Part shown: piece after piece, positions 1 to 64,000 of the stretch
How the letters are laid out: each line of letters starts with the position of its first letter
How positions within the stretch are numbered: position 1 is the stretch's first letter
Assembly (NCBI GenBank): GCA_937625935.1
Contig: OW569386.1
Coordinates: 186,001 to 250,000, forward strand
DNA: 64,000 nucleotides
Direction: 5' to 3'
Source of the DNA: Tetramitus jugosus
Taxonomy: Eukaryota; Protista; Heterolobosea
Program-made: the position numbers and the translations under genes
The notes under the pieces: model-generated
Told to the model about the DNA's origin: nothing
The model's database searches: none
What the model saw: the letters and a program-made list of their open reading frames with translations, nothing else

Positions 1-1
1 T

Positions 2-724
2 GCTCGGTTCCCATCCAACATTGAGCCAATTCAAGAAGTGTTTAAAAAGTTCTACCTAGACAAGCACTCTGGTCGTGTTTTGAAGTGGCAAAACTCATTG
101 GGCCAATGCACTCTTCGCGCTCATTTCCCATTAGGCTCGAAGGACATTTTGGCATCTGTATTCCAAGCTAGTATCCTATTCTTATTCAATGATAAGGATA
201 CGTTGAGCTATTCTGAAATCAAGTCGCTCTGTGGTATTGATGATGAAGGCGAGTTGCGCAGAACATTGCAGTCATTAACTCTAGGCAAAGTCAAAGTTTT
301 GACAAAAACACCAGCCATTGCAGAGAACAGCATTGACTCCTTTGATCCACAAAAGGTTCCAGATCTCGCATTCCACTACAACAAGGACTTCCATCACTCT
401 CTCATCCGAATTCGAATCAACTCGATCCAGATTCGTGAGACAAAGCAGGAGCAAGCAGAAACCACTGAAAAGATTCTATTGGAGAGACAGTATGCCATCG
501 ATGCAGCTATTGTGAGAATCATGAAAGCAAGAAAACAATTGTCTCACCAGCAACTTGTCACTGAAATATTTAAACAACTCAAGTTCCCAATCAAGGCTAT
601 CGACATTAAGAAACGTATAGAAACATTGATTGAAAGAGAATATATTGAGCGAGTCAATGTTGATGTCACTGCTGAAGATGCTCACAACACCGCAACGACC
701 ACCGGATACAAATACTTGGCCTAA
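2..724 (+). CDS. CUL4: Cullin-4, C-terminal part (gene starts upstream of window)
   Basis: Frame is open from base 2. FYxxKHSGRxLxWQxSLG, ELRRTLQSL and the neddylation domain RQYAIDAAIVRIMKARK...QLKFP...KKRIETLIEREY match cullin-4. Confidence 0.9.
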   Translation, partial: ARFPSNIEPIQEVFKKFYLDKHSGRVLKWQNSLGQCTLRAHFPLGSKDILASVFQASILFLFNDKDTLSYSEIKSLCGIDDEGELRRTLQSLTLGKVKVLTKTPAIAENSIDSFDPQKVPDLAFHYNKDFHHSLIRIRINSIQIRETKQEQAETTEKILLERQYAIDAAIVRIMKARKQLSHQQLVTEIFKQLKFPIKAIDIKKRIETLIEREYIERVNVDVTAEDAHNTATTTGYKYLA

Positions 725-995
725 ACGTAACAACTTTCTTATGAGGAATAATACACCCAACAAAATAAAAAACAACAAACAAAAATCCTTTTTTTGTAAA
801 AATATCTCCTTATTTTGGGTTCTTTGAAGGATAACAGAACCACCACCAAACAAAGATGTCAAACAACAAACAATCAATAGATAAAATTTGTTTTTCATTT
901 GTCTTTATACAGTCGCTCGAGTATTTGTTTCAAATCTCTCTTTCTCTCAATATCCATTTTCCAATTCTAATTGTTGTTATCAATCAAATTTTCAT

Positions 996-1436
996 TCACG
1001 CACTCTTCTGTGATGACGATGATGTAGTTGCCTTTGAAGTTTGCGCATAAACTTCCAATAGAAGATTATCCAACTCTCTCTCCAACTCCTTCTCCAGTTT
1101 GACTTGAGTCTCGGAGATGCTGCCCTCCTTGGTAGACAAGGCCTCTGTCCAATTGTCCAACAATACGTCACTAATGGCCAAATCACGCATTTGTAGGCCA
1201 TATTGGAAAGTGGTTGGCTTTCTGACGGTGCTCTAAAAAAAAAATTTCATTTTTGAATTTCGATCCATAATGTTAGTTAGTTCGTTTGTTGCACATGTGA
1301 GAGATCGGAAGTGAAAAAAGTGCAAAAAATACGGTACCCATCGACCATCAGCGTATCTTCTGACGACGGCTTGACCACCTCCCATGAGTCCAACGAAGAG
1401 AGATAAACCAATGAATGCTGGAAGAATCTGAGACAT
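996..1436 (-). CDS. NDUFA1/MWFE-like complex I subunit with acidic C-terminal extension; exons 1436-1338 and 1232-996
   Basis: A GT..AG intron at 1337-1233 joins MSQILPAFIGLSLFVGLMGGGQAVVRRYADGRW to STVRKPTTFQYGLQMRDLAIS in frame. ILP + TM helix + G..R.......MRD..IS resembles NDUFA1. Confidence 0.6.
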
Positions 1437-1853
1437 GTTGTTTGCTTTTAATCAAGTAATGAAAATGTGCTGCTGGAAGTTTTTTTGTGATTTTGCGTTT
1501 TTTTGGTCGGCGCTAGATGAAAAAGTCCGCTTCTACAATTGTCCCGGCTTTTTTGTCGGTGATTTGATTACATCCATTTGAATTTCACCAAGGTGTGTTC
1601 TTGTTGAGAATCACCAGCTCTCATTGCCTTCTTCCACACTCCCTCGTGTTTCAATCATCTCGGAATAATTCCTGTCACCTCAGATTTCTCTGACAACATG
1701 ACATCTGGCGGTGAATTTTCTGCGCTCGAAATTCCCCAAAGGAAAATGAATTCTCATTTTTTGTGTTCCAAAACAACCTCACAAATATCATCACCAATCA
1801 AAACGACCACCTGCCTCTCTGAAGAGAAACTTGACACACAATAGAGGAGGAAA

Positions 1854-4800
1854 ATGAGGGTCATCAAATATGTTTGCATATGCGAACTAGTTCCCATCTC
1901 TCCAATCACCACATCAACATCAACAACAACAATAGCTCCAACGACATTAACAACATCAACAGCAGCAGCAGCAGCAACAGCAACAACTCATGAAGAACAA
2001 GTAGAATCCAACACAAGCAACAATATTTGCAATGAAAGCTTTGGCAGTAACCCAGCTGCCACTGACAATAACAAGACAAATATTCAATACAATAATAATA
2101 ATAACGATCAATGTATCATTAGCGAAAATAATAATCATAATTGTCAGAGTAGTATGATTAGTGAAGGTGATTATGATGATGATTATGACGATAGTGGATA
2201 TCATGAAGAAGAAAGTGTCATGGTCATTGATGATGACGATGGAGACTCCAATTCCACTACTACTACAGCTACTGCTACTCTCATTCATCCATTGAGCGAA
2301 CATTTTTCATCAACAACCATACATTTCAACAACAACAGCAACAATGACACTAATATTAACGACAATAATACTACGACTACCATGACGGATATGAGTGAAA
2401 ACAAGGAAAATGGTGAAAACAATGAAAACAACGAACAACAAGAGCAAACAAAGAAACAACAACAGCACAGTATGAAGGAACATGTTCGGTACGAGTCAAT
2501 TGTCAGTCAACGGTATCCAAATTCACCAGACGATGATCAATTTCCTAGTTTGTGCCCCAGTTTTGCATTTCCGACCAATACTGTGCTTCAGACACTAGAG
2601 TATCACTGGTTTATTCTTACTGATGTATGTGTTGCTCTTTTGTCTTTCATTTTTTTATTCTTCTTTTTGTTGAAATTTGGTCATTTGTTAATCGATTGGG
2701 TCAAAAAAAACAACAACAGAATTTTGGAAGAAAATTGTATGGTTATGTGTATCCGTTGACTGCATTGCGATCATTGATCATCTTGTCGCCCAATAATTAT
2801 CCATTGAGCTTTTTACGCTTGTTTGATTCATTAAAGATTTCAAATGAGACGCCACAAGTGGATTTGCAGCGCATTTATGAGTTGCAGGACGATTGTTCAA
2901 TGATTTTGAGTGATCCTGTTGTGGAAGATGGCGATGGTGGTGATACGAGAGAAAATGGTAGTGATACTAACGATAATAGAAATGGTGCGAATCAGACGAA
3001 GCATAATGACGAGAATAGTAAAAATGGTGAGACAGTGAAAGATAAGAGTCCGGAGAAGAATGGAGGAGTGAATACGAGTGGTAGCAATGAACAGCAAATA
3101 GAAGTGGATCCGTGCTCTCATCTTGTGCCCTATCTCGATATTCCACTGTTTCCGCTGATTGATAAGCATTCGACCGAGAATTTGGCCTATTTGTACCGTC
3201 ATGTACTGCTGGAGAATTCTATACTTGTGATTACGCCACATCCGAATCTGGGTGTCCTATTTATTGAGAGTATCAAGAATTTGCTGTTTCCGTTCGTGTG
3301 GCCCCATGTGGAAATACCTGTGGCCAACATTAGTTGGACGCACTTTTTAGAAGCACCAGTTCCGTTTATGATGGCAATTACGTGTCAGAGTGTGGAATCG
3401 TTGGCAGAGATGGTGATGGAACAGGAGATTGAACTGTGCGAGAATTGTGTTGTGTTTGATATTGTCAACGATGTGTTGTATGGACCTGATTTCTCAGTGA
3501 TGAGACCGCTGCATTCCAAGAACCGTGCAATTATGAATCAAGTTCAATTATTTATGAATATGATGGGTCCAAAGTTGGACTCGATACGGAAGCGAGGAAA
3601 AGTGAATGTAACTAGCGCTACGAATGTACCTATTACTCCAAGATCGCGTGCTACGCAGTTGGATGCAGAATCCCCCAGTAGGGAGAAGATAGACGAGGGT
3701 GCATCTAGAACGCGGCGTTTAAATACCAAGAGTCAAACGTTATCACCTCCATCGCACCTAGAATCTGTTGATGCTGCAGTGCCTCGACCTGTATCACTAC
3801 AAATCAGTCGGCGGCAACGAAGTACGGCTTGGAAAAGCACGGTAGACGTGTTTCTTACGACGACATCACCGTGGTCATGTGTCTTTGGACTCAACAGAGA
3901 GATTCAGTTCGCATTCCTGACAATTCTCGTCACAATGTTCCAAAATTTTGAGTTTTATATGAAGCGGCCTTCGAAGCCAGCGATTACATCCTCGCCAACA
4001 GATGACAAGCAGGCACATTTTGTTGAGAAACAACACCTGCCAGACTTTTTCGATTTGAACCAATATCTGAAGAACCCTAGACAATTTGATCCACACTTGC
4101 CCCATCTTCCATTCCTGTTGCAATTCAATAAGACGCAACTATTCCATGTATTTATTCAAAAGTGTGAGATCAGTTATCAAGAGGGTAAGTTTGAGCAGTC
4201 AGTGTTCCGGCGGTTGTGTCGAGCCTCCGTTATCGATACGCTCTCTGTGATTGTCAATCGGTTTCATACAACATTCCACGAGAAGATTTTCAAGAGAGGC
4301 CAATTTCGAAAGAGTTGGAAGAAGAGGGACTTTGTTCTGGAGCGGGGCAGTCTCACACTAAAGTACTTTGCTGCCAATACGCTCAAAGGAAGTCTGTTGC
4401 TCGAAGCAACCAATGTCGAGCGTATTTCCTTGGGCAATCTCCAGCAAGTAGAAGACTCGTCATCACCCACACCCTACGGTATCATTGTCACAACAGTTAG
4501 ACCCAAGAAGAGAACTCTGTTCTGTTGTACGGACTCCCTCGAAGCTCAACAAGCCTGGTTCGACATTTTCCACTCTCGAACGTTCCTTTCAGACGACGGT
4601 TTTGCACACTTGTGTCAGTTCTATCAGGTGAACAATCTTGGACCGAGCAGCACAACTTGCTCACTCAGCAACACTCTGTCCAACATGGTCATGTATGAAT
4701 CTGGTGAAATGGGCAAAATGTTGGACGATTCGTTCCCTGCCGAGAAAGTGCAACTCGTACTTGCCGGTCAATCACCACAGTCAAAGAACAAGAGCAACAA

Positions 4801-4921
4801 CAGTCCTGCACTTAACCTGAATCTGAATCTGGTCAATAACAATCACCAAGATCCTTCTTACTGGGACAAGATGCTTCAGGTACTCATGAGAGAGAATGGC
4901 CAACAACAGACAATCCTCTAG
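1854..4921 (+). CDS. DENN-domain Rab GEF with C-terminal PH domain; intron 2625-2719
   Basis: Splicing (GTATGT..CAG) yields uDENN HWFILTD-NFGRKLYG. cDENN LLFPFVWPHVEIP..FLEAPVPFMMAI, dDENN FNKTQLFHVFI, PH KRGQFRKSWKKRDFVL...AWF. Confidence 0.85.
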
Positions 4922-5087
4922 TAAAGCAATCACACACACTTCTTGCCCTTATGACAAAACAAAATCTATCATCAATAACGAATCCTTGCTAACCGGAAAA
5001 AAAAGTTGTACGCTTTTTCTCGTTAATAGTAGTAGTGATACACATTTTATTTAAATTTTTCAAAGTAGAATTACAATAATTATTGAT

Positions 5088-5399
5088 TTAAATGTACTTC
5101 TTGATCTCTTCTTCCAACTTTTGAACGTTAGCTCCAGGGAAGCTTGACAACTTTTCACCATTCTTGAAGAACATAAATGTTGGCATAGCAGTAATCTCAT
5201 ACTCCTCAGCAATAGCTTCTGCTTCATCGACATCAACCTTGATGAAAACAGCGTCGGTATACGTGTTGGAGAATGCTTCAAATTTTGGAGCAATCATCTT
5301 GCAAGGTCCACACCATGTGGCCCAAAAGTCGACAACGACCAATTGGGATCCTCCGATGATAGTCTTGAATTCAGAAATGTCAGTAACTTGCTTGACCAT
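5088..5399 (-). CDS. TXN: Thioredoxin
   Basis: VVVDFWATWCGPCK active site and cis-Pro AMPTF; 103 aa from ATG 5399. Confidence 0.95.
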   Translation of the reverse strand: MVKQVTDISEFKTIIGGSQLVVVDFWATWCGPCKMIAPKFEAFSNTYTDAVFIKVDVDEAEAIAEEYEITAMPTFMFFKNGEKLSSFPGANVQKLEEEIKKYI

Positions 5400-5572
5400 T
5401 GTTTGCTTTTTGTTGTTGTTGCTGTGTGTGATTTGTTTGTTGTTTTTTTTCAAAGGGTTTTTATCTGGGGTCTAAATTGAAGCGGATGATCAGCGGGGAA
5501 CAAAATTCTAAGAATACTTGAGTTGCGGAGAATGTGGGTCCGCAAAGTTCTTCTGGGCTGAGAAGGAGTTTC

Positions 5573-7075
5573 CTACGACATGGTCTTTATTCTCTGTTCA
5601 AAGAGATCAATCTCTTTCAGTTCGAGTTCAGGTGATAGATTCACTGTTGAAAGCTCGCTTCTGGAAGGATCAAGTTTGGTCCTCCGCAGAAATGTTGAAT
5701 TGGCGCTCTTTGGTCTGGGTGACATCCCTCGAGAGCTTCTGGTCCTTGCAGATTCTAAAGTTGACTTGTTTGCTTCTCTAGTTGAGTATGGTATTAAACC
5801 CTTGTATCGGAGCTGAGTGGTTTTTGTAGAGTCGAAAAGAACAGCTACTGGTTGAGTACCAGTCATCCGTTCATTGTGGTAGTTGTCATCGGCTACAGAG
5901 GGAGCATTGGAATAGGCTTCATCTGATACCCAATCATCGTTTGATACTAGATCTTGGAGTTGCATATGAACTCTGGGATCTCCTTTCACAACTCGTTTCA
6001 AAAAGTTGTTCTCTCTTTGTTCAGTGAACTGTTTCCGGATTTGATTCACTTTTAGTTTCTTCTCAATAAATTCAATATTGTCTTGCATGACTCTTTCAAA
6101 GACAGCTTGTTCGACACAGGATTCTTCTATTTTCTTGTTTAATTCATGCACTTTGGGGTCTGTCCACCCAAAATCTTTACTTCCAAAGTGTCGCTTAAAA
6201 GGGGCTTTGATTAGAGGATAGTGTTTGTGGTACTGATTCTGAAGATATTGTTGATATCTTTGTTTCATTCTTTGATTCTTCGGTTCCTTGCTCTCAACCA
6301 TATTGTACTGATAATCGTGTACTAAATCGCCTAAGAGGACATTCATTTGTTCTTCTTTTTGAATCATGTCCTCTTGATTATTGGTGGTATGTAATTCTGA
6401 AGTTCCATCATCTTGGTGGTTCCTAACAGAGGAAACACTTCGTTTCGTCTCTATAAAATTCTGTTGCGTGTTCTTAGGTATGACTGTCGATAAATAGTTG
6501 TGAGACAAGCGACTTGTAGAAGCTCGGGATGATGGAGCAGAAGTGGGTCGACTAAGCTGTCGACTCTGTATCATTGTCGTGCGATCGTTAAATCGAATGT
6601 GAGTTGATTGAATGTCATCTAATTCTCCAATTGAACTATAGTTGTTCAACATTGGAGTAGGTGGAGGAGGGATAGACTCGACCTGAGTATCATACTTCTT
6701 TGTTGTCGACTTTCGGTTCTTTCTCGTATACGAGATTGGTTGTGCTGGAATATAGCTCGTTTTCTTTCGTTTCTTGTTCCTCTCTAGTTCTTCCAGTAAC
6801 AGCAAAATAGCATTGTCCTCTTCTCCATATTCACATTGATTGACTACAGTTGCTGTATGATTTGTGTGTTCGATCATTGTGGCATACAGTTTCTCGCTCG
6901 TTTGATTGCCCTTATAGTAGCGAGACATGTGTTCGTGAATAGGAAGAGTCGAGCTCGTACTCTTGAAGCTATTGACACGAGAGGGTGCTGTGGGAAGAGA
7001 ATTTGATCTTCTACCTCTATTTTGCTCTTCTTTTTGTTTTAGGTCCCTCTGCCTTTGCTGATGGATATTGTACAT
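5573..7075 (-). CDS. Hypothetical protein, low complexity/coiled-coil
   Basis: ~500-codon ORF with typical composition (RPTSAP/RPKSA motifs); no recognised domain; first ATG at 7075. Confidence 0.65.
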   Translation of the reverse strand: MYNIHQQRQRDLKQKEEQNRGRRSNSLPTAPSRVNSFKSTSSTLPIHEHMSRYYKGNQTSEKLYATMIEHTNHTATVVNQCEYGEEDNAILLLLEELERNKKRKKTSYIPAQPISYTRKNRKSTTKKYDTQVESIPPPPTPMLNNYSSIGELDDIQSTHIRFNDRTTMIQSRQLSRPTSAPSSRASTSRLSHNYLSTVIPKNTQQNFIETKRSVSSVRNHQDDGTSELHTTNNQEDMIQKEEQMNVLLGDLVHDYQYNMVESKEPKNQRMKQRYQQYLQNQYHKHYPLIKAPFKRHFGSKDFGWTDPKVHELNKKIEESCVEQAVFERVMQDNIEFIEKKLKVNQIRKQFTEQRENNFLKRVVKGDPRVHMQLQDLVSNDDWVSDEAYSNAPSVADDNYHNERMTGTQPVAVLFDSTKTTQLRYKGLIPYSTREANKSTLESARTRSSRGMSPRPKSANSTFLRRTKLDPSRSELSTVNLSPELELKEIDLFEQRIKTMS

Positions 7076-7256
7076 GCTGTTATGTGCTAGTAGCTCTGTA
7101 TCAAGAGGCAAACAGAGAAATAACAGTTCTATGTAGTGTATGATCGAAACGAGTGGGCCAACAATAGTTAACGAATGATTGAACCGGTTTTCGCAAAGTT
7201 GTAGCGGACAACATGTCGGTTTTTATAACGGTCATGAGAATTGGTTGTTGGCGCTC

Positions 7257-8612
7257 TCAGAGCTCGTCGTGTGAAATCTTGTGAATCGATTTAACGGAGG
7301 GCATCTGCTGTGTGATGCAATGCATGCCACCACCACCAAAGTTAATGGAGTCTGTATCGATTTGAGCAATTGTTCTTCCAGGGAATACTGTTTGGAAGAT
7401 TTTGAGTGCTTGCTCATCCTTCTCCTTGTGGAGTAGTGATCTACATTCCTTGTAATACTTTGGAATCAAGACAACCTTATTAGCGATGATAAAGTTCAGG
7501 TAACTGGCAGCAGAAACAACAGTGACTGGACGAGAGATATCAATTGTTGATCCATCTCTCATGTCCATTGCAGCAAGCTCATTGAACACAAAATCGTTGC
7601 TATCCATCTCGACTTCGATCGATGGAACAGCAGGGACACGAACAATGTTGAATGGCTTTCCGTCTTGATCCGTAGCTCTCTGCAAAATGTCCAAGTTCTT
7701 CTTCATGTTATCATAGGTAATTCTAGCCAATGGATCACTGTCTTTTTCGTCTTCTGGAACTTCAATCAACAACACTGTGTTTTCATCCACAAATCGAATG
7801 AATTCATCCAAGTGACCTCCCGTAGCCAATGCAGTATACAGATTGGTTCCAGGAATCTTTCCATAATAGGAAAGCTCATCATCAGGCAAACCAGCATCGA
7901 ACCACACAATATGATTCACGTTCAACACTCTCTTCATTTCCTCAGCAATCTGATCCAAAGTATCGAACCCTTGATCAATATTTCTCTGCAATTGAACAAC
8001 CTTGCTCATGAACAGTGTTCCTCTTCCATTAAACTCTCGGTCACCACCTTCAGAGATCAATGAACTTCTTCTCACTGGCAAATTCAATTCTTGAGCAATG
8101 AGACGATCCACAGCCTCTTCTACCAAGCTCTCTGGATCCGTTGGCTTCAAATAACTCCAAACATTGAAACCAAAGTCAACAATGCTTAGCTCTTGCTTCT
8201 GTTCATCCTTTAGAAAGATGGGACCCATGTCTCTCAACCAAATATTGACATAGGGAACCATGTGAAACCTCATTCTTGACACATTTACTCCAAATTCACT
8301 TGAAAGCTGTTGCTTTGCTACAGCAAGCACAGATTCATTGTGAACGAGGTAATCCACAAAAAATTGGGATGAATCTGGATTGAACTTGAACATGGTGTTT
8401 ATCATGTTGGCTTGTGTCTCAATAATGGCATGTCCTTGCTTGAAATTAAAGTTTGGATAGGCCATCCAAATGGATTGCACTGGTTCGTGCTCACCAGGGA
8501 ATCTGAGATGAGGAGTCAACGTTGTGCATGACGATGGAATAATTTGTGTGCACAATGCAATGACAATCAATGTCACAACCACTAGAGCGAGTGTGGAATA
8601 ATTTGCTCTCAT
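7257..8612 (-). CDS. Agmatine deiminase / Porphyromonas-type peptidylarginine deiminase family, with signal peptide and C-terminal HDEL
   Basis: FPGEHEP, WLRDMGP, SEGG, GHLDE, ASYLNF and GGGGMHCITQQ (catalytic Cys). N-terminal MRANYSTLALVVVTLIVIALC; ends SHDEL*. Confidence 0.9.
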   Translation of the reverse strand: MRANYSTLALVVVTLIVIALCTQIIPSSCTTLTPHLRFPGEHEPVQSIWMAYPNFNFKQGHAIIETQANMINTMFKFNPDSSQFFVDYLVHNESVLAVAKQQLSSEFGVNVSRMRFHMVPYVNIWLRDMGPIFLKDEQKQELSIVDFGFNVWSYLKPTDPESLVEEAVDRLIAQELNLPVRRSSLISEGGDREFNGRGTLFMSKVVQLQRNIDQGFDTLDQIAEEMKRVLNVNHIVWFDAGLPDDELSYYGKIPGTNLYTALATGGHLDEFIRFVDENTVLLIEVPEDEKDSDPLARITYDNMKKNLDILQRATDQDGKPFNIVRVPAVPSIEVEMDSNDFVFNELAAMDMRDGSTIDISRPVTVVSAASYLNFIIANKVVLIPKYYKECRSLLHKEKDEQALKIFQTVFPGRTIAQIDTDSINFGGGGMHCITQQMPSVKSIHKISHDEL

Positions 8613-8744
8613 TTTTTGCTTTTTGATTGAATTTGACCTTGCATAATTTCCCGCTTTTGTCGTTCCAGAAAATTCTGGAATATGTTCCCAAAAGCAACCA
8701 CAAATTTCTGCTTTTTCAAACGTTGAAGAAGCAAACAGAGAAAA

Positions 8745-10565
8745 ATGACACAACAACTACGACCATCACAGAGCATAAAAGATGAACATCACCCTGCTAT
8801 ATCAACAGCATCATCACAGAGCATCTATGATCTCATCAGAGCTACAGAAGAAGAAGACGCTGAACATGATGAAAATGATGATGACCAACAACAAATTCCA
8901 ACATCTACACTGGACATGACCACTCATACTCACTACCATGGTACTCAATCACAATACAACAACAACAATCATAAAGGTGAGATAAATAATGATGATAGTG
9001 ATGATGACTCTCAAGACTTTTTCAAGGAATCATCGTTTGATGTGTCATCAGATGGATTGACCATGAGTCACGCACTCAACATGTTGCTCAACAATGAACG
9101 ATTACCATGTGAACAAGCCTTTCCACTCATTGATCAATTGTTGATCGAGTTTCATAAGCTAAAAATTTTTTTGTTGCGTGATTTTGTCTTGTTGTTGAGC
9201 TGTGAGGCATCTACGGCAGAGCAGCATCGACGATATCAACAGGCACGTGACCGGATCATGACTTGCAAGTTTGTGTTTGCTCAAGATGAGAATCATGTGT
9301 TTTCTAGGTTTAATTTATCAGAGGAGGATCAACGTGGTCGATCTATTGTGGATCAAACATTGATTGTGAATCGGTGCAAGCAAGAATCGATTGATTTACT
9401 GTTTTTTGAGTTGAATCAATTGTTGTTGGTGCGTCCAGTGATTACTGCACTCAAATTTAAGCAACATGCGAGTCGAAAAACAGTCTTGTCGTTTGGTGAT
9501 TCGAAATTGGATCGATTGTTGGGTGGTGGTCTACGAACGAGGTGCATTACAGAGTTGTGGGGCGAGAGTGGATCGGGAAAGACTCAATTGTGCATGCAAT
9601 TGTTGTCCATGACTGTGACTCCACAGTCCGTGTTGGGAGGAATGGGATGTCGAGCAGTGTATATCCATTCGGAACCATTCCCTGTGGATCGATTGTCGAT
9701 CATGTGTGATGAACGGTTCAATCAGATTGAGCAAATAAAGGAAGCACAGAGAGCGAAACTAGGCGAGAATGAGGAGATTAGCTCAGATTTGGACATGATT
9801 GATGCGCAGAGTGATCTCATGAGTCGAATTTTTACCGTGTCAGTGTCTGCGATCACAGACTTTATGGAGACAATTGACAAGAAATTGATGGAGCATTGTG
9901 CGAGATGCGAGGACAGCACACCAATCAAATTAATTATTGTAGATAGTATTACGGCTCTATTTAGAACGGAGAATGCAATGACGAGGAGTGCGCAGTTGGG
10001 AGATGTCGTCAATAAGTTGCGTAGAATATCGGAACGATTTAATTTATGTATATTGATTGTGAATCAGGTGAGTGATCATTTCTCAAATGATACGAGTTTG
10101 TTACCGTCAATGAATGATCACACGTCAACACAAAACAATTCAGAACAAATCATACGGTCACAGATGGCTTATGAGGCTGTTCTCTATTCTGATCCGAATC
10201 TTATTGAGGGAGATGACGAACAGGATGAAGTTCTGAGGCGATACAGAAGGCAATTTTATTTGTCTAATGTTGGAGGAAGAGTTCGCAAGAAGCCTGCTTT
10301 AGGATTGGCTTGGACATGCTATGTGAATATGAGTTTGATGTGCTCAAGAAACGAACGAGCGTCGAACATAACTTTTAAGACTGAGAGTCCTCATAAACGA
10401 AGGCGTATTTCAACTGGGGAGGATGTTTCCATGTTGGACGATCAATTTGAATCACAAGAAGTAGTTGTGAGACAATTACACGTTGTGTTCGCTCCTCATC
10501 TGAAAAACGGGGCACAATCGTTTATCATTGAACAGTCTGGCGTGAGGGGCATAGACATTACATAA
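8745..10565 (+). CDS. XRCC3: RAD51 paralogue XRCC3/Rad57-like
   Basis: LDRLLGGGL..ITELWGESGSGKTQLC (Walker A), LIIVDSITALFR (Walker B), VNQV, KPALGLAW and R.L.VVFAPHL typical of XRCC3. Confidence 0.8.
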   Translation: MTQQLRPSQSIKDEHHPAISTASSQSIYDLIRATEEEDAEHDENDDDQQQIPTSTLDMTTHTHYHGTQSQYNNNNHKGEINNDDSDDDSQDFFKESSFDVSSDGLTMSHALNMLLNNERLPCEQAFPLIDQLLIEFHKLKIFLLRDFVLLLSCEASTAEQHRRYQQARDRIMTCKFVFAQDENHVFSRFNLSEEDQRGRSIVDQTLIVNRCKQESIDLLFFELNQLLLVRPVITALKFKQHASRKTVLSFGDSKLDRLLGGGLRTRCITELWGESGSGKTQLCMQLLSMTVTPQSVLGGMGCRAVYIHSEPFPVDRLSIMCDERFNQIEQIKEAQRAKLGENEEISSDLDMIDAQSDLMSRIFTVSVSAITDFMETIDKKLMEHCARCEDSTPIKLIIVDSITALFRTENAMTRSAQLGDVVNKLRRISERFNLCILIVNQVSDHFSNDTSLLPSMNDHTSTQNNSEQIIRSQMAYEAVLYSDPNLIEGDDEQDEVLRRYRRQFYLSNVGGRVRKKPALGLAWTCYVNMSLMCSRNERASNITFKTESPHKRRRISTGEDVSMLDDQFESQEVVVRQLHVVFAPHLKNGAQSFIIEQSGVRGIDIT

Positions 10566-10755
10566 ACAAGCATTCCTTCATTCACTGACAATGATTCCAC
10601 TTGATTGAACAACTCTGAATCCACTCAACTTCAATTCGGCCTCCATATTGCTAGCCATCCTCTGGACCGCCACCTTTTATTGTTAAGGCAAGTCTGTAAG
10701 TGTCTTCCTGTCATTCACCCAAAAAACCACAAAAAACGTTCTTCTCTCCACAACA

Positions 10756-11046
10756 ATGAATCGTCTGCGCATAATGGCCACGAGACAACTTTCCAGAATC
10801 AACAAAATGGAATTGGGCAGACAAAAGGTCCGATTGTTTGCAACAGAAACTCCAACTACCGATCTTGATCGTCTGTTGGCCCAAGAAACGACAGAAGAGC
10901 TTCAAAAATTGAACGAAGATCTTTGCAAAGATCCACGATTCCTCCAAGCCATCGAAGATGCCAAAAAAGATCGAGGCAAAAGAGCTGAGGCATTGAGGAA
11001 AGCATTGGAGGAGGCAGAGGAGAACTTTAAGCATTCAGTTTACTGA
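10756..11046 (+). CDS. Small hypothetical protein, likely mitochondrial
   Basis: Arg-rich, acid-poor N-terminus (MNRLRIMATRQLSR...RLFAT) followed by a helical charged region. Confidence 0.55.
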   Translation: MNRLRIMATRQLSRINKMELGRQKVRLFATETPTTDLDRLLAQETTEELQKLNEDLCKDPRFLQAIEDAKKDRGKRAEALRKALEEAEENFKHSVY

Positions 11047-11147
11047 GAGACAATAAACCCAATAGTTTTTTGTAACCTGAGTGACACTTGACACCAGACA
11101 AAAATTGAAAAAAGATCCCAAAAACAAACAAGACCACCCAACGAAGC

Positions 11148-11679
11148 ATGTCAAAACAAGAAGCAAAGATTCAGATGAAAAAAGATTTAGAACAAGAGGT
11201 GATCCTCAAATTCGGTTTCATTCCCAACAATTTCGTTGCTGGTAGAAAGTCCGCTGGCGGCAAAAATCTATTTGAGCGCCGTAGAGCACAAGAAGGAATG
11301 TGCAACAATGAGTTTCAAAGAACGAAACATTGTTGACTACATTGTGAGCTTGCATCACAAGGATGAATACTTTTCGTCCATGCACAGGAATTTTCTTCTC
11401 AATAAGGCTGAAATCTCCGCATCCGAATTGGAGCTATACGAGTCGGGCAATCGGGAGGAGTTGGAGAAAATGGGAAGAGAGGGGTGGATTGTGATTGCAA
11501 CGAGATATATTTTGTTGCATTTTGGTAGAGACCTCTCTGAGAGTGATTTAGAGCTGTTTAGACAGAATGGTATCACGAGAGAAATCTGGTATGAGATTGC
11601 TTCCTATGTCGGGCTCAAATTTACGAACAATATTGTAAACAATATTGCCAAGCCAACCTTGGATCCAGAGTTCAAGTAA
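11148..11679 (+). CDS. AhpD/carboxymuconolactone decarboxylase-like protein, frameshifted near 11233 (pseudogene or sequencing indel)
   Basis: KFGFIPN in one frame continues as LLVESP...Y, ER.IV..IVS, H, G..LSESDLELF...G.T...EI, NNIAK..LD in the next frame; this is the AhpD-family pattern. Confidence 0.65.
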
Positions 11680-11693
11680 AGAGTCATTTTGTT

Positions 11694-13871
11694 TTATTTT
11701 AGATTATTGAGCATGTTGCGTTGTTTGTCAAGTTCTGTTCTCAATTCACTATTCTCACTCATGTCGTGACCAATTAGAAGATAGACGTCCATTCGCTGAT
11801 CAGATATGATCATTCGACGTTTTTTGATCTGTAAGAGCAGTGGGGTTTGATGGTTTGTCACAGCATCTTTGATATGAGTTTCTATCGAAGTATCTTCTTC
11901 CAATGTCTTCAAATCGTCGCATTCAATCACAGAGGAGATGGGCAAGGTTCCATACGTCGTGTTTGGTGTGTATCCAAATCGATGGAAGAATGTATGATTG
12001 GCTACCATGATAACACCAGAGGCGTTACAAAAGATGACAATCTCATTCAGAGAGCTCATGATGACTTCCATCTGATTTCCTTCGACATCTGCTCGAAGGT
12101 TTATGGTTTGCAACGATTCATTCTCATCCGTGATCATTTCAAAGGTGTTTTCCAACGACATTAAGAGACCATTAATAAATTGCGTCAACGTTCCAATCTC
12201 TCCAAAATCTACCAAGTGTATTCTCTCGGTAATATCATTGTCCTTAACAATATTTTTCAATTGCAAACTCAATTTGCTAATTGGCTGCAATACTGTGATT
12301 TCCACGAATAGCACAACAATAATGGCCAGCAGGAGAACAATAATGGCCATAACTCCATAGTTGAAGAGAAATGCCTTAATTGCAAGCAACATCAACGGTT
12401 GAGGTTCATCAAGTCTCAGCAACACTGATTTTTCACCAAATATATCCTTAAGGATGAAGAAGGAAGCACTCCGCATAGAATCCGAAGCTACATCTTCGTT
12501 CCAACACTGTCTATCTTTCGATTTTGACTTATTGCTCTTGGTATTCCAAACTGTACGATAAAACGGACGACAGCCCACACACGCAGAACTATTCATACTC
12601 AAAATGATCGGATCAATCGTTTCAGCTCTCTTGAGAACCGATTTCACCATTTGTGATTCTCTCGTCTCATTTTGCGAATATAACGTTAAACAGAGCTGAG
12701 ATCTCTGTGCAAGGATTTGAACTTGACGCGCATTGAATATCTTTGCATAGAGCAAAATTCCCACCGTATTCGGAGTCGAATAAAACATGGGCATTGTCGT
12801 GGCGAGCAAAGTGTCTCCGTTTCGCGTATGCATGAATCCACCCTTGCTATTCTGAGTATTCTCCATTTCTTGGTTCAATGGATGTCCAATCGGCAATTCA
12901 TTCAACTCCATGGGCCACTCTAGCGCTTCCAACGTTTCTAAATCGTAGGCAACTCCTCTGGCCAACGTTCCATTCAAAAAGTAGAATCCAGCATAGTTGA
13001 TCTGGTGCGACTGTTGCATGTACTCTGCAAAGTAGTAACTATCGATAAAATCGTTCAATTTCTCCTGCGAAAACTGACCTGGTTCAAAAATGTCAGCCAC
13101 AATCCAATTCGAGTACGATTGTTGCTTGTCCAACGTTCGTCTCACATCATTGTACATGTTGCTCATGACTCGAAGAACAGAATCCTGTGCAATCAAACTA
13201 CTCAACTTGTTAAATATGCCGGCGTAGACACCAATGAGTGTCACACCAAACAACAGCATCATGATCAACAGAGAGATGATGAGTGTGAGCACAGTTTTAC
13301 TCCTAATGTTGCACAACACTCTTGAACACAATCTCACACTGGATTGAAACCATGTTTCATTCAAATCAAGCTTTTTACTCTTGTCTGCACCTCCTTGATA
13401 ATTTTGATAGGGTTGTTGCCGAGGTGAAGATCCATTGAGTGTCTTGGAATAATACTTTTTCATTTGAGAGGATAATGGCTTGCCCTTGGATGCATGTTTC
13501 TTGTTGTTCTTGCTGTTGATATGACTTTTGCTACCAAGAAGCTCTGTAGATGAAGCCACTTGATGTTGCTTCTTTCTCATGTCAATTCCAATGATGGCAC
13601 CACCACCACCCCTCGTAGCAACGCTACCAGAGAGTATCATTGCATTGGTAGTAGTTGTAGTCGTCGTCGTAGTAGTGCTGCTATTGCTTTGACCTCTGTG
13701 ATGATGATGATGATGGACACGAAAGGAAGAAGTGCTCGTCGAGGTTAAATCTGTACTATTGTTGTTCGTATTGTAAGGATCATCATCGTACGAGTGTTCA
13801 TTGAGATCGACGCCTAGGATCTCTGCGAGAGGTACACGTGATAATGGAATAAATTGGGCACTGAGAGACAT
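11694..13871 (-). CDS. Membrane sensor protein TM-CHASE4-TM-HAMP-PAS, no output domain
   Basis: Two TM helices flank a CHASE4-like region (SYSNW..D). HAMP LQPISKLS...ERI...GEIGTLTQFINGLL; PAS IMSSLNEIVIFCNASGVIMVANHTF...FGY; ends after D-M-S-E plus a coiled coil. Confidence 0.75.
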   Translation of the reverse strand: MSLSAQFIPLSRVPLAEILGVDLNEHSYDDDPYNTNNNSTDLTSTSTSSFRVHHHHHHRGQSNSSTTTTTTTTTTNAMILSGSVATRGGGGAIIGIDMRKKQHQVASSTELLGSKSHINSKNNKKHASKGKPLSSQMKKYYSKTLNGSSPRQQPYQNYQGGADKSKKLDLNETWFQSSVRLCSRVLCNIRSKTVLTLIISLLIMMLLFGVTLIGVYAGIFNKLSSLIAQDSVLRVMSNMYNDVRRTLDKQQSYSNWIVADIFEPGQFSQEKLNDFIDSYYFAEYMQQSHQINYAGFYFLNGTLARGVAYDLETLEALEWPMELNELPIGHPLNQEMENTQNSKGGFMHTRNGDTLLATTMPMFYSTPNTVGILLYAKIFNARQVQILAQRSQLCLTLYSQNETRESQMVKSVLKRAETIDPIILSMNSSACVGCRPFYRTVWNTKSNKSKSKDRQCWNEDVASDSMRSASFFILKDIFGEKSVLLRLDEPQPLMLLAIKAFLFNYGVMAIIVLLLAIIVVLFVEITVLQPISKLSLQLKNIVKDNDITERIHLVDFGEIGTLTQFINGLLMSLENTFEMITDENESLQTINLRADVEGNQMEVIMSSLNEIVIFCNASGVIMVANHTFFHRFGYTPNTTYGTLPISSVIECDDLKTLEEDTSIETHIKDAVTNHQTPLLLQIKKRRMIISDQRMDVYLLIGHDMSENSELRTELDKQRNMLNNLK

Positions 13872-14170
13872 GATGTATGTTAGCTTACGTTTGTTGTTGA
13901 TTGAGGATAAGTTGGTGTGTGATGTTTATGCTGTGAATGCTTTTCAGCATGTAGTCGTATTATCCCCACCAAAAGGCGTGGCAATGTCCAAAACTCTGAT
14001 GTCACCATCAACGAGACATTCCTGGAGCGCAAAAGTCGGTTCGTTTGACGTGTGATGTTTCGGTTGGCTTCCGCAGGGGATGTCGCTATCTATGTGCGGG
14101 CATGCTTACGGCGGGAGTTTGTTGGAATGTGGAAAGAAAATATTTTGGAACGAAGCAGGAAGGAAGGAAC

Positions 14171-15757
14171 TCATTTAGAGAAGGCTAAGCTATCGATAAC
14201 ACTGATACCAATCCAGAAACCACCTTCTGGTGTTCCAGCTACCTTGGTCCGAAGCAAATGACCAGCATGCTCGTTCAGGTACGTTTTCGTTCCTGATGCA
14301 ATAAATGTGCCGTATATGCCCAGTTCACTCGTGCTTGTGACGTGCTTGTGAACTCCATCACGAACAAATATTGCCTCTTGTGACTCTGGGCAAATCTTTC
14401 GCATGAGGATGTACTCGTCAGTTCGTTTCGTCGCAGACAAGATGTCCACCATCTTCTCACCGACAATCAAATGACCTCCTCCCTCACGATGAGGCTTCAA
14501 TACATAGGAATCAGGATTCTGTACGGCATCTGTCACGAAACACTCATGTTCTGGATCAACCAGCGAATAAATACCAGTAAATGTTTCCATTATACTGTCC
14601 AACTTGTCCTGGTGCTCGTGACTCAACACTGACCTCAACACATTTTCATCGGCCAACACTTGTTGCATCTTCTTTGCTCCCACGAGCTGATATCCAACAG
14701 TGGGACAATTAATGGCCGTTGACTGTTCCAATTTTTCTCTTGTTTCCCAATGAGCCATCGTAGGATACTCGTCAGGACCATAACCTGCTCTATAATACAC
14801 CACACTGACCATGTAACGATCATCCACGATCAAATGATTCGTCTCTTCATCCACAAAACTGCACGTTATCAATTGTTCCAACGTTCTTCGAAGCACAATG
14901 ATTCCACTCTGATTCAACGCATATTCCAAGTGTCTCTGATCAGATATGTTACCTTCATCGCTTTGAACAACAAACAACACACATGATTGCGACCACTTTT
15001 TCTTATCATTGCTCTCGTTGTTTTGATTCTTGTTCGAGGCTTGATCGAGCCAAATGTTGTGACCCAATCGCAAAGCTTCAGGTATCTTGGTCATGCTCTC
15101 TGATATTGGTATCTCAATATCATCATTGCTGTTTTTTGGAGTTAAATTGTGAAAATGATTATGCATTTTGGCAATTTTGGTTGTCATGACACCCAAGCCT
15201 GAAGAAATGGTGTTCATTTCAACCATTTGCATCACACTTTCACTTGTTGTTCTTGTGTTGCTTGTATTTTCGATACAATCAGTCGCAGCTCCACTGCCAT
15301 TTTCACTTGAATTTTCATGAGCCATAGCTGTAGCTGAGCAATGAGGCATGTAATCCACTCTGTGCACACCCATGCAAATCTTGTTGCTGTAGTCCACTCT
15401 GCTATAAATGGAAAATAGTTGCTTTACAAAATCATCGTGTTCAATCACTTTCTCAAAACTTTTTTTCATAAAATCAAAATTGAGCGAAATTCGATGAATG
15501 AGCTCATTCAAGTAAATTTGAAGCTCTTGAAGGCGAACTAGCTGTTCACGTCGTATCATGTCCACTTTTGGGTACAAGGTGTAGGGAAGTGCATGAACTT
15601 GACGAGTTTGCTTATTGAGGAACAAAATTCCGTTGCCAAGTGCATAATGATAAGTATCACTGACAAGTTGGTTGATTTCTTGGTCTTCCTCTTGTTGTTG
15701 ATGCGCAGCGGTAATAGTTTCTTCCTTCAATGTTGTTGTTGTTTTTGGTTGCGTCAT
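14171..15757 (-). CDS. GSS: Glutathione synthetase (eukaryotic type)
   Basis: RVDYM, VEMNTIS, EGNISDQR, VVYYRAGYGPDEY, QLVGAKKMQQ, VLKPHREGGG, YILM, SELGIYG, GHLLRTK..EGG. Confidence 0.95.
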   Translation of the reverse strand: MTQPKTTTTLKEETITAAHQQQEEDQEINQLVSDTYHYALGNGILFLNKQTRQVHALPYTLYPKVDMIRREQLVRLQELQIYLNELIHRISLNFDFMKKSFEKVIEHDDFVKQLFSIYSRVDYSNKICMGVHRVDYMPHCSATAMAHENSSENGSGAATDCIENTSNTRTTSESVMQMVEMNTISSGLGVMTTKIAKMHNHFHNLTPKNSNDDIEIPISESMTKIPEALRLGHNIWLDQASNKNQNNESNDKKKWSQSCVLFVVQSDEGNISDQRHLEYALNQSGIIVLRRTLEQLITCSFVDEETNHLIVDDRYMVSVVYYRAGYGPDEYPTMAHWETREKLEQSTAINCPTVGYQLVGAKKMQQVLADENVLRSVLSHEHQDKLDSIMETFTGIYSLVDPEHECFVTDAVQNPDSYVLKPHREGGGHLIVGEKMVDILSATKRTDEYILMRKICPESQEAIFVRDGVHKHVTSTSELGIYGTFIASGTKTYLNEHAGHLLRTKVAGTPEGGFWIGISVIDSLAFSK

Positions 15758-16139
15758 TGCACGTTTTGTTTTCTTTACTCTTTGCTCGAGCGAGAAACGA
15801 ATCGGCGACCCCCTTTATTCTTCCCGCCGCTGGAGTTTCTGCGGCACAATTTCCGCGCACTGAACTGCAGAAGAGAAAGCAACGTAAAAAAGACACACGT
15901 GGTCAAATAAACTTCTAAAGAAGAAGTTTGGCATGTTCGTCCGCTCGACGTGCGCACCATTGAGCAGGTTTGATCATCTAGAAGGTTGGTGGCCTAAATA
16001 GAGATTCGTGTTGGTTGTCTAGAGTTGCATCGTTTCCCAGGTTATGTCCTCAGCTGTAAAGTTGTCCATTCACAAAAACTGATGAAACTACGACTGCCGA
16101 ATTCGTTGAGGGAAAGACATCTTAATTCACTGTTCACCA

Positions 16140-16290
16140 TTGGCTTGTGTTACAACTAGTCGCTCTGCTGGTGGTCATCGTGCGAGAACTCTTCAACATG
16201 AGATATGTGACTGGGCGTGAAAGTACCTTTGGCTTCGAAGGAACGAACTGAACGAGATCGAATAGGGAACTCATTGTGATTTATACCACT
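16140..16290 (+). pseudogene. Possible decayed alpha/beta-hydrolase C-terminal fragment
   Basis: Broken frames read LLVVI..ENSST and ELNEIE*GTHCDLY, resembling the L..IEGATHxDLY His-loop of YcjY-like hydrolases. Confidence 0.3.
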
Positions 16291-16520
16291 AGTAAAGGGG
16301 CCATAGTGAACTGACAGGAACCAATAACATTAAAATATTTTGACAGCCATTCAAAATGGCTGCAGTATTGCCACTTACAAGCACAGGTTTTCCTGTCTCA
16401 AACTTGTGATGATCATCCAGAGCATAACTGTGCTTGTGACCTTTGTATACAGCCACTTGGCCGTTTTCTTCCACTGGACTACAGACTATGACTTCCCTCA
16501 TTTAGTTGGTATCCACACAC
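16289..16520 (-). pseudogene. Arsenite methyltransferase (AS3MT/ArsM) C-terminal relic
   Basis: GQVAVYKG.HSYALDDHHKFETGKPVLVSGNTAAIL matches the ArsM C-terminal domain; the SAM-binding region is absent and the frame breaks. Confidence 0.75.
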
Positions 16521-16740
16521 TTTCAATAAATAGTATTCATTGAGAAGGCACTACCTTACTTGAAGGGTATTCATTGTTGACAAAACTGGCTTGCCGCGAA
16601 AATTGTTTTGTATCCATGAAGAAAGCGGCGCCAAATATCAAAAACACAAAAATCACCTTTGACCCATCCAATCAATTTATCAACAACACCAACCCATTAT
16701 CTTTTTCATCAACAACATTGCCTTAAGGAATTGACGAAGC

Positions 16741-18943
16741 ATGGAGGGTCTCAATTTTGTACATATCGATGATGAAAATCCAAACAACAACAACAACAAC
16801 AACTCAAGCAATAACAACACAAATCATCATCATCATCATGTCACTCAATCAAGCATACCCAGAGATGAAGATCATGTAGGATTCTTGAAGCTCTATCGGC
16901 ACGAACGATTTTGGTACAGTTTTGTCTATGAGACGTACCATGATTTTTGTAATTTTAAATTCTCGAGGTATGTGTGTACGACGGCATCTTTGGAGAAAGC
17001 CGTGAGCGATTCTCTTTTTTTTCCTAGAGAGTCATGTGATTACTTACCAATTTGTTGGTTTACATCATGAAAATGTTGATAGAAATGGATTGACCAATTT
17101 TTTGCGAACGGGATTCTTGCAGTTCATTAGTCTGATTACGCTGTACCTTCAATTTCTATCACTGGTTCTATTGCCGTCGTTACTATGGTCAAAAACAACG
17201 AAAAGAGCATTTTCAGTGTTTAGTGTGATTCGAACGTGGCACTTGGAGCCTTTATTCAATGGATTTCACAGTTTTTTAGGAACAAAGTCTCAATTGATTG
17301 AGAATGATTTTAATTGGAGTTCTCCCAAGATTCAAAAATATGGAAATGTGCTCAATTTTTATTTTCCAGTGATTAGTGCCTTGGTTGTTTGTTGGACGTT
17401 GATTGGGACTGTTGTTTCCCTGTTTGTGATTCATTGGTACAAGTGGAGATTGACGAAAAAGTGGAAGACAGAGCGCCGCAGTGATGTGAATCGAACAAAC
17501 AACAACGAAGGAGATGATCGAGACCAAGAAGACCAATCATATGATTTTGAGAATGATCCGCGAATAGGAAGAAGATGGAGATGGATTGCAAAGTACCGAC
17601 TCGTTTGTCTCTATGTGTTTCACATTTTTATTCAGATTATGCCTGCAATTTTCATTCCGATTGTGACTGCGCAATTGAGCACTGCCAACTGTTTCAATCA
17701 TTACATTATTGCGATTGATGATTTGGAGAGTGATACGACGAGTGTTTGTCGATCTACATGGGTGCTCAAAGTGTTAAACATCGTTTCATTCTTTGTGTTT
17801 ACTCCACTGTTTATGTTGATCTCATTCTACTTTTATGAATGGAGACCAGAACAGCCGAATGTGTGCGGTAAAGCACACTCTAGATACGATTCCTTAGTTT
17901 ATTTGGGAGTGTTTACATGTGTGTTTGCTACTGCCTTTATGGAGTCTTGGATCATCATTGTGAGTTTATACGAGTTCTTGATTGTGATGCTCATCGTGAT
18001 GCTCCACATATTTACCATGGTCTACTATAAGAAATTGGTGAATTTGATGCTGACAGTGTTTACGTTCACACTCATGTTTGCCTCGGTAATTGCAATTTTG
18101 ATGGGCACATTCATGTCACTGACGCAAACATTCCACTATTCTCAAGACAATTACCCTGGATTGATCATGTTTGTATGTTGCTTCCTTTCGATCATTTCTG
18201 GAGCAATTCTCACTTTTTTGAGATATCACGTGATTGGAGTGTTGGTCAACGATCCTGTGGCTCTGGCTTTCTGGAATAATTTGCTCCAACAGAGACACAT
18301 GACTGCCAATGAGATTATTGTGCCTCGATCCTCGCTCGAAGTTGAATTGGCGATTCGATCCATGTCCAAAGCCTCCAACGTGTTCTATACGCCACCGAGA
18401 ACAGAACGGGAGAGACTTGACCGATGGTTAGAAGTTGACCGAGTTGAAGAAATGTTTCGAAATGCGATGGACTCTATACATCACTCGAGTCCCTTCGTGT
18501 ACCTCTCATTTGCTACCTTTAAGCTCCATCTGGATCCTCCACAAAGAGAGCAGTCACTGTTCTCGTTAGATGAGGAAGCGAGTGCAGATGCGAGCCCTCC
18601 CATTACCGACCCAGAACTTAATGCAGGAAACTGGACCACGGCCAAATACATGTTGAGTGCTCTGTCCAATCGAATCCAAAGACAATCACCATTCCAAAAA
18701 TTTTTATCATGGTTTATCGATCTTCGATTGGCATACTATGTTAGGTGGAGGTACTGGGAAGACAATAAGCTCGAAGAATCGTTGCAAATCTTGAGACAGA
18801 GAGGTCAAGAACTTGCCAGAAGTGGTCTCTCACCAGCAACAACAAACACCACAGCAAATGTGTCATCCAATCCTAGTGACCAACAAGAGACGACCTCTGC
18901 AACAACGATACCAACAGTACAACAGCCTGAACGAAGTACATGA
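16741..18943 (+). CDS. Multi-pass membrane protein, TmcB-like N-terminal region; intron from 16968 (acceptor most likely 17082, alternatively 17031)
   Basis: About 9-10 TM segments, Cys pair, HSRYD, then soluble VELAIR / SPFVYLSFATF / IDLRLAYY motifs resembling the TPR-like region of Dictyostelium TmcB-type proteins. GTATGT donor. Confidence 0.6.
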
Positions 18944-19108
18944 TCGAATTGGAGAACTTAGCTTAACATTGTTGCTGTAGGAAACCAACAATTTCGGCCA
19001 TATAAAAATCCTTAGCGCAGAAGAATGCTTTTGGGTGTTCTTGATTTTATGTTCACAAAACTAACGAACAACACAAACAATTGAAAAATCAGTAGTACTA
19101 CATTGCAA

Positions 19109-20191
19109 ATGCCTGAAGAAAGAGTTTCCATTGTTTTGGATACGTGCATAGCAAATGACATGTTCGAATTGTTGAAAGCGAAAATCAACACTCATTTGGA
19201 ACAATCATTCTCAACCCGGTTCGAGTACGTCGCCACGCTTGGAGATGACTCTTTGTCACAGGGCGAACAATATTCAATGTGCATCACATGGGACGTTAAA
19301 ATTTCACACAGGCACCATTGCATTGCTGTTTCAGATTTTACCAACAACAGAATTCAATTCTTTGATTTGAAGACAAGAGAGTATAAAGCAACACTCTCCA
19401 CTACAAAGCCCATGTTTCTGTGCATTGAGAGGAATTACAAGAATGATGCATCACAGCATGATGCACTCATTTTTGGAACATACACGAATTGCATTTACAA
19501 GTATGATTTAGATCAGGTATTGAGAGGAGAAGAGTGTGAACCAATTTGGATGTTGGGAACACCTGACGAGAAGGGAAGTCGATTGGGTCAGTTTATTTTC
19601 CCACAAGGCATTGCGATGTGTTATTCGAGAAAGTATGACACACTGTTTGGCTCACATGTGACACAAGATGATCGATTACTGTTTGTTTGTGACAATTGTA
19701 ATCATCGTGTCCAAGTATTGAGATCCAGTGATGGGAAGGTTTTGGAATCCTTTGGTGTCCGAAGGAATGACGAAGATGAATCATCACAGAAGCCACTTGA
19801 ATTAATTGAATTCAATGGACCAAATGGAATCGATTTGGATGAAAATGACAACATAATTGTTGCTGAGTATAATGGCGAAAGAGTTCAAATCATTGGAAGA
19901 AGTGGAGAGGATGGACAGTTGACTGTTCTTAACTCAATAATGCTGAATACACAGCCATTAATAAGAAATGTTGTGTATGATCGCGTTGCACGGAATCTTG
20001 TCATTAGCGATTGTGAGGCTCACATAATTTCAGTGCTTGAATGGAGCGGCAAAGTTGTCGCTTGCTTTGGAAGTTACGGGTACACAGAATCCAATCACTT
20101 TGTCGGTCCATGTGGTTTGTGTTTGAATGAATTGACTGGAGAGCTGTATGTGGCTGATTCGGCGAACAACAGAATTCAAATTTTCCACTAA
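19109..20191 (+). CDS. NHL-repeat beta-propeller protein
   Basis: Repeated F..P.GI / VCD..NHRVQV / VADSANNRIQIF motifs. Confidence 0.85.
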   Translation: MPEERVSIVLDTCIANDMFELLKAKINTHLEQSFSTRFEYVATLGDDSLSQGEQYSMCITWDVKISHRHHCIAVSDFTNNRIQFFDLKTREYKATLSTTKPMFLCIERNYKNDASQHDALIFGTYTNCIYKYDLDQVLRGEECEPIWMLGTPDEKGSRLGQFIFPQGIAMCYSRKYDTLFGSHVTQDDRLLFVCDNCNHRVQVLRSSDGKVLESFGVRRNDEDESSQKPLELIEFNGPNGIDLDENDNIIVAEYNGERVQIIGRSGEDGQLTVLNSIMLNTQPLIRNVVYDRVARNLVISDCEAHIISVLEWSGKVVACFGSYGYTESNHFVGPCGLCLNELTGELYVADSANNRIQIFH

Positions 20192-20245
20192 AAGTTGGTC
20201 GGACCGATTTTTGAACCACAGCTTCGAAAACACAGAACAAAGCAC

Positions 20246-21245
20246 ATGTCCGAGGAAAGAGTTTCCATTATTCTAGACGCTGGCATAGTGAATTCTTTTT
20301 TCCACTTGTTTAAGATGAAAATCACCTCACCATTAAAGCAATCTTTTTCAATGCGGTTCGAGCACGTTGCCACGCTTGGAGATGACACTTTGTCACAGGG
20401 CGAACAATATTCAATGTGTATCACATGGGACGTTAAATTGCTGTTTCAGATTTTCACAATCGTAGAATTCAGTTCTTTGATTTGAAAACAAAAGAGTATT
20501 TGGCAACACTCTCTACCCCAGAAGCCATGTTTCTGTGCATTGAGAAGAATTTCAAGAATGATGCACTCATTTTCGGAACATACACGAATTGCATTTACAA
20601 GTATGATTTAGCCCAGATTCTGAGAGGAGAAGAGTGTGAACCAATTTGGATAGCTGATCAGTTCTTTTATCCACAAGGAATTGTAGTGTGCTATTCAAAC
20701 AAGTACGAGAACCTGTTTGGCTCTCATTTGGCCCGAGGTGATCGATTACTGTTCGTTTGTGACGAGTGTACCCATAGTATCAAAGTATTGAGATCCAGTG
20801 ATGGAAAGATATTAGAATCAATCGGTGTTAAAAGGAATGATTCATCACAGAAGACCCTTGACGTAGTTGAATTCAATGGTCCAAGTGGGATCGATTTGGA
20901 TGAACATGACAACTTAATTATTTCTGAATATAGTGGTCGAAGAATTCAAGTCATAGGAAAAAGCGAAGCTGGACAATTGATTGTTCTAAAATCATTACCA
21001 TTGAATACACAACCATGTCGACTAAGGGGTGTTGTGTATGATCATATTGCACGCAATATTATTGTGTGCGATTGCGAAGCCCACACAATTTCAATACTTA
21101 ATGGGGGCCAGGTTGTTTCTTGCTTTGGAAGTTACGAGTTTTCGGAAACCAACGAATTACGGTGCCCATCCGGTTTGTGTTTGAATTGACTGGAGAGCTG
21201 TATGTGGCTGATACCGCGAATAGCAGAATTCAAATTTTCAAGTAG
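20246..21245 (+). pseudogene. Tandem NHL-repeat paralogue, frameshifted
   Basis: Colinear with 19109-20191, with a 22-nt deletion at ~20437 and a 4-nt (TGAA) deletion at ~21187. Confidence 0.85.
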
Positions 21246-21435
21246 TAAAAGTCACTCTGCCCACGCTTATCTCATGGCACACAAATTGTAGTTCTTTGAC
21301 TCGAGCCGTTCCCTACCCGGAGATACTTTTTGTCGGAGGATCGCAATTTCATTTTTTTTTGAGTGAAAAACTTGTCCAGAAAAGAAAAAAGAGAGGAGAA
21401 TCAAACAACAACAGCAAACACGAATATTTTGTGAA

Positions 21436-22233
21436 ATGATGATGATGAACAAGCTTTCTTCCTCAGTGTTGCATTGCAGAAGAGTCGCTGCAACCAACAC
21501 CATTCTCAATCCTTCTCTCGCTCCATCAATTTTTCCCGCCCTTTTTCAACTCCGCTCCTACACCTCCGCGCCTTCTGGCGGTCGCGGATCTAAGCTTGGC
21601 GGCGGAAAACCAAAGCTCTACAATCTCAAGGGCGTGATCCATCCTTACGCGCCAGCTTTTTACCGCCAACAAATGGCGAACAGGCCATTGTCCATCACGG
21701 GCATGTTTAGTGATCGCTTTCGTCTTCTTGTGAACTGGTATAAGAAATGGACGAGCTTTTTTGTAGCTTATCGTAGACTGGGCAAAGAAGAGTTCAATCC
21801 AAGAACTTTTGCCACTACAAAAGCAGTTGCCATCTACAAGGACCTGTATCACAGCATGTACAAGAAGGATTGGAGTGGAATTAGCAAGAATGCTACACAG
21901 GAAGGTGAACGATTTTATAAGAATTTGGTGAGAGACAATCAAGTTCAGTTGGCTCATTGGAACTGTGATGAAGTCAAATCAGCAAAGATTGTTCATGCCA
22001 GTGCAGTCGATGGTCAACAAATGAAAGCTTACATTATTCAAGTGACTGTTCATTTGGTGACTGTGGAGACTGTGACTGAAAAGAATGCAAAGATGGGTCA
22101 AACAGGGGATTTTGAGCGTTATTTGGTGTTTGAGAGAAATGCAACCGATATCAATGTGCCTTGGAAGGTTGTGGGAGAAGTGAAAGCAGAGGACGTGACA
22201 GGAACAAGCAGAGGTTTGTCAAAATTAGTATAA
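21436..22233 (+). CDS. Mitochondrial Tim44-domain protein (MRPL45/Mba1-like)
   Basis: Mitochondrial presequence; F...A..IY..L, QVTV.L...E, YLVFER.....W.V pattern. Confidence 0.7.
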   Translation: MMMMNKLSSSVLHCRRVAATNTILNPSLAPSIFPALFQLRSYTSAPSGGRGSKLGGGKPKLYNLKGVIHPYAPAFYRQQMANRPLSITGMFSDRFRLLVNWYKKWTSFFVAYRRLGKEEFNPRTFATTKAVAIYKDLYHSMYKKDWSGISKNATQEGERFYKNLVRDNQVQLAHWNCDEVKSAKIVHASAVDGQQMKAYIIQVTVHLVTVETVTEKNAKMGQTGDFERYLVFERNATDINVPWKVVGEVKAEDVTGTSRGLSKLV

Positions 22234-22603
22234 GACATGTTCAAAAAGTAAGTAATAAAGCATCACGATTTTGAGTCATGATGACAACATTCATGTGTCT
22301 TGTAATTCTCAGTCAGCAGCCGTACATTATTTCTCTTGGATATTTTTGTTGGTAGACAACGCTGCATTTACGGTTCTTTTCCTCTGTTTTGACACCCTCT
22401 GAAGTGTAGCGGGCAAATCATTCTCCCAATCAAATGCTCACTCTCATATCCTCTCTCAACAAATTTCATCCATCTCTCTCACATCAAAGCTGACTGAGAG
22501 TGAAATGCTGGCGAGTTTAGATTATGCTCTCAAGTAACACTTAACTGCTGATTTTAACACAAGCATTCTCAAGAAACAAATCAACAAGTAGACTAACCAT
22601 TAA

Positions 22604-24187
22604 ATGATTAAGAAGAGACTGCATTCTGAAATTGGAGGAGAAGATATGCAATCTTGTAAGGAATTACGACTTGAGTTCACGACTGAATTCAACTCTCTAC
22701 CACAGATCTCTGACGATGTGTGGGCTGATCACATTTTCTCCTATTTGGGCTTCACAGATCAGGTCAAGTTCCGTCTCTTATCTTGGTCACTTCATAGAGC
22801 TTCCTCAAGGCAATTAAGTAGAAATATCAGTTTCATGCAGAGATTGACTGAATATTTGGCCAAGAACAAGAATAGCCTTTCCTTCTCACAATACATGCAA
22901 GGAGTTGCAGGTGCTCGGGCATATCAACTCTCACTCAGAGAAGATTTCACACGTTCATTGATTGGAATCAAAGTGAGGAAGAATGAGGTTGTACAAAAAC
23001 TCATTCGACGAGTGTTGTCAGATCAAACCCTGTTCATAACCTACTTGGATGGTAAGAAAGAACAATATGGAGATTCATACTCGAGTATAACGGAATTCAA
23101 GATCTATCCCCTCGGTCACAGAAGAGACGAGACCAATTACATTCAGTTCTTTCATAAAACATTCAAGGAATGTTCAAATTCACTCTTGAAGAGGATTACA
23201 TTTGAAACAGCAAGCAGCAAGATTGCATCTGCTCTTGGAATTGATCTAAAGAGACGCTACAACTTGCTCTACATGTACTCTGAAGGAAAGGAGACTAAGC
23301 TGATACGAATGACTACCGAAAAGTTAACAAATCTAAAGGAACAACTAGGATCAAATTTTACAGATATTGATTCGACGCTCCTTCTCAATTTCTTTCTCGT
23401 GTTGGGAGATATGTGGGACAGTACTGAGTATGACTTGAATAGTATTCGACATTTTGGTTTCAGCAACTTTCAAGTTGCCTACAGAGAACCGTGGATTTCT
23501 CGACAGGAACGCAAGCTCAAACAACTACTAACCTCGTTCGAGGAAGAACCTGATTGGGGTTTTCGAAATGGATGCTTTGCTCACTTTTTGAAGCAAAAGA
23601 TGAGGAGATTCGCCTCTTCCATAATCCTGCGTGATTATGATGGTGTGTCATTCTTCATGCAACCATACGAGAGAGCAGAGAATAATCAGCTCGTCGATAT
23701 TGCAAAGAGAAGTGTGGAATACTGCCAAGGCAGCATCACAAACTTTGATGGGGTATATTCCAAGATCGAGTTCAACTCGAAATTCGTTTACAAGGGCGCA
23801 GAAAGACTGGAGGTTTTTCTTTTTGGATATCGAACACAAGAGGATGACTATCTAGCGACCAGGCGAAGGACCAACAAGCGAATTTACCAAAATATATGCT
23901 TGAAAGTTCAGAGTGAACAATCAGGCTTGCTCGTGTTCCGACTGACCAACAAGAATGACTACTCTGTGGTAAAGCGTTTGATGAACATGGAAGGTGTGAC
24001 TGACACCACCTTCATCAAACTATTGCTCGGAATTGGTCTCTCATGTGAAACCAAAAAGTACTGTGACAATCTGGAGAATTCATTTGAGGCCCTAAGTATG
24101 ACCAAGCGATCCTACACGATAACCAAACTTCAAGCATCAATGTTGGCACCCATTTCCTATAATCCAATGCAATACAAAAACAAATAA
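22604..24187 (+). CDS. F-box protein with uncharacterised C-terminus
   Basis: LPQISDDVWADHIFSYLGFTDQVKFRLLSWSL F-box; intact 527-aa ORF. Confidence 0.75.
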   Translation: MIKKRLHSEIGGEDMQSCKELRLEFTTEFNSLPQISDDVWADHIFSYLGFTDQVKFRLLSWSLHRASSRQLSRNISFMQRLTEYLAKNKNSLSFSQYMQGVAGARAYQLSLREDFTRSLIGIKVRKNEVVQKLIRRVLSDQTLFITYLDGKKEQYGDSYSSITEFKIYPLGHRRDETNYIQFFHKTFKECSNSLLKRITFETASSKIASALGIDLKRRYNLLYMYSEGKETKLIRMTTEKLTNLKEQLGSNFTDIDSTLLLNFFLVLGDMWDSTEYDLNSIRHFGFSNFQVAYREPWISRQERKLKQLLTSFEEEPDWGFRNGCFAHFLKQKMRRFASSIILRDYDGVSFFMQPYERAENNQLVDIAKRSVEYCQGSITNFDGVYSKIEFNSKFVYKGAERLEVFLFGYRTQEDDYLATRRRTNKRIYQNICLKVQSEQSGLLVFRLTNKNDYSVVKRLMNMEGVTDTTFIKLLLGIGLSCETKKYCDNLENSFEALSMTKRSYTITKLQASMLAPISYNPMQYKNK

Positions 24188-24223
24188 ATTATGAAATTGA
24201 AAATTTACGAAGTGATTATTATA

Positions 24224-27200
24224 TCATTCGTCTATTACTATCTGAGAATTATCATGTTGCTGGGCAAGTTTCTTGAGCAGATCAGGTATAACTTGTTGTG
24301 CCCCTCGTGTGTTTGCTTCAATTTGGGCCTGCATCATTTTGGCTGCTTCTTCTCTCGCTTCATCATCCGATTCATCGTCTGCTTCTTTTCCGAAGAGCAA
24401 GTCATGATGACTAAATCCAGAAATCTCATCGATTGAATCCAGGAATTCCAGATGTTTCTCAAATTCTGGGTAAGTTTTTCTATCAGCATGATGCAGCAAG
24501 TGAAGTTGTTGTTGGGTCTTGCTGTTTTGAGCATCATCCAAAGTAAACAACTCGTGCAACTCAGCATCGCTGAAATATCGATAGTTGTTCTCTTTCTCGA
24601 TTGCCGTTTTGGATAGGCCAGACTTGAAGATTTGCTTTCGATAAATCTTTTCCTCGATCGAAGAACAATTAATTAATCGGTAAATGACAACGTTTCGGGT
24701 TTGTCCAATACGATATGCTCTGTCCACAGCTTGATTATCAATTGCGGGATTCCAGTTGGGGTCCAAGATAATTACTCTGTCTGCACCAGTTAAAGTCAGA
24801 CCAACAGAGCCACACTGAGTCGTTAGAAGCATACAATTGATGCTCGAGTCTGTATTGAATCTTTCCACAATTTCACCTCTTACAGATGCACTTGTTGATC
24901 CATCAATACGAAGAAATTTCAACTCTAAGTCCTCTAGTAGAACTCTCTCGACGAGATTAATCATTCTCTTGTACTGTGAGAAAATAAGCGTACGATTGCC
25001 ATTCTTCTTATGCTCTCTTAGTAATTTCTTCATCACGATAACCTTACCAGAATCTGAGAGTTGCTTCAGTGAAGCCTTCTGAATTCGATTGGCGATGATT
25101 CTATCTTCGTGCTCTCTTATTAGTCTTGCAGCTAGTTTACTATCTTGAACGCCCTCTAGATCAACTGGAGGCATGTGTCCATACTTGGTCGATATGAGGT
25201 GATGATCACACAAAATTTTCAAAATGTTCAACAGTTGCAAAGGATTGGTTCCCACACGCACTTCCTTCTGCGAGCTGAGTGCGTCCTTCACTTCTCTGGA
25301 AGAGAGGAACTGTCGATATACACCCTCTTGTCGCTCTTGCATTTTGCAGTATATAATCAAGTCATTCTTTTGAGAGATTGTAGCTCGCACACTAGATCCA
25401 GATGCATTGGTCGCTCCGCTTGTTGCGTCCACAGCCTTCAACACTTCTAACTTATCTCTTCTCAGCATATAGTTCTGACATTTCTCACGCAACTCAACAG
25501 ACAGAGCATTACCGAGATATTTTACATTAGCGGATGCATTTCTTTTTGTGGATGCTGTGATAGGAATCTCATAGTTTCGTTTAAACTCGTGCTCCTCCCC
25601 GAGTAACACACCATTAAAAATGTAATCATAAAGAGCATATAACTCTCCTAGATTGTTCATGATGGGCGTGCCACTCAGAACAAACTTACACTTCGCAGAT
25701 AGTTGTCGCATGACCTGAGCTATTTGGCTCTTTTTGTTCTTGATGCTGTGCCCCTCATCTAAAATTACACAATTTAAACCATCGTCGCCCAAGTATTTGA
25801 CGAGCAGACTGATTTGAGACCTCGTGGTGGCATACGTGGTCAACAATACTCTACCGTGAGTGTTCTTTTTATCAGCAAACTTTCGTATTATGTGCTGTCT
25901 TTCTCCTGCATCAGTAATGCCATGGAATTTTACAACAGACACATTTGGAGCCCACTTGTTCAACTCCTTCTCCCAGTTTGTCAAAACACTCACGGGACTC
26001 AATATCAGGAAAGTGAATGCAATATCAGATCGTGCCATACCGTTAATGAAGGCAGCAATCTGTACGCTCTTACCCAGACCCATATCATCAGCCAGAATAC
26101 TATGTGAGAAGAATAGGTGAGTATGAACAAATCAAAGAACAAAGGAACCAAAAAACAACAACCACATACCCGCCACTCAATGCCTCATCAGCATGTCTGT
26201 TAATTAACCACTCAAGTCCTGAACGTTGATAACCGTACAACTTGTCGAAAACCTCTTTTTCAATCTCAAAGATTTGATCTGACGGTAGTTTTAACAGATA
26301 ACGACCACCTTCACTATCAAATATCCACCCAGTGGTCGACATGTCCAATCCTTCAGGTATTTTTCCATCCTTGTTAATTGAAACTGTCTTCCGTTTCTTG
26401 AATTGAGGGCTATGAATGGATGACAAATCAAGAATCTCGCCATCTGACTCCTCCTCTAAACTTGCGTAATCATCAATATCACTACCCAAAAACATTGCAC
26501 AATCAGAGTCTTCATCCGTTTCGTCATCATAATCAATTTCACTCTCTTCATCGTCATATACACCCCGATGTTTACCTCGTTTTTGGAATGACTCCTCTAA
26601 CCTAGATGTCTCTTGCTCAGATAATCTACACATATGTGAATACAACAACAAAACAACAACAAGAAAGATGAAAAATTTTGAATAAGAATCAATCACACAA
26701 AAACACTACCCACACATCCACACATACCCTGATTGATAATCACCATCCTCATAATCCTCACTTTCACTTGAATCGAGACCATAGAACTGACCACCAAAAC
26801 TTTTCTCCTCTCTAAATCTTCTCTTCTTCTTGAATTGTCTATTCTTGAGATCAAAAGTCTTAATGAGGCGTCGACGCTTCGATGGTGCCTTACTCGATGA
26901 AGCATCATCCATCCAATCACTTCCTGAACTCGCAGACTCTGCATCATTCATCTCTACGCTCCATTTTCGACTTGCTAGCAGCCGTTTCTTTGTTGCTTGT
27001 TGTTCATCACCTTCACTATCACTCGATATGTCAATACCAAGAATATTGGAAACGAGTTTGTGTGATGCCACCTTTTTTGTCGTTGTTGTTGCAGTCGGCT
27101 TGTTGTTCTGAGATCCAGAGCGGTGATTGAGTGCTCTTTCACTCGTCCGAACATCATCATCACTTTCAGCATTGCTGCTTCTTTTACGCTTTTGAGCTCT

Positions 27201-27932
27201 ATTTTGATGAGACTTGTCACTCTGACTATGGTGATGATTCTTATTCTTTGATTTGACGATATCCATATTCTCCTTGTTGTTGAAACGGTTCTTGTTGTTC
27301 TCTATTGTCGTCTGGTGACTCTTTGTACTCGAATTCTTCTTAATTTTCGTATTGAGAAGTAACTCATCAATAAGATCATCATCATCACTGTCACCTTCGA
27401 TCACAATATCATCATCACTATCATCAATTGTGATGACTGAATCATTTTCTGTTGTCAGCAGAGACTTTGTATTGTTGTTCGCAGCTTTTGCTGAGGAGAA
27501 TGAAATGGATGGTGAAGATGATGATGGTAAAGGAGAGAATGATGAGGATGATGAATAGGATGAGATATGGTTGGTTGTTGTATTGTTGTGAATGGTAGTG
27601 AGAACAGTTTGTTTTCTTGGTTTAATAGTTAACAAACGTTTCTTTGGTTGTTGAGCTGTTGTATGATGAGGACTACTATTATGATTATTACTATCACTGA
27701 GATGTAAGATTGGGTCAGTGTTTTTATAAGCTTTTTTGTTCGTTGTTGTTGTAGACGCTGGAGTGGTTGTTGATTTTGGAGCGTAGAGAATGGGATCTCT
27801 GTGTTGAGCACTTGTGATGGTTGTTCTTGGTTTGTTGTTGCTTCTATGGTCCAAGTAATCATCAATGCTATCACTATCACTGTCTAATAGTGTATGATGA
27901 TGATTTTGATGGTGATGATGAGAGCTTTTCAT
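24224..27932 (-). CDS. ERCC6L: SNF2-family DNA translocase ERCC6L/PICH (CHR24-like); introns 26727-26626 and 26169-26100
   Basis: Splicing restores GGILADDMGLGK. DEGH, SGTPIMNN, FSQ, RIDG, DPNWNPAIDNQAVDRAYRIGQ, EEKIYRKQIFK and RYFS..EL.ELF are PICH-type. Long disordered N-terminus. Confidence 0.85.
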
Positions 27933-28312
27933 TGTTGAATTGTTGTTGGATGTTTTTGTGCTTGAGGATGATGATGAAGGTGCTGTCGGTGTGATGATTG
28001 GTTGCGATAGCTTTTGTTCAGCTACGCGAACTGTGCTTTTTCGCCAACCATTTGCCAGAGCACACATTGCACAGCCGAAATGGGATCAAACAAGTTTGTG
28101 GTGATGAATTTCAATTTCCACTTTTTTTCGGAACTGGCGACTTTTTGTTGCTTGAATGGCAAAAATCGCGCCAAAAAATGAAAACCTCCGCTACACCCGT
28201 CTTGGAAGCATCTCATTCCCAAACGAATAGCTTTTCTTATCTCCGCGCAACAATGCGAACAAAAAGCACCCCAATCAAAGACAGTAGCTTGAAAAAAACG
28301 AACCAACACCTC

Positions 28313-29050
28313 ATGAGCACAACACTCAACCAAAAACCTGATGTTTCTCCACTGTCTGAAACAGAAGCTAGAAACTTGTTACAGTCACACTATGATCGAT
28401 TAGAGGCCATGTCCACCAGTGGTTGGCGCATTGTTCACCAACGCCTTCAAAATTGTGTCACAGTCAGCACCCGACACTTGGATTTGCCCGATGGAACTCC
28501 CGCTCCCAAAAGCGCGCCAATTCTCGTAAAGGGCGAATGTATTGTAAAAAATTGCGCGCCAAAAGAATTTTTCGACATTGTGGATCATGATGACATTGCT
28601 GTGCAGCAAAAGTTTGACCCAAAGCTCATTGTTCTTCAACCAAAGAAGATTTATAATGAGAAGGAAAGAGATGACGTGAGTGTGTATCGTGTCGCCTTCG
28701 AGTCACCCACCTCACTCGTGTCTAACCGTGATTTCGTGTTCGTTAGAGACGTGAAAAGGAAGGACAATGAGTCCTTTATTTGTAACCTAAGTTGTAGTGT
28801 GAGAGAAACAGTGGATTGGCCATTGGAGAGGCACTTTGTCAGAGGACACATCCACTTCTCCTATTGGCAATTGGAAGTGTCTCCTTTCAATGCCAATGAT
28901 ATGAAAGTGACATATATTAATTGTGTGGATCTGTGTGGGTGGATACCTACTGTGATCTTGAATTTGTTGAGTAATGATCAACCATTGGTCATTCAAAAGA
29001 TTGCAAAGTTGTTGAATAAGGAATTGGAGCCCATGCCGCCAGCTCATTAA
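28313..29050 (+). CDS. START-domain lipid-binding protein (start may be upstream, 28178)
   Basis: GW, VKGE, FD, VSNRDFV, FVRG, VTYI..VDLCGWIP. Confidence 0.85.
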   Translation: MSTTLNQKPDVSPLSETEARNLLQSHYDRLEAMSTSGWRIVHQRLQNCVTVSTRHLDLPDGTPAPKSAPILVKGECIVKNCAPKEFFDIVDHDDIAVQQKFDPKLIVLQPKKIYNEKERDDVSVYRVAFESPTSLVSNRDFVFVRDVKRKDNESFICNLSCSVRETVDWPLERHFVRGHIHFSYWQLEVSPFNANDMKVTYINCVDLCGWIPTVILNLLSNDQPLVIQKIAKLLNKELEPMPPAH

Positions 29051-29245
29051 AATTGTTGCGCCATTGATGCCACGAAATCAAAGGTAGTTAAACAATTAGA
29101 AAAAAGAATTGGTGACTGTCACAGTTGCTCAAGTCATCCAGCTAAACCTTAAGTTATTAATCCTATAGAATAAAATAGGTATTTCTTTGATTGTTCTTGA
29201 TTTATTGAATCAATAATCGATTTGTGTGTGCAGCATCCCGTTTTG

Positions 29246-29623
29246 TTAGATCCATGGAACTCTCCACAAATACCACATACTATGGCCAATGACAACTTTG
29301 TGAGGATGATCCGCTGGCTTCGCAACTCGACGAATACTCTTTTGCTCGATTGGTTTCTGTTGTTGATAATGCTCGCTAACTGTTCCCATTGATTCGCACA
29401 AGGAATCATCGTCAAAGTCTGACAAAGGAGTGAGTGAACTGGAAAATACAACACTCACTCTCTTCTCCGATTTTGTGAGAGGATTTGTCGTACAACTCGG
29501 TGTTCTTGTGTGTTGTTGCTCAATGAAGCTTGATTCACTTTCATCTGGGCTCCGGTTGACCTGGTCGTAGTCACTCTCTGGAGAAGCGATTGCTCGGATG
29601 GGAAAGTATATCATGTTCGTCAT
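29246..29623 (-). CDS. Hypothetical small protein
   Basis: 125-aa ATG-initiated ORF in an intergenic slot; no recognised domain. Confidence 0.4.
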   Translation of the reverse strand: MTNMIYFPIRAIASPESDYDQVNRSPDESESSFIEQQHTRTPSCTTNPLTKSEKRVSVVFSSSLTPLSDFDDDSLCESMGTVSEHYQQQKPIEQKSIRRVAKPADHPHKVVIGHSMWYLWRVPWI

Positions 29624-29835
29624 TTTATGGATTCAAATTACTTCACTCAACAAGCAGTTTACTGGGACTAGCGTTTTTCAAAGTACACTCGAAAGAGTTT
29701 TCTCTTCCCCTCGGTAGCAAAAACTTATTTGTGTGATCGAATACAATCTAAAAATTGGGAGCGGAGAAAAGAGAGGTGTCAAAAAACTTTCAAGGAGATC
29801 GGAGAACGCTTCTTGTTTTTGTATTTTTAGAAGGC

Positions 29836-32800
29836 TCACTCCAGTAAATAATGATCCATGTGGGTTTCACCTTCTGTGGGAAACAACTCTTGCAACTGGT
29901 TCGAGTTGGAGAGAATTGTTTCAAGCGTCTCGAAATTGGGGATGAAATGGAAGAGATTGCCTGATTGGAACACAGTTTGCGAACCAGGGTCGACAATGTG
30001 TCCTTGCTCCGGGGAATAGGGCAGTGTGACATTTGTGCGCTGTTGCTGTTGTTGTTGCTCCTGGGATAGAAACTGCATATGTGGTTGTTGCGTAAGCATC
30101 AGAGACGATGAGGCAGCTGGCACAGTATATAATTGTTGTTGAATATCTGGGTGCGAACTAGTGGTTTGTTGAGAGTACGGATATGATGTAGTAATGTCTT
30201 CAACATTTGTACTGCCCATACTACCACTATCTGAATAGCTCGTTGTTGTCGCATTGTTCTTGGCCAGTTCTTTCAGCATCATGATTTGTGGAGAGATACT
30301 TTGAGCGAGCATTTTCAGCTCCTTTGACATTTGAGCAAACTCGCCCGTTTCATACTTTTCGTACAATGCATCTAACGTTTGAATCTCAGCCTGCAAATAA
30401 GATAGTATATCTCTCAATTCTGCATGAGATGCATTCATATCGCCTAATAATGCTCTGACACGGGCAGCATGTGTTCTACAAGCATGCAAATATAACTCGA
30501 TGTAAACACCACCACCAATCAAGAAAATTTGTAAATTTTCAAAGCAGTATTTCGCTATTTGATTCGCAATGTTCAATTTTAAGCGATTGATTGATGCAAT
30601 CGTTTCTTGATCATATGTCGTTCTCAATGACTCAATATTCGCAATATACAACTGAAATCCTAGAGCACTGAGCCTATAAAACGTGACACTGTTCGGTTTT
30701 CGTTCCTCGTGCGGTATCCAATTGTTGTCGCTGAGCAAATCCTTGCACACAGACACAAACTTGTTCAATCGATCAATACCTTCTGGTTCCGTGTCCAAAA
30801 CCTTTAGCAGATTTCTAACACGTTGAAATCCGTTTGGCGTCTCTTGATACTTCATCGCTATTGACACGTTCTCATACGCTCTAATTGACAAATCGACAAG
30901 TCTCCTGAGACCCTCATAAGTACTGAAATCCTTGTAATCATTGTTCATCTCCATAATCATCTTCGTTCCATAATAAGTACCCATCAAAGCCGCAGTCGTT
31001 TCCTTAATTTTTTCCATGTGTTCTCGAGCATCTCCCGAGTAATGATTCACATTCAAATATCTTGCATTTCGCGTCTGTTGTAAAAACACTTTTACATTAC
31101 TGAGGAACAAGCGTGCTTCACCGACATGAACCCTCTTTCCAAACAAATAATTCACAATATTGATGCAAGCATGAGCCAACTTTGGATTCGTGGCCAAATA
31201 TGGATAAATCTCAGGGTGAAGCAACGTTTCTCGTGCTGTTCTAAACATGTCGTCTGCCGTCTGTCTCAATTGAATACGCGTAAAATTCTTTGTCAACTCC
31301 ATAATATCTGTCGTGTCGTTCACTATGCAACCATCCAGTACGGATTTCAATCTCCTTTGAACACTTTGATAAAAATCGGCTGCTGGTTGGTTTGTTGAGC
31401 TCGCTGATGTGTGTATCGGTGCATGATGCAACACAACAGCATTCAATGAATAAAACAGAGTCTTATTCACTCGAAACTCAAATGTTTCAGCATTCGGAGG
31501 AATACATGGCGGAATACCCGTTGTTGTGTTTTGCATCATTGCACCCTGTTGAGCCAAACCTGTCGACGAGGAAAATGGATTGGTTCTCTGTGCATTTGGA
31601 CCGGCATGGGTGACTGATTCTACTCCACTACCACTACCACTGCTTCCACTTGTACTACCACTGGCACCTCCACCATTGACGCTATCACTCCTGTTTCGAC
31701 CACCACCATTTCGACTGGGACTTCGACTACTGCTACTACTACTACTGCTGCTTGTTGTAATGGCTGTGACACCAGCCGGTAAAGCAATCTTCAAAATACT
31801 GTTATTCGTATTTTGATTGATGCTACTCACCACATGACCACCGCTACTACTAGGACTGTTACTACTACTTGTGCTACTACTATGCGTGTCATTGAGATTG
31901 ATATCATTGTCCTCTGCAGGTGGCATTTGATTGGTTAATATCAAATGTTTCAAATCTTTTCTTGCCGATGCTCGATCACATGTGCTATTGACACTGGCCA
32001 TGAATTTTGAACAAAGATCCAATACTCTGTCCAATGAGACAACTGTGTCATCTGCATTACCATTACCACCACTGGTGTTAATGTCAATAGTAGTGGTAGT
32101 AGGAGTAACAGCCGCATGATGATTACCACCAGATTCAACACCATGACTCGTCGCTGCACGTGAATGATGATTGTTCATCATTGTTGTTGGACTATAAGAA
32201 GGCTTCGATTGCGTTCCATGATGGTGATGCTGATTTGTCTGAGGATGATAGTATTGTTGTGATGCTGGTTGTTGTTGTTGATGGTGATGCTGTTGTTGTT
32301 GTTGTTGCGCATTTGTTTGATAATACGAAGGAGATGGTGAGTGAGACGATGGTGATGGAGACGATGTATTGTAATTGTTTTGTTGATACGAGTGATGATG
32401 AGGTTGATGCTGATGCTGTTGATTGACATAATGATGCTGTTGTGGTTGTTGTTGTTGATACGAATTTCGCGTATTTGCTGTTGATGAATACTGTTGTTGA
32501 TTCATCTGATGAGAATGATGATGATTCGCATACTGATTATTGTTATTGTGGTGATGTTGAGACGCATGATGATAATTTACATTCTGTTGTTGTTGATGTT
32601 GTTGGTGGTGTGATGATGGTGGTGGTTGTTGATGATGATGATGAGTATTATTATTGATGAAATGAGAAGCAGATGGTGATGCCGTGTTAGACGATGAAGA
32701 GGTAGAGCCAACAGGTGAAGCAACTGGACTATACGCTCTCGTTGTTGTTGTTGTCGTTGTTGAGTAATTGTGTGGTGTGGTACTTCTTGAAATTTTACTT

Positions 32801-33132
32801 GGTCTCATCATCAGTTCACCAACTCCACCACTTTGTTCATCATGCGCAGTATTACTCGGAGAATTATTACTATTATTATTAGTATGATTATTGTTCGTGT
32901 GGTTGTGACTAGTGGAGGAACGTTGTCGTTTTTTAGGTGGTTTATAACAACAGTTCAAATTGCGTTGTGCACATGCGGTACAGGCAGGCAATCGACGATC
33001 ACATTTTCGATGTGATGTTCTGCATTGAGCACATGAAATTTGAAAGTATTTGATAGAGTCGTTTCCACCTGATGAGTCAATGACAATGTTGGATATGGGT
33101 AACGTGTTGTCTGTTGTTGTTGTTGATGACAT
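29836..33132 (-). CDS. Zn(II)2Cys6 binuclear-cluster transcription factor with poly-Q/H/N region
   Basis: SCAQCRTSHRKCDRRLPACTACAQRNLNCCY followed by PPKKRQR; likely ATG at 33132. Confidence 0.85.
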   Translation of the reverse strand: MSSTTTTDNTLPISNIVIDSSGGNDSIKYFQISCAQCRTSHRKCDRRLPACTACAQRNLNCCYKPPKKRQRSSTSHNHTNNNHTNNNSNNSPSNTAHDEQSGGVGELMMRPSKISRSTTPHNYSTTTTTTTRAYSPVASPVGSTSSSSNTASPSASHFINNNTHHHHQQPPPSSHHQQHQQQQNVNYHHASQHHHNNNNQYANHHHSHQMNQQQYSSTANTRNSYQQQQPQQHHYVNQQHQHQPHHHSYQQNNYNTSSPSPSSHSPSPSYYQTNAQQQQQQHHHQQQQPASQQYYHPQTNQHHHHGTQSKPSYSPTTMMNNHHSRAATSHGVESGGNHHAAVTPTTTTIDINTSGGNGNADDTVVSLDRVLDLCSKFMASVNSTCDRASARKDLKHLILTNQMPPAEDNDINLNDTHSSSTSSSNSPSSSGGHVVSSINQNTNNSILKIALPAGVTAITTSSSSSSSSSRSPSRNGGGRNRSDSVNGGGASGSTSGSSGSGSGVESVTHAGPNAQRTNPFSSSTGLAQQGAMMQNTTTGIPPCIPPNAETFEFRVNKTLFYSLNAVVLHHAPIHTSASSTNQPAADFYQSVQRRLKSVLDGCIVNDTTDIMELTKNFTRIQLRQTADDMFRTARETLLHPEIYPYLATNPKLAHACINIVNYLFGKRVHVGEARLFLSNVKVFLQQTRNARYLNVNHYSGDAREHMEKIKETTAALMGTYYGTKMIMEMNNDYKDFSTYEGLRRLVDLSIRAYENVSIAMKYQETPNGFQRVRNLLKVLDTEPEGIDRLNKFVSVCKDLLSDNNWIPHEERKPNSVTFYRLSALGFQLYIANIESLRTTYDQETIASINRLKLNIANQIAKYCFENLQIFLIGGGVYIELYLHACRTHAARVRALLGDMNASHAELRDILSYLQAEIQTLDALYEKYETGEFAQMSKELKMLAQSISPQIMMLKELAKNNATTTSYSDSGSMGSTNVEDITTSYPYSQQTTSSHPDIQQQLYTVPAASSSLMLTQQPHMQFLSQEQQQQQQRTNVTLPYSPEQGHIVDPGSQTVFQSGNLFHFIPNFETLETILSNSNQLQELFPTEGETHMDHYLLE

Positions 33133-33729
33133 GTTGTCCGTTCGACCGTTGTGTGTGTTGCGTTGTTTTTCGCGTGTGTTCGTTGTGTGTGTTTTGTTGT
33201 TGAATATCTGATAGGGGAACTCTTTGATTTTTCTGGTTATTTTTTTTCCGTTCGAAAGGACCTTCGATGAAGAAACTACACATGTGTGGACGACAGGCAT
33301 CAATCAGCCTGGTTTTGGGCTGACTTGCTTGCTTGGAAAGCAAGTCCTGTTGGAATGAATGAACGGTTATCGTGAGAATATCGGATAAAGCGGCATTTCA
33401 ACGGAGTTTCCTCCCACCGGCTACGAAGTTGAAAAATACTCCATCAGCCTTTTCTCATGTTCTACCGTTATTACGAAGAACTTTTTGCAAACTTCGTCTC
33501 AGAGGGCACTTGAGTTTAAATTCGAGGTCCAATGCAAAAATGCACATATTTGACGGTGGTGGTTTTATCGTAGATTTCCGACCAGAAAAGGGTTTCTAAA
33601 GATGGCTCTCTCGCAAATGGTAAGTGCCAGCTTCAATTGTGGTTCAATTTTGTAAAGCTTCCGTTATCGACAATCCAATTTAAATGGTTTCTGCGTTCAG
33701 GGTCACACCAACTTGATCAAAAGAAAGAG

Positions 33730-35211
33730 ATGGAGCAATACAAGATTATCAATGACCCTATCTATGGTCATATCAAACTTGATAGTCGTTTGTTCACTAT
33801 TATTGATACTCCAGTGTTTCAAAGACTGAGAGATTTGAAACAGTTGGGTGGAATGTACTTTGTGTTTCCAGGTGCAGCACACAATCGTTTCGAACACTCT
33901 ATTGGTACAAGTTATTTGGCAGGAGAATGGATGAAACGATTCAAGGACAAACAACCAGAGCTCGAGATCACTGACAAAGATGTACTTTTGGTGCAAATTG
34001 CTGGTTTGTGTCATGATCTTGGACATGGTCCCTTCTCCCACATGTTTCAAGACATTTATGTGAAGAGAAACAAAGAATTGAAAGGATGGAAGCATGAGCA
34101 AGCCAGTTGTGATCTGTTGAAGTTAATCATTGAAGACTCGAAGGATAATGAAAAATTGCTGGATGAGGAAGATTTGGAAATTGTAAAGCATCTGATCATG
34201 GGTACCGTTCCTGAGATTTTTCCAAACCAAAAGAAGTTTATGTTCCAAATTGTTTGTAACAAGACGAACAGTATTGATGTGGACAAGATGGATTATTTGG
34301 TAAGAGATACTCATAGTGCAGGCCTACCATTAGGATTTTCAGTCAGCAGAATACTTGATAATAGTATAGTGTTCGGCACAGATATCTGTTTCGATGAAAG
34401 AGGAGTGTTCAATGTTGCCCAGATGTTCATTTCCAGATATGGCCTCCACAAGGAGGTCTACTCTCATGCAGTCGTAGAGTCTATAGAACTGATGATTGGA
34501 GATGTTTTTAAGAAGGTGGAGGATATGTTTCAAATCAATAAGATCCTCAAGGATATGACATCTTGTGATCAAGAGATAAAAAAACAAGGCCTAATTCGGT
34601 ATGCATTGCTCACAGACAGTTTATTGAAAATGGTTGAAAGAACAGAAGATCCTTCAAATGGAAATCTGGCTGCTGCAAAGGCATTAATAGAGAGAATTCA
34701 AACAAGACGTCATTACAAGTACATGGGAGGCTTTGCGATTCCGAAAAATTCAACCGACGAGATTGACGAGCATCTGGATTCATTGCAGAATTTTTTGCAG
34801 GAAGAGATTGCTAATTATCATGTGATCATTAAGAAAAGAAGTATCAACTTTGCCATGAAAGACAAGAATCCGTTATTGGCTATTCTGTTTTACTCAGGAA
34901 ATGAAGATGAGAAACCAAAGCGTAAAACTCTGAAAGAGATTAGTCCCATACTCTCAGCAGATATTGATGAGAATCAGACAAGAGTGTACCTCACTGTTCT
35001 GGACCAGGATATTCAAGACAAAGTATTCGAGAAGCTGAGTCGTTTTGAAAAAAGTTCTGGAAACTCTATCAGAGCTGTTCGTGTGTTTAGTCCCAAGTCC
35101 TTAAGAAAGAAACCCCGATGTGGAAAGGGAAGGAACATGACACCACAAAAACTCTTCACAGAGAATCCTCCCACCCAAGCGTCGGACAATGAGCGTGACC
35201 CGAAGAACTGA
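33730..35211 (+). CDS. SAMHD1: HD-domain dNTP triphosphohydrolase, SAMHD1-like (no SAM domain)
   Basis: DPIYGHI, FQRLRDLKQLG, HNRFEHSIG, HDLGHGPFSH, HE, DVDKMDY..RD, VYSH. Confidence 0.9.
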   Translation: MEQYKIINDPIYGHIKLDSRLFTIIDTPVFQRLRDLKQLGGMYFVFPGAAHNRFEHSIGTSYLAGEWMKRFKDKQPELEITDKDVLLVQIAGLCHDLGHGPFSHMFQDIYVKRNKELKGWKHEQASCDLLKLIIEDSKDNEKLLDEEDLEIVKHLIMGTVPEIFPNQKKFMFQIVCNKTNSIDVDKMDYLVRDTHSAGLPLGFSVSRILDNSIVFGTDICFDERGVFNVAQMFISRYGLHKEVYSHAVVESIELMIGDVFKKVEDMFQINKILKDMTSCDQEIKKQGLIRYALLTDSLLKMVERTEDPSNGNLAAAKALIERIQTRRHYKYMGGFAIPKNSTDEIDEHLDSLQNFLQEEIANYHVIIKKRSINFAMKDKNPLLAILFYSGNEDEKPKRKTLKEISPILSADIDENQTRVYLTVLDQDIQDKVFEKLSRFEKSSGNSIRAVRVFSPKSLRKKPRCGKGRNMTPQKLFTENPPTQASDNERDPKN

Positions 35212-35291
35212 GCAACAACAGGCATCACCGAAATTGTGCGCCAAAGCTTTTTGATTAAAAATTTCTTCGTCATTTATTCCGCACAAAAACC

Positions 35292-36710
35292 ATGAAGAAT
35301 TGGATTGCCATTGTGGAAGATTGTCAATCTCAAGCAGATCACAAGCAACTCGTTCAAGATGCACTCGAAAGCAAGGACTCTGAGTTGATTGCTCTCTTCC
35401 TCACGTATTTTTCTCCGCCAAAATCGCGTCAATTTCGCGCACTCGTGACCGATCGGGAATTACGACTGAGCTTCCTGCAAAATGTGGAATCGGAGAACAT
35501 TGACGTTGATCAATCTCTAGGTCACTACATGAACTTTTTGCTTCAATGCTTGAGAGACGATTCACCAGTCGTTCAACAGGCAGCTCTTAGTCACTTGCAA
35601 GAGGAATTTGTAGATTTGTTGGATGATGCCAATGCTTCTACTGCCATGAGGGAACAAACTGAATGCACCAAATTGTTCAAACAACTGGTTACAAAGCTCA
35701 TGTACATGAGTATCAAGAGAACACCAGATGCAAAGGTTCGAAGCAACGCTTTAGCTACTATCGATCTCATTGCAACTGCTTCACTTGATGCCAGTAGTCA
35801 ATTGTTTGATGTTTTGGATCATTTCATTCAGAATACGGTATCAGGCAATGCAACTGACTCGGAAAAGGAAGCATGCATAACGGTTCTTGGTCAACTCTGT
35901 TCCTATGAACAGTTTGAATTAATGTTGGACTTTGATTGGATCAGTGATCAGATGATTAAGAGTCAAAATTTGGATATTGTGGAAGCTGCTTGTTGGACAT
36001 TGAGTCGTTTCCCAAAGGAGTTTGTTGGATTCTTGTTAACATTTGAGAGATTTGAAGTGTTGAATGCAGTGTGTTCCTACTTGACTCATGAAAGTGCTTC
36101 CTTGAGGAGCTGTGCGATTCATTCATTGATTACTTTGTTGAGCACATGCCAAGAGGAATTCCATGAGCATTTCCAGTCCTATACAAGCACGATACAACAA
36201 GCGATTCCAAAATCGTTTGACATGGCAGTTTCAGAAGATGCCAATAATGAGAAATTAGAGGCGATCACTCCTCTATTCGATCTATCTACACTAACATTTG
36301 CCATTTTGAACAATTTACATGACGAGTATGATGCAAACATGAAGTCTGTAGTTGAGAGGTACTTTGGCTCGCACAATAATGACAATTATGTCACAGCTGG
36401 TGTCGTTCGGAATTTATGTATCATATTGACTCAGATGAGAACGATGAACGAGACTGTGGCATTCGCGATAGAAAGAGTGTATGACATACTACAAGGTCAA
36501 TCATTGACCACTGACCTCGAAGAGGATGACGCATCATATCTGCTCATCAAATGCTCACTGGAACTCTTGATACTGTACGTGGAAATTATCAGAGAAGATT
36601 CGGCCACCATTGACACCAAACGAAACTTTATTCAAGAACATGCCATAACAAAGTACAAGGACATCTTTCAGGATCAAACCCAAGCATTACAAAAACTTCT
36701 CAACCCTTAA
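35292..36710 (+). CDS. HEAT/ARM-repeat protein (importin-beta-like repeats)
   Basis: LRDDSPVVQQAAL, DAKVRSNALATI, VEAACWTLSRF and LTHESASLRSCAI repeats. Confidence 0.7.
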   Translation: MKNWIAIVEDCQSQADHKQLVQDALESKDSELIALFLTYFSPPKSRQFRALVTDRELRLSFLQNVESENIDVDQSLGHYMNFLLQCLRDDSPVVQQAALSHLQEEFVDLLDDANASTAMREQTECTKLFKQLVTKLMYMSIKRTPDAKVRSNALATIDLIATASLDASSQLFDVLDHFIQNTVSGNATDSEKEACITVLGQLCSYEQFELMLDFDWISDQMIKSQNLDIVEAACWTLSRFPKEFVGFLLTFERFEVLNAVCSYLTHESASLRSCAIHSLITLLSTCQEEFHEHFQSYTSTIQQAIPKSFDMAVSEDANNEKLEAITPLFDLSTLTFAILNNLHDEYDANMKSVVERYFGSHNNDNYVTAGVVRNLCIILTQMRTMNETVAFAIERVYDILQGQSLTTDLEEDDASYLLIKCSLELLILYVEIIREDSATIDTKRNFIQEHAITKYKDIFQDQTQALQKLLNP

Positions 36711-36982
36711 ACCTTGCAATACAACAGTCAAGAATTCCACCACTCCAAAAAACGGAGAGGAACAAAGGAACAGAATGAGATTCGAACATTCAGGCCAGGG
36801 AACCAAAAAAAAAACGACCACAACATCAAAAAACTTTCAAGTCTTCACACGCCAAAAACACGTTCGCGACATCAAATTAGCATCCAATCCTATCAACAAC
36901 AACAATAACATTTCTCAAAAAGAGCGAATCAACACCACCAACAACAACCATCTCGAGATTTGAATTGAACACACACATCGGT

Positions 36983-39493
36983 ATGAGCATTCCTGCCTCC
37001 GCCTCCGCCGCCGCCACCTCTTCAACAACAATAACATTCAATAAGAATGAACAACAACAATCATCATCAACATCAACATCATCATCATTGCCAACACTGA
37101 TCCTCCAACACAAGATTAATCGATTGACCGATACACTTCCCACATACAGTTCTCTCTTTTCCACCACTACTCCCACCACTACATATGCGGCTCAACAACA
37201 AAAAGTCAATTCTCAAATCACATCTTCATCATCATCATCATCATCATCATCAACAACTACACTATCATCGATCAATACCACTATATCACCACCAATTTTG
37301 ATGAACACCACCCATTCAACAACAACAGCTACAACAGCTACAACCATGGACAATGATCCCTTTTTTCAACAACAACACGCACTCTATCATTATTTATTAC
37401 AGTTGATTCGGCAGGAAGAAGCAAAAGAAGAAGTAAAAGCAGAAGAAGGTTCAACAACAACAACAACAACAACAACAGAAAATGTAATGCAACAATGTAT
37501 ATTATTCCTATCGAACAAGTATCAATCCATTGTACAACAACAAAAACAACAATTGTCATCGTCATCATCATCATCATTGACGGAGAATTATCATCATCAT
37601 CAACAGAATAGTGGACCATTGACATTGGAACAGTTACAGACGATATCACAGGAGAAGATGGTTCAAACATTTGAGTTACTCATGAATCGATTTAGTGAAC
37701 GATTATTGGCGCACTATCGAACTTTGATTCAAAACAAGAATGATGTGAGTAATGAAGCGAGAGTGAGTAGTAGTAGGAGTAGTAGTAGTGGTGATGAAGA
37801 AGAAGAAGGTGGTGCTGGTAGTGCTGATGTAGATGATGAAAGCATGTTGATTGCGTCAGTGATTGAAAAATACATGATGGAAGATTACTTGTATGAGCAT
37901 GTGTTTGTCTCGTGTGCACAAGACGCGCAATACGATGATAATTTGAGTGAGAAATTGAACATTTTTGCAACGATTATTCAACCGAAACATCTCGATATTC
38001 AACTATGTTCTCAAACGAATGAATCAAGTGGTGTAAGTAGTGCTAGTGGTGGTGGTGGTGGTGCAATGAATCACGCGAGTCAAACGATGATGAATACGGT
38101 GCGATTGATCATGAGTGAAGGATTTAGGCGATCGGTCAAATGGTTCCGCGCAATGAACAAGCACAAGACTGTGTGTGCAAAGATGAAGTGCCTGGAGTTG
38201 TCATTCAAGAGCTTGTTTCACATTGAGTCAATGGAACAAATGGATGGTGACAGTCTCATCTCTCTCATTATTTTCCTCACAATGTATAGCAATATGCGAC
38301 ACTTGCATTCGACAATGGAGTATCTCATTGTGTATGTGGAGGCGTTTTATCCAATGGCAATGATGGGTCAGTGGGGCTACTTTCTAACGAACCTGTCCGT
38401 GGCAGTCTCCTGGTGGAAATCAATTAATATCACTGAAGAACCATTGTCCACGTATTTCAAGTCTGATGCGTTGAGTGCGATGGATGTGGAGCAGTTGATT
38501 CGCCGGTGGAATATCGTTTATGGTACCAAACTGAAACCAGATGCTGATTTCGTAATGTTTGAGGACAAGAATCAGCGTGTCAATTCTGATAATATCAATA
38601 TGGTCATAGAGGCAACTCCTGCTCGAACCATACGGCGAGGAAGTGTCAATAGTGATACAACCAATGTAGTGAACGCGAATGGCAGTTGCAACACTGATTC
38701 AACAATTGTTGTGGTTGATGATGATGTGAATTCGTTGAATCGGAGCTCTGAGTCATCGTCTGTGGCTGGCGTAGATGGCGGTCAAGGCAATGATTACGAA
38801 GACGACAGTTTCACGGACCACATGAGCATCTATTCTGATTCGGCAGCAGTGCTTGTGACACGGTTCTTTGACGATGATGATGATGAAGATGATGCTGGAG
38901 ATGATAATGGTGAGTATGGTGATGTCAATTCGGACATGACTCGGAGTTGTTACTCTGATATCAGTGCATCGTACTTGAATTATCACTGGCGGCCCAAACC
39001 CATTACCGCAAATCTGGCTAACAACAGTTTTGTGGACAAGAATCTCGTTTCGTGGAATTATGTGCCAAGCCCACCGCTCAATGACGGCTCGATAAAACAA
39101 CCACATTCACTAACGGTGCAAACTAGCATGGGTCGAAGATTGGTGCACCATAACAGGCAACATCATCGAACACTCTCTGATCCATCCATGTCAGACCTGT
39201 CGCTCAAGAGACAAAGAGGTACCACTGGAGCACTTAATGTGCCAGCCACACAGCAATTGCAACAAAAGCAATTCAAACCACACCGCAATTCACCAATGAA
39301 GGGTATGTTCTCGTGGCTGAAACGGTCATCCGGTCCAAAACCGATTCGAGCTCGCACAGACAGTCCTAGACGACCAAACTCTCCACCAGACTCTCCCGTA
39401 TACACTCAGGATATATTCTTGGTCGAACAAGAGTTGAGCAGTCGATTAGGCACACCGACCGAAGGCCACAACAACAATAAAATCTATGACTAG
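36983..39493 (+). CDS. VPS9-domain Rab5 GEF
   Basis: I.PKHLDI, K..CL, MDGDSLISLIIF, LHSTMEYL, GQWGYFLTNLSVAV. Confidence 0.85.
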   Translation: MSIPASASAAATSSTTITFNKNEQQQSSSTSTSSSLPTLILQHKINRLTDTLPTYSSLFSTTTPTTTYAAQQQKVNSQITSSSSSSSSSSTTTLSSINTTISPPILMNTTHSTTTATTATTMDNDPFFQQQHALYHYLLQLIRQEEAKEEVKAEEGSTTTTTTTTENVMQQCILFLSNKYQSIVQQQKQQLSSSSSSSLTENYHHHQQNSGPLTLEQLQTISQEKMVQTFELLMNRFSERLLAHYRTLIQNKNDVSNEARVSSSRSSSSGDEEEEGGAGSADVDDESMLIASVIEKYMMEDYLYEHVFVSCAQDAQYDDNLSEKLNIFATIIQPKHLDIQLCSQTNESSGVSSASGGGGGAMNHASQTMMNTVRLIMSEGFRRSVKWFRAMNKHKTVCAKMKCLELSFKSLFHIESMEQMDGDSLISLIIFLTMYSNMRHLHSTMEYLIVYVEAFYPMAMMGQWGYFLTNLSVAVSWWKSINITEEPLSTYFKSDALSAMDVEQLIRRWNIVYGTKLKPDADFVMFEDKNQRVNSDNINMVIEATPARTIRRGSVNSDTTNVVNANGSCNTDSTIVVVDDDVNSLNRSSESSSVAGVDGGQGNDYEDDSFTDHMSIYSDSAAVLVTRFFDDDDDEDDAGDDNGEYGDVNSDMTRSCYSDISASYLNYHWRPKPITANLANNSFVDKNLVSWNYVPSPPLNDGSIKQPHSLTVQTSMGRRLVHHNRQHHRTLSDPSMSDLSLKRQRGTTGALNVPATQQLQQKQFKPHRNSPMKGMFSWLKRSSGPKPIRARTDSPRRPNSPPDSPVYTQDIFLVEQELSSRLGTPTEGHNNNKIYD

Positions 39494-39519
39494 ATGACTG
39501 ACCTGCCCAAATCTTGTTT

Positions 39520-41500
39520 CGTTGATAGTAGAAACTTCAAGTTCAAACGTTCGTTAAATGTGAGATTTCTTGTGTAGCACCGCACAGCGGAAAAAAAGTC
39601 ATCTTTCCAGAAATGGAATGATTGGGAAACACCGCTGTCTCTCGTCAACCAATAACTCAACCGTTCTTTATTAGTGGATACAAAGGAACTATCGATTTTG
39701 ATATATCCTCCACATTTCAGCAATACCTGCTGTCGGCATTGTTTCAAGGTGGTGAACTCTGTGCGAGAAGCATAGAGTTTAATCTTACGTCTTGTAAGAC
39801 CGTGGAGGACTTTGGTGAAGAACAAATTTACGTTTCATCAATAGCGCTTGAAGTTGATTCCCTTCAATGATTGGTCACAGTCTCGGAGAGTACAATGCTT
39901 CCTTATCCTTGTGTCGAGATCAAAACGATTGTAAAAAGGATATTCGAATTGATTATTGTCAATACAGTTATCTATGATTTATTCGATAGTTCTAAAAGCT
40001 TTTAGAATGTTAATACACAGTTCTTGACGTGGTTTCTTTGTTTAAAGGTCGTCTTTGTGTGAGTGATCAGATCAACTCGCCTCCTTGGTGCTCGTTCAAC
40101 TATCATCGATTAAAGATACTGCGAAGCATGATTCTTCAGAGTCTGATGCGACAGTACAAGTACCGGATTTTCCCGCGATGATAAATATTTCCTGGATCTT
40201 CTGAACAATCGCAACAAATGGTCATTCATTTATTTATTGACGGCTCGACAATTAATCCAGTTCTTTTGAGAACATTAGAAATGTTTTTGAGTTGTATTGT
40301 CCTTGTGTTTGGTATGGAAGTGTTCATGAAGTTTTAATTGTTTTCATGCTGTTAATTGCTTCTAATTGTAGCATGTTTGAGGAGAAAGATTGTTATACCC
40401 CGACCGAACCACGAAAAACAACTGGTTCAACCAAAACACACGCACAACAACCCAAACACCCAAACAACCAAAACAGCGTCTCTGACGAGATGATTTTTCC
40501 ACAAGGATCAAAAGAACAAAACGGCAAAACAACCATTAAACAATGCCAAGACAGAGTTCTTAAAAAGAAAAAGTTCAATAGGACATGTGGTGAGTAGCAA
40601 GAATTGGTTCAAGACGCACCAGCCATTCCTTGTACTTCTCCTTCCTTTTTTCGTTCTTCCTTTTCCTTCAGCGCGTCTCTTTCTCACAATTTCCGGAACC
40701 GGATGAACGGTTTTTTTCAGTTCTGTTCCAGACATTCCCATGCTCAACGGTGAGTGACCACCGGCGAGGGACCATCTATCAGTTTCCTCTAAGCTGCGGA
40801 ATTGGTGAAGTTGTAAGACTGTCTTGAGTCCCTTTACAACACCATCTTACTCGGTTTTAAAAGCACCTGTCATTTTCTCTGTTTGATTCAACCCACACAA
40901 CAAATACAACAGCACTATGCCTCAGGGTGCGTCTAAAGACGGCAAGAAAGAGAAAGAGAGAGACTGTCAAAAAGGATGAATACTCATCACATTCCGTGGT
41001 CAAGGTCGGTCTGAAGTCTCTATTGTTGCATCCAACTCTGTTACCAATCATACAAACTCAAGCTCTGGATACTACAAGGATTGCTCTTCGACTCACAAGA
41101 TTTAAACATATTCGTTTTGAGACACTTGGAATCTAACTATCAAATTCCTTTATTAGATCAAAGAGTCAACATACTAACTCTCTCATTGATATTCAAAAGA
41201 CCCAAGAGATGGCTGAATTCTTTAGGCAAGTCAGAAGGATGTATGCCTTCATGAATCATCTATTCAAGGAATATGAATGATGGGAATGCAAAACATCTGC
41301 ATACTACAATGTGAATATTAAAAACCTAAGAACCCGCCTGAATTGGTTAATAACCTAGGTCTTTCCTTTCTTGTGGAGCTTCAAGCATTGAATCATGCGA
41401 TCAATACTCGCGAAGCAAGGAGAACGGACTGAAAAGCTAAGGTCTCATTGTTCCATCACACAAGCAGTTCTGGTATCGATGCGAGGTGCTTGGATGTACC
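39520..41500. pseudogene. Heavily decayed coding relics, possibly F-box genes on both strands
   Basis: Broken frames with F-box-like tails: KNWINCRAVNK (minus, ~40230-40270) and IYQF..LRNW*SCKTV (plus, ~40775-40825). No intact ORF. Confidence 0.3.
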
Positions 41501-42249
41501 CATAAGCCGTGCAAGAACCACGGGAGTTTAGAGATTCATTTCGTTCGTGAACATAAAATGACATGTGATGATGCAGCGATGAAAGGTGGTAAAAGCTGAC
41601 AGTATTAAAACCGTGGTCAAACAAAGATGTGATGATAGAATGTGTAGCGCGAGAGGAGCATCCAACAACATGGAAGTGTTTCAGATAAACCCCATAATTT
41701 GTTTAGGGGATTGTGATACTGCCAACGGCTATAAGTTTTCTGATGGCCATTTAACTGGCTCTTTGGTCTGAGATAAACTCGAAAATTGTTTCTTCGAAGG
41801 TCAATCACCCCTACCTATTGCCAGTAATAGCTGACGCAAAGAGGTGTTGGCAGTCCAAGTGCATAGAAGTCCATGGAATTTGTCCCAAAGATGTTGTTGT
41901 GTGCAGGTATTGGACTTTTTTATTACGAGTGGCGCCCCCATTCCCATTACAAACAAGATGTGAAGATTGTCAAGAAGGGTATCTTATTGTCCGTTACATT
42001 CAAAACCCGAAGTAGAATTGAAACAAAAAAACAAAAAACAAAAAAGGAACAGTGGGGAATTTTTTTGATGGATGAGTTCTCAGATGACGCCTATTTGATA
42101 GAAGATCATAACGAAGAAATTCAAGAGCTGAAATACAAAGTTCAAGATCAAGAAAAAAGAATAGAGCTCCTTGAAAAACCGTTGCTCTTCTCACGAAGAA
42201 AATCGGAAAATCAAAAAACCCAAAAAAATAAAGAAAAGTATATTTATAA

Positions 42250-43440
42250 CCATTTCTGATGCTACCATACAAAACGTGTTTCCTGCCCATCTTTTTAACT
42301 TCCAAAGATTGTGGATGTTAAGAAGTACTTCAAAGTAGTTACAGTTTGATACCGAAAAAAGAGGAAGCAACCAATTTCCATCTGCGTGGAGAGCGTCGAT
42401 ATTTTTATCACCGACTCATCATCTGTTTCATTCGAACTTGTTCCATTCCATGTAACAACAGCTTGGAGTTCTTTGAATGATGGAATAGATGTCTGTGTGT
42501 TTTGTTGGAGAACTCCCATATCGTCAAGACATCAAAGTGACGATACCATGATCAACACCAATCAAATATTCAGCACTTTCATTCAATTTTGCTTCTTTAA
42601 TGTCCTTGGATTCCTTTGCTTTGTTATTCTTATGATGTCCAATTAGCTCGTGTCTGAATTTTCTTTGTCACAAATGATTCATCAATTACTTCGTCAGTTT
42701 TAGCGCCAACAAGTGTTTGAACCTCTCGGATCAACACAGGAATAGTCTCTACCAACTCTCTTGGAGGCAATTTGATAAAATCATGGACTGAAGTGCTAAA
42801 TGTCTTCTGATAAGGTATTCAACAACCCTTCTTTGTTCTGACTTTGCGATAGATGAGTCAGATTAGTTGATTCATTCTGACCCTCATATTCTTCCTTAGT
42901 CTTGGTTCCAATGTGAACTTGACCATGTTGGAGATGTTGACATCGAGAGATCTGGCAACATAATTGATGGATGTGGCAAAACTCTTATAAATCATTCTGA
43001 CCTTGACTACTACATAGTCCATGTTGACAGACTCGTTGATGAGACTTAAGTTAAGGATCTTATGACCGAGGGTGATGATGTTTTTCCTCACTACACTTGG
43101 TCTCGACAAATTGCTCTTCCATGATGTGTTGTCGAAGAGTCGAGTGTTCATTGAAAAGCCTCGTAGGCCAATGAATACTTTGATGAGAAGGTCTACATTA
43201 ACCAGAGGAGTGAAATACAGTCATGGATTGACGACCGAGAATCGGTTGTCCTTTATTAAATTACTCTTTGGTGTTTCAAGGCAAACTTTTTCCTTGGATT
43301 TGGGTCATGTTCTACCAAAAAATATGGTGGTAGACTGCTAACTCCTAGTATGTGCAGCCAAGAGGAGTTCGATCATCACCAAAAACTGGAAAGAGTCATT
43401 GTTGCGTCATTGGTTCCATGAAGAGGTTTCAGATTTAGTC
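42250..43440 (-). mobile_element. Fanzor1 (TnpB-derived) nuclease relic, internally deleted and 3'-truncated
   Basis: Ordered fragments: TMTLSSF, NMTQIQ, FTPLVNVDLLIKVF, REC-like TSINYVARSLDVNISNMVKFTLEPRLRKNM (SINY at 42971-42960), RuvC-I-like YLIGVDHGIVTLMS (42562-42545) and NYFEVLL...LWKLKRW. Several stop codons. Confidence 0.5.
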
Positions 43441-43949
43441 CCCTACCTCACTTTTGTTGTCTGTGGCCTTCTTACTAATTTGTATTTGATCAAAAATATT
43501 AAATACGAACAAAGGAATCAATAGAGCAGAGGGATATCTAGAATCTCAGCGATCAAAAATAGGAAAAATAAAATATTCATTCCCTAAAATAGTTTCAATG
43601 TTCGATGACTTCCGTTGCAGTAAAAAAAGATTTATTTATTCATATTTACATTCATACAGGAAAAGAATGAAAATTTTCTCACCTACACCGCTTACCGTCG
43701 ACTTCCGACCAAAAACATTAATCACAAGAAAAAGACCAAACCGTGTTGCAGTGCGCAAGACACACGATGAGGAAACTGACCTCACCAGGTGATGTCATCA
43801 AGTTGAAACAACATCAACACCGTCACAACAATCGTCACCACTCAAGATTTACCTACATTGATTCAGATTATTCGAGGTTCTGAGGAAACCGATTTTGTGT
43901 TGTCAAAAGAGAGTTTGTTGTACATATTGCTACAGCGGAGTTCAAAAAC

Positions 43950-45000
43950 CTATTCCCCAGCTTTGAACAAATATGAATAACACATTTTCCTGTAAATTCG
44001 AACGTTACATTAATTCTTCTACTAGGACTGGGATCAAGAACCCCCTATGAAAGACCGCTTGGTTGCTGAATCTCCCACATCAGGTCGTAGGCAGGGAGGG
44101 GTCAGAGTTGAATATAATATCTGGACGCTTCCCAGCCAACTATCTTTCAGATACCCGAGAGATTCTACTACTCCTGAATCTTGATACAAGATCAATCATT
44201 GATATGAATATATGATTTGCTGGTTGCAGATGGTGATTGATCAGTGTGTTACTGCATGATTTGAATACTTGAGTGAAATCCACAAAGTGGAACCATGGTG
44301 TACCGTATTTTTTGGAGTGACCAATTATTCAAAACGGCTTCAGAGGGTTGCAGACAAGTCCCCGTCAGAGCAGCTCCCAATAATCTCACACACCAGGTTG
44401 GTATGTTAGAATTGTGAGCTTCATAAGTAGATTGATGGAGAACCTTAGACCTCCATTACAGGATGTCCAAGTCTGATTGTCGAATTGCCATCCAACGATT
44501 ATAAATGAAATTGAATCAGTTCATTGCCCAAAATTTCACTGAGAGTTTGTCTTGATCTCTCTACATTCATTGCATGCTTGCGCTTTGCCTCTGATCATTC
44601 TCAGATATGTCACAGCTCTGTGTTTATTGTTTTCAACAAGCAATGCCACAGTTTGACTCCTACCATTGACCAAGTTAATTCCTGCTGAGCAGTACGAATG
44701 GAAAAGGCGGATGCATCGAAACCTTGACATTGAGAAGTTGGCTCACATTTTTGAGATATCATAGGTTGAGTTACAACATCATGCCGTACTCTTGTGTGTC
44801 TTCTTTTCATTTTTTTCTTTCATTCTCTGACACGAGTTGTGTTCCATTTGGGTTGTTGTATTCATCTTCCATGTTTTCCCATAGCAATGCATCATTTTCC
44901 TCCAACAAAAAACAAAACTTCCTAAGAAAAGGTTCCAAAGGTGTACCTGTTGCAGAAATGGTTAGTTTTTTTCATCATGTGATTCACGACTGTTGGTTGT
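43950..45000 (-). pseudogene. Decayed member of a locally repeated gene family (copy 1 of 3)
   Basis: 43987-44132 shares CCTGTAAATTCGAA.GTTA..TAATTCTTCTAC.AGGA, CCCCCTATGAA and AATATCTGGACGCTTCC with 57215-57343. Confidence 0.55.
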
Positions 45001-45231
45001 ATTCTGGCACCACAATTTGTTGAAAACGCAAAATTTTGACGGTTTATGTGAAATGGTACAATTTATAGAGGAAGAAAAAGGTCGCAAAAGAATTAATCAA
45101 AATGGTGGAACACCTCCAAGGCTCACTCCATCAAGCTGCTATGTAAGTCCCGATTATGTAGGAGCGTTAAGGTGTCTTATCGGGAAACCATAATGTTTTT
45201 ATTATGGCTTGATAGACAGTAGACCGCAACC

Positions 45232-46473
45232 TTAAAAACCTTCATCGAAATACGATCCCCAGGCCTCCTCTCGCCCTGTGCCCCACTTTAGTTCGTGAAC
45301 AACAATCTTCTCGCCACAACAAAAGATCCAAGTCTTGTGCGACCACACCTTCTTCAGGATGAGTTGCACGGTTCTTGCGCCAGTGCTCTCAATCCCACAA
45401 GTGCATCTCACCATGAATATCATTGTGACTACGGCGACAACAATGTTGAAGAAAGAGAGAATCGGAATCGAGATCATCCAAGCTTCTAGGTCTGCCCGAT
45501 GCCTCAGAACTGTCACTCCAAAATAAATTTGACTCGCCAAGAACCCAGCCTGGAGAATAATCATACCCAATCCAGAAAACAGAGTTAGGAATACGCTACG
45601 ATAGCTAGTCAAATGCTGCGCGAGTATGTGGGCTACCCCATAAGTTTTGTGGTACTTGCAATATTCAGTCACCATATTTCCTGTGGGCTCATGTCTGGCA
45701 ATATATCTTTCCTCATAGGGTTCTTCTGTGTACTCAGCGATATACTTTTCCACGAATGACACCTCTTTGTACCCAGCAATGTACGACTCTTCATAAGGTA
45801 CATTCTCATAACCATCCTGGACTGTTTCTGTGTATTCTTCAGTTCCATCCTCCACTCGAGTAGGGACAGTTTCGGTCACGTATTGGCCATCCGGGATAAC
45901 TCTCGTTCTTGGAACCTGTCTGGATTTGTACACCTGTCTGCTGGCGGGTTCGCTTCTGTATTCAGTGGTGAAATAATTATTTCCACTGGAGCTGTAGGTG
46001 TAAGAGATGTGTTCTTTTTGGTAGGCAACCTGTTGGTAGTAGAATTCAGTTTCATAATAATACTCAGTGTCATAGTAGGTCTCGGTCCTGGATGTATCTT
46101 TCCAGACAGAGCGGGTCTCATTGACGGTTTTGTATTTGGGTCTGGTCTTCTGTACTTGCTTGTAAACGGGCCTTTGTTTGTATGCGATTCTGGTTTTATG
46201 AATGGGCTCCTTTTTTTTTGCAGGACGTTCTTTGTAAACGGGTTTCTGTCTCGTGGTCATCCTGGTGGCATAAATGGGTTTCATTTCTGGTTTCTTCAAG
46301 GGCATGGTCTCAGTTTGTCCTGAATCATACACTAATCTCCGGGCTAGGCACATGAGGATGCCCCGAATAATGAAAAAGAGAAGGAGACCAATCAGGGACA
46401 GCAGAAGTGGTGCAAAAACTGTTGCCCCAAACAGCGAGGAAGAGACAATAGCATATTTGATGGATAATATCAT
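45232..46473 (-). CDS. Novel membrane protein with a giant mirror-repeat beta-hairpin loop
   Basis: 413 aa from ATG 46473. TM segment(s), then basic PxY repeats, SSSGNN turn, acidic Ix(G/E)Y repeats, then two TM helices. Confidence 0.75.
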   Translation of the reverse strand: MILSIKYAIVSSSLFGATVFAPLLLSLIGLLLFFIIRGILMCLARRLVYDSGQTETMPLKKPEMKPIYATRMTTRQKPVYKERPAKKKEPIHKTRIAYKQRPVYKQVQKTRPKYKTVNETRSVWKDTSRTETYYDTEYYYETEFYYQQVAYQKEHISYTYSSSGNNYFTTEYRSEPASRQVYKSRQVPRTRVIPDGQYVTETVPTRVEDGTEEYTETVQDGYENVPYEESYIAGYKEVSFVEKYIAEYTEEPYEERYIARHEPTGNMVTEYCKYHKTYGVAHILAQHLTSYRSVFLTLFSGLGMIILQAGFLASQIYFGVTVLRHRADLEAWMISIPILSFFNIVVAVVTMIFMVRCTCGIESTGARTVQLILKKVWSHKTWIFCCGEKIVVHELKWGTGREEAWGSYFDEGF

Positions 46474-46745
46474 TCTTCTTCCTGAACTTGGGTTGGTAAA
46501 GGGTTTGGGTTTGTTTTTTGGTTGGACTGATGTGATCCCTGTTCTTCTTCCGAAATTCGGCCTCTCACTTGTCAAACTAAGGGGAGTAAACACTCCGACT
46601 CCAAGTACTCCAACCAGCATCCATGGCTAAGACATAACGCTGGTATGTCATCTGGTTTTTCACCCGAAGAACGGAGTCTTGGTTGATCTTCCTTTTCTGA
46701 ACAAAAACTCCATCTCGAATTCTCCTCACATTCGAACAAACAAAA

Positions 46746-47495
46746 ATGCCACAACAAACAAACAAGTCAGGCCAGCCGGATAACAACACACCTCAGGTTC
46801 TGTATTGCAATGTGAGTACAAGAGATCAAGTCACGAATGAAATTATAGGAGAATACATGGTGAAGGGCACAACTTACCAAGTAGAGAGACTTCGCTCCAC
46901 GGTCAACCGAGTCCTGTTGAGCTCTGTGCTCGCTCCAAGCAATGTAGGATATCAACAAGCAGGATCTAGTTATAACGAGAAGAGAAACGATGTGATGAAG
47001 ATGAGGCACTCTTTTGCTTCTGACAAATTTCATATTCATGTTCTGGTGGATGACAAGCATGCGTATAGTTGTGTTGCATTCTCGTACACGAGAACAGAGA
47101 TTTGCTACAATTGTTTGGAACGAGTACAAAAGCAGTTGCAAGAGCAAAGGACAAACAAACTCAATTTGCAGGTGATCCTTGCTTCGTCTGTGCAGTTTGT
47201 CAACGATCCAGCCAACTCGAAGATATTGAACGCCCAGAATCAGATTGGTGAGCTCAAGGGAATCATGTTGAACAATGTCGATAAGATTTTGGATAATATG
47301 GAATATGTGGATCAGTTGTCACACCAGACTGAACGATTGAATGACGGTGGTGAAACATTTCTAAAGAAGACCAACACGGTGAAGAATCACAAGATGGGTC
47401 GTATGATTGTGTTTGTGCTCATTCTTCTCCTGATTATTGGTATTGTTCTGGCAGCAGGAGGATTCACAGTTTACATGCTTCTCATTCGAAAATAA
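46746..47495 (+). CDS. Longin R-SNARE (VAMP7-like)
   Basis: N-terminal longin domain (FHIH....AYSCVA...CYNCLERV); SNARE motif QIGELKGIMLNNVDKIL...L...TERL; C-terminal TM. Confidence 0.8.
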   Translation: MPQQTNKSGQPDNNTPQVLYCNVSTRDQVTNEIIGEYMVKGTTYQVERLRSTVNRVLLSSVLAPSNVGYQQAGSSYNEKRNDVMKMRHSFASDKFHIHVLVDDKHAYSCVAFSYTRTEICYNCLERVQKQLQEQRTNKLNLQVILASSVQFVNDPANSKILNAQNQIGELKGIMLNNVDKILDNMEYVDQLSHQTERLNDGGETFLKKTNTVKNHKMGRMIVFVLILLLIIGIVLAAGGFTVYMLLIRK

Positions 47496-47612
47496 AAGAA
47501 TTTTCTCTTTATATAAGTGTCGTCTTCGAATTCGAATGGCACTATTCGCCATTGTTCCGTTGTACAAAATTGTATTACAAAATGGTTCTTTCTGTGAAAT
47601 ATAATATGATAA

Positions 47613-49463
47613 TTAATAGTAATCTCTGTTGTTGGATTGTTCCTTCCTGGTGATGATAGTTGCGGCGTTGTCTTGATAAGGATCCTTTGCCTGAGGCGTT
47701 CCCGAGTAGTCAGAGTAGGACTCTGTCATTTCAGAGTGATCACTTGACTCCCATTCAGTTTCATCTGCATCTGCATAGGAATCCGATGCACCAGAGTCTT
47801 TCCTTCTCATTGAAGCAGGCGTGTTGTAATAGGGCTGTGTCTGATAGTGATAATAGGATTGAGTCCTATTGAATGGCATTGGCAAACGATTGTTTGAAGC
47901 GGTGTTGTTGGATGATGGGAAGCTCATACGGTTTCGCAAAAAGGCCTGTGATGAACTGTCAGTTCCTCTGGAGCTGCCCCAACCTCTGCCCAACACCCAC
48001 AACACACTACAAATGGGAATAATCTCCCATAGCACGAAACATAGCATAATCAAACACTTTCCTCTGTCCGTTTCTCGCAAATGTTGGAAACTCGTGTCCC
48101 AATTAATATGAGGCAACAATGGCAATATATCAATAATCGTCCGTGACAAGAACAACATTGTGTTCAACACAATCAACGGCAAAATCATTGGTCCATTGAG
48201 CTTGAGTGTCAATCCTGCACTTCCATTATTCCCATTGCTACCACCATTGACACTGCTATTCAGCATTGCAACCTGTTGTTGTTGCCTCGATTTCTTTCGA
48301 TGCAAAACGAGCAAAATCACTCCAAACAGCACCAACAACAGTCCCAACACTGAAAATCCAACACCAGTCACAATATTCATCGCATCCATCCACCTCGTCT
48401 TCACCATGATATTGTGCCTCAAACATAGCATGCTACAATAGGTCACCACCAATGCAAGCACCGATATCGTAATCAACACATAACACAAAATGACTGATAA
48501 ATAAAAACAGTTGCCTCTCATGCGTTTGATTCGTTTGGATTTCCAAAGTTTTTTCATTGGTCGTGCACAACAACAACACAACACTCCAAACAAGGAACGC
48601 TTGTCACTGCTTGCTCTGTTTTCTACATGTTGATGTGCATGGTATGGAAAATCACCACCACTACTACTACCACCACCATAATAATAGCCATGAGTCGTCC
48701 CTCCATAGTTTGACTGTTGACTCATCAAACTACTGTTTGGATGATAATGATTCGTTGCCGTCGAAGAAGAAGCACCAGTCATAGCACCACTCGTAGTGGT
48801 CAACGGTGCTACAGTGGTGGAGGCAGTCGTAGTGGTTGTCGTGTCTGGAATTTTCATTGCTTCGACTTGCCAAATGCGCAATGAATCATTGACTCGTTTC
48901 CGACTCGTGGCATCATAAATGACAAACACGATCCATACGAGCAACAAACCAAACACAAAAAATTGTAAACTGACTGGCACATAGAACAGAAAAAAGAGAG
49001 AACAGGAGCTAAAGGTGCCATCCAATGGAGCAAACCAGAAAATGGTTCTCAACAGCATCCATGCAAAGCTTAGAATAAGGAACCATGGATGAAAGGACAA
49101 TGGATTGTGTCTCTTGTAAAAATGAATGACGAGGAGCAATAGACAGGTCACTGTGAGGATACTGCTGAGTATACCAAGTATGATACGATCATAGGTGTAT
49201 GTAGACTCTGGTGGTGATGGATTGGTGACTATACTGTTGTTGTTGATCGCATAGCTATTGTAGAGAAACGTGTATTGCGGTTGCTGCTGCGTTGTAGTAG
49301 AGTAGGCGGAGAAATCGTAGGGTGAGTTTTGGCGGGAAAGTTGGGAGAGTGTCGGAAGAATATGGGAGGTGAGAATTCGATAGTAGGGAGAGAGAAAGTG
49401 AGCATCCACATCATACAGATTTGGTGTTGTTGATGATGTTGCTGTGGACGCACATTGGAACAT
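47613..49463 (-). CDS. GPR137/TOM1-like seven-TM protein
   Basis: 7 TM helices, WMLLRTIFW, P.SLQFFVFGLL, FLSR, WEIIP; Ser/acidic tail. Confidence 0.75.
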   Translation of the reverse strand: MFQCASTATSSTTPNLYDVDAHFLSPYYRILTSHILPTLSQLSRQNSPYDFSAYSTTTQQQPQYTFLYNSYAINNNSIVTNPSPPESTYTYDRIILGILSSILTVTCLLLLVIHFYKRHNPLSFHPWFLILSFAWMLLRTIFWFAPLDGTFSSCSLFFLFYVPVSLQFFVFGLLLVWIVFVIYDATSRKRVNDSLRIWQVEAMKIPDTTTTTTASTTVAPLTTTSGAMTGASSSTATNHYHPNSSLMSQQSNYGGTTHGYYYGGGSSSGGDFPYHAHQHVENRASSDKRSLFGVLCCCCARPMKKLWKSKRIKRMRGNCFYLSVILCYVLITISVLALVVTYCSMLCLRHNIMVKTRWMDAMNIVTGVGFSVLGLLLVLFGVILLVLHRKKSRQQQQVAMLNSSVNGGSNGNNGSAGLTLKLNGPMILPLIVLNTMLFLSRTIIDILPLLPHINWDTSFQHLRETDRGKCLIMLCFVLWEIIPICSVLWVLGRGWGSSRGTDSSSQAFLRNRMSFPSSNNTASNNRLPMPFNRTQSYYHYQTQPYYNTPASMRRKDSGASDSYADADETEWESSDHSEMTESYSDYSGTPQAKDPYQDNAATIITRKEQSNNRDYY

Positions 49464-49637
49464 TTTGTTGTTGTTTGTTGTGTGTTTTGTTTTTTGTTTT
49501 TTTCTGCCCCATTTCCCATCTCCGATGATCCGGAGAAACTAGGTGGCGCTGAAAATCCTTCTAATTTGAAGATTTACCGATTTCTCGAAAACTCTGGCGA
49601 GAACTTTCTGGAAGAAACAGAGCCAAAGATTCAAACC

Positions 49638-51419
49638 ATGACAGATCACCAAATAATGGTACATCCCTCGAGTGTACAACAACTGCCTCTCCTTACGAGC
49701 TTACCTAACGATGTTATACCTCTTGTGGCACAATACCTGGACACATTGCATGACCGCATGAATCTTCGTCACTCGTGTTCCTTGATGATGGAGGTATCCA
49801 ACACGCTGACCGACAGGTTTTTCGAAGTGTCTGATGGATATGGAGAATCATTTGTCATTTTCTCGACTGATGTAGACTTTTATGTCAATTACTTTGTTGG
49901 GTTGTCTGGATCGTTGCGTTCAGAAATGGAAAGCACAGGTCACTTGAGCCCATTTACCAAATTGTTGTTGTCAATGATTGTTCGGAGCAATAGTCGACTC
50001 ATGGAACAATGTGGATTCTCGGTCAGTAAACATGTGACAGATGGTTTCTTTTATTGCATGATGCGCAGCTTGTTGGATGAGACGACTCCGAGCGAAATTG
50101 TGGACTTGTTCGTGAGTGAGTGTCGATACAATAGTTCCTTTTGGAATGAAATCGATCGTATCGCAGGTTACGTTTATCCAAGAATACTGTTCTATGAAAC
50201 GTTTGTGAGACTGTCCAAAAGCAAGAGATTGTCTCAGGTACTTCCCTTGTTGGTCAAAGAGGCTGGTATTCGAGTATTTTCGATCGACTTTTATCCAAGC
50301 CATGAGTTGATTCACAATTCCTCGGGACTCGTGTGCAATCACACTGTTGCATCATTTACAGTTGTTCATCTGGCAGCGTTTCTGAAAGATTATGATGCAC
50401 TACTGTGCATGCACACATTGAAGGAGGATGTTATCGATTCAGAATCGCATCACAATAGAACTGCGTTTCAGTTATGTTGTGAAGATCCCAACTTGTATGA
50501 TGTGGCTCTCTTTCTCCTTGAAAATTTTACTCTTGAAAGTTGTACTCAAGTACCAAGGAGGATTGCGTTGGATCAGACCCATCCTCTAGCTTCAAAAGTT
50601 ACTGAAACACTCGCAAAGAGAGGAATAGTGTGGGATTACAGTCCTACCGAGGAAATCGCTTTTGAAGATCTGGATCAATTGGAAGAGGCAGATTCACAGA
50701 GCTTAAGAGATGAATACGACAGTGAGATCCAGCTGAGTGATGATAGTGATGAGGAAGACTCTATTGGGATGAGAGATGAGCAGGGTTTGGACATTCTAGA
50801 TCTGTTTGATGCTGATATCGAGACCATCGAAGAGTTGGGCAAAATGTTTGAAGTCACTGTTGATCGGAATCCAGAAGAATATGTGGAGGAGTTCTATGCC
50901 TTAAGAAAAAAAGATGTACATATTCGCTCTCTAAAACCATGTGGTGTCACTGAAGAGGCTGCTAATAATGAGCCATGCGAAGAGGAACCGAAAGCCAAGA
51001 AACCAAAGCTAGTGCATGGTGTTGTATCTCGTGAGGAGCTGGTGATACCAAAGGAAGTATTTCGTGAGATTGTCCAGGAGGAAGTTCGCAACTACGCGGT
51101 AGATGATGTGTTCTCTCCTGCGGCTCTCGTGACAGTCCAGCGTGGATGTGAATTGTTTCTTTCAAATATGCTTGGACTAAGTGACAAATGCGTGTATATT
51201 AAGCCTATTAAGCACAAGGTTATAGGTGCACGGGACACATTGAGACACGAAGCATGGAGTCTAAGAGATATTTGTCCAGGGGATTCCACTCTAGCTGAAG
51301 AATTGGATGATGACGATGATTTCGATTCTGACTTCTCTTCCGTATCCTCAGATTCTTGCAGTGACATACTTCATGAATGCAGTGAGGATTTCTATGGTGA
51401 CGCGGATTACTATGAATAG
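49638..51419 (+). CDS. F-box + ankyrin + histone H3-fold fusion protein
   Basis: F-box LTSLPNDVIPLVAQYLDTLHDRMNLRHSC; ankyrin TVVHLAA...NRTAFQLCC...VALFLLE; H3-like fold ELVIPKEVFREIVQE...FSPAALVTVQRGCELFLSNML...IGARD at 51036-51236. Confidence 0.75.
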   Translation: MTDHQIMVHPSSVQQLPLLTSLPNDVIPLVAQYLDTLHDRMNLRHSCSLMMEVSNTLTDRFFEVSDGYGESFVIFSTDVDFYVNYFVGLSGSLRSEMESTGHLSPFTKLLLSMIVRSNSRLMEQCGFSVSKHVTDGFFYCMMRSLLDETTPSEIVDLFVSECRYNSSFWNEIDRIAGYVYPRILFYETFVRLSKSKRLSQVLPLLVKEAGIRVFSIDFYPSHELIHNSSGLVCNHTVASFTVVHLAAFLKDYDALLCMHTLKEDVIDSESHHNRTAFQLCCEDPNLYDVALFLLENFTLESCTQVPRRIALDQTHPLASKVTETLAKRGIVWDYSPTEEIAFEDLDQLEEADSQSLRDEYDSEIQLSDDSDEEDSIGMRDEQGLDILDLFDADIETIEELGKMFEVTVDRNPEEYVEEFYALRKKDVHIRSLKPCGVTEEAANNEPCEEEPKAKKPKLVHGVVSREELVIPKEVFREIVQEEVRNYAVDDVFSPAALVTVQRGCELFLSNMLGLSDKCVYIKPIKHKVIGARDTLRHEAWSLRDICPGDSTLAEELDDDDDFDSDFSSVSSDSCSDILHECSEDFYGDADYYE

Positions 51420-51465
51420 GCGAATATTTAAGAGGTAAATTTATTTATTTTTGACAGTGCCACCA

Positions 51466-54400
51466 CTAATGAGATTTATAATCGGCATCAAAAGGAAGAA
51501 GAACAGCGGCAGTTCGCATGCGCTTACTCTTCACACGGTGCCAAGCTCGCACAAATCGAGCCCTGAATATATAACCAATCAGTCCAATGATGAGCAATAC
51601 AATGATATAGACTGTTAGTCCAGAACCATTGCTTTTCGCTTTCGGGAGCTCAGGCAGGCCTCCATAATGTACTTCTTTCTGTTCTTCAAGGATCAACGGA
51701 GGTTCTTGCTGTTTTTCTTGTTGCTGTTGTTGTTCTGGCACTTGCTGCTCTTGCTGTGGCTCTTGCACAGGCTGTTGCGGTACAGGATTTGGTTCTTGTG
51801 GCTCAATTTTTGGTGCGATCTGTGTTTGTGGACCTCGAACTTCCTTTGGCTGGTCGACAACTATCGGAATGTTTTGAGCTTCCAATTCTCTTAACAAGTT
51901 ATCCTCATTCAGTTTCATTTGAACCAAGAATGAAATAATACCGTTCGCTGGCACTGTGAAAGCGTGTTTGGCACCTGGAGTATTGAGTTGAGCTCCTTCA
52001 ATGGATAGAAGCTTTCGCTGACCTTGCACCATTCTTTCTTCTTTCTCCTTTAGTTTCTTAGCATTTGCTATGGCTTCATCTGACAAGAATACACCTTCTT
52101 CCTCAGTGTTTTGGTTCGCATCTTTGCTGCCACCTGCCACATTTGTTGTAAAAGAGAAGCTGATTTCCTTTCCTGCTTTGAACTTTGGTCTGAGATCATG
52201 GATAGTCTTCCGATTTGATGGAATATCATACACCAAATTCAGGGACTTACGTCTGATGTTCGAGATTGATAAATAGTTTGGTTTGAACAGGTTATCTAAA
52301 TCCACTGATATATCTTCCACAGGAGAGAAGTTTTGAATTCGTAATTGAATGTCTTCCGAAACGTAATCACGAGGTGACAGGGTCAAAATGTGCAAGTTGC
52401 TGTTCAGGTTCTCCGCTAGAGCATGAAACTCAGGTCTGTAATTCGCTGGACTATCTGTCACAAAAAGATTCAATGGTTGATTGATCATGTGCGAAATGGA
52501 GTGCATCCTAGAGACTGATTTTGCACTGAATCCCTTCTTAGTTTTCAACTTGAAGAAGAATGGCACGACCAAAGTATCTGAGTCATCGTTTGCTTGACTC
52601 ATACCTCGACCATCGTCCTTTGCTAAACGACGATGCACCATAATTTCCAATTCGTTGCCCCATGTAGTTACACCCATTGTGTGACCCGTCAAGACAACTA
52701 ATTGAGCATGATCGTACATGTAGATGGCACCGGCTTGTGTTGGGTAAAAATGTCCTGGAAGTGGCGCATCGGATTGCACAATTCGTCTCACTATATCCTT
52801 TCCGTCATACACCAACAGCTTTCCTGTCTTGTCTGATGCGACACCAAATCGAGTAGTCAACTCAGTGTTGCTAGGTAGAGTATGAATATCATAATTCATC
52901 TGGATGTAATCCGATGCGATATCACCATACTTGGAGGTAAGTGGCAACCGGATTGTCATCGTTAATCTTGCAGTTCCAATGATTGCTTGTTGGAACAAAG
53001 GACCACGGGTGATATGGATGTAGAATACTTTGTCATCGAGCAGAGACTGTGCTGCTCCTTCACTTCGGAAAATATAACTACCACTGCGTTGTGTGCGATA
53101 TTCCATGAATTGCTTCTTCACTCTGTGAATAGTACCGGCCACCTTCTCTTGAACAGAAGAAATGTAACCCGTCTTTGGATCCAAGTTTACGATATAGTGA
53201 TCATTTTCAATGGCAGGATTACCACCTTGTAAGTTTGTGAGATCACTTACTCTTATTGATTGAGGCACAAATACTGGTTTTTCATAGTCAGATTTCGATA
53301 GCTCAGTTGGTAGGAAGACAACATTTTCAGTTTGTTCATGTTCTTTCTTCTCGGTCGTTTCGTGAGATAATACTGTATACTTTTGGATTGCATAACCAGG
53401 AATAATCGCCAAGAAATAAATATCGTACCGACCAGTGTGCGCATAGTTGCCGTCAACAAATGTTAGTACGGGAACTGATTGCGAAGGAACAATTTCCCCC
53501 TTGGCATTCTTAACGGTTGCATATGGTCCATGACTGCGGATACGAATGATTCGAACACGGCGATCTGAATCACTATTGTGAACAATGAGGCCATATTCCT
53601 TGTTCTTTTCTAAGGTCATTTCGACTACTTCTTTCAATCCAGTACCACAATTTTCTGTACATAGAAGCGCATTGATCATTGTTTTCTGAATAGAGTTCGA
53701 CTTTGAAAGAACATTTGCCAATCGTTTCATATAATCATGGTACACTTCTTTCCTGCAAGTACCAGTGATACCATCATGATGCTGAATGAGAGCTACATTT
53801 TCTCTACTCGTCTGAATATCAGCAAAAATGTCAATCCATTCGGTTTCTCCGGCTGATGGCAACACATTCTCAGATAAACGAGTAAATAAAAGTGCATTCT
53901 CGGCGGCATTCAATGCACTCTCAGCATCTCTCGCACGCTTCTTCAAATTTGGCAAAGTGGCATAATAACCGGTCCAATATGAATCTTCATTGTCGGCATA
54001 AGGTACAAAATCTTGACGAACGACTGGTAGTTCAACATTATCTCGCCTCAAATCAGACAGCATTGCATCAAAATACTCTCCCACTGTTCCATAACGAATA
54101 GTGACCTCTCCCTTAAAATTCTCATTAATATACTCAATCACTTGATCCATATTCGTAAATTGCACATCTGCATTCTTAAACTTAAAGTCATCGCCAAACG
54201 GTATCATGATACGTTTTGTTCTATAGTGTGCTGATCTCCTCCTCACTTCATCTACAAACACCTTTGACCGACTCTCAACGTTTGATTTCGTAATACGCTG
54301 CACACCACTATTCTCAAAATCAAAGCCAAACACTGCACTGTAATGCGTGTGCAACACATGAGTAAAAATCTCTGTAGAGTTTGCATTGTTTGCCGATTTG

Positions 54401-55259
54401 AACCGCCACAAGAATTCCAACGCCTTTTCATTCTTCATCTGTGCCTTGATACGATGATGCACACGATTAATCACAATCGAATCCAATCCCATCTCTGCAT
54501 ACAATTGCGCCACTCGACCATCATGACCAAACGGATCAATCTGCCACGCGTGCTTTATACGAATACCGAATCGTTCCAACAAGTATTGATGACCAATCGT
54601 CATTTGATCAATGATGGATGTATAGCTCGGACATGCTTCATCATTCTGAACCCAACCACCACCCACCATCTCCAACCGATTCTCCCCAATCAAATCATGA
54701 ACAATTTGTTGCGTTTCAAAATTTTGAATTTCGAACCACTACCAATAACAAAAAAAATCAACATCGTTACCACCAACAGAGCTTTTTTTTTTCGACAGAT
54801 ATGAGAGAGAAACAACAACAAATGAATCATGTCAATTGTAGTACTACAAACCTCCTTAAAATACAAGGTATCTGCCCAAACAAACTTTCTGTGCTTATTA
54901 TTCTTGATGGCAGAGATAATGTTACTCAAGATTTGAAACACTTCTTGTTGATAGCCCCTCACTGATTTCAACCAACCCTATATACGTACGATTATCATCA
55001 TCATCATCATCAATTCTTCTTTTGTTAATATCACAAAGAATCATAATCAACTAAAAAAATAAACAAAGCTTTCAAAGGTAAAACGTACGGGATCAGTGTG
55101 CGAATGTGGAATAATATAGACATCGATTGGATTGCTTTGCTTTGCACTTGTAAAGACTGATGATGACGATGATGAAAAGTGAAAAATGACAATGATGGAT
55201 AACAACAGAGAGATGACCAACAATGATAGTGTTGGTTGTTTGGATGTTTGTCTGTTCAT
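51466..55259 (-). CDS. GH38 class II alpha-mannosidase with C-terminal TM anchor; introns 55088-54978 and 54851-54739
   Basis: Spliced PHSHTDP-GWLK, GGGWVQNDEA, WQIDPFGH, PFGDDF, YWTGYY, QHHDGITGT, HRRL..DD.RG. Confidence 0.92.
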
Positions 55260-55381
55260 TATCGTCGTATGATCATCAATCGCTTGATTTTTTTTGTTGT
55301 TGTTTTTTTTCTGGCTTGATTTTCGATGGTGCGTGACAGTTTTGTGATGGTCATGCTGCGCGTGATGGGAGATAATTTGGG

Positions 55382-55404
55382 TGCACGAAGCGGGATTTGA
55401 ACCC
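55382..55404 (-). other. Isolated tRNA 3' fragment / B-box (Leu-like)
   Basis: GGGTTCAAATCCCGCTTCGTGCA: T-loop, 3' T-stem, 7-nt acceptor strand and discriminator; no 5' half nearby. Confidence 0.45.
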
Positions 55405-55456
55405 TGAGCGAAATAAAAATTGAATACAAACAAGAAGGAAGTTTATGTCTTGTTGT

Positions 55457-56728
55457 TTACTTGGGTGTCGTGTCAAATTGTACACAAACACCAAAATGAT
55501 CACTGAGGTGAAGATATTCTTCCTTGGGTGGTTGGGGTTGGTTTCTTTGATTGGACTCGAGGAAAGAGTATCGTTGAGTTTGATTGCTTCTCGTTCGTGC
55601 ATTCTTGTCTGGCCACACTGGATCCATTGCAAATATGGTCATGTCTCTCGGATTCAATGCTTTTCCTCCAGTCCATCTGTAGATACGGTCGAGCCTCCAC
55701 CTGAATGGTTCTTGGTTCTGATCTACAGGCAAACTCATCATTTGCACAAGTGTGTTTAATGTGTTGTCCAGTGTGTATCCTGGATCGTTCGCACCCTTCA
55801 GTTCCACCCACAAATCAGTGAATTGACTTTTGCTGACGAATTCATCTTCGTTTTTAAACAAGAAGTTAAAATCACCCAGCATGAGATACTCATCAAATTC
55901 GTTCATTTTGTCGTTGAGATACTGTTCAAGTTCAATCAGTTGTTGTCTTCTTTGTTCTATGTTGTGCTGTGCATTACCAGCTTTCAGGTGAAGACCACAT
56001 AGACCTAGTCTCATGACCTTGTCATTGCCCAACGGAACTGCTATCTTGGCAAATAAACATGCCTTGTTCCTGGTCAATGGAACGAGTGACAGGTCTTCAT
56101 TGTATCCAAACTTGTATGTGTATTCGTCAAGGGACTCAATGGGAAACTTCGATAGAATAATGGTTCCATAGGGTACAACTGTTGAATAAGCAGTATTCAC
56201 AGTGTTATTGGCATCTCCCACTCTAAAGCTGGAACGACAAACTTCACTCAAGTAATAAGTGTTCATGATGAACTCATTCATGATTAATCGACTCAAATAA
56301 GTCGGAGTGACCTCGTTCAACACCAAGATGTCAAAGTTCATCTGTTCAAACATTTCAAACTGTTTCTCATATCTCACATGATTGTGCAACAATTCTGGTG
56401 TGTAATTGTCAAACAAGATGTTGAACGTGGCAACACGCAACTTTCCATTGTTCACATCACTTACAATATTTTTTGTAAGTGGTTTTCGTTTTGACGGAGT
56501 ATCAACAACGCAAGTATATTTCTCTTGATCGAAACGAAACACTGGCAGTTTGATACTTTGACCTGGCTTAGGCTTCAGAGTGCTTCCTTCACCCCTGTTT
56601 TGCAATGATTTTTCCGTGGTACTGCTGAGAGCAACCGAGGTTTCATTTGTGGATAGCTGTGATATTACACCAGGAGTGAGAGAGGTGGGATTGAGGTGAT
56701 CACAGATGACCGAGAGACGTTTTTTCAT
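55457..56728 (-). CDS. EEP-superfamily phosphodiesterase (TDP2-like) with N-terminal PTS2
   Basis: TFNI, LNEV, HLKA, GDFN, DLW....GYT.D...N, RLDR, SDHFG; MKK-RLSVICDHL. Confidence 0.85.
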   Translation of the reverse strand: MKKRLSVICDHLNPTSLTPGVISQLSTNETSVALSSTTEKSLQNRGEGSTLKPKPGQSIKLPVFRFDQEKYTCVVDTPSKRKPLTKNIVSDVNNGKLRVATFNILFDNYTPELLHNHVRYEKQFEMFEQMNFDILVLNEVTPTYLSRLIMNEFIMNTYYLSEVCRSSFRVGDANNTVNTAYSTVVPYGTIILSKFPIESLDEYTYKFGYNEDLSLVPLTRNKACLFAKIAVPLGNDKVMRLGLCGLHLKAGNAQHNIEQRRQQLIELEQYLNDKMNEFDEYLMLGDFNFLFKNEDEFVSKSQFTDLWVELKGANDPGYTLDNTLNTLVQMMSLPVDQNQEPFRWRLDRIYRWTGGKALNPRDMTIFAMDPVWPDKNARTRSNQTQRYSFLESNQRNQPQPPKEEYLHLSDHFGVCVQFDTTPK

Positions 56729-57015
56729 TGAAATGATTGTTTTGTTCAGCTTTCTTCCAGTTCGCAAGAAGGTGAACTTGAGCAAGTGCGAATGTGCGAA
56801 TGTGATCTACCGATTTAAAACAAAAGCACAAGTACCCGAAAGGAAAAGGAAAGAGGCGTACTGATATAGATTTATCGAAAGTTACATTGTATATCCTTTA
56901 ACCTATTTCGCTTATGTATTTTCGAATTTTCCTTTCTTCTTTCTTGACCTACAGAGCTGATCACGCAGTCTAACAAAACAGTCCTGCTGGGTAAATTCTC
57001 AGGCAGAACACGATT

Positions 57016-57480
57016 TTAATTCGGACAAACGTATGTATAGTAGATCCAACTATTCACAAGGACCAACATTGCTGTGCAACAACGTCTCCAGGAAACATTC
57101 CTATGTAAGGACTTTTCATTGACCATGTTCATGTTGAAAGCATCAACATGACCCATCCCATTCTTTGTGTAATCATCTGTAATTAATGGAACATTCATAT
57201 CTGAACGCTGACTCCCTGTAAATTCGAATGTTATAGTAATTCTTCTACCAGGATTGAGATCAACAGACCCCCTATGAATAAATATTTGAATAAATTTCTC
57301 AGATCCCCTCCCTAGGGGCCTGATAAATATCTGGACGCTTCCACTAGTGATACCAAAACCTCTCAGTACTACATCCATAATCAACTTGTCACCTCCATAA
57401 TAATTGTTCCAATAACAACGAAACTGTCCAGAACCCTGAGGGAGGGTATCGAGTGCCGAATTGCCCAACTTTCTCAGAAT
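57016..57480 (-). pseudogene. Decayed member of a locally repeated gene family (copy 2 of 3)
   Basis: Homologous to 43987-44132, and in inverted orientation to 60640-60720 (CCCCTAGGGAGG...TGAGAAATTTATTCAAATATTTATTCAT). Confidence 0.55.
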
Positions 57481-57509
57481 TTCATCTTCTTCTTTGGCTT
57501 TTTTAATAC

Positions 57510-59573
57510 AACAAATGGTGCGTGAGCACCACGTTGCGGAACTTTTATTTTTCTTTTTTGAGAGCAGGCTTGGCTGCTCTCAATTTTCTAACATGATGTG
57601 GTGCTTGCCCAGTGGAGTGGCAGGCCTACGCAACATGATTCATTCTCTTCTTGGATTGTTGTTTTGATCCCTTCTTCAGGGATTCGTTGCGCGGGCCTCC
57701 ACTACCGTCTGGAGCACCACTGGTGAGGTCAGATGGATCCGTAGTCCTAGCCAGTTGGTAGGACCTACGGAGAGTACCTCACTTGATACTGGCCAACCTG
57801 GCCGGGATCTTATTACCAGCAGTGTCACCAACCGTGACACGTGCTGATCGCTTCTTGTTTTCCTTGAGTTGGGGACTCTGTAACTCGCAGTCGGGGTACA
57901 GAGATCCAACTCAACTGGATCTTCTTGGGTGGTTGTGCTTCTTGCACGGTCCAGCATGATTGCTCGGGCAGCAATCTCCTTCTTGGCTTTCTTGAACACC
58001 TCGGAGGTGTTCAATACTAGCTCGAGGATTGCTCTGTTACGAGCATCCTCATCCATGGTGTTGTTGGTTGGCTCTTGGGTGACCGTAGTTGGAGTGCGTC
58101 CTTGGAGACGGGGACACGAAGGGAATCCGGTTGACGGAAGCCATTTCTTTTAACACACTGACTTGGTGGCGCAGGTATGAGAGCAGGCGTGTCTAACAGA
58201 GCAGGCACGTTCTCAATTGTCTAACATGGTGTGGTGCTTGCCCAGTGGAGTGGCAGGCCTACGCAACAGGATTCATTCTCTTCCTGGAATGTTGTTTTGC
58301 TCCCTTCTTCAGGGATTCGTTGCGCGGGCCTCCACTACCGTCTGGAGCACCACTGGTGAGGTCAGATGGCTCCGTAGTCCTAGCCAGTTGGTAGGACCTA
58401 CGGAGAGCACCTGACTTGATGCTGGCCAACCTGGCCGGGATCTTGTTGCCAGCAGTGTCACCAACGGTGACACGTGCTGATCGCTTCTTGTTTTCGTTGA
58501 GTTGGGGACTCTGTAACTCACAGTCGGGGTTACAGAGATCCAACTCAACTGGATCTTCTTGGGTGGTTGTGCTTCTTGCACGGTCCACCATGATTGCTCG
58601 GGCAGCAATCTCTTTCTTGGCTTTCTTGAAAACCTCGGAGGTGTTCAATACTAACTCGAGGATTGCTCTGTTACGAGCATCCTCATCCGTGGTGTTGTTG
58701 GTTGGCTTTTGGGTGACCGTAGTTGGAGTGGCGGGGCGGGACTCCGGCATGATCGACTCCCAGTCATCGGTCGTAGACGGAGTCGAAGGTTCGAATTCGG
58801 AGATTCGGTCCGGCGTCCTTGGAGACGGGGACGCGAAGGGAATCCGGTTGTCGGAAGCCATCTCTTTTAACACACTGACTTGGTGGCGCAGGTCGTCCAC
58901 CACAGCCAGGAGCTCTTGATACATCTTGGTCAGCCTCTTGCTGACAGCCTTGACAGGGTCACGTGGGCGTGGAAGGAAGCGCTTTGCTTCCACCTCCACT
59001 GGCATGGCTTGAACGTTCCGAAGCAAAGCTTCGGCATACGTTTCAGACTCCATCACAACAAAGGCAGTGTTGTGCTTCTTGAGCACATTCTTGACCTTTG
59101 TTGTGCCGAGCATGGCCTTGATGTCGTCCTCCGTCTTCCCTTTGACGCCGTGGAGGACGACCTTCTTGGCACAATCAACGTTGTGCTTGAGTGCTGCCTT
59201 GCAGCCACTCATCTTCTTGTTGCGGTTTGAAGAATTCAACAAATGGGTAAATGTTGTCATCAACAACAGTTACCCACGCAACAAACCTCTTGGGGCCCTT
59301 CTTGATGACTTGGACCCTGGTGAGCAAGTCACCAAAATCCAAGCCAATCTTCTTGGCCAAGGCAGCTTTTGGAGAGTCATCGCACTTTCCAGTGATGATG
59401 ACCTCCTTGCTGCTTGGAGCAGTTCCTCTTGGTGCTGTGGTCCACACAGCATAGCGTGGATTCTCATACTCACGAACAACAGGGGTGTGTGTTCGTTTTT
59501 TCATCGGCGTTTTTCCATCACGACAAAGGCAGTGTTCCTGCAATGTTGTTTTGTTCCCTTATGTTATGTTATG
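57510..59573 (-). mobile_element. GC-rich element encoding an ORF1/gag-like protein (two RRM-like domains + coiled coil), frameshifted, no ORF2
   Basis: GC is visibly higher than in the flanks. RRM-like KEVIITG..FVAWVTV (ORF 59543-59175) and KKVVLHGV...TAFVVMES...AEALL (ORF 59266-58259). The 3' part is tandemly duplicated and the 5' end abuts a tRNA fragment. Confidence 0.5.
57560..58892. repeat. Tandem duplication of the element's 3' part (about 57560-58176 vs 58198-58892)
   Basis: High-identity colinear copies; the left copy lacks ~83 nt (58731-58813). Junction microhomology GCAGG. Confidence 0.9.
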
Positions 59574-59601
59574 TTCGATCCCTGCAACGACCATCCTTTT
59601 T
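59573..59601 (+). pseudogene. 3' fragment of a tRNA gene (Ile-like) with Pol III T-run
   Basis: GTTCGATCCCTGCAACGACCA (T-loop, T-stem 3' strand, acceptor strand, discriminator) followed by TCCTTTTT; the 5' part is replaced by (TTATG)3 and the GC-rich element. Confidence 0.65.
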
Positions 59602-60161
59602 CTTTCTTTTTTGCTTTTTGTGGTTGGAGGGTCGATAAACTCTGCCTAAGAAAGAGTGTAATCTTTGTGGTGTACCTGTTAATCAACTCTACGGTCACTG
59701 AGGATTGTGAGGATCGTGCAAAGAACATCAAACAATGCATGACTACACTTCAGTTCCGCTTCAAATTCTGGAATTGCCGATACAGATTCTTCGCAAATAT
59801 ACGGATACAATGCGACGTTAGTATGTATGTCATATGTATGAATGGATGTGCTGGCCGAATTGAAAAGGAAAAACATTATGTATACCCTGAATCACATATT
59901 ACTTCGAGATTCAGATTGACAATATCGTAAGATTCCAAAGCTCAATTCAAAGAGCCGTTGGTGACAATGATTTACAGAATGTCTTAACCAAAATTTCAAT
60001 CACTGACCAGCAGTCGTACGAGCAGAAGTATAAAGAGCTGGAACGCCCAAAAAACAGACTTGAACAATCCATTGTTATGAGCGCACCGTTTCCTAACAAC
60101 ATAATAAAGAAAAGAGGTTAGATACTTCGATCGTTGTCTTACAATAAAACGAAATTTTAAG

Positions 60162-60900
60162 ATGTCCACAACTTCAAGATTTAAACCAAAAACAAAAATT
60201 TTGAGGAGTTCAAAAACACAAACCTCTCACAAGAAAAATAATAAATCACAATTACCATTAACATCATTAACAACAATATCTTTGGCCTCAATCAACAACT
60301 CTTATAAAATCTGCGAAATACCTTCAACTTTTTCCGGTGGCCAATGCAACAGCTTTGTTTTTTATCATCAGTACAACTTCATCACGTGGAGTGTTGATAG
60401 TGACAGACCAAAAATTGTTTTCCCAGAAGTACATGGTTTGTTGTCCAGAGATGTTGTTTGCTATTCTTATTTTTTGTTTTTTTGTGTAGAAAAAACCTAC
60501 GAATCAGCGACTTGGGAGTTTTACACCAAGAAGTTGTTGTATTTGTACAAATTTATCTGGTTTGGAAAAAGAAGAACCTACGATGACCAACTCCGAAGGC
60601 ATTTTTGGTCCTGTCTATTCTACAAATGGTCAAATCTACGATGGGAGCGTCCACATATTATTTCTTACGCCCCCTAGGGAGGAAATATGAGAAATTTATT
60701 CAAATATTTATTCATGGGTCCTGACTCTCTTCATGAGTTGTTTCAAAATGTCAGTGGCTCTCTGAAACAAGCTCGTTAGGAGCTTCACAGGATCTTGGCT
60801 TCTTTGTATATATGGGATTATCTCTGCTGAAATTTGTTTATGCCTTGAGCATAAGACCGAGAAGTCATGTTACAAAGGCATTAGACCTCAACAATAAAGC
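60162..60900 (+). pseudogene. Decayed family member (copy 3 of 3), probably an F-box gene
   Basis: A frameshifted F-box-like start (LP-INIINNNIFG...LL*NLRNT) at ~60250-60325; shares a block with 57270-57345. Confidence 0.45.
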
Positions 60901-61308
60901 AAGAAGAACCTTCAAGATCACATCCAAAATGTGAAGTGAAAAGGATATCTGAAAAGATATGGTCACGGTGGTGCCTCTTCGATAAATGAAATTGTCAGCT
61001 GGTGAGAGATGAATTTACCAACATACTGCCACGCTTCATTCTGACAATCTTGGTCTAAGTCAATATTTAAACTTGACATATTCAACTCTAGAGTTTTGAG
61101 ACCTCTTATGTATCAAGTTTTAATTTAATTTAATCAGGATTCATCAAAGGTTCAACCTTGAACTTGTTATTTCCAAACTTTCTGAGTAATACCAATTGAT
61201 CGTAGTTAAATTCTCCGATCGCAAATTTATGTTTTATTGCTTGCCACAAAATTTTGAATTTTTGTTTCATATTGTTTCCTTTGATCAGGAGTACAAAATG
61301 GAAAAGAT

Positions 61309-61379
61309 CTCGAGCACCGGGAATCGAACCCGGGTCGCCAGAGTGACAGTCTGGAATGCTACCCCTATACCATGCCCGA
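61309..61379 (-). tRNA. tRNA-Asp(GTC)
   Basis: TCGGGCA/TGCTCGA acceptor stem, CCAGA-CTGTCAC-TCTGG anticodon arm, CCGGG-TTCGATT-CCCGG T arm, G discriminator, downstream TTTT. Confidence 0.95.
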
Positions 61380-61414
61380 TCGTTGTTTTCATAATTAATT
61401 TCTCAATTGCATGT

Positions 61415-62670
61415 GATCGTGGCCAATCGAGCAATTGAAGAGAAATGTGTCTCAGCTACAGAGTGAGTTGAACAATGTAATGGATGACTATGCCAGAAGT
61501 GTAGAAGAAATCCGTGCACTGAAGGCCGAAATGATGAAAATGAGACACAGAGTAAGCACCCTCTTGAGTGTTGATAGAAGAGAGAAAATGGTTCCAGATT
61601 CTGGAAATGGTTGACGATGAGACTATGAATCCAAAGAGTGACGAGCAAATGATGAGCACACCAGTTGCACAAACTAAGGGGAAGCGCACTGCTGTGGGGA
61701 AGGAAATAGGTCAAACAAAGCTGACTGACTTCACTGCAAGAAGCGGTGGCAGAAGAGGGACAAAAAGAGTAGCAAATGAGCTGGAGGAGGTTCAGACTCA
61801 GAGCAAGGTAGTTCTTACAGGCTCTCCTGGAGGAACAATGTATGTCAATAAGACTCAACCCATTGTCGAGAACAATGACGAGAGCGAACAGCTCCAACAA
61901 TGAGTACGACCTTAAACGTCGTGTGGTACAACATCAGGGGACTCAAAAACAAAAGAAGTGGTGTTGTAGCCTTTTTAGAGTCAAGCCCGGAAGTTGATGT
62001 TCTAATGTTCATGAAGCAAGTTGCAGGAACGAGGGATTCAAAACCTCCTTTTCCAGACAGCTTGAGATGGTGGGATGTATGTTGATCTGCAACGATGTAA
62101 CTGATAGAGTAATGGCAATAGTACGCCGTGCCAGTGTTCAAGAGTATAAAGTGCTTCTCTCCCATGATAGAATGCAAGTGATCGAGGTTGCTAGTGGTGA
62201 ACTTAGTGTGAAGTTGAAACCACTATGGCCCGCAAAAGGAAGCAATCGGAGGGCACCATTATGTGACAACCAATGAAGTTTTAAGAGAGATAGCGTACAG
62301 GGGAAAGCTAATCCTTGGAGGCGATCACAACACCGTGACGAAAGTTGGAAAAACTTATCAAGAGTTGATACTCACTGTCAAGGCAATGCCACAGAATGTA
62401 TGAGCAAGGATTTACACCCAAAGGGGTATATGCACATAATCCGATGTAATGGGCAATACGCCAGAGGCCGTGATGATCTCAAGGAAATGCTCTTCAGGGA
62501 AAGAAAGGCCACAACCGAACAGTACCCAGAGTGGTGGTTACAGTCTGCCGCAATGGAGCACAAGAACCAATTAGAGTTTCTCAAGAACCCCTTTGTTATA
62601 GATCGCAAGTTGGAATGGTTCCACGCACAGATCAGAAGCGGTACATTGCACACTAGAATCCTTTCGGGTG
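61415..62670 (+). mobile_element. Degenerate APE-type non-LTR retrotransposon (5'-truncated ORF1, ORF2 endonuclease, RT missing)
   Basis: Coiled-coil ORF1 remnant ends in an ATGA overlap at 61900-61903 with ORF2 MSTTLNVVWYNIRGLKNKR...EVDVL. GKLILGGDHN at ~62300; post-RT-like QIRSGTLHTR at ~62630-62657. Confidence 0.75.
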
Positions 62671-63560
62671 TTTTGAGGAGTTCCTTCTTCCTCGAGTTCT
62701 CTGAGAGTATTGTTTTTCTTAAAATCCTTTTCCCACTCTTCTTTTCCGCTGATCTTATATTCACAAAAGCTCCCGATATTACCAGTATCATGCGGAGAAA
62801 CCAATTTCCTTCGGAAACTAGAGAATTTCGGTAGTATACAAAGAGTCTCTTGCAAGAGATAGACTCGTCACTGCCCCTGAAAGGTACAATGTCTTGTCAT
62901 TGAGAGTAATCTGTAAATGTCGTTTATACTCACTACTGGATGGATTTGTCGATTTTTTTTAATCGAGCCATGCTCCTAGTGTTACCACTGTCGGTAGATA
63001 GCCTTAATAAATTGCCCAATCGCCGATCAGAACCTTCTAGATTAAATAGACTTAGAAGAAAAATTGTTGTCGCTCTTGTGGATATTTTCAAGCTCTATCA
63101 ATCTTAAAACATGCAAGAATATCCTATTCAACAGGCTGGATGTATTAATAATGTTCCACTGGAAATACAGCATCTATCAGATCGATTTAGTGTGTCAAAA
63201 CAGATGAAGTGACTTTTATATATATAAGAGCGAGACCCTTGATCACTTATCGAATTTCTCGATTGAGTTCTTACAACTCCCGTGGATGGCAGATATTCTG
63301 GATATAATTGTTCAAATCATTCAATTTTGCGCCATAGTTGAGATAGAATAACTATGCCCAACTATTCTCGACAAAATCAACTCTATCTGACTCAACCTGA
63401 TATATATCTGTGTATTTGATGAAGGTGAATGCATCAACCAGCTGAGGTACATGCACCAGATGGACCTCAGCTGATTCGATCTGTCCATAGGCACCAGAGA
63501 TTGCGCTGCAGATCGAGACAGATGTTGTTTCAACAACTTGAAGAAGCAATACGCATGCGT
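62670..63560 (-). pseudogene. Decayed gene, possibly F-box
   Basis: SAEVHLVHVPQLVDAFTFIKY is weakly F-box-like; broken frames downstream. Confidence 0.3.
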
Positions 63561-63649
63561 TGTTCTTTTTTGAATTTCGCTGCTGCCTTGGTTGTATTCT
63601 TCTTTTTGTTGTAAATTGTGGCGTTAATCTAATTTTTTCTGTGCCTCGT

Positions 63650-64000
63650 TTACTTTGTCGTGTCAAATTGTACACAAACACCAAAATGATCACTGAGGTG
63701 AAGATATTCTTCCTTGGGTGGTTGAGGTTGGTTTCTTTGATTGGACTCGAGGAAAGAGTATCGTTGAGTTTGATTGCTTCTCGTTCGTGCATTCTTGTCT
63801 GGCCACACTGGATCCATTGCAAATATGGTCATGTCGCTCGGATTCAACACCTTTCCTCCAGTCCATCTGTACACTCTATCGAGTCTTCTCTTAAACGGTT
63901 CTTCGTTCTGATCCACCGGTTTGTTCATCATTTGCATGAGCGTGTTCAGTGTGTTATCCATTGTATAGCCAGGATCCTTCACGCCCTTCAATTCCACCCA
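63650..64000 (-). CDS. Second TDP2-like EEP paralogue, 3' end (continues beyond window)
   Basis: PGYTMDNTLN, RRLDR, SDHFG; colinear with 55457-55810. Confidence 0.85.
   Translation of the reverse strand, partial: WVELKGVKDPGYTMDNTLNTLMQMMNKPVDQNEEPFKRRLDRVYRWTGGKVLNPSDMTIFAMDPVWPDKNARTRSNQTQRYSFLESNQRNQPQPPKEEYLHLSDHFGVCVQFDTTK

Follow-up and report, generated by a model that had tools for sequence, protein, structure and literature searches.

A gene on the reverse strand of the 64,000-nucleotide stretch of Tetramitus jugosus DNA analysed here (contig OW569386.1; hereafter the window, to which all coordinates refer) encodes a membrane protein whose first loop carries short motifs at regular spacing on both of its halves, and it raises the question of which structure such a loop adopts and what this structure could be used for. 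The initial annotation had proposed a single two-stranded beta-ribbon of approximately 110 residues per arm, roughly 35 nm long if extended, which projects from a membrane and acts as a tether, molecular ruler or surface filament, or oligomerizes into a tube. As detailed below, a giant beta-hairpin that is conserved among membrane proteins of an unnamed family is well supported. Residue numbers are counted from the ORF start at 46620, unless they are given in model numbering, which begins at Met50. The following features were assigned:

45232..46473, reverse strand: CDS of 413 aa from Met50 of a 462-aa ORF, intronless (basis: ORF, contig of run X6, matching Met in relatives)
46474..46620, reverse strand: 49 in-frame codons ahead of Met50, likely untranslated (differ in L001 and run X5; missing from relatives)
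46342..46470, reverse strand: N-terminal helix with TM1, residues 51–93 (AlphaFold2 helix 2–44, hydropathy; basic residues after it)
46009..46335, reverse strand: predicted outgoing strand, residues 96–204 (12-/10-residue P-x-Y units; basic, acidic near the tip)
45976..46008, reverse strand: predicted tip loop, residues 205–215 (pLDDT <50 at model residues 159–165; aromatic-rich)
45637..45975, reverse strand: predicted returning strand, residues 216–328 (basic near the tip, then acidic 11-/13-residue x-x-G units)
45604..45636, reverse strand: predicted short helix joining the hairpin to TM2, residues 329–339 (AlphaFold2 helix 280–290)
45502..45600, reverse strand: TM2, residues 341–373 (AlphaFold2 and residue-count analysis)
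45397..45483, reverse strand: TM3, residues 380–408 (hydropathy, AlphaFold2; basic residues and cysteines after it)
45232..45396, reverse strand: C-terminal tail, residues 409–462 (AlphaFold2: one helix, then low confidence)

The gene and its surroundings

Residues had originally been numbered from the ORF start at 46620, but Met50 at 46473 is the likely true start as judged from sequence, because P0002 and six other relatives begin at a Met that aligns with it, the upstream frame differs in the 97%-identical strain L001, and frame-breaking indels are found in run X5 at 46619–46624. The ends of contigs upstream of the gene in runs X6 (46502) and X8 (46492) provide a weak hint in the same direction. 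A 1268-base contig of run X6 spans 45239–46502 without gaps, and the gene therefore contains no intron. Most of the ORF is also covered by contigs of the metatranscriptome runs X5 and X8, which belong to different studies, and the gene is likely expressed, on the basis of assembled metatranscriptome contigs that may stem from RNA or DNA alike. Compared with strain L001, 8 silent and 7 replacing codons were counted, and the 26 in-frame differences listed comprise 11 silent and 15 replacing changes; within-species constraint on the protein thus appears modest. The ORF of L001 (69–1376) is four codons (QIYF) shorter where TM2 ends, and its hairpin has no indel.

The window consists of intron-poor nuclear DNA with approximately 41% GC and long open frames. 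Its genes encode a cullin, a DENN protein, a Rad51-like protein, a eukaryotic glutathione synthase, SNF2 and VPS9 proteins, a longin SNARE and a GH38 mannosidase, as well as NHL and Zn-cluster proteins. The hairpin gene is arranged head to head with the gene of the longin SNARE (synaptobrevin), with 272 bases between the two start codons (46473–46746), and this interval is likely a shared promoter region. A functional tie to this SNARE gene or to the VPS9 gene was considered and set aside, as the order of genes in so compact a eukaryotic genome says nothing about such a tie. The approximately 5.7 kb between the VPS9 gene and the hairpin gene (39500–45154) contain no ORF of 150 aa; strain L001 has approximately 250 bases at this site and keeps two crumbs of the sequence (40939–40992 and 40817–40844), and the region is an insertion/deletion polymorphism, perhaps of decayed mobile DNA. 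In runs X5, X8, and X1, positions 45067–45230 just past the stop codon have 10–50 times the depth of their surroundings and abound in loose ends, which looks like a short multi-copy repeat. Elsewhere in the window, a local duplication of 520 bases (57578–58096 and 58211–58730; 96% identity), an inverted duplication of 356 bases (55455–55810 and 63648–64000; 88%) and a tandem pair of NHL-repeat genes (19105–21239; 74%) were found. Positions 7257–8756 hold a gene of the Porphyromonas-type peptidyl-arginine deiminase family (E 6.6e-63), here in a eukaryote.

Register, charge and predicted fold of the loop

All motifs on which the ribbon had been based are present in the sequence: P-x-(Y/H) occurs in the basic arm at residues 115, 127, 139, 151 and 161, and EDG, QDG, IAG, IAE and IAR occur in the acidic arm with their third residues at 259, 270, 283, 296 and 309. 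The sums of the paired anchors were recomputed and are exactly those claimed (420, 421, 422, 423 and 424), with the tip motif SSSGNN beginning at residue 210. The reported swap of charges toward the tip was likewise recovered, with ETYYDTEYYYETE at 180 and RQVYKSRQVPRTR at 228. The net charge runs by segment from +15 (residues 97–170) over −4 (171–212) and +3 (213–245) to −12 (246–325), while the whole loop, which is of low-complexity composition and has 31.4% charged residues, carries a net charge of +2. The smoothed charge at residue i is anti-correlated with that at S−i, with a peak at S of 421–423 (r −0.71 to −0.76), and none of 2000 within-arm shuffles, which kept the composition of each arm, matched the strength of this charge mirror. 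As to the beta-bulge postulated for each repeat, the anchor sums do gain one per unit, but the site of the bulge within the unit fits two models alike.

AlphaFold2 gave no hairpin from the single sequence (pLDDT 45.9, and below 50 over residues 74–287), whereas it predicted one hairpin when supplied with an alignment of 13 sequences, three of which are near-identical; the best of five models reached a mean pLDDT of 75.0 (range 70.0–75.0) and the pTM was 0.40. The expectation that a structure predictor would return a long ribbon in the register described above was thus borne out with the alignment and not from the single sequence. In model numbering, the prediction comprises a helix (2–44), two strands (47–155 and 167–279) and four further helices (280–290, 292–324, 331–359 and 363–378). 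As read from the strand ends of the secondary structure and not from coordinates, the register corresponds to a sum of 322 at the tip, or 420 in ORF numbering, and of 326 at the base, or 424, and short strand breaks at 127–128 and 194–195 of the model oppose each other at sum 322. Both arms had been described as running into TM helices; this applies to the N arm, which starts from TM1, while the C arm enters TM2 via the 11-residue helix, and TM2 is succeeded by a third TM helix. Structure alignments join the first helix and two later helices onto generic three-helix bundles, so that the modelled hairpin is shut at its base within the membrane. Overall, it is very probable that the loop folds as one giant beta-hairpin. 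The proposed two-stranded ribbon, with its arm length of approximately 110 residues, agrees with this prediction, in which an arm would measure 36–37 nm if fully extended at 3.3–3.4 Å per residue. At a gp11-like rise of approximately 2.6 Å per residue, an estimate from the barrel-tilted strands of phage phi29 gp11 (PMC6542822), the arm would be approximately 28 nm long.

Relatives and bacterial proteins with similar arms

Word-indexed homologue searches returned 2, 2, and 3 proteins, among them P0002 (98% identity) and P0003 (34%), and a HMMER search over 1.84 billion representatives yielded 16 matches. Eleven of the 16 (P0002, P0003, P0006, P0007, P0008, P0010, P0011, P0012, P0014, P0017 and P0018) share the build of TM1, long loop, TM2 and TM3, entirely or in part; these relatives stem from JGI or Logan records. 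P0009, a fish repeat protein, was dropped as a chance match. Neither the window protein nor P0003 nor any of nine further relatives matched a Pfam or NCBIfam family at the cut-off, and a sequence profile search of the PDB found nothing at the cut-off (best E 0.3). Searches by tblastn with the loop gave no match in phages and one in plasmids (E 2), and a pattern scan confirmed none of 165 stretches from viral contigs and one of 83 from prokaryote genomes, the latter with the arm motif only.

If the two arms pair with each other, units should be gained on both of them, as the initial annotation had anticipated, and this is what P0003 displays with its 7 + 7 units as compared to 5 + 5 in the window protein. 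Its anchor sums are 408–414, and its tip region is 6 residues shorter per side. Moreover, the outer arms change jointly across nine sequences, a set that omits two near-identical and two N-truncated ones: the N and C arms are 53 and 86 residues long in the window protein, 65 and 100 in P0006, 77 and 113 in P0003, 42 and 74 in P0017, and 53/85, 51/86, 53/78, 53/87, and 51/90 in the other five. The lengths of the N and C arms are correlated (Pearson 0.95; slope 1.10, with 13/12 = 1.08; n = 9), a value that rests on three sequences, since six of the nine N arms measure 51–53 residues; by rank, the arms are correlated at only 0.61 (p 0.08). If extended, the hairpins of the relatives would span approximately 26–42 nm. 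In nine of ten sequences, despite inner loops that vary from 84 to 103 residues, the charge mirror is stronger than in every one of 300 shuffles; counts over relatives share ancestry and thus are not independent. In eight sequences the best mirror centre lies 1–4 residues from the anchor sum, compared with 9 in P0012. No mirror was recovered in P0008 (p 0.26), whose inner loop is much shorter.

The N arm of the window protein alternates between two faces over approximately 100 residues without a slip. Thr, Tyr, or Pro occupy 29 of 51 positions on the face of the anchor prolines and 6 of 51 on the other face, and Lys and Arg are distributed inversely, with 21 of 51 positions opposite the anchor prolines vs. 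3 of 51 on their side. The bias of Thr/Tyr/Pro is found at p <0.01 in eight of ten sequences and that of Lys/Arg at p <0.05 in seven of ten, and in the inner part of the returning strand the faces continue in register 420. With the anchors excluded, 47 of 50 prolines in the N arms and 18 of 23 in the inner C arms lie on one face; the exceptions belong to P0010 and P0012, and the face rules are obeyed in part by P0010, P0011, and P0012. In a beta-sheet, proline is tolerated only at positions whose backbone NH would be directed away from the partner strand; the same positions are preferred by pairs of aromatic residues and of Thr. A Thr/Tyr/Pro face that also bears the prolines therefore fits a self-stabilizing ribbon with partly blocked edges. 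With average KD values of −0.9 to −1.7, the N arm is hydrophilic on either face, for which reason a hydrophobic groove for lipid transfer was rejected, and the lack of a hydrophobic stripe on either face speaks against insertion of the shaft into a membrane. The tip of the window protein contains 6 aromatic or His residues in 20, and 5–8 per 20 are present in eight of nine tips, P0007 having only 2 aromatic residues. The motif GNNY is retained at the tip of P0003 and P0006, and tip sequences vary between subgroups.

Four HMMER matches (P0013, P0015, P0016, and P0019) differ from this build. P0015 derives from a Cyanobacteria MAG and P0016, by its record name, from Devosia. They combine a 7-residue x-x-G arm and a 6-residue P-x-Y arm around an insert, with 14/17, 31/31, 22/21, and 28/31 units on the two arms, respectively. 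A bacterial ORF (L002, 2671–4194) has a signal-peptide-like start, 11-residue x-T-G units, a tip containing Cys and Pro, and 10-residue P-V-Y units; these 10- and 11-residue units resemble the inner unit of the window protein, and by its motifs the ORF is likely a small member of the same hairpin design. The neighbouring gene resembles, by context, that of a phage capsid. The bacterial proteins are like the window protein in that they have the same motif pair, one additional residue per unit on one arm, and similar unit counts; unlike the window family, they have a shorter period, no TM1–TM3 frame, and a reversed arm order in four of five cases. P0013, P0015, P0016, and P0019 also possess a globular-looking insert of 140–310 residues between the arms, unlike the window protein, and are likely giant hairpins with a tip domain if their repeats are read in the same manner. 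A pairing rule of n vs. n + 1 residues per unit (6/7, 10/11, 12/13) seems to apply to these sequences. The same four proteins match the Pfam families LbR_Ice_bind and LED_rpt, mostly below the cut-off, and these matches may be a compositional mislabel.

Membrane side, proposed function and known systems

The distribution of basic residues bears on the side of the membrane on which the hairpin resides. Lys and Arg account for 4 of 114 positions before TM1, 28 of 135 after TM1, 15 of 135 before TM2, 11 of 144 in the loop between TM2 and TM3, and 26 of 127 after TM3. All nine full-length sequences have basic residues after TM1, and seven of the nine have none before it. According to the positive-inside rule, these basic flanks place the hairpin and the C-terminal tail in the cytosol, and a cytosolic hairpin is probable from these residue counts, which were used in place of a topology predictor.

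We assume, with slightly less than even confidence, that the protein is a stiff cytosolic spacer or tether of fixed length with an aromatic tip, which is the best reading of a role that we infer. The three-helix membrane protein would extend its first loop as an antiparallel hairpin approximately 30–37 nm into the cytosol, and TM1 would pack with TM2 and TM3 and thereby close the hairpin base. The ribbon could be held together on its own by Tyr/Thr pairs on one face and by charge pairs across the strands, the extra residue (bulge) of each unit would coil it, and the prolines would reduce outward backbone hydrogen bonds, so that sideways growth of the sheet would be hindered. Each added 12/13 unit would lengthen the rod by approximately 4 nm. 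Finally, the aromatic tip might dock on another membrane or on a partner protein, in which case the rod would fix the distance between two compartments in the manner of coiled-coil tethers. It is possible, but doubtful, that the beta-ribbon acts as a ruler which sets the membrane gap in 4-nm steps via a P-x-Y/x-x-G code (6/7, 10/11, 12/13) shared with bacterial exported hairpins.

A likely cytosolic location, as indicated by the residue counts, would also suit a scaffold in which the ribbons pack together or with beta-rich proteins as an epiplastin-like membrane skeleton, anchored by the TM bundle and located beneath the cell surface or around an organelle. Its long strands with 31% charged residues recall the strands predicted for epiplastins (PMC6212826), and a second ribbon could lie against the uncharged Thr/Tyr face. 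However, the composition is off the epiplastin profile as given there (Val+Ile 11% vs. 33 ± 7%, Thr 12% vs. 3%), and the charges are sorted by arm and cancel inside one molecule (+2 net), which makes a scaffold unlikely. Several copies could also assemble edge to edge on a ring of TM helices into a beta-barrel tube or conduit like the tail tube of phi29 gp11. This protein, too, is helical at its ends and contributes two long antiparallel strands per chain to a 24-strand barrel of 12 copies (PMC6542822); barrels likewise show strict alternation of two faces, and the top rows of a Foldseek search against the PDB were gp11 (E 1.4e-3), the Andhra upper tail and beta-pore stems. Yet no PDB row was obtained at E 0.001, and the query TM-scores of 0.13 or less reflect only the long strands. 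By general sheet geometry, moreover, the one-face prolines in both arms occupy sites needed for bonds to a neighbouring hairpin, and the formerly suggested tube is disfavoured by this pattern and appears rather improbable.

A surface filament had been a further suggestion, and an outward or lumenal hairpin might serve as such, as an adhesin stalk or as a wall element. Known long hairpins are extracellular, the bacterial L002 ORF with related arms starts like a signal peptide, and the N-terminal hydrophobic stretch of approximately 45 residues has room for two helices; even if the first helix really is two, however, the basic flank remains next to the hairpin. The basic residues after TM1 and TM3, which favour a cytosolic hairpin, argue against this placement, which we regard as distinctly unlikely; moreover, in the two proteins checked for them, the hairpin contains neither a pair of cysteines nor an N-glycosylation site common to both. 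That the loop is a disordered polyampholyte, whose symmetry is a by-product of repeat expansion, is hardly credible. The low-complexity composition and the pLDDT below 50 in the single-sequence prediction would agree with disorder, but the joint changes in arm length and the charge mirror in relatives, the unbroken period-2 pattern over 100 residues and the confident hairpin model obtained once an alignment was supplied contradict it.

In the Foldseek search, gp11 (6QZ9) was the best row with a TM-score of 0.13 and an rmsd of 38; the query was the model of the whole protein, so that the search, including its lack of rows at E 0.001, is weak with respect to the hairpin itself. A fold search of viral models yielded three rows at E 0.001 or better (TM ≤0.14), and VIA fold rows with Z 8–9.7 align solely to the three-helix bundle and are generic. 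According to PMC6542822, the 156 residues of gp11 that are involved form two strands of 180 Å. In the model, the window protein resembles gp11 in that helical N- and C-terminal parts close the base of a single long antiparallel hairpin, but its hairpin would comprise approximately 230 residues in 12/13 units and stand on TM helices in a eukaryote, with eukaryotic neighbour genes and no phage tail context. The needle of T4 gp37 is a six-stranded domain made from three chains in a phage fibre (PMC9659904). It is similar in its out-and-back antiparallel strands with a tip, whereas the window protein is membrane-anchored, and no match in sequence or fold was found between the two.

Among protist proteins, the epiplastins (alveolins, articulins and epiplasmins) were compared. 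According to PMC6212826, their charged, low-complexity middle domain is predicted to form very long beta-strands and contains 25 ± 7% Val, approximately 35% charged residues at near-neutral net charge, mixed acid-base dyads, and little Gly (0.4%), Ala (1%) and Ser (1%); only two epiplastins in that survey carry predicted TM domains, and its supplements list candidates from Naegleria and Percolomonas. Like these proteins, the loop from the protist studied here is highly charged, nearly neutral, and predicted to form long strands free of helix. Unlike them, it is rich in Tyr, Thr, Glu and Lys, with charges sorted by arm and in a protein with three TM helices; Val and Val+Ile amount to 7.9 and 11.4% in the window protein and to 7.1 and 13.1% in P0003, and the window loop contains 3.1% Gly, 3.5% Ala, 5.2% Ser and 11.8% Thr. 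The VPV motifs of the articulin subclass, as presented in the same survey, do not occur in the loops of the two proteins checked. Searches of the literature on giant or long beta-hairpins, membrane tethers and alveolins turned up no description of this architecture.

According to the model, the loop would represent a known kind of structure, but one that is far longer, membrane-anchored and likely cytosolic. The long hairpins that surface among solved structures stand as oligomeric barrels; a ribbon approximately twice as long as the gp11 strands, likely without a barrel and in a eukaryotic membrane, would widen the repertoire of beta-hairpins. The family would offer a readable code, consisting of two faces, an extra residue per unit and mirrored charges, and natural length variants of approximately 26–42 nm that might be used in protein design. 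Golgin-type coiled-coil tethers and the spacers of membrane contacts are alpha-helical rods or stacked domains. By analogy with golgin-type tethers, the proposed working is that of a membrane-anchored cytosolic rod with a set reach, but unlike in these tethers the rod is predicted to be a single two-stranded beta-ribbon with both chain ends in the same membrane. If true, coiled-coil tethers would have a counterpart made of beta-strands, and the pairing code would provide a general design rule for two-stranded ribbons of arbitrary length.

What the first reader, a model, noticed from the sequence alone, without database searches (positions are those of the whole stretch)
49638..51419. F-box/ankyrin protein carrying a histone H3 fold: candidate histone-mimic ubiquitin-ligase adaptor
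Seen: one uninterrupted ORF with an N-terminal F-box, 1-2 ankyrin repeats, a D/E-rich tract, an NLS-like PKAKKPK, then ELVIPKEVFREIVQEEVRNYAVDDVFSPAALVTVQRGCELFLSNMLGLSDKC...VIGARD and a second acidic tail. That segment aligns with few gaps to the H3 fold ([50 protein letters not shown]...TIMPKD). Known: F-boxes bind Skp1 in SCF ligases, H3 folds dimerise with H4, and acidic tracts are typical of histone chaperones. Inference: the protein could capture free H4, an H3-binding chaperone or a foreign (for example giant-virus) histone and deliver it for ubiquitination. I do not recognise this architecture from model organisms.
Basis: partly seen in the sequence, partly recalled or inferred. Interest (0 to 1): 0.82.

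Follow-up and report, generated by a model that had tools for sequence, protein, structure and literature searches.

The report
F-box/ankyrin protein with histone H3 fold
This amoeba gene encodes a likely ubiquitin-ligase adaptor (F-box plus ankyrin repeats) that ends in a true copy of the histone H3 fold, an apparently undescribed combination shared by a small protist family; the fold probably pairs with histone H4.

Summary
Window 49638-51419 (+) is one 593-aa ORF. It holds an F-box-like N-terminus, a roughly 260-aa ankyrin solenoid (not 1-2 repeats), an acidic linker with a conserved motif, the NLS PKAKKPK, an H3-derived histone fold and an acidic Ser/Asp tail.

On its own this protein scores weakly: Pfam Histone E 0.11, F-box E about 0.01-0.2, and H3 in PDB E 0.012. 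An exhaustive profile search found a small family with the same layout: two paralogues in this genome, one NCBI assembly and several metagenome proteins.
- **Histone fold:** a profile of the nine family folds hits only H3 chains in PDB, at E 2.7e-15 across alpha1-alpha3.
- **F-box:** 9 of 10 members match F-box models (best 2.4e-6).
- **Ankyrin:** 6 of 9 match Ank_2 (best 6e-13).

The H3 arginines that contact DNA (R63, R69, R83) are lost family-wide, while the core is kept.

A complex model with this genome's own H4 scored ipSAE 0.69 against a best control of 0.00. H3-H4 structures are solved, so this may be model memory.

Best reading: a nuclear SCF-type receptor that uses an H3 copy to pair with H4. 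Ubiquitination and the substrate are inferred, not shown. No paper describing this architecture was found.

The parts
49638..51419 (+). Whole gene: one uninterrupted 593-aa ORF plus stop codon. It sits 174 bp from the divergently oriented upstream gene and 46 bp from the end of the downstream gene.
   Evidence: full-length relatives
49689..49817 (+). F-box-like motif, aa 18-60 (LPNDVIPLVAQYLDTLHDRMNLRHSCSLMMEVS). Three short helices are predicted, with low confidence.
   Evidence: Pfam F-box_4, F-box-like and F-box at E 0.008-0.017, below cut-off. 9 of 10 family members match PF12937 and 8 of 10 match PF00646, best E 2.4e-6. Helices at 27-33, 37-46 and 48-56. The best PDB profile hit is the F-box of Legionella AnkB, at a non-significant E of 0.81.
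49869..50657 (+). Degenerate ankyrin-repeat solenoid, about aa 78-340.
   Evidence: AF2 model from an 11-sequence alignment, pLDDT mostly 85-97 in this part. In the VIA-wide search nearly all 50 best matches are ankyrin domains, Z 7.5-9.8 with 190-216 residues aligned. Ank_2 is found in 6 of 9 relatives, best E 6.3e-13. This protein itself does not reach Pfam Ank.
50772..50852 (+). Conserved acidic motif RDEQGLDI..DL..D.E.IE.L...FE (aa 379-405) inside the D/E-rich linker (aa 341-450). Function unknown.
   Evidence: E381, G383 and F404 are invariant in 9 members. dN/dS against paralogue B is 0.15. A profile search of PDB gives no significant match and no H4 likeness.
50988..51008 (+). NLS-like PKAKKPK, aa 451-457. 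A basic KKxK patch sits at this place in 8 of 9 members.
   Evidence: the nuclear-import role is inferred from the motif type only
51030..51272 (+). H3-derived histone fold, aa 465-545. It covers the end of alphaN (SREELVIPK), alpha1, L1 and alpha2 without gaps against H3. L2-alpha3 has diverged in this lineage.
   Evidence: dN/dS is 0.24 for alpha1-alpha2 and 0.67 for L2-alpha3. The modelled H4 interface uses aa 466-516.
51282..51416 (+). Acidic Ser/Asp tail with the conserved DSDF..S..SSD signature, aa 549-593.

Best explanation
The gene encodes a nuclear SCF-type substrate receptor of a heterolobosean amoeba.

- **N-terminus:** the F-box would dock on Skp1/cullin (inferred).
- **Middle:** a roughly 260-aa ankyrin solenoid provides a second binding surface (fold shown by model, role inferred).
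- **C-terminus:** the domain is a histone fold that descends from canonical H3 (shown).

This fold has lost the arginines that H3 uses to hold DNA and lacks the H3 tail and most of alphaN. It keeps the hydrophobic alpha1-L1-alpha2 core that H3 uses for its handshake with H4 (shown). It therefore most likely pairs with H4 as a soluble, non-nucleosomal partner mimic (supported by a model only).

The most likely consequence is that H4 not paired with H3, or newly made H4, is tied to the ligase and ubiquitinated. The flanking acidic tracts would cover H4's basic surfaces. This last step is inference.
For: - **H3 descent:** the family profile hits H3 only, at E 2.7e-15 over alpha1-alpha3. In the own genome the order is canonical H3, then CenH3-like, then nothing else. 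The relative P0010 still reads LLEIASDYKTDIAF, almost the H3 of this genome. The whole-protein profile hit a real H3 concatemer at E 1.1e-4 in 1.8 billion proteins.
- **Architecture conserved:** F-box, ankyrin and Histone hits recur across members, each as a continuous ORF.
- **Purifying selection:** dN/dS between paralogues A and B is 0.25 overall and 0.24 in alpha1-alpha2.
- **DNA contacts lost:** R63 is Pro in 8 of 9 members, and R69 and R83 are lost. K64, Q93, E97 and the core hydrophobics are kept.
- **H4 handshake model:** ipSAE 0.69 against a best control of 0.00. The mark was reached by 51 of 78 solved complexes and 2 of 108 mismatched pairs. The runs agree in at least 67% of contacts and partner pLDDT is at least 71. 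The closest contacts join L1 and the start of alpha2 of the fold to L2 of H4, as in H3-H4.
- **Partners present:** the genome encodes Skp1 and three identical H4 genes.
- **Transcription:** RNA contigs of four soil metatranscriptome runs hold 21-31% of the gene's sampled words.
Against: - The F-box, Histone and Ank matches of this particular protein are all below Pfam's curated cut-offs.
- The F-box part of the model has low confidence, pLDDT about 50.
- L2-alpha3 is poorly conserved in this lineage (dN/dS 0.67) and is not in the confident interface, so the fold may be incomplete here.
- The complex pass may come from the model's memory of H3-H4 structures. It does not tell H4 from another H4-like partner.
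- A histone handshake is an almost irreversible co-folded dimer, which is unlike the usual reversible degron recognition by F-box proteins.
- The enrichment of H3-like residues at modelled interface positions is only a trend (p = 0.057).
- There are no experimental data on Skp1 binding, localisation or substrates.
Confidence: 0.45

Rival explanations
1. Decoy or bait model. H4 is a permanent structural subunit rather than the substrate. The H3-like fold plus H4 forms a DNA-free pseudo H3-H4 dimer displayed on the ligase. Proteins that engage soluble H3-H4 or the H4 tail would be the ones ubiquitinated; these could be chaperones, H4-modifying enzymes, or histone-binding factors of parasites or viruses.
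For: The handshake dimer is normally very stable, which fits a constitutive subunit better than a substrate (established knowledge of histone folds). The same H4 model applies. The DNA-contact arginines are lost. Short paralogues lacking the fold (paralogue C and P0006) show that the F-box/ankyrin part can stand alone, with the fold as an add-on display module.
Against: No candidate prey was identified. In this lineage alpha3 has diverged, and on H3 alpha3 carries the Asf1 and H3-H3' contact surface. A faithful H3-H4 mimic is therefore doubtful here.
Confidence: 0.25
2. Dimerisation-module model. The histone fold pairs with itself, with paralogue B, or with another non-H4 histone-fold protein. 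It would then serve only to dimerise the receptor, as D-domains do in other F-box proteins.
For: Two fold-bearing paralogues co-exist in this genome, and two occur in one metagenome sample. The complex test cannot tell which family member binds.
Against: The fold descends from H3, whose partner is H4, and the model places H4 in the canonical position. No separate H4-like fold was found in the genome beyond the three canonical H4 genes. The conserved upstream motif is not H4-like. Self and paralogue pairing were not tested.
Confidence: 0.15
3. Non-ligase role. The protein is a histone H4 chaperone or buffer, or a chromatin component. Its F-box would be degenerate, or would bind Skp1 outside a cullin ligase, as in yeast Ctf13 or Rcy1.
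For: The F-box scores are below cut-off in this protein. The long acidic tracts resemble histone chaperones (from general knowledge, not tested).
Against: The F-box signature is kept in 9 of 10 members across deep divergence, and dN/dS in the F-box is 0.28. A CenH3-like gene exists separately. CENP-T_C scores far worse than H3, at E 0.12 in one member.
Confidence: 0.1
4. The H3-like segment is a decaying relic of a captured H3 gene and has no present function in this protein.
For: L2-alpha3 is relaxed (dN/dS 0.67). One paralogue and one distant relative have lost the fold altogether.
Against: Alpha1-alpha2 is under the same constraint as the rest of the protein (0.24 against 0.25). It is conserved in nine members that share only 10-53% identity in the fold.
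Confidence: 0.05

Closest known systems
Canonical histone H3 (Pfam PF00125; e.g. PDB 1KX5/3AFA chain A)
   Same: The family profile aligns to residues 58-128 of H3, from the end of alphaN to alpha3, without gaps in alpha1-L1-alpha2. The hydrophobic core, K64, Q93 and E97 are kept. It is modelled in the canonical handshake with H4.
   Different: There is no N-terminal tail and no full alphaN. DNA-contact arginines R63, R69 and R83 are lost. L2-alpha3 has diverged in this lineage. The fold is embedded at aa 465-545 of a 593-aa F-box/ankyrin protein and is flanked by acidic tracts.
F-box + ankyrin proteins (e.g. Legionella AnkB, PDB 5K35; fungal F-box/Ank proteins)
   Same: An N-terminal F-box is followed by an ankyrin domain. 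AnkB's F-box is the top, though non-significant, PDB hit of the N-terminal profile. The nearest ESM Atlas clusters are Ank and 'F-box domain-containing protein' clusters.
   Different: None of these carries a histone fold. The ankyrin domain here is longer and degenerate.
F-box proteins that target H3-family histones (SCF-Met30/Cdc4 on yeast Cse4, PMC7032732; Drosophila Ppa on CID, from my own knowledge)
   Same: An SCF ligase is linked to a histone-fold protein.
   Different: Those receptors recognise the histone through WD40 or LRR domains. Here the receptor itself carries a histone fold and would capture the partner histone by dimerisation.
Non-histone proteins with a C-terminal histone fold (CENP-T; TAF9, H3-like)
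   Same: A long non-histone N-terminal part is followed by a C-terminal histone fold.
   Different: The sequence is specifically H3-derived. CENP-T_C, TAF and TFIID_20kDa each score only E 0.03-0.13, in one member each, against a best E of 4.8e-8 for PF00125 and 2.7e-15 for H3 in PDB. There is no F-box in CENP-T or the TAFs.
Dimerisation quality control by SCF-FBXL17 on BTB domains (from my own knowledge, not checked here)
   Same: The concept of an F-box receptor that monitors the pairing state of an obligate-dimer domain.
   Different: FBXL17 uses LRRs to wrap a BTB monomer. Here a copy of the natural partner fold would do the sensing. This is an analogy only.

Membership tests
Histone H3 fold (PF00125, H3 branch) | Significant sequence match to H3 across alpha1-L1-alpha2-L2-alpha3 | tested here: met
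   Met at family level: E 2.7e-15 and H3 hits only. The best member against PF00125 scores 4.8e-8. This protein alone is below cut-off, at E 0.11 and E 0.012 against PDB H3.
Histone H3 fold (PF00125, H3 branch) | Handshake heterodimer with H4 | tested here: inconclusive
   The model supports it: ipSAE 0.69 against a best control of 0.00; the mark was reached by 51 of 78 solved and 2 of 108 mismatched pairs; at least 67% contact agreement; partner pLDDT at least 71. This may be model memory, and there is no experiment.
Nucleosomal histone H3 | DNA-contacting basic residues (R63, R69, R72, R83, K115, R116) and an N-terminal tail with alphaN | tested here: not met
   R63 is Pro in 8 of 9 members, R69 and R83 are lost, and there is no tail. 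It should not be filed as a nucleosomal H3 variant or a CenH3.
F-box proteins (PF00646 / PF12937) | About 40-aa F-box motif (LPxE[IL]LxxIhxxL...) scoring over the Pfam cut-off | tested here: inconclusive
   This protein scores E 0.008-0.017 and 14-16 bits, below the cut-offs of 20.5 and 24.3. Nine of 10 family members match, best E 2.4e-6. The motif LPNDVIPLVAQYLD is present.
F-box proteins (PF00646 / PF12937) | Binds Skp1 | not tested
   A Skp1 gene is present in the genome.
Ankyrin-repeat proteins (PF12796) | Tandem 33-aa helix-turn-helix repeats forming a solenoid | tested here: met
   The AF2 model is confident over aa 80-330. The best structural matches are almost all ankyrin domains at Z 7.5-9.8, which is a middling range for repeat proteins. 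Ank_2 is found in 6 of 9 relatives, best E 6.3e-13. There is no Pfam Ank hit for this protein itself.
CENP-T | CENP-T-type histone fold (PF15511) with a two-helix extension | tested here: not met
   CENP-T_C scores E 0.12 in one of nine members only. H3 is far better.
Histone doublet (H4-H3 fused, as in Marseilleviridae) | A second, H4-like fold next to the H3-like fold in the same chain | tested here: not met
   The profile of the conserved segment upstream of the fold (aa 371-441) has no H4 hit in PDB; the best E is 0.18, to FANCM.

The most novel reading that the evidence does not exclude
A lineage-specific 'partner-mimic' surveillance system in heterolobosean amoebae. An E3-ligase receptor carries a DNA-blind copy of histone H3 and uses the obligate H3-H4 handshake itself as the sensor. 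Any H4 not already paired with H3 is captured and marked for destruction. Fold-less paralogues would act as competitors or regulators. This would be a new principle of orphan-subunit recognition, in which the substrate's natural partner fold is built into the ligase.
Probability: 0.3. Interest if true: 0.8.

Novelty: new variant of a known kind. Interest (0 to 1): 0.68.

Why it matters
F-box proteins are known to recruit substrates through WD40, LRR, kelch, ankyrin and similar domains. A histone fold in that position was not found in any paper searched here.

If the H3 copy pairs with H4, this would be a natural example of a ligase that recognises an obligate-dimer subunit by carrying its partner fold. 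That bears on how cells dispose of unpaired histones, which are toxic, and on orphan-subunit quality control in general. It also shows that H3 can be exapted into a soluble, non-nucleosomal binding module.

The claim is easy to test: co-express the 90-aa fold with H4, and pull down Skp1.

Tried and rejected
- **Word-index homologue searches.** The single protein gave one hit and the family alignment gave two. The acidic low-complexity words swamp the candidates, so this says nothing about absence. The exhaustive profile search was the useful one.
- **Full-length AF2 with 3 sequences.** pLDDT was 42, so it was not used.
- **Foldseek against PDB with the N-terminal model.** Nothing scored E <= 0.001. 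VIA-wide gave the ankyrin answer.
- **N-terminal profile against PDB.** There was no significant hit. AnkB's F-box came first at E 0.81.
- **H4-H3 doublet hypothesis.** I asked whether the conserved RDEQGL...FE motif was a hidden H4-like fold. It is not supported.
- **Separate H4-like partner gene in the genome.** Only the three canonical H4 genes were found, plus one spurious Gly-rich hit in a large unrelated ORF.
- **CENP-T, TAF or CenH3 identity.** Rejected on scores.
- **Enrichment of H3-like residues at the modelled interface.** Only a trend, p = 0.057.
- **RNA read layout.** The single-transcript question is therefore answered only indirectly.
- **Assembly identity.** A paper search for the relative's assembly accession found nothing.

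Full report
**1. What is there**

Window 49638-51419 (+) is a single open frame of 593 codons. The frame is open from 49455, but the first ATG is at 49638. The divergently oriented upstream gene starts at 49463, and the downstream gene on the other strand ends at 51466. This is therefore one compact gene in an intron-poor, gene-dense eukaryotic genome of 26.35 Mb in 56 contigs. Notes by other agents of this scan call the organism a Tetramitus-like soil amoeba (Heterolobosea). I did not verify this.

**2. Single-sequence evidence is weak**

- Pfam gives F-box families at E 0.03-0.18 and Histone (PF00125) at E 0.11, all under the curated cut-offs.
- Against PDB sequences the C-terminal piece hits only H3 chains, with a best E of 0.012.

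Taken alone this would be suggestive but not secure.

**3. Relatives settle it**

The genome has two paralogues.
- B (L023:1447-3288) is 61% identical and has the same layout.
- C (L024, minus strand) is 53% identical over aa 14-375. It has TGA where relatives have the Trp codon of NSSFW, and it lacks the histone-fold segment.

The word search found one outside relative, P0001 (33% identity, from NCBI assembly GCA_037189345.1).

The exhaustive profile search of 1.84 billion representatives found 12 proteins.
- Six of them are full-length proteins from metagenomes with the same order of parts: P0004, P0007, P0008, P0009, P0010 and P0011.
- P0010's true ORF (L025:2926-4950) also begins with the F-box motif.
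- One hit, P0012, is a concatemer of real histones matched on its H3 part at E 1.1e-4.

**4. The histone fold descends from H3**

- A profile of the nine family folds (A6) hits H3 chains in PDB at E 2.7e-15. It is aligned to H3 residues 58-128, which spans the end of alphaN through alpha3, and all 60 listed hits are H3. With three sequences the E-value was 1.9e-4.
- In the own genome the same profile finds paralogues A and B, then the five canonical H3 genes (2.8e-14 to 2.4e-11), then the CenH3-like gene (2.4e-4), and nothing else.
- The alignment with this genome's H3 has no gap in alpha1-L1-alpha2. In P0004, P0007, P0008 and P0010, L2-alpha3 is also recognisably H3-like: HYKRDYIHVRDFQYALKKR against HAKRVTIMPKDIQLARRIR.
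- P0010 keeps LLEIASDYKTDIAF.

In paralogues A and B, L2-alpha3 has diverged. dN/dS is 0.67 there, against 0.24 for alpha1-alpha2 and 0.25 for the whole gene. dS is about 1.1-1.4, so these values are approximate.

**5. What was kept and what was lost**

Using human H3 numbering:
- R63 is Pro in 8 of 9 members (the conserved IPK).
- R69 and R83 are lost, and R72 is kept in 5 of 9.
- K64, A88, Q93 and E97 (invariant) and the hydrophobic core are kept.
- A Pro follows the N-cap Ser/Thr of alpha2 in 8 of 9 members.

There is no H3 tail. In its place are acidic tracts and a KKxK patch (PKAKKPK here). This is a histone fold built for protein pairing, not for wrapping DNA.

**6. The rest of the protein**

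- **F-box.** Nine of 10 N-termini match PF12937 and 8 of 10 match PF00646, with a best E of 2.4e-6. This protein scores E 0.008-0.017. Three short helices are predicted at aa 27-56, but with low confidence. This is common for an F-box without Skp1, which I state from my own knowledge.
- **Ankyrin.** AF2 with 11 sequences gives a confident helical solenoid over aa 80-330 (mean pLDDT 76). VIA-wide returns almost only ankyrin domains: Z 7.5-9.8, with about 190-216 residues aligned over model residues 78-340. That Z range is middling for repeat proteins. Pfam Ank_2 in 6 of 9 relatives, best E 6.3e-13, agrees, and so do the ESM Atlas neighbours.
- **Conserved acidic motif.** The motif at aa 379-405 has E381, G383 and F404 invariant and dN/dS 0.15. 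It has no match in PDB and is not H4-like.

**7. Partner**

Histone folds are obligate dimers, and H3's partner is H4. The genome has three identical H4 genes and no other H4-like fold detectable by sequence.

The complex test used aa 455-550 with H4 residues 26-109.
- The score was ipSAE 0.69, 0.68 and 0.70 in three runs, against a best control of 0.00.
- The mark was reached by 51 of 78 solved complexes and 2 of 108 mismatched pairs.
- The runs agree in at least 67% of contacts, and partner pLDDT is at least 71.
- The tightest contacts join aa 492-500 of the fold (L1 and the start of alpha2) to H4 87-97 (L2 and alpha3), which is the canonical geometry.

The tool warns that such a pass can come from memory of solved complexes and cannot tell which family member binds. 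I take it as support, not proof. H3-like residues are somewhat enriched at the modelled interface (p = 0.057).

**8. Mechanism**

- **Shown:** one gene; an H3-derived fold; a conserved F-box/ankyrin/fold architecture under purifying selection; loss of the DNA-contact arginines.
- **Supported by a model:** the handshake with H4.
- **Inferred:** Skp1/cullin docking (Skp1 is present); nuclear import; ubiquitination of H4 that is not paired with H3.

The main rival is that H4 is a permanent subunit and the pseudo H3-H4 dimer serves as bait for other proteins. The near-irreversibility of the handshake speaks for this. Self or paralogue dimerisation, a non-ligase chaperone role and a functionless relic are less likely. 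The reasons are given under the rival explanations.

**9. Comparison and novelty**

- It works like an F-box substrate receptor, and it contains an H3 fold.
- It is not a nucleosomal H3 variant or a CenH3, because the defining DNA contacts and tail are not met.
- It is not CENP-T-like and not a histone doublet.
- Four full-text searches found no paper on an F-box protein carrying a histone fold. The nearest is SCF-Met30/Cdc4 acting on Cse4, where the histone is the target and not part of the receptor.

I rate it a new variant of a known kind. The family is small and is so far seen only in this genome, one NCBI assembly and a few metagenomes.

**10. Limits**

- Expression rests only on four soil metatranscriptome runs whose contigs hold 21-31% of the sampled words.
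- No spliced model was needed.

Noticed in passing
L024 (G000:C44:288792-289835, minus strand); TGA at about L024:2083-2085: Paralogue C of this family has TGA exactly where relatives, and the near-identical protein P0002 from another sample, have the Trp codon of NSSFW. It also lacks the histone fold: the NLS-like EPQAKRTK runs straight into the acidic DSDFSS tail. A distant relative (P0006, 305 aa) shows the same clean absence of the fold.
   Followed up: partly
L017 (G000:C22:232092-232415, minus strand; open frame 397 aa): A long H3-fold protein (PF00125 E 6.7e-5) with Lys/Ala-rich, H1-like tails on both sides of the fold.
   Followed up: no
L007 (G000:C11:189452-189757, +): A CenH3-like H3 variant with a long Ser/Pro/Asn-rich N-terminal tail (PF00125 E 6.9e-32). 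This shows the genome has a separate centromeric H3 candidate.
   Followed up: no
window 50772-50852: A conserved acidic motif, RDE[EQ]G[LI]..(8-14)..FE, with three invariant residues across nine very divergent proteins. It has no match in PDB and its function is unexplained.
   Followed up: partly
L025 1010-2518 and 2926-4950: In one metagenome contig the most H3-like family member lies directly downstream of another F-box gene (PF12937). The database gene call P0010 had cut off its F-box by starting 25 codons too late.
   Followed up: partly
window 51466-54693 (minus strand): The neighbouring large ORF looks like a GH38 alpha-mannosidase. It has a Gln/Pro/Glu-rich stretch followed by an apparent C-terminal transmembrane helix (LTVYIIVLLIIGLIGYIF). 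I read this from the translation only.
   Followed up: no
They lie in the intergenic region and the start of the upstream gene, outside the finding. They were not used further.
   Followed up: no

What the first reader, a model, noticed from the sequence alone, without database searches (positions are those of the whole stretch)
61309..62670. LINE relic starting ~35 bp upstream of tRNA-Asp, head-to-head: possible tRNA-gene-targeted retrotransposon
Seen: tRNA-Asp starts at 61379 (minus). Coding-like ORF1 sequence (IEQLKRNVSQLQSELNNV...) begins abruptly at ~61415 on the plus strand, followed by an APE ORF2. Known: Dictyostelium TRE5 elements insert about 50 bp upstream of tRNA genes with their 5' end facing the gene via TFIIIB contact, a safe-harbour strategy in gene-dense genomes. 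Inference: an independent or related tRNA-targeting LINE family in this compact genome.
Basis: partly seen in the sequence, partly recalled or inferred. Interest (0 to 1): 0.7.

Follow-up and report, generated by a model that had tools for sequence, protein, structure and literature searches.

The report
Dead LINE facing a tRNA gene
A broken, front-truncated copy of a LINE-type jumping gene starts 43-46 bases in front of a tRNA gene and points away from it, and a related element 2 kb away also abuts a tRNA remnant, so this family likely homes in on tRNA genes as slime-mould elements do, though a genome-wide test could not be run.

Summary
tRNA-Asp(GTC) lies at 61309-61379 (-). A decayed APE-type LINE lies at 61423-62657 (+), confirmed by homologues with endonuclease plus reverse transcriptase. 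A 95% identical full-length ORF1 (340 aa) shows that this copy starts at codon 180. It is therefore 5'-truncated, and the gap to the tRNA is 43-46 bp, not 35, inside the 40-54 bp TRE5 window. The copy has also lost its RT region and 3' end, and has no tail or target-site duplication, so the 5' edge could be a later deletion. So both LINE-related 5' junctions in the window abut tRNA sequence. No genome was available. The contig test found no tRNA-Asp joined to another copy but had almost no power. tRNA-directed insertion is the best reading at about 0.5; chance co-location in a repeat-rich patch is the main rival. The host is a gene-dense protist of unproven lineage.

The parts
61309..61379 (-). 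tRNA-Asp(GTC) gene, intact, followed by a T4 terminator; multicopy in the genome
   Evidence: high contig depth
61380..61422 (.). 43-bp AT-rich spacer between tRNA +1 and the first LINE base (46 bp if the junction is at 61426)
   Evidence: no similar stretch elsewhere in the window
61423..61903 (+). 3' half of LINE ORF1 (codons 180-340: predicted coiled coil plus disordered tail), frameshifted near 61600; first 179 codons and 5' UTR missing
   Evidence: 95-96% identity to P0012; helix 180-234 in model
61900..62341 (+). ORF2 N-terminus: first ~147 codons of an APE-type endonuclease, broken by frameshifts near 62010 and 62216
   Evidence: frameshifts are real, since Illumina-type contigs match with 0 differences over 62018-62320 and other copies carry the extra letters
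62349..62657 (+). Distal piece of the same family, likely the ORF2 C-terminal region, joined to the endonuclease by a large internal deletion; other copies continue beyond 62657, so this copy lacks its 3' end
   Evidence: loose ends before 62349 and behind 62657; no Pfam hit; no TSD found
57545..59515 (-). Head-to-tail stack of a high-copy ORF1-only relative (likely HAL1-like): one 5'-complete copy (about 59515-58177) and a truncated copy ending in an A-rich tract
   Evidence: ORF homologous to P0012 aa 12-215 (E 7e-18); internal duplication 95.8%; contig depth about 100x single copy
59514..59574 (-). 5' junction of the stack: two short pieces of the same element in reversed order (22/23 and 24/26 identical to 59049-59071 and 58281-58306) plus three 5-bp repeats, likely reverse-transcriptase template jumps
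59573..59593 (+). 3' remnant of a different tRNA gene (T-loop, 3' strands of T and acceptor stems, discriminator) followed by a T-run; the 5' part is absent
   Evidence: T-loop plus T-run motif: 2 hits in the window, shuffle mean 0.185, 0 of 200 reach 2; not detected by ARAGORN or Rfam

Best explanation
This is a dead, 5'-truncated and internally deleted copy of a multicopy APE-type LINE lying 43-46 bp upstream of tRNA-Asp and facing away from it, likely placed there by position-specific insertion at tRNA genes. Shown: identity, truncation, geometry, several other copies, and a second LINE-related 5' junction on a tRNA remnant. Inferred by analogy with TRE5-A: the ORF1p/ORF2p-RNA particle would dock on the RNA polymerase III factors (TFIIIB) bound upstream of a tRNA gene, the endonuclease would nick at a set distance, and target-primed reverse transcription stopped early at ORF1 codon 180, leaving the 5' junction at the target site. 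Later deletions removed the RT region and the 3' end. The ORF1-only relative would use the same route in trans, its insertion having deleted the 5' part of its target tRNA gene.
For: Distance and orientation fall inside the TRE5 window of 40-54 bp, opposite orientation (PMC5911963 passages); 5'-deleted TRE5-A copies also land at such sites (PMC3159450 passages). 2 of 2 LINE-related 5' junctions in the window abut tRNA sequence antisense, while the window holds 1 intact tRNA gene in 64 kb. With assumed tRNA densities of one per 20-64 kb, the chance per junction is 0.0002-0.003 for the first geometry and 0.001-0.011 for the second. In another strain a tRNA-Asp 3' end precedes the flank that follows the remnant (joint 59632/61296, side 41, one contig of depth 2.9), which supports the remnant marking a tRNA locus. 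Head-to-tail stacking matches TRE tandems (PMC5391098 passages).
Against: 0 of 5 joints link the tRNA-Asp 5' end to another copy, and none of the 15 of 109 joints shown does. Power was low: only about 14 of 238 X2 contigs ran on into unlike sequence, and P(0) is 0.17-0.85 even under full targeting. 0 of 2 metagenome loci of distant relatives hold a tRNA: L001 starts inside ORF1, and L002 has an inverted piece of a related element where a tRNA would be. The copy has no TSD or tail and has had at least two later deletions, so its 5' edge may be a third. The second junction lies inside a tRNA gene, not 45 bp upstream. The 4 other 5' flanks of the high-copy relative have a median loose length of 49 nt, shorter than the roughly 75 nt expected from a 45-bp spacer plus a 30-nt contig overlap. 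With some 170 related copies, 0.04-0.44 TRE5-like neighbours are expected by chance per genome.
Confidence: 0.5

Rival explanations
1. Chance neighbours: LINE relics, tRNA genes and duplicated segments pile up in a gene-poor, rearranged patch, and later deletions brought the element edges next to tRNA sequence.
For: 55-64 kb has 38% of bases in long ORFs against 72% for 1-55 kb. It holds a duplicated EEP gene, a high-copy short inverted repeat and 2-4x depth over much of the flank. The LINE copy shows later deletions. The first locus was chosen because of the adjacency.
Against: It needs two coincidences of distance and strand in one window; the second junction carries template-jump-like pieces typical of an original insertion end.
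Confidence: 0.33
2. A loose preference, not tethering: the endonuclease favours AT-rich, nucleosome-poor DNA such as gene-upstream regions, and selection removes insertions in genes, so survivors are enriched near tRNA 5' ends without a fixed distance.
For: The spacer and the 4 other 5' flanks of the relative are AT-rich. The two junctions differ in position relative to the tRNA (43-46 bp upstream versus at the T-loop). An earlier, unchecked scan note on a Naegleria LINE near a tRNA gene pointed to start-codon targeting instead.
Against: It does not predict the same orientation at both loci; no direct test was possible.
Confidence: 0.17

Closest known systems
TRE5-A/B/C of Dictyostelium discoideum (L1-group non-LTR retrotransposons)
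   Same: ORF1 plus APE-RT ORF2 with a short overlap; 5' end facing the tRNA 5' end at 43-46 bp (TRE5 40-54 bp); 5'-deleted copies, tandems and an ORF2-deficient non-autonomous partner (TRE5-A.2) all occur there.
   Different: Host is a 41% GC protist with no dictyostelid named among the 59 glutathione synthetase hits (most hits unnamed). TRE-like elements were reported absent even from other amoebozoans (PMC5006619 section 9). Family-wide targeting and ORF1-TFIIIB binding are not shown here; kinship was not tested.
NLTR-B of Polysphondylium pallidum
   Same: Independent non-LTR element 39-64 bp upstream of tRNA genes.
   Different: NLTR-B carries RNase H; no RNase H was seen here, but the region where it would lie is deleted in this copy and missing from the homologues found.
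Human LINE-1 ORF2p and HAL1 (half-L1)
   Same: Best PDB sequence match of the EN-RT homologue P0005 is L1 ORF2p over aa 98-667, E 5e-18. HAL1 encodes only ORF1p (PMC5753468 passage), like the neighbouring high-copy element.
   Different: L1 and HAL1 are not tRNA-directed (own knowledge). ORF1 here is predicted to have two alpha/beta domains before the coiled coil (mean pLDDT 54.5), whereas L1 ORF1p has coiled coil, RRM, CTD (recalled).

Membership tests
APE-type non-LTR retrotransposon (LINE) | ORF1 followed by ORF2 with N-terminal APE endonuclease | tested here: met
   Exo_endo_phos above cut-off in 4 of 8 homologues and in P0011
APE-type non-LTR retrotransposon (LINE) | Reverse transcriptase in ORF2 | tested here: met
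   met in the homologue P0005 (RVT_1 56 bits); deleted from the window copy
APE-type non-LTR retrotransposon (LINE) | Dispersed copies with 5' truncation | tested here: met
   several diverged contigs, summed depth about 280-460 against about 50 for unique contigs in X2; truncation at codon 180
APE-type non-LTR retrotransposon (LINE) | 3' tail and target-site duplication | tested here: inconclusive
   none found, but the 3' end of this copy is lost (loose ends behind 62657)
L1 clade | RT groups with L1 in a phylogeny | not testable with these tools
   no reference RT set was available as sequences; best PDB hit is L1 ORF2p ahead of R2, but the PDB holds few clades
L1 clade | C-terminal CCHC / zf-RVT region, no RNase H | tested here: inconclusive
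   62349-62657 has no Pfam hit at E up to 10; the full C-terminus was not recovered
TRE5-type tRNA-gene-targeted element (behaviour) | 5' junction 40-54 bp upstream of the mature tRNA, opposite orientation | tested here: met
   43-46 bp for this one copy
TRE5-type tRNA-gene-targeted element (behaviour) | Most copies share that position | tested here: inconclusive
   0 of 5 joints, low power; 0 of 2 distant loci; second junction on a tRNA remnant
TRE5-type tRNA-gene-targeted element (behaviour) | ORF1p binds TFIIIB subunits; B box needed | not testable with these tools
   host TFIIIB sequences were not in hand; bench test needed
TRE lineage (descent) | Dictyostelid host and RT monophyly with TRE3/TRE5 | tested here: inconclusive
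   host unplaced; quick tree puts the window protein near Percolomonas with SH-aLRT 92 on long branches; RT tree not built
HAL1-like ORF1-only element (neighbour 57545-59515) | Encodes only an ORF1 homologue, multicopy, A-rich 3' end | tested here: met
   no ORF2 hit there with P0005 or P0011
HAL1-like ORF1-only element (neighbour 57545-59515) | Mobilised in trans by the LINE ORF2p | not testable with these tools
   inferred only

The most novel reading that the evidence does not exclude
A non-dictyostelid protist, possibly a heterolobosean, has independently evolved a tRNA-gene-targeted LINE together with a far more abundant ORF1-only parasite, both steered to RNA polymerase III complexes by a shared N-terminal tandem alpha/beta region of ORF1p.
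Probability: 0.3. Interest if true: 0.7.

Novelty: new member of a known kind. Interest (0 to 1): 0.45.

Why it matters
The reviews and papers read here list tRNA-upstream non-LTR elements only in dictyostelids, and literature searches returned no listing of such an element in Heterolobosea or Discoba. A second, unrelated protist lineage with the same 45-bp geometry would show how strongly TFIIIB-bound DNA channels convergent evolution. An ORF1-only partner would let one ask directly whether ORF1p alone carries the targeting, which is relevant to safe-harbour insertion tools. If targeting fails the genome-wide test, this is an ordinary dead LINE.

Tried and rejected
No genome was held, so copy mapping was impossible. 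Direct Pfam scan of 11 window ORFs gave no endonuclease hit, only weak coiled-coil matches; PDB search with the read-through fragment gave nothing. Search with P0005 returned only itself among 7990 candidates. Viral collection: no relative in 3 scans. GTDB genomes: one 25% hit in a bacterial MAG, judged spurious and not followed. The ESM Atlas gave no result. Fold searches of the ORF1 model: no Foldseek match at E 0.001 (best 4.4e-3; I-DmoI, NONO/SFPQ and other tandem-RRM proteins), VIA best Z 6.8 with none at 8; a common alpha/beta arrangement, no assignment. 0 of 9 window proteins were in the collection by exact look-up. Host placement by glutathione synthetase was inconclusive: 45% to one unnamed protein, 27-38% to the rest; the quick tree used 49 of the 59 hits. 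Rejected: that the 'APE ORF2' is a relic of the neighbouring host EEP gene (55460-56728), since P0011, P0003, P0005 and P0002 hit only 61900-62340. Rejected: that the frameshifts are assembly errors. Rejected: that 61415 is the natural 5' end.

Full report
1. Observation. ARAGORN finds one tRNA in the 64-kb window, tRNA-Asp(GTC) at 61309-61379 on minus; Rfam agrees at 52.9 bits. Plus-strand ORF pieces follow it. They gave no endonuclease hit in Pfam by themselves. The frame from ATG 61900, read with X at stops, found 9 proteins among 1.84 billion; 8 are endonuclease relatives and 1 (P0010) is a spurious repeat. Of the 8, 4 pass the Exo_endo_phos cut-off and P0005 also has RVT_1. The best PDB match of P0005 is human LINE-1 ORF2p, E 5e-18. 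The element is an APE-type LINE.

2. The 5' junction. The coiled-coil piece found one protein among 42 candidates, P0012, a 340-aa ORF1 that is 95-96% identical. The window matches it from residue 180: 12 of 12 codons from 61423 are identical and 1 of the 16 before. A contig from a soil metagenome (X4 record 11, 838 nt) lies on 61426-61922 after 335 unmatched letters. The copy thus lacks 537 nt of ORF1 plus the leader, and the spacer to tRNA +1 is 43-46 bp. Truncation does not argue against targeting, because the 5' junction of a truncated copy still sits at the target site; a 5'-deleted TRE5-A insertion upstream of a tRNA gene is described in PMC3159450 (passages). TRE5 inserts 40-54 bp upstream in opposite orientation (PMC5911963, passages), and 85% of trapped events fall within 47 +/- 3 bp (PMC5391098, passages).

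3. State of the copy. ORF1 is frameshifted near 61600. The endonuclease is frameshifted twice and stops at about codon 147. Other copies differ before 62349 and continue past 62657, so an internal deletion removed the RT and the 3' end is gone. No TSD was found. Contigs of the source organism match 61438-61681 and 62018-62320 with 0 differences, so the lesions are real. Summed contig depth of about 280-460 against about 50 for unique contigs suggests roughly 6-8 copies; the tool warns that this is no true copy number.

4. A second locus. P0012 aa 12-215 also hits 58850-59480 on minus (E 7e-18). This is a head-to-tail stack of an ORF1-only element with depth about 100 times single copy. Its shared 5' end is near 59515: 4 contigs leave there, and the unique contig begins at 59486. 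Between it and 59573 lie two short pieces of the same element in reversed order and three 5-bp repeats. I read these as template jumps at an insertion end, from own knowledge of non-LTR junctions; one search was seen as a listing only. The junction joins, antisense, the last 21 bases of a tRNA gene followed by a T-run. A T-loop plus T-run motif occurs twice in the window, here and in tRNA-Asp; 37 of 200 shuffles had one and none had two. ARAGORN and Rfam do not call the remnant, and its matching 5' acceptor strand is not nearby. In X4 one low-depth contig puts a tRNA-Asp 3' end in front of the same downstream flank.

5. Tests of targeting. No genome was held. Laying contigs on 59440-62760 gave 5 joints, none from the tRNA-Asp 5' end to an element 5' end. 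Only tRNA-Asp could be seen, and about 14 of 238 X2 contigs and 10 of 60 X4 contigs ran on into unlike sequence; the chance of seeing none under full targeting is 0.17-0.85 with assumed Asp shares of 4-12%. In one search, 15 of 109 joints were shown and none involved the tRNA. Two metagenome loci of distant relatives (36-37% identity) hold no tRNA; one starts inside ORF1 and the other has an inverted related fragment at its 5' side. The 4 other 5' flanks of the ORF1-only element are AT-rich with a median of 49 loose letters, shorter than a 45-bp spacer plus overlap would give; this is unexplained. Chance estimates, which rest on assumed and not counted tRNA densities, are 0.0002-0.003 per junction for the first geometry, 0.04-0.44 expected among some 170 copies, and 0.001-0.011 for the second junction. 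The confounder is that 55-64 kb is gene-poor (38% in long ORFs against 72%) and rearranged.

6. Mechanism. Shown: a TPRT-type element, truncated, in TRE5 geometry. Inferred: docking on TFIIIB through ORF1p, as reported for TRE5-A (PMC5911963 passages; PMC5006619 section 11). The ORF1 model (3 sequences, mean pLDDT 54.5) has two alpha/beta domains, a confident helix at 180-234 and a disordered tail; fold searches gave no significant match. The region shared by the LINE and the ORF1-only element is aa 12-215, which would be the place to look for a targeting surface.

7. Host and novelty. The host is a gene-dense protist at about 41% GC. Its glutathione synthetase has no close named relative, and a quick tree of 49 of 59 hits places it weakly near Percolomonas. 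A heterolobosean is plausible, also from recalled gene content, but unproven. Papers: PMC5006619 abstract and sections 9 and 11 read; PMC3159450, PMC5391098, PMC5911963, PMC6101501, PMC8869645 and PMC5753468 seen as passages; no supplements opened. Searches listed no tRNA-upstream LINE outside dictyostelids; the library lacks most subscription journals and Repbase Reports. Unchecked scan notes describe the same geometry in several fungi, so the habit may be wider than in print, which lowers the surprise of one more case.

8. Verdict. A real, dead LINE in TRE5-like position, with one supporting neighbour and no genome-wide proof. Targeting about 0.5, interest 0.45.

Noticed in passing
window 57215-57343, 60642-60718, 43989-44051: A short repeat present three times, two copies inverted around the ORF1-only stack (48-nt arms, 92% complementary); very high contig depth at 60668 suggests an abundant MITE-like or palindromic family.
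   Followed up: partly
window 55455-55810 and 63648-64000+: Duplicated host Exo_endo_phos gene (88% identical) flanking the whole repeat patch, suggesting a tandem segmental duplication.
   Followed up: partly
window 19085-21186: Two tandem paralogous beta-propeller-like genes (NHL-like by recall), about 80% identical.
   Followed up: no
window 61387 (X4 loose end): Another tRNA-Asp copy shares 8 upstream bases and then has a 77-nt flank whose letters 25-30 resemble a tRNA-Asp 3' end; possibly tandem tRNA genes, though no joint was reported.
   Followed up: no
window 59226: The ORF1-only copy has one extra base relative to many other copies, which splits its ORF; other copies likely have a continuous ORF of about 415 codons.
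   Followed up: no
L002 161-583: An inverted endonuclease fragment of a related subfamily joined head-to-head to an endonuclease-starting copy.
   Followed up: no
window 61024-61190: Another repeated stretch downstream of tRNA-Asp; 4 contigs in X2 leave at 61190 with similar sequence.
   Followed up: no
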